From UHGV virus genome UHGV-1689382: DNA of 10,734 bases; one strand, given 5' to 3'. How positions within the stretch are numbered: position 1 is the first letter of the stretch; each line of letters begins with the position of its first letter. This DNA comes from a virus. The position numbers and the translations under genes are program-made. Below are positions 1-10,734 of this stretch, piece by piece. Below the pieces are notes generated by a model, which saw only the letters and a program-made list of their open reading frames with translations, had not been told where the DNA came from and did no database searches.

Positions 1-8499: not shown

Positions 8500-8858
8500 A
8501 CGAATATCAGTTTGTGCTTCCATACCCGCCGTCGGTGAACACCTACTGGCGAAGACGGGGAAGCCAATACTACATCAGCGATAAAGGCCAGAAATACCGA
8601 AAAGACGTTCAGCAAATCATCCGCCAACTCAAGTTAGACATTTTCACCAAATCACGACTCCGCATCAAAGTCATCGCAGACGTTCCGGACTCCCGCCGTC
8701 GCGACCTCGACAACATCCTGAAAGGTTTACTCGACTCCCTTATCCACGCCGGATTTGCGGAAGACGACGAGCAATTCGATGACATTCGCGTAATTCGTGG
8801 CGTGAAAGTACCAGGCGGAAGGCTTGGAATAAAAATCACCGAACTGGAGAACGTATGA
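8496..8858 (+). CDS. rusA: Holliday junction resolvase RusA
   Basis: 120 aa with the same length and motif order as E. coli RusA: LPYPPSVNTYW near the N-terminus, DVPDSRRRDLDN catalytic acidic block, and C-terminal GGRLGIKITE. Start overlaps the ybcO-like stop (ATGA). Confidence 0.9.
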   Translation: MNEYQFVLPYPPSVNTYWRRRGSQYYISDKGQKYRKDVQQIIRQLKLDIFTKSRLRIKVIADVPDSRRRDLDNILKGLLDSLIHAGFAEDDEQFDDIRVIRGVKVPGGRLGIKITELENV

Positions 8859-9043
8859 ACGCCACAATTCAAACGATACCAGAGCTTCTTATCCAGACAC
8901 GAGGCAATAAGACCGAAGTGGCGAGGATGCTTTCCTGCGCAAGAGGAACAGTGCTCAAGTACAACCGAGACAGCAAAGGCGAGCGTCACGTAATAGTTAA
9001 CGGCGTCCTGATGGTCAAACAGGGCAAGAGGGGAAGACGATGA
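8855..9043 (+). CDS. ninH: NinH-like small DNA-binding protein (62 aa)
   Basis: TIPELLIQTRGNKTEVARMLSCARGTVLKY...VIVNGVLMV parallels lambda NinH (TIPDMLVEAYGNQTEVARRLKCSRGTVRKY...AIVNDVLMV) from memory. Overlaps the rusA stop and the Q start. Confidence 0.7.
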   Translation: MNATIQTIPELLIQTRGNKTEVARMLSCARGTVLKYNRDSKGERHVIVNGVLMVKQGKRGRR

Positions 9044-9528
9044 GCATAAGAGAAATAAACCTCACCAAAGAACAGCACGATTGGCTGAATGGCTGGCTTG
9101 AACTGTGGGGCGCATGGGTTTATTCAGGTCGTCTGGAAAAGCGCATGAGCAGCGTAATAGCGAAGTTCATGGAGAGCGTAGAGCCGGGAAGAGTTATGAC
9201 AAGGCCAATGTGTAATGATGATGATGGAATGTTGATTTCTCAGATCGTCGATTCCGTCATGTGCATTGACAAGAAAGCCTTTGGCATCCTCCTCAGCTAC
9301 TACGCTCATGGATCTTCCAAGCATGCCATTGCATCTTACTATCATCGTGTCGCAAGACCTCGCAAGATGTTATGCCGGGGCGGCGGGCGTATTCAAAAAC
9401 CATCGCTCGCAACCTGTCGCCGGGAAGTTGACGAAATCCTCAATGCTTCGTTGTTTATGATTTACCCAGTTCTGGATAGTGCGTTTAAAAACCGGAAACG
9501 TGTAGAGAAAATTAAACATGTAGCATAG
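9040..9528 (+). CDS. Q: Late-gene antitermination protein Q (phage 82 / QuuD-like family)
   Basis: 162 aa; HDWLNGWLELWGAWVYSGRLEKRMSSVIAKFMESVEPGRVMTRPMCNDDDGML matches the Q82-type antiterminator family from memory. Last gene before a promoter-like element and the lysis cassette. Confidence 0.85.
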   Translation: MSIREINLTKEQHDWLNGWLELWGAWVYSGRLEKRMSSVIAKFMESVEPGRVMTRPMCNDDDGMLISQIVDSVMCIDKKAFGILLSYYAHGSSKHAIASYYHRVARPRKMLCRGGGRIQKPSLATCRREVDEILNASLFMIYPVLDSAFKNRKRVEKIKHVA

Positions 9529-9534
9529 AACGTG

Positions 9535-9565
9535 TTGACATCATTGAGCAAATGAGCAACACTAT
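9535..9565 (+). promoter_or_regulatory. Putative late promoter PR' (-35 TTGACA)
   Basis: Consensus -35 TTGACA at 9535..9540, 7 nt after the Q stop. Candidate -10 elements 17-19 bp downstream (AACACT / CACTAT) are weak, so the exact -10 and start site are uncertain. Confidence 0.45.
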
Positions 9566-9618
9566 TCGCATAAGCTGCCGTTAGTGACTCTTAAGTTGCG
9601 ACGGTGGCTTTTTTGTTT

Positions 9619-9687
9619 GCACAACAGGTAAGAGCATTCTCCCTTATGGGGCTTGGCTTAAATGCACCGAGTGCTCTTATCGTTGTG
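9619..9687 (+). repeat. Hairpin-forming repeat unit 1 (long imperfect inverted repeat)
   Basis: Left arm CACAACAGGTAAGAGCA (9620..9636) pairs with right arm TGCTCTTATCGTTGTG (9672..9687), about 16 bp with one bulged A and one G-T pair, around a 35-nt loop. The 16-mer GCACAACAGGTAAGAG (9619..9634) recurs exactly at 10035..10050. Confidence 0.5.
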
Positions 9688-9888
9688 GCAGCACAACGAT
9701 AGTTTTCGTCAGAGTTGGCGACTTTGCGGGTTTTTAGAAGCTGACCACAAAGATAAATGCAAACGATGATTTGATGTTGATGGCGGCCTAAGAAACCAAA
9801 ATCACGGGGTCTTCCGACTCCCCGCTACCAAATTCGGCGCACTGGCCCGGTGTGATTAATAATGGGCACCCATTCAAATGTACCCTCG

Positions 9889-9914
9889 GCAGGTTCGATT
9901 CCTGACTAGACCCA
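9889..9914 (+). other. tRNA-like remnant (T-arm GGTTCGATTCC with no matching acceptor stem)
   Basis: Canonical T-loop TTCGATT (9894..9900) flanked by a 4-bp stem CAGG/CCTG, with CCA at 9912..9914 in one register. No complementary 5' acceptor strand was found within about 90 nt upstream. Confidence 0.25.
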
Positions 9915-10034
9915 GATGGCGACGGGGAGGGTCCAATTGAGTGGGTAACAACGGGCATGTCGCCTTAGTAAATCCCTCAAGGGTGCGACGCATAGACCGG
10001 TACTAGCGTCGCCGTTAGCTCCACGAAACGGAGC

Positions 10035-10121
10035 GCACAACAGGTAAGAGTATTTGTAGAGTTCGACTCTCTACCGTGGGATTTTTTCCGCGATGCGAGC
10101 CATAAATGCTCTTTCCGTTGT
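10035..10121 (+). repeat. Hairpin-forming repeat unit 2 (second copy of the 16-mer plus matching right arm)
   Basis: Left arm CACAACAGGTAAGAGTA (10036..10052) pairs with TGCTCTTTCCGTTGTG (10106..10121). The loop contains a T-arm-like hairpin GTAGAG-TTCGACT-CTCTAC (10056..10074) followed by a T6 run (10082..10087). Confidence 0.5.
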
Positions 10122-10451
10122 GCTGAATTAAGCGAATGCCGGAAGCAGAACCGGATCACCAAATGCGTACAGGCGTCATCGCCGCCCAGCAACAGCACAA
10201 CCCAAACTGAGCCGTAGCCACTGGCTATCCTGGATTCATCAGTGATAGTTATGCTGCGGCCTTCTACACATGACCTTCGTGAAAGCGGGTGGCATGAGGT
10301 TGCGCTAACAACCTCCTGCCGTTTTGCCCGTGCATATCGGTCACGAACAAATCTGATTACTAAACACAGTAGCCTGGATTTGTTCTATCAGTAATCGACC
10401 TTATTCCTAATTAAATAGAGCAAATCCCCTTATTGGGGGTAAGACATTAAG

Positions 10452-10734
10452 ATGCCAGAAAAACATGACCTGTTAGCCGCCATTTTCGCGGCAAAGGAAC
10501 AAGGCATCGGGGCAATCCTTGCGTTTGCAATGGCGTACCTTCGCGGCAGATATAATGGCGGTGCGTTTACAAAAACAGTAATCGACGCAACGATGTGCGC
10601 CATTATCGCCTGGTTCATTCGTGACCTTCTCGACTTCGCCGGACTAAGTAGCAATCTCGCTTATATAACGAGCGTGTTCATCGGCTACATCGGTACTGAC
10701 TCGATTGGTTCGCTTATCAAACGCTTCGCTGCTA
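10452..10734 (+). CDS. S: Holin S (lambda type), 3'-truncated by the window edge
   Basis: Hand translation [94 protein letters not shown] corresponds to lambda S105 from its Met3 start. Upstream GGGGG SD and sdi-like structure. The frame runs off the window, so it is absent from the ORF track. Confidence 0.9.

Follow-up and report, generated by a model that had tools for sequence, protein, structure and literature searches.

The late leader of UHGV virus genome UHGV-1689382 carries two copies of an imperfect hairpin, here termed H, which belongs to a widespread hairpin family. H is located at the boundaries of small RNA genes, is structured on the late-transcript (+) strand, and features a nearly invariant stem around a hypervariable interior. 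In the window—the whole stretch of DNA analyzed, with a length of 10,734 nucleotides—the two copies bound a 416-bp cassette with a tmRNA-like tag RNA gene, which is present in some relatives and missing as an exact unit from others. We lean toward the explanation that H stands between small stable-RNA genes, that the cassette was acquired via recombination in the hairpin arms, and that the stems are putative RNase III processing sites.

The hairpins are positioned in the late leader, in the context of the following elements:

9040..9528, + strand: Q antiterminator gene, a 162-aa ORF, collinear with antitermination protein Q as annotated in phage JEP4
9535..9616, + strand: PR' region and tR' terminator, from sequence reading and homology to the annotated pR' and Tr' of HK75
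10452..10734, + strand: S holin gene, 97% identical to lambda S, continuing past the window end

The PR' −35 element TTGACA occupies 9535-9540, and the tR' hairpin (9575-9609) is followed by a U-run at 9610-9615. PR' is assigned by position and homology only because a simple promoter scan missed it; the same scan found no sigma-70-like promoter in 9450-10470. The hairpins and the inverted repeats that overlap them are:

9619..9688, + strand: hairpin copy 1 (H1), 5' arm 9619-9639, apical interior of 29 nt, 3' arm 9669-9688
9677..9702, + strand: alternative 10-11-bp hairpin TATCGTTGTG-GCAG-CACAACGATA, then TTTTCG (inverted repeat)
10035..10123, + strand: hairpin copy 2 (H2), 5' arm 10035-10055, 3' arm 10104-10123
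10116..10201, + strand: second stem GTTGTGCTG/CAGCACAAC around a lambda-type 67-nt module (inverted repeat, downstream-unit classes)

The 16-mer GCACAACAGGTAAGAG, which an earlier note on this DNA had placed at 9619-9634 and 10035-10050, is confirmed at both sites, and there is no third site in the window at up to three mismatches. A chance origin of the repeat is ruled out by an expectation of 0.08 matches and by shuffling, where two matches occur in 1 of 200 shuffles. The direct repeat comprises 20 nt at 95% identity with a spacing of 416 bp. The downstream arms—TGCTCTTATCGTTGTG at 9672-9687 for H1 and TGCTCTTTCCGTTGTG at 10107-10122 for H2—pair in both copies as proposed in that note, the second one being shifted by one position from the 10106-10121 given there. 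Both copies fold into long imperfect hairpins with −33.4 kcal/mol (z −4.5) for copy 1 and −40.1 kcal/mol (z −5.2) for copy 2, a stability matched by 0 of 200 shuffles; the opposite strands fold more weakly (−25.7 and −30.7, respectively). The stems measure about 20-22 bp, so the original estimate of around 16 bp was too short. They consist of 6-7 bp, a bulged A, GG/CC, a variable position, and then 10-11 bp, with the variable position being a U-A pair in copy 1 and a U.U mismatch in copy 2. The interior type of H1 accompanies tag RNA in other contexts, too (loci L122 and L127). The H2 interior features a T-arm-like hairpin (10056-10074), a 7-bp hairpin (10075-10092), and a tail, and its type is also found after tRNA-Thr in L013; homology to lambda picks up again at 10107.

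The possibility that the repeats are simply two halves of a known terminator or qut element does not hold, as H starts 2-3 nt past the tR' U-run. As for H being an intrinsic terminator itself, a U-run is absent after either copy. In Rfam 15, no match with E up to 10 overlaps either hairpin stem, and there is just one match between the hairpin ends, a tmRNA T-arm micro-hit of 13 nt at 10059-10071 (E 1.7) in the H2 interior. The small RNA P22E from the late leader of P22 is unrelated.

H recurs in other phages. A search of lambdoid prophages had been suggested in the earlier note; the family is indeed found in lambdoids, including lambda, but reaches beyond them to virulent phages. Lambda carries a single copy directly after tR' (J02459 44786-44863), and H occurs in one copy at the equivalent place in lambda, HK75, CUS-3, and JEP4. 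In lambda and most lambdoid phages, the late leader opens with this one H, 2-3 nt past tR'. Across Enterobacterales, over 100 IMG/VR phage contigs and prophages contain H; approximately 14 IMG/VR 15-mer matches, which fall by chance in coding sequence of unrelated phages, were left out because the 3' arm is absent. The stem sequence is common to lambdoid, T1-like, N4-like, 9NA-like, and other phages. The late regions of the E. coli K-12 prophages DLP12 and Qin lack H, and published K-12 RNase III maps are therefore uninformative.

The interiors span 39-180 nt, are unrelated to each other, and consist of modules that shift between positions. Of 69 distinct interiors, 11 contain a T-arm-like motif (0.14 expected), whereas most interiors—those of lambda and HK75, for example—lack a T-loop. 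A coding reading of the interiors was rejected, since indel lengths modulo 3 spread over all classes (36/14/19).

H follows terminators, tRNA 3' ends, or tag RNA, and overlaps the 5' end of tRNAs or tRNA-like units. On the 5' side of 101 copies, a terminator is found in 42 (17 distinct terminators), the tag-RNA pseudoknot lies directly adjacent in 14, and the ..ACGAAAC.. hairpin characteristic of long-form tag RNA in 7. The 5' arm begins 1 nt past the ..ACCA of a tRNA-Thr, and a real tRNA-Arg begins at the final GTG of a 3' arm. A 5-bp hairpin with a 7-nt loop is often situated immediately 5' of H. In other phages, the same hairpin has real tRNAs beside it, and tRNA-like units or real tRNAs hold the place of the 10116-10201 stem; H also adjoins ordinary tRNAs and terminators without any tag RNA. 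As would be typical of a lambdoid boundary or linker, H marks junctions of otherwise unrelated modules, coming after terminators in 17 distinct contexts and after RNA genes of several kinds.

Rare variants of the stem are compensatory, and the bulged A and U.U mismatch belong to its nearly invariant layout. Among 59 distinct arm pairs, 88.4% of the cells over 21 positions are paired, and eight pairs are altered on both sides. The covariation score amounts to 0.140 compared with 0.080 for shuffles (0 of 500 reach 0.140) and at most 0.061 for slid controls—with the arm pairs gathered by a pattern that fixes much of the inner stem and leaves the outer stem and apical pairs alone free. Compensatory outer stems are CACAAC/GTTGTG, TACAAC/GTTGTA, and CGTAAC/GTTGCG, along with ACTATC/GATAGT, GCTATC/GATGGT, and GAAACT/AGTTTT. 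A U.G wobble occurs in 45 of the 59 arm pairs, and the variant TGTAAC/GTTGTG has three. The folded strand is the late-transcript (+) strand, because the G.U wobbles fall there and the + strand folds are more stable. The suggestion that the repeats are structured RNA elements in the PR' transcript is thereby supported. That the bulged A and the U.U mismatch are conserved is a hint of specific recognition.

The same unit of H1, tag RNA, and H2 is found by alignment behind three unrelated PR'/tR' modules, namely those of the window, L112, and L022. The loci L100, L034, and L032 feature one hybrid hairpin instead and miss precisely the 416-bp unit, with junctions at differing points within the 3' arm. 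Because relatives miss the exact unit and the cassette sits behind three types of tR', gain or loss was probably effected by recombination between the hairpin arms. This agrees with the view of the repeats as recombination junctions that mark module boundaries. The third suggestion, a small inserted element, survives insofar as the repeats bound a cassette; they are not transposon ends, since H is resident as a single copy in lambda and most lambdoid leaders.

The earlier note saw tRNA-like remnants between the copies, but the main content is a tmRNA-like tag RNA gene; what is tRNA-like is limited to T-arm-like motifs at 9890-9906 and 10056-10074, and ARAGORN calls no tRNA in the window. The tag RNA consists of the following parts:

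9698..9867, + strand: tag RNA core (X), from alignments, nhmmer matches in 28 loci, and BLAST
9759..9791, + strand: tag frame GCA AAC GAT GAT TTG ATG TTG ATG GCG GCC TAA, reading ANDDLMLMAA and stop
9805..9824, + strand: post-tag hairpin CGGGG/CCCCG, three of five pairs altered on both sides
9838..9867, + strand: H-type pseudoknot, CGCAC 9838-9842/GTGTG 9850-9854 and GCCC 9845-9848/GGGC 9864-9867, with covariation
9869..9945, + strand: long internal hairpin of the long-form tag RNA, approximately 19 predicted pairs, with the T-arm-like motif 9890-9906
9946..10034, + strand: second half of the long-form tag RNA, from nhmmer matches and compensatory pairs

The core is nearly invariant across unrelated phages and yields BLAST matches in 461 phage records. 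Its carriers infect enteric bacteria and are not related to each other; among them are lambdoid prophages as well as virulent phages of the T1-like, N4-like, and 9NA-like kinds and Klebsiella siphoviruses. GP-1, BUCT_XGG_PSM_3377, PJ16, and Bas77-81 have a TTGACA/TAGATT promoter for it, and ANDDVVLMAA and ANEEMYLAVA are further tag sequences. The tag frame lacks a start codon, opens with the resume codon GCA, and comprises 10 codons plus a stop in 17 distinct versions, as is characteristic of a tmRNA tag frame. Internal stops occur in none of the 17 versions, compared with 16 and 9 of 17 in the other two frames, and 77 codon differences are synonymous in the tag frame versus 12 and 41 in the others. 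In an alignment with E. coli ssrA, this frame and the ssrA tag are in register, and the similarity is confined to the tag region. A +1 AUG mini-ORF over the tag was rejected as coding on account of its non-synonymous changes. Structured elements follow the tag, as in tmRNA: post-tag hairpin and pseudoknot are 92.7% paired with a covariation of 0.265 compared with 0.119 for shuffles (0 of 500), and diverged versions of the pseudoknot are found in L013, L074, and L102. The 9869-9945 hairpin shows many compensatory changes relative to BUCT, L105, and PJ16 and carries an Rfam tmRNA T-arm micro-hit at 9892-9902, and the second half features the hairpins GCGACGC/GCGTCGC (9985-10012) and GCTCC-ACGAAAC-GGAGC (10018-10034).

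The preferred reading places these elements in one sequence of events. Enterobacterales phages put H between tRNAs, tRNA-like units, and tmRNA-like tag RNA genes; the 416-bp cassette—the H1 3' arm, the tag-RNA gene, and the H2 5' arm and interior—would have entered the prophage by homologous recombination within the hairpin arms, with an H now standing on either side of it; the direct repeats could recombine and so remove the cassette again. The cassette would be transcribed upon Q-dependent PR' readthrough of tR', because a consensus promoter of its own is absent here. The stems of around 20 bp are most likely double-stranded RNA processing sites for host RNase III, whether the pairing is local or between the interchangeable H1 5' arm and H2 3' arm. 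Cleavage would divide the late mRNA so as to free both tag RNA and hairpin interiors, and the stem ends left behind may stabilize both products. At least 20 bp of mostly Watson–Crick duplex, the length associated with RNase III, are reached in all four phages folded (20-22 bp predicted).

Known targets of RNase III are the leader–trailer stems of rRNA operons, the intergenic hairpins of T7, and a site in the T4 tRNA cluster. Like H, they are imperfect duplexes of considerable length. They mark off the parts of polycistronic transcripts and set stable RNAs free, and their ends after cleavage stabilize adjacent RNAs, as proposed for H. They vary in sequence between unrelated phages, whereas the H stem is shared and its interiors are interchangeable. 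Daniels, Subbarao, Blattner, and Lozeron are said to have described one or more RNase III processing sites in the late leader of phage lambda in 1988 (Virology 167:568; PMID 2849240); this is the same region as that of H, the PR' late transcript upstream of S, and the stem of the lambda H (44786-44863), at about 20 bp, is as long as RNase III requires. RNase III has no need of a particular sequence, and the near-invariant stem is therefore not explained by this enzyme alone: the stem must in addition have spread horizontally in recent times, be under selection for recombination homology, or have a sequence-specific partner. Moreover, the 3' outer strand can also pair with a downstream CACAAC, so that H, instead of being a plain site of cleavage, may represent one of the states of a switch.

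A tentative possibility is that the 416-bp unit is an unrecognized form of tmRNA, or a counterpart consisting of the mRNA-like domain only, by which the phage re-tags or rescues stalled ribosomes, with H as a universal "cassette holder." The tRNA-like entry module would then be cryptic, permuted, or supplied by neighboring tRNA-like units, and H would process and exchange tag RNAs and the diverse small T-loop RNAs within its interior. Genes for tmRNA are known in phages (PMC4131195, PMC11915505), and the tmRNA database holds 79 unique bacteriophage sequences (PMC11915505); the portion of the published lists of phages with ssrA that was accessible names no coliphage (PMC4131195). The cassette resembles tmRNA (ssrA) in its start-less frame of 10 codons with the beginning GCA AAC GA and the end (A/V)A plus stop, in the A-rich ..UAAAU upstream of the tag, and in the hairpin and pseudoknot downstream. 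It differs from tmRNA—including two-piece permuted forms and the TLD-only gene of mycobacteriophage DS6A—by having no recognizable tRNA-like domain. Neither in the window nor in 29 related loci does ARAGORN call a tmRNA, and tRNAs are called in the neighbors only; no cloverleaf is found in the window by ARAGORN or Rfam RF00005. At gathering score, Rfam yields nothing in the window and 21 loci except tRNAs and one int-alpA RNA, and the curated tmRNA covariance models give no match. Below it, with E up to 10, there are only weak tmRNA matches: tmRNA_permuted and alpha_tmRNA match at the tag (E about 0.03), and the best tmRNA scores are 21.9 bits (threshold 47) and 15.1 bits (threshold 50), in the tag region only. 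When several registers were inspected by hand in the H2 interior, in the unit downstream of the hairpin, and at the 5' end of the tag RNA, no tRNA-like domain with a CCA end or G3:U70 emerged, and membership in the tmRNA family is therefore not claimed.

It is unlikely that H is an integral part of a tRNA-like or tmRNA-like RNA rather than a mere spacer. The long stem would be tmRNA helix P2 in the position of the anticodon stem, the outer 7-bp stem or the interior would mimic acceptor and T-arm in circularly permuted order, and the variable interior would correspond to the intervening segment of permuted tmRNA genes. This fits with the tag-RNA core preceding H in most loci, with the tag RNA 5' end being the 3' strand of the upstream H, with the frequent 5-bp hairpin just 5' of H, with the enrichment of T-arm-like motifs, and with the H2 interior, in which T-arm, 7-bp hairpin, and tail follow in the order expected of a permuted tRNA-like domain; the tag frame, having no start codon, also needs some tRNA-like entry route. 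However, the interiors are mutually unrelated and mostly devoid of a T-loop, the registers tried contain neither CCA end nor G3:U70, and H occurs beside ordinary tRNAs and terminators where tag RNA is absent. The Rfam tmRNA models remain far under threshold, and ARAGORN, which detects permuted tmRNA genes as well, is silent.

Quite unlikely, too, is that the repeats matter as DNA only, as linker or boundary homology for module swapping with no function in RNA. The repeats do lie exactly at junctions of unrelated modules with the cassette present or absent between them, the interior modules change position, and the CUS-3 record (CP000711) annotates "boundary sequences" on both sides of the region. 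These sequences, bsq3 and bsq4, are likewise short, conserved, located at module junctions, and thought to mediate exchange; the lambdoid boundary-sequence concept reportedly stems from the HK620 comparison. Yet bsq3 and bsq4 flank the hairpin region and do not include H, which differs from them as an inverted repeat with covariation at the RNA level. A plain homology patch has no need of an inverted repeat, and the compensatory changes, conserved bulge and mismatch, and strand-specific G.U pairs speak for selection on the folded + transcript. Virulent phages, furthermore, retain H inside their own promoter-driven RNA genes.

We attach a small probability to a regulatory switch, in which GUUGUG would pair either with the upstream CACAAC, leaving H closed, or with the downstream one, in which case the acceptor-like stem of the tRNA-like unit that follows, or else the 9677-9702 hairpin, would be closed, and would thereby gate RNase P processing or termination at the following UUUUCG. 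The order CACAAC-GTTGTG-CACAAC is present in the window, lambda, and most relatives, and GTTGTGGTG/CACCACAAC are able to pair over 9 bp. The 9677-9702 hairpin uses the same GTTGTG strand as H1 and is the sole terminator-like site in a scan of 9450-10470, by which tR' (9575-9615) was left uncalled. The alternative pairing is not singled out by covariation, the minimum free energy folds leave H closed, and the data point to no ligand or factor.

Folded single-stranded DNA recombination sites like integron attC, or miniature transposon ends, are very improbable: H shares with attC imperfect inverted repeats with conserved ends (GCACAAC/GTTGTGC near RYYYAAC/GTTRRRY, 6 of 7 core positions), an extrahelical base, a variable centre, and a place between cassette-like units, but it does not qualify as attC overall, with RNA genes as cargo, no integrase nearby, no recombinase gene within 2.5 kb in five virulent carriers, no target duplications seen, position and orientation fixed relative to RNA genes, wobbles specific for the transcript strand that would become A.C mismatches on the opposite strand, and deletion junctions that vary within the arm, as in homologous and not site-specific exchange.

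Full-text searches of the literature yielded no match to the hairpin sequence and no mention of the hairpin, of the tags, or of tmRNA in coliphages; nor did they turn up an account of H as a family, of the hypervariability inside it, or of a connection with genes for tRNA and tag RNA. The lambda late leader has been intensely studied, yet the hairpin after tR' is shared with unrelated virulent phages. Many GenBank phage records place short hypothetical proteins over these RNA elements, and an RNA model would correct such annotations. Should the stems prove to be processing sites, they determine the way in which small RNA genes (for tRNAs, tRNA-like RNAs, and the tag RNA) are packaged into late or tRNA-array transcripts, and this would explain the swapping of small RNA genes between phages. 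The cassette would be the first reported tmRNA-like gene in coliphages and suggests that these phages interfere with, or replace, ribosome rescue by the host.

The window is late-control DNA of a lambdoid prophage. Two copies of one hairpin occupy the leader between the late promoter PR' and holin S. Their shared 16-mer, GCACAACAGGTAAGAG, lies at 9619-9634 and 10035-10050, as the earlier note had read it, and has no other site in the window at up to three mismatches (0.08 matches expected by chance). The direct repeat has a length of 20 nt and the copies are 416 bp apart. The first 3' arm is at 9672-9687, as previously placed; the second is at 10107-10122, one base off the coordinate first given.

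Features of the late leader in the window
9040-9528, Q
9535-9540, -35 element of PR'
9575-9615, hairpin and U-run of the terminator tR'
9619-9688, hairpin 1, followed by an insert of about 350 bp
9698-10034, unannotated tag RNA gene with tag frame, covarying hairpin and pseudoknot
9759-9791, tag frame, GCA AAC GAT GAT TTG ATG TTG ATG GCG GCC TAA = ANDDLMLMAA
10035-10123, hairpin 2, followed by a lambda-like leader
from 10452, holin S

The stem of each copy, about 20-22 bp long, runs from 6-7 outer pairs through a bulged A, GG/CC and a position that differs (a U-A pair in copy 1, a U.U mismatch in copy 2) to 10-11 inner pairs. The predicted fold energies are -33.4 kcal/mol (z -4.5) for copy 1 and -40.1 kcal/mol (z -5.2) for copy 2, and the opposite strand of both folds less stably. 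Of 5426 complete E. coli genomes, 41 contain 9600-10130 at about 99% identity, and none of them annotates it. A scan of the leader found no consensus promoter in 9450-10470; hence, Q-dependent read-through from PR' should be the only source of cassette transcripts here. The sole terminator-like site in the leader scan is a perfect 10-bp hairpin at 9677-9702, TATCGTTGTG-GCAG-CACAACGATA, followed by TTTTCG; this site and hairpin 1 are competitors for GTTGTG, a strand they share. At 10446-10454 the window reads ATT-AAG-ATG where lambda gene S has the dual-start motif ATG-AAG-ATG; the upstream S start (S107 antiholin in lambda) is thus absent, and the S105-type start at 10452 alone remains.

The element is a conserved, strand-specific RNA hairpin. 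An exact IMG/VR scan with a 15-mer of the 5' arm yielded at least 120 contigs, and the matching 3' arm is present in at least 101 copies among the matches listed. The near-invariant stem, CACAAC-A-GG-T-AAGAGCATTG ... CAGTGCTCTT-(T/A)-(C/T)C-GTTGTG, encloses interiors of 39-180 nt, which among the matches listed comprise at least 69 distinct, mostly unrelated sequences; a T-arm-like hairpin occurs in 11 of these 69, against 0.14 expected. The arms were gathered with a pattern fixing much of the inner stem, and only outer and apical pairs could vary; across the 59 distinct arm pairs collected, pairing holds in 88.4% of cells, and both sides change in eight pairs. Their covariation score is 0.140, compared with 0.080 ± 0.006 after shuffling (0 of 500 reach 0.140) and at most 0.061 in slid controls. 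Compensatory outer-stem variants are TACAAC/GTTGTA, CGTAAC/GTTGCG, ACTATC/GATAGT, GCTATC/GATGGT and GAAACT/AGTTTT. The U.G wobbles, present in 45 of the 59 pairs and threefold in one variant, place the fold under selection on the + strand, the strand of the late transcript. Neither stem is matched by any Rfam family, even at E up to 10. One genome per species was scanned with a 19-mer, which located the element throughout Enterobacterales (Serratia, Yersinia, Klebsiella, Pantoea, Erwinia, Pectobacterium, Citrobacter and others); its other matches resemble lambda contamination. In assemblies of Pseudomonas, Shewanella, Oceanobacillus, Neobacillus, Psychrobacter and others, a lambda-type hairpin was seen in L133, L158, L166, L147, L156 and other loci; their contigs measure about 48.4-48.5 kb or are very small, the labels of several give a coverage near 1, and they look like phage-lambda contamination of the assemblies.

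The DNA between the copies, earlier said to hold tRNA-like remnants, is instead mainly the gene of a tmRNA-like tag RNA. Positions 9698-10030 have 74-91% identity to unannotated DNA in 461 phage records, with hosts mainly Salmonella, Klebsiella, Escherichia and Erwinia; carriers include Skatevirus, Drexlerviridae, N4-like Schitovirus, Nonanavirus and Klebsiella siphoviruses, and several have a TTGACA-17-TAGATT promoter just upstream of the tag RNA. A core of 170 nt is nearly invariant (alignment A1). All 17 distinct versions feature a tag frame of ten codons and a stop, without start codon or internal stop; of the two alternative frames, one is interrupted by stops in 16 of the 17 and one in 9. 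Synonymous codon differences among these versions number 77 in the tag frame versus 12 and 41 in the others, with swaps such as UUG/CUG, GCG/GCC/GCU, UUU/UUC, GAA/GAG, GUG/GUC and UAA/UAG. Aligned with the E. coli ssrA tag, the frame is in register, and it gives weak Rfam tmRNA matches (E about 0.03). Covariation supports the post-tag hairpin and an H-type pseudoknot (92.7% paired; score 0.265 versus 0.119 for shuffles, 0 of 500 reaching 0.265), and 15 of the 99 predicted pairs of the window's long form have compensatory changes. ARAGORN and Rfam at gathering score called no tmRNA in the window or the related loci scanned, and a search for a tRNA-like domain gave neither a CCA end nor a G3:U70 pair; the RNA, hence, resembles the mRNA-like part of tmRNA and is not assigned to the tmRNAs proper. 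GenBank 'hypothetical protein' CDSs over tag RNA or hairpins at L005 2498-2713 (XMR90350.1), L008 2416-2853 (PJ16_048) and L007 2171-2410 (CPT_Pollock81) are probably spurious ORFs over RNA genes. In several phages a hairpin of this family lies upstream of the tag RNA, and its 3' strand doubles as the tag RNA 5' end, GATAGTTTTCG; the partner strand varies to match, so that hairpin and tag RNA are physically coupled. Such coupling, together with the T-arm-like interiors, would suit a hairpin built into the structure of a permuted tRNA-like or tmRNA-like RNA; set beside interiors that are mostly unrelated, this reading is unlikely.

The repeat unit is a cassette bounded by the hairpin copies. 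Lambda carries a single copy directly after tR' (J02459 44786-44863), and HK75, CUS-3 and JEP4 have one each; the four hairpins have arms in common and differ in their interiors. Homology between window and lambda restarts exactly where the second 3' arm begins, at 10107. In an alignment of seven leaders, the identical hairpin-insert-hairpin unit stands behind three unrelated PR'/tR' modules: that of the window, lambda's 6S/tR' in L112 and a third type in L022. L100, L034 and L032 feature one hybrid hairpin—copy 1 interior with copy 2 continuation—and hence lack exactly one 416-bp repeat unit, with junctions at differing points within the 3' arm. This presence/absence pattern fits cassette gain and loss by homologous recombination between arms, the inferred mechanism. 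A recombination linker acting as DNA only would match the junctions; next to the + strand wobbles, it is somewhat less probable still than a permuted RNA.

The hairpin is located at RNA-gene boundaries. Among the matches listed, at least 42 of 101 copies come after a terminator-like U-run (at least 17 different terminators), at least 14 directly after the tag RNA pseudoknot and at least 7 after the ..ACGAAAC.. hairpin characteristic of long-form tag RNA; a small hairpin and CA precede most others. At least 3 copies begin 1-2 nt past a tRNA ..CCA. In L085, L011, L062 and L124 the small hairpin and CA just 5' of the hairpin read ..GCCTGGAAAGACAGGCA, resembling the P22 sas RNA 3' end ..CCUGACGUGGUUAAAAGACAGGCACAA.. 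(PMC13397905). The 3' arm is almost always followed by a tRNA-like unit that opens with G-TGAA and, 60-130 nt on, ends in ..CCACCACAAC; some units (HK75 type) have canonical D and T arms, and two loci have a real tRNA-Arg as the unit, starting at the last GTG of the arm. In L108 and L095, tRNA-Arg(tct) starts inside the 3' arm, with GTTGTG continuing as GCATTAGCTC; by reading of the sequence, U2.G71 and G3.U70 would be wobbles in its acceptor stem. Locus L013 (IMGVR_UViG_3300045988_157647) has the order terminator, tag RNA, hairpin variant, tRNA-Arg, -Tyr, -Thr, hairpin with the window's copy-2 interior, tRNA-like unit, another hairpin variant, second tRNA-like unit, tRNA-Ser and, last, a hairpin variant with lambda's 67-nt module as its interior, on the reverse strand downstream of tRNA-Ser. 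In lambda the module follows the phage's own hairpin (J02459 about 44864-44935); modules thus shift between hairpin interior and inter-hairpin sites. Flanking genes and the L013 order identify the hairpin as a spacer or leader that separates small-RNA genes and shares their orientation. In L050, an Rfam int-alpA RNA (RF02996, 43.7 bits) at 264-330 (-) lies about 35 nt downstream of the post-hairpin tRNA-like unit and overlaps a terminator resembling the L022 tR' type.

RNase III stems have precedents in rRNA operons, T7 and the T4 tRNA cluster. Stem geometry, these precedents and the title of a 1988 paper by Daniels et al., reportedly a study of RNase III processing, support reading the stems of about 20 bp as most likely double-strand-RNA processing sites, with RNase III the likeliest enzyme. 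The stems would pair locally or, the arms being interchangeable, the first 5' arm with the second 3' arm; cleavage would free the tag RNA and hairpin interiors, leaving protective stem ends. The near-invariant sequence, the conserved bulged A and the U.U mismatch call for something beyond RNase III; the stem sequence may also be kept as homology for cassette exchange or for a specific reading factor. That the hairpin is one state of a CACAAC/GTTGTG/CACAAC switch would draw on the recurring outer strands and is, beside minimum-energy folds in which the hairpin stays closed, improbable. An attC-like or transposon end would suit a bounded cassette and, given a fold selected in the transcript, is the most doubtful reading.

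Processing or spacer hairpins and module linkers are element kinds already known. The literature search, which covered part of the older lambda literature, found no paper on the hairpin sequence or the tags, and the phage tmRNA lists consulted, from PMC4131195 and PMC11915505, name no coliphage. Three things are new as far as the literature searched shows: the hairpin described as a family, the hypervariable and T-loop-enriched interiors it encloses, and its coupling to a tmRNA-like gene.

Follow-up and report, generated by a model that had tools for sequence, protein, structure and literature searches.

A lambda-family S holin gene with ATT at the position of the antiholin start codon, a probable S105-only allele, downstream of a tmRNA-like element in the Q-S leader

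The closest described system to the locus reported here is the S gene of phage lambda, in which Met1 is the start of the S107 antiholin and Met3 the start of the S105 holin. S107 differs from S105 by an extra Met1-Lys2, and the added positive charges hold TMD1 outside the membrane, which turns the longer protein into an inhibitor; the usual holin:antiholin ratio is ~2:1 and a phage with S105 only lyses '5 to 10 min earlier' (PMC6116005; PMC7276437). In the laboratory S105 allele, Met1 is replaced by Leu (M1L) through an ATG to TTG or CTG change, and the TTG version is described as making S105 only (PMC3166277). With M1L the lysis time was shortened from 48.8 to 43.8 min (PMC7276437) and from 65.1 to 54.3 min (PMC3166277). 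What the lambda antiholin does biologically is still called unclear (PMC7276437). A start codon can also be a non-canonical one: AUU is the one such codon for which use in E. coli genes (infC, pcnB) has been confirmed, and it initiates at ~1-2% of the AUG level (range 0.02-3%), with Met still inserted, these values being dependent on context and on IF3 and obtained with E. coli reporters in contexts other than that of the S mRNA (bioRxiv 10.1101/063800).

The DNA studied here is a stretch of 10,734 nt of the virus genome UHGV-1689382, called the window below. It covers the early-right and late-control parts of a temperate lambdoid phage genome, and the source phage is an HK446/HK97/P22-like lambdoid mosaic from a human-gut metagenome. 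The window contains genes for a cI-like repressor, cro, cII, O, a DnaB-type P, nin genes, Ant, YbcO, RusA, NinH, Q and S. All its ORFs are full-length, and the lengths of cI, O, P, the nin genes and Q equal those found in intact relatives, so that nothing points to decay of the prophage. The closest E. coli prophage has a Q protein of 207 aa, longer than the one in the window (9040-9528, 162 aa), and a truncated Q in a defective prophage was considered; this idea was ruled out, the gene coding for an intact Q of a different family (PF06530) that has an equal length in several relatives. Between ninB and ninX, on the plus strand, lies an ORF of 200 aa (6206-6808) of the HNH/NUMOD4 endonuclease type, a homing-endonuclease type insertion missing from most of the relatives listed.

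Three gut-metagenome contigs from ENA assemblies, ~100% identical to the window, were reached through the predicted 105-aa S product and the Q protein in a protein/contig index. These are L127 (ERZ1314726 NODE_4776, 3,421 nt, k-mer coverage 1.6, 100% identical to window 7491-10734), L140 (ERZ28623357 QINJ12-1_SAMN00792032 scaffold_1378, 11.9 kb, with gaps amounting to 225 N) and L142 (ERZ27293723 k109_1184, 2,156 nt); they may be re-assemblies of one sample. For the 6206-6808 ORF, the NUMOD4 and HNH_3 Pfam matches are those of its identical counterpart in L140. The mosaic boundary at the ninF/ant junction (position 7491) is where two assemblies of this phage are interrupted: L127 begins exactly at this position, and L140 diverges at it, with a different sequence and then N. 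L140 has a further N gap over window 1593-1660. The continuity of the window across 7491 may depend on the choice made by the assembler.

The 5' region of S was read directly in the window. Positions 10435-10457 are GGGGG TAAGAC ATT AAG ATG CCA, the G-run occupying 10435-10439, and all the features of this region lie on the plus strand. An upstream stem-loop of the sdi type (10424-10440, AUCCCC / UUAUU / GGGGGU) is identical in sequence to that of lambda, and was predicted in the minimum-energy and centroid folds of the window, mEp213 and lambda RNAs; the G-run in it forms a Shine-Dalgarno-like element for the first start. In lambda, according to work of Blasi and colleagues in 1989, this hairpin reportedly partitions initiation between the two starts. 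An in-frame TAA (10440-10442) closes the S frame two codons before the Met1 position. At that position, where lambda has the S107 antiholin start, the window has ATT (10446-10448) through a G to T change at 10448, with the GGGGG at a normal 6-nt spacing upstream. The AAG that follows (10449-10451) is the Lys2 codon of the dual-start motif and would be translated only with initiation at ATT, and the next codon is the ATG of Met3 (10452-10454), the S105 start and the sole canonical start of the gene. A second stem-loop (10476-10492, GCCGC / CAUUUUC / GCGGC), covering codons 11-16, corresponds to the second translational-control hairpin of lambda and was predicted in the window, mEp213 and lambda RNAs. 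Its stem is unchanged, and a C to T change at 10485 (CTC to TTC), located in the loop, replaces Leu14 by Phe (L14F, S107 numbering) in TMD1.

The coding sequence of the S105 form begins at 10452 and is cut by the end of the window at 10734, after codon 94 of 105. These 94 codons translate as lambda S105 except for L14F. Contig L127 completes the gene, with 105 aa from Met3 and a stop, and its product matches PF05106 (Phage_holin_3_1); the homology to lambda S extends over the whole protein, as expected of a lambda-family class I holin, and homologous copies are named 'phage holin, lambda family' by PGAP. The gene is located downstream of Q and of the late promoter PR', and L127 shows an overlapping endolysin gene next to it, the positional homologue of R.

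The sequence-only reading of this DNA had held that the window reads ATT-AAG-ATG before CCAGAA, which the direct read of 10446-10454 bears out, and had given ATG-AAG-ATG for lambda. The alignment agreed with this, ATG being found at the ATT position in lambda J02459 (S CDS from 45186), mEp213 and HK446. That only the S105-type ATG is a canonical start was correct as well: between the TAA and Met3 the in-frame codons are GAC, ATT and AAG only. Because of this in-frame TAA two codons upstream, no other start can yield an S107 bearing Lys2. The window has both hairpins that flank the starts of dual-start holin genes (lambda S, P22 13, phage 21 S) and set their initiation ratio, sdi upstream and the second one ~10 codons in, and it lacks their pair of in-frame canonical starts around a basic-residue codon (Met1-Lys2-Met3), with no ATG, GTG or TTG after the in-frame TAA and before Met3. 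What it has is the arrangement of an S105-only allele, with no efficient start at codon 1 and with Met3 and the coding sequence intact. An effect of ATT on RNA structure was also considered and rejected, since only a marginal 4-bp helix (CAUG/CAUG) is gone from the minimum-energy fold and the centroid fold is the same.

The comparison with lambda can be extended to the whole end of the window. Over 10300-10734 the identity to lambda J02459, mEp213 and HK446 is at least 99%. Lambda S has the same sdi hairpin, Lys2 codon, Met3 start and downstream hairpin, with the 5' region and CDS ~99% identical in nucleotides, and the same place downstream of Q/PR' and upstream of R; it differs by its first start, ATG instead of ATT, and by Leu instead of Phe at residue 14. 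The nearest allele, that of mEp213, differs at two of 435 bases, 10448 (G to T) and 10485 (C to T). The second of these was examined as a possible second private mutation, which would have hinted at error or decay, and this was rejected. L14F with an intact Met1 was found in a 107-aa protein (P0002, MKMPEK..IFAAKE..) on at least 38 contigs with several DNA backgrounds, and in all ten loci read that carry this protein the T at 10485 is accompanied by G at 10448; L14F segregates as a natural allele. The change at 10448, where the 14 comparison loci all have G, is the only private change in the S region.

We then considered how frequent the ATT allele is. The comparison of this codon across S alleles, which had been proposed as a check, gave ATG at Met1 in every one of the 123 copies counted, of which IMG/VR supplied 120 and phage records 3. 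A 57-mer with ATT had no exact match in 887 complete E. coli genomes that have the region, nor in 80 phage records. The identity bands of 57- and 70-mers cannot separate one mismatch from two, and they were replaced by codon-specific 34-mers. The ATT 34-mer, which seeds on the ATT allele only, gave no match in 5,426 complete E. coli genomes, where the GTG version, taken as positive control, found one E. coli genome and an ACG 34-mer of the same design found none in the complete E. coli genomes. Neither the ATT 57-mer nor the ATT 34-mer has a copy in these 5,426 genomes or in 50,697 phage records. An exact ATT 30-mer likewise gave no match in IMG/VR, GTDB species genomes and JGI metagenomes, zeros that say nothing on the reality of the allele because it turned up in ENA assemblies. 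ATT is present in the three ENA contigs L127, L140 and L142, and in identical contigs the gene callers place the S start at Met3. The exact 105-aa product is recorded on one contig among ~15 billion proteins. The closest relatives with an identical Q (L138, L139, which is E. coli CP019029, and L141) are 96.7% identical to the window over 7352-10734 and have ATG.

Other natural alleles without Met1 exist in E. coli prophages, and were found among S genes with the wild-type Leu14. Five of the ten such loci called from Met3 have a codon 1 other than ATG, namely ACG in three, AAG in one and GTG in one, and two more copies, one GTG and one AAG, come from IMG/VR. The ACG loci are L143, L145 and L148, the AAG loci L146 and L126, and the GTG loci L147, L125 and E. 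coli NZ_CP066844. Four of the other five Met3-called loci have small changes in the TAAGAC spacer; the spacer variants seen among loci L143-L152, L125 and L126 are a one-base deletion (GGGGGAAGAC), TAAGGC and TAGGAC. The ACG, AAG and GTG alleles lie in the same gene with the same flanks as in the window, and callers start them at Met3. They differ in what they leave at codon 1: GTG keeps a weaker canonical start, ACG and AAG give no start, whereas the ATT of the window is a near-cognate codon. L14F was found on none of the ACG, AAG and GTG alleles seen here. S alleles whose first start is predicted to be lost or weakened thus form a rare but recurrent polymorphism, and ATT joins the set formed by ACG, AAG and GTG.

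We consider it probable that the window carries a natural S105-only holin allele, equivalent to the laboratory S105 (M1L). In both, the S107 AUG is gone and S105 is untouched. They differ in that the laboratory allele is engineered, has TTG or CTG and lacks L14F, while the window allele is natural, with ATT and L14F. We infer the consequences for translation and lysis timing in this phage as follows. A single G to T change would have turned the first S start from ATG into ATT. The output of holin should be normal, the Met3 start, the CDS, both hairpins and the downstream endolysin gene being intact. Synthesis of S107 (fMet-Lys-Met-Pro...) would drop to the level of a near-cognate AUU, ~1-2% of AUG or less; it should lie at or below this level because the same ribosome-binding region offers a true AUG 6 nt further downstream. 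The product started at AUU would be ordinary S107, since the initiator tRNA inserts fMet, and the start-codon change would alter the sequence of neither protein. The predicted effect is a pure change of ratio, from a holin:antiholin value of ~2:1 to 100:1 or more, S107 being down ~50-fold or more. The claim that the antiholin would be lost or reduced to weak initiation at ATT thus finds support in the sequence and in the published AUU rates. By analogy with M1L (5-11 min), one would expect lysis several minutes earlier, with a smaller burst and with the antiholin buffer gone. The net lysis timing is not predictable from the loss of Met1 alone, because L14F lies in TMD1, where substitutions shift timing; L14C, for instance, shifts lysis by ~+8 or -2 min depending on the background (PMC3166277).

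This reading supposes that the T at 10448 is real. An error of sequencing or assembly, such as a G to T change by oxidative damage in a low-coverage metagenome, with a true ATG codon, seems unlikely to us, even if several facts point in its direction. The allele is seen in metagenome assemblies only and is absent from the isolate and phage collections searched, its protein product is as rare as stated above, and two of the three contigs have the low k-mer coverage (L127) or the N gaps (L140) already given. Against an error, three differently named assemblies (a SPAdes-style NODE, a MEGAHIT-style k109 and the QINJ12 scaffold) and the window all have T, they show no difference elsewhere in the region, and the 10.7 kb show no further private change that would damage a gene. 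MEGAHIT by default drops k-mers seen once, which also counts against an error. A real T could in turn be a neutral or mildly deleterious change in a prophage under no selection for lysis timing, an early decay devoid of biological meaning. In favour of this, the change is one private SNP, which no collection shows to be spreading, and Met1-loss alleles generally were seen mainly in chromosomal prophages; against this stand the ORFs of the 10.7-kb window, all full-length when compared with intact phages, and the intact S and start of R in L127, and we hold such a decay to be very improbable. It concerns selection only and is compatible with the mechanistic prediction made above.

The ATT might also be a functional weak start kept by selection, which would give a meaningful amount of antiholin depending on IF3 or growth state and would perhaps re-tune the lysis clock together with L14F. 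AUU serves as a confirmed start in infC and pcnB, where it lies at normal spacing after a Shine-Dalgarno-like G-run, as it does in the window with the G-rich element 6 nt before ATT. The natural GTG allele shows that a weaker dual start can be kept, and substitutions at residue 14 alter lysis time. However, AUU is the only start of infC, and the basis of IF3 autoregulation, whereas the window S has a strong AUG 6 nt downstream to compete with a codon that works at 0.02-3% of AUG. The ACG and AAG variants are non-starts, so that simple loss is tolerated; L14F is widespread with a normal ATG, so that the two changes are not generally linked; and the ATT allele is extremely rare. A functional weak start of this kind appears very improbable to us, and we give very little credence to the more specific idea that ATT was selected as a very weak start sensitive to IF3 or growth state, giving antiholin only when start-codon discrimination is relaxed, or as a compensation for L14F. 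If either were true, the locus would be a natural case of lysis timing evolving through start-codon strength. The AUU of the window is known from its sequence context, and its use as a start is a possibility. A natural S105-only allele is the reading that we retain.

The leader between Q and S was also analysed; its length is 917 nt in the window and 677 nt in lambda. Downstream of a PR'-like promoter it contains a terminator-like hairpin (9573-9617), and beyond this hairpin a highly structured segment of ~500 nt (MFE z = -4.3). Within it we found an unannotated element on the plus strand (~9619-10125), with a conserved core at ~9698-9868, which in its predicted features resembles the mRNA-like domain of tmRNA. 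The core holds AUAAAU-GCA AAC GAU GAU UUG AUG UUG AUG GCG GCC UAA, that is, the peptide ANDDLMLMAA and a stop, vs ANDENYALAA for the E. coli tmRNA tag, and the tag frame is preceded by a resume-like context with UA at -5/-4. In 130 of 130 copies the frame is 10 codons long without exception and follows the pattern AN[DE][DEN]xxL[AMI][AV]A, and its variation consists of synonymous changes of Leu and Ala codons and of a stop that is TAA, TAG or TGA. The first ~52 nt are colinearly antisense to nt 54-108 of E. coli tmRNA, a stretch with the 3' half of PK1, the resume site and tag codons 1-6. Pairing with tmRNA is predicted to have an energy of -51.6 kcal/mol (z = -5.3), a value reached by none of 500 shuffles. 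Two hairpins of the element show compensatory changes.

A 24-nt pattern of the core matches at least 120 IMG/VR contigs, and among 5,426 complete E. coli genomes 137 contain the core, which is unannotated in them. It occurs also in unrelated siphophages (Skatevirus, Klebsiella MK54), with its own TTGACA-N17-TAGATT promoter and adjoining tRNA genes, and these copies have the same predicted pairing with tmRNA. A tRNA-like domain was found neither by ARAGORN on the 130 copies nor by Rfam in E-value mode, and the window gave no tRNA or Rfam match at gathering thresholds. Mycobacteriophages and Bacillus phage G are the only phages listed with a tmRNA in a 2014 census, and in the searchable literature we found no mention of the tag peptides of the element. 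The phage RNA may pair with the host tmRNA and block or redirect it, as an anti-tmRNA, or it may be an RNA that supplies an alternative tag.

A long hairpin occurs once on each side of the core (9619-9690 and 10035-10125); the two copies begin with GCACAACAGGTAAGAG(C/T)ATT and close with ..CTCTT(A/T)(T/C)CGTTGTG; their 20-nt direct repeats are 416 nt apart. Klebsiella phage MK54 and the Skatevirus phage each have just one copy, which is placed downstream of the core and differs in its apical part. This flanking hairpin could be a site of processing or recombination. Two tRNA-like fragments were also seen, one at 9888-9914 (GGCAGGTTCGATTCCTGACTAGACCCA), with a T-arm and an acceptor-like 3' end, and one at 10056-10090 (GTAGAGTTCGACTCTCTAC, followed by a T-run). 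Neither was called a tRNA by ARAGORN, and both are missing from the siphophage copies of the element. They may be tRNA remnants, because related lambdoid prophages hold tRNA-Asn and tRNA-Thr genes in this same slot.

Taken alone, the ATT allele repeats what the laboratory S105 mutant already teaches, and the tmRNA-like RNA of the leader is potentially of more consequence. Met1 is ATG in ~99.9% of the copies examined, and the dual start is strongly, not absolutely, conserved. Since the codon is ATG in essentially all other copies, purifying selection acts on it and its loss should matter. The rare ATT, ACG, AAG and GTG alleles are ready material for testing the fitness role of the antiholin outside the laboratory.
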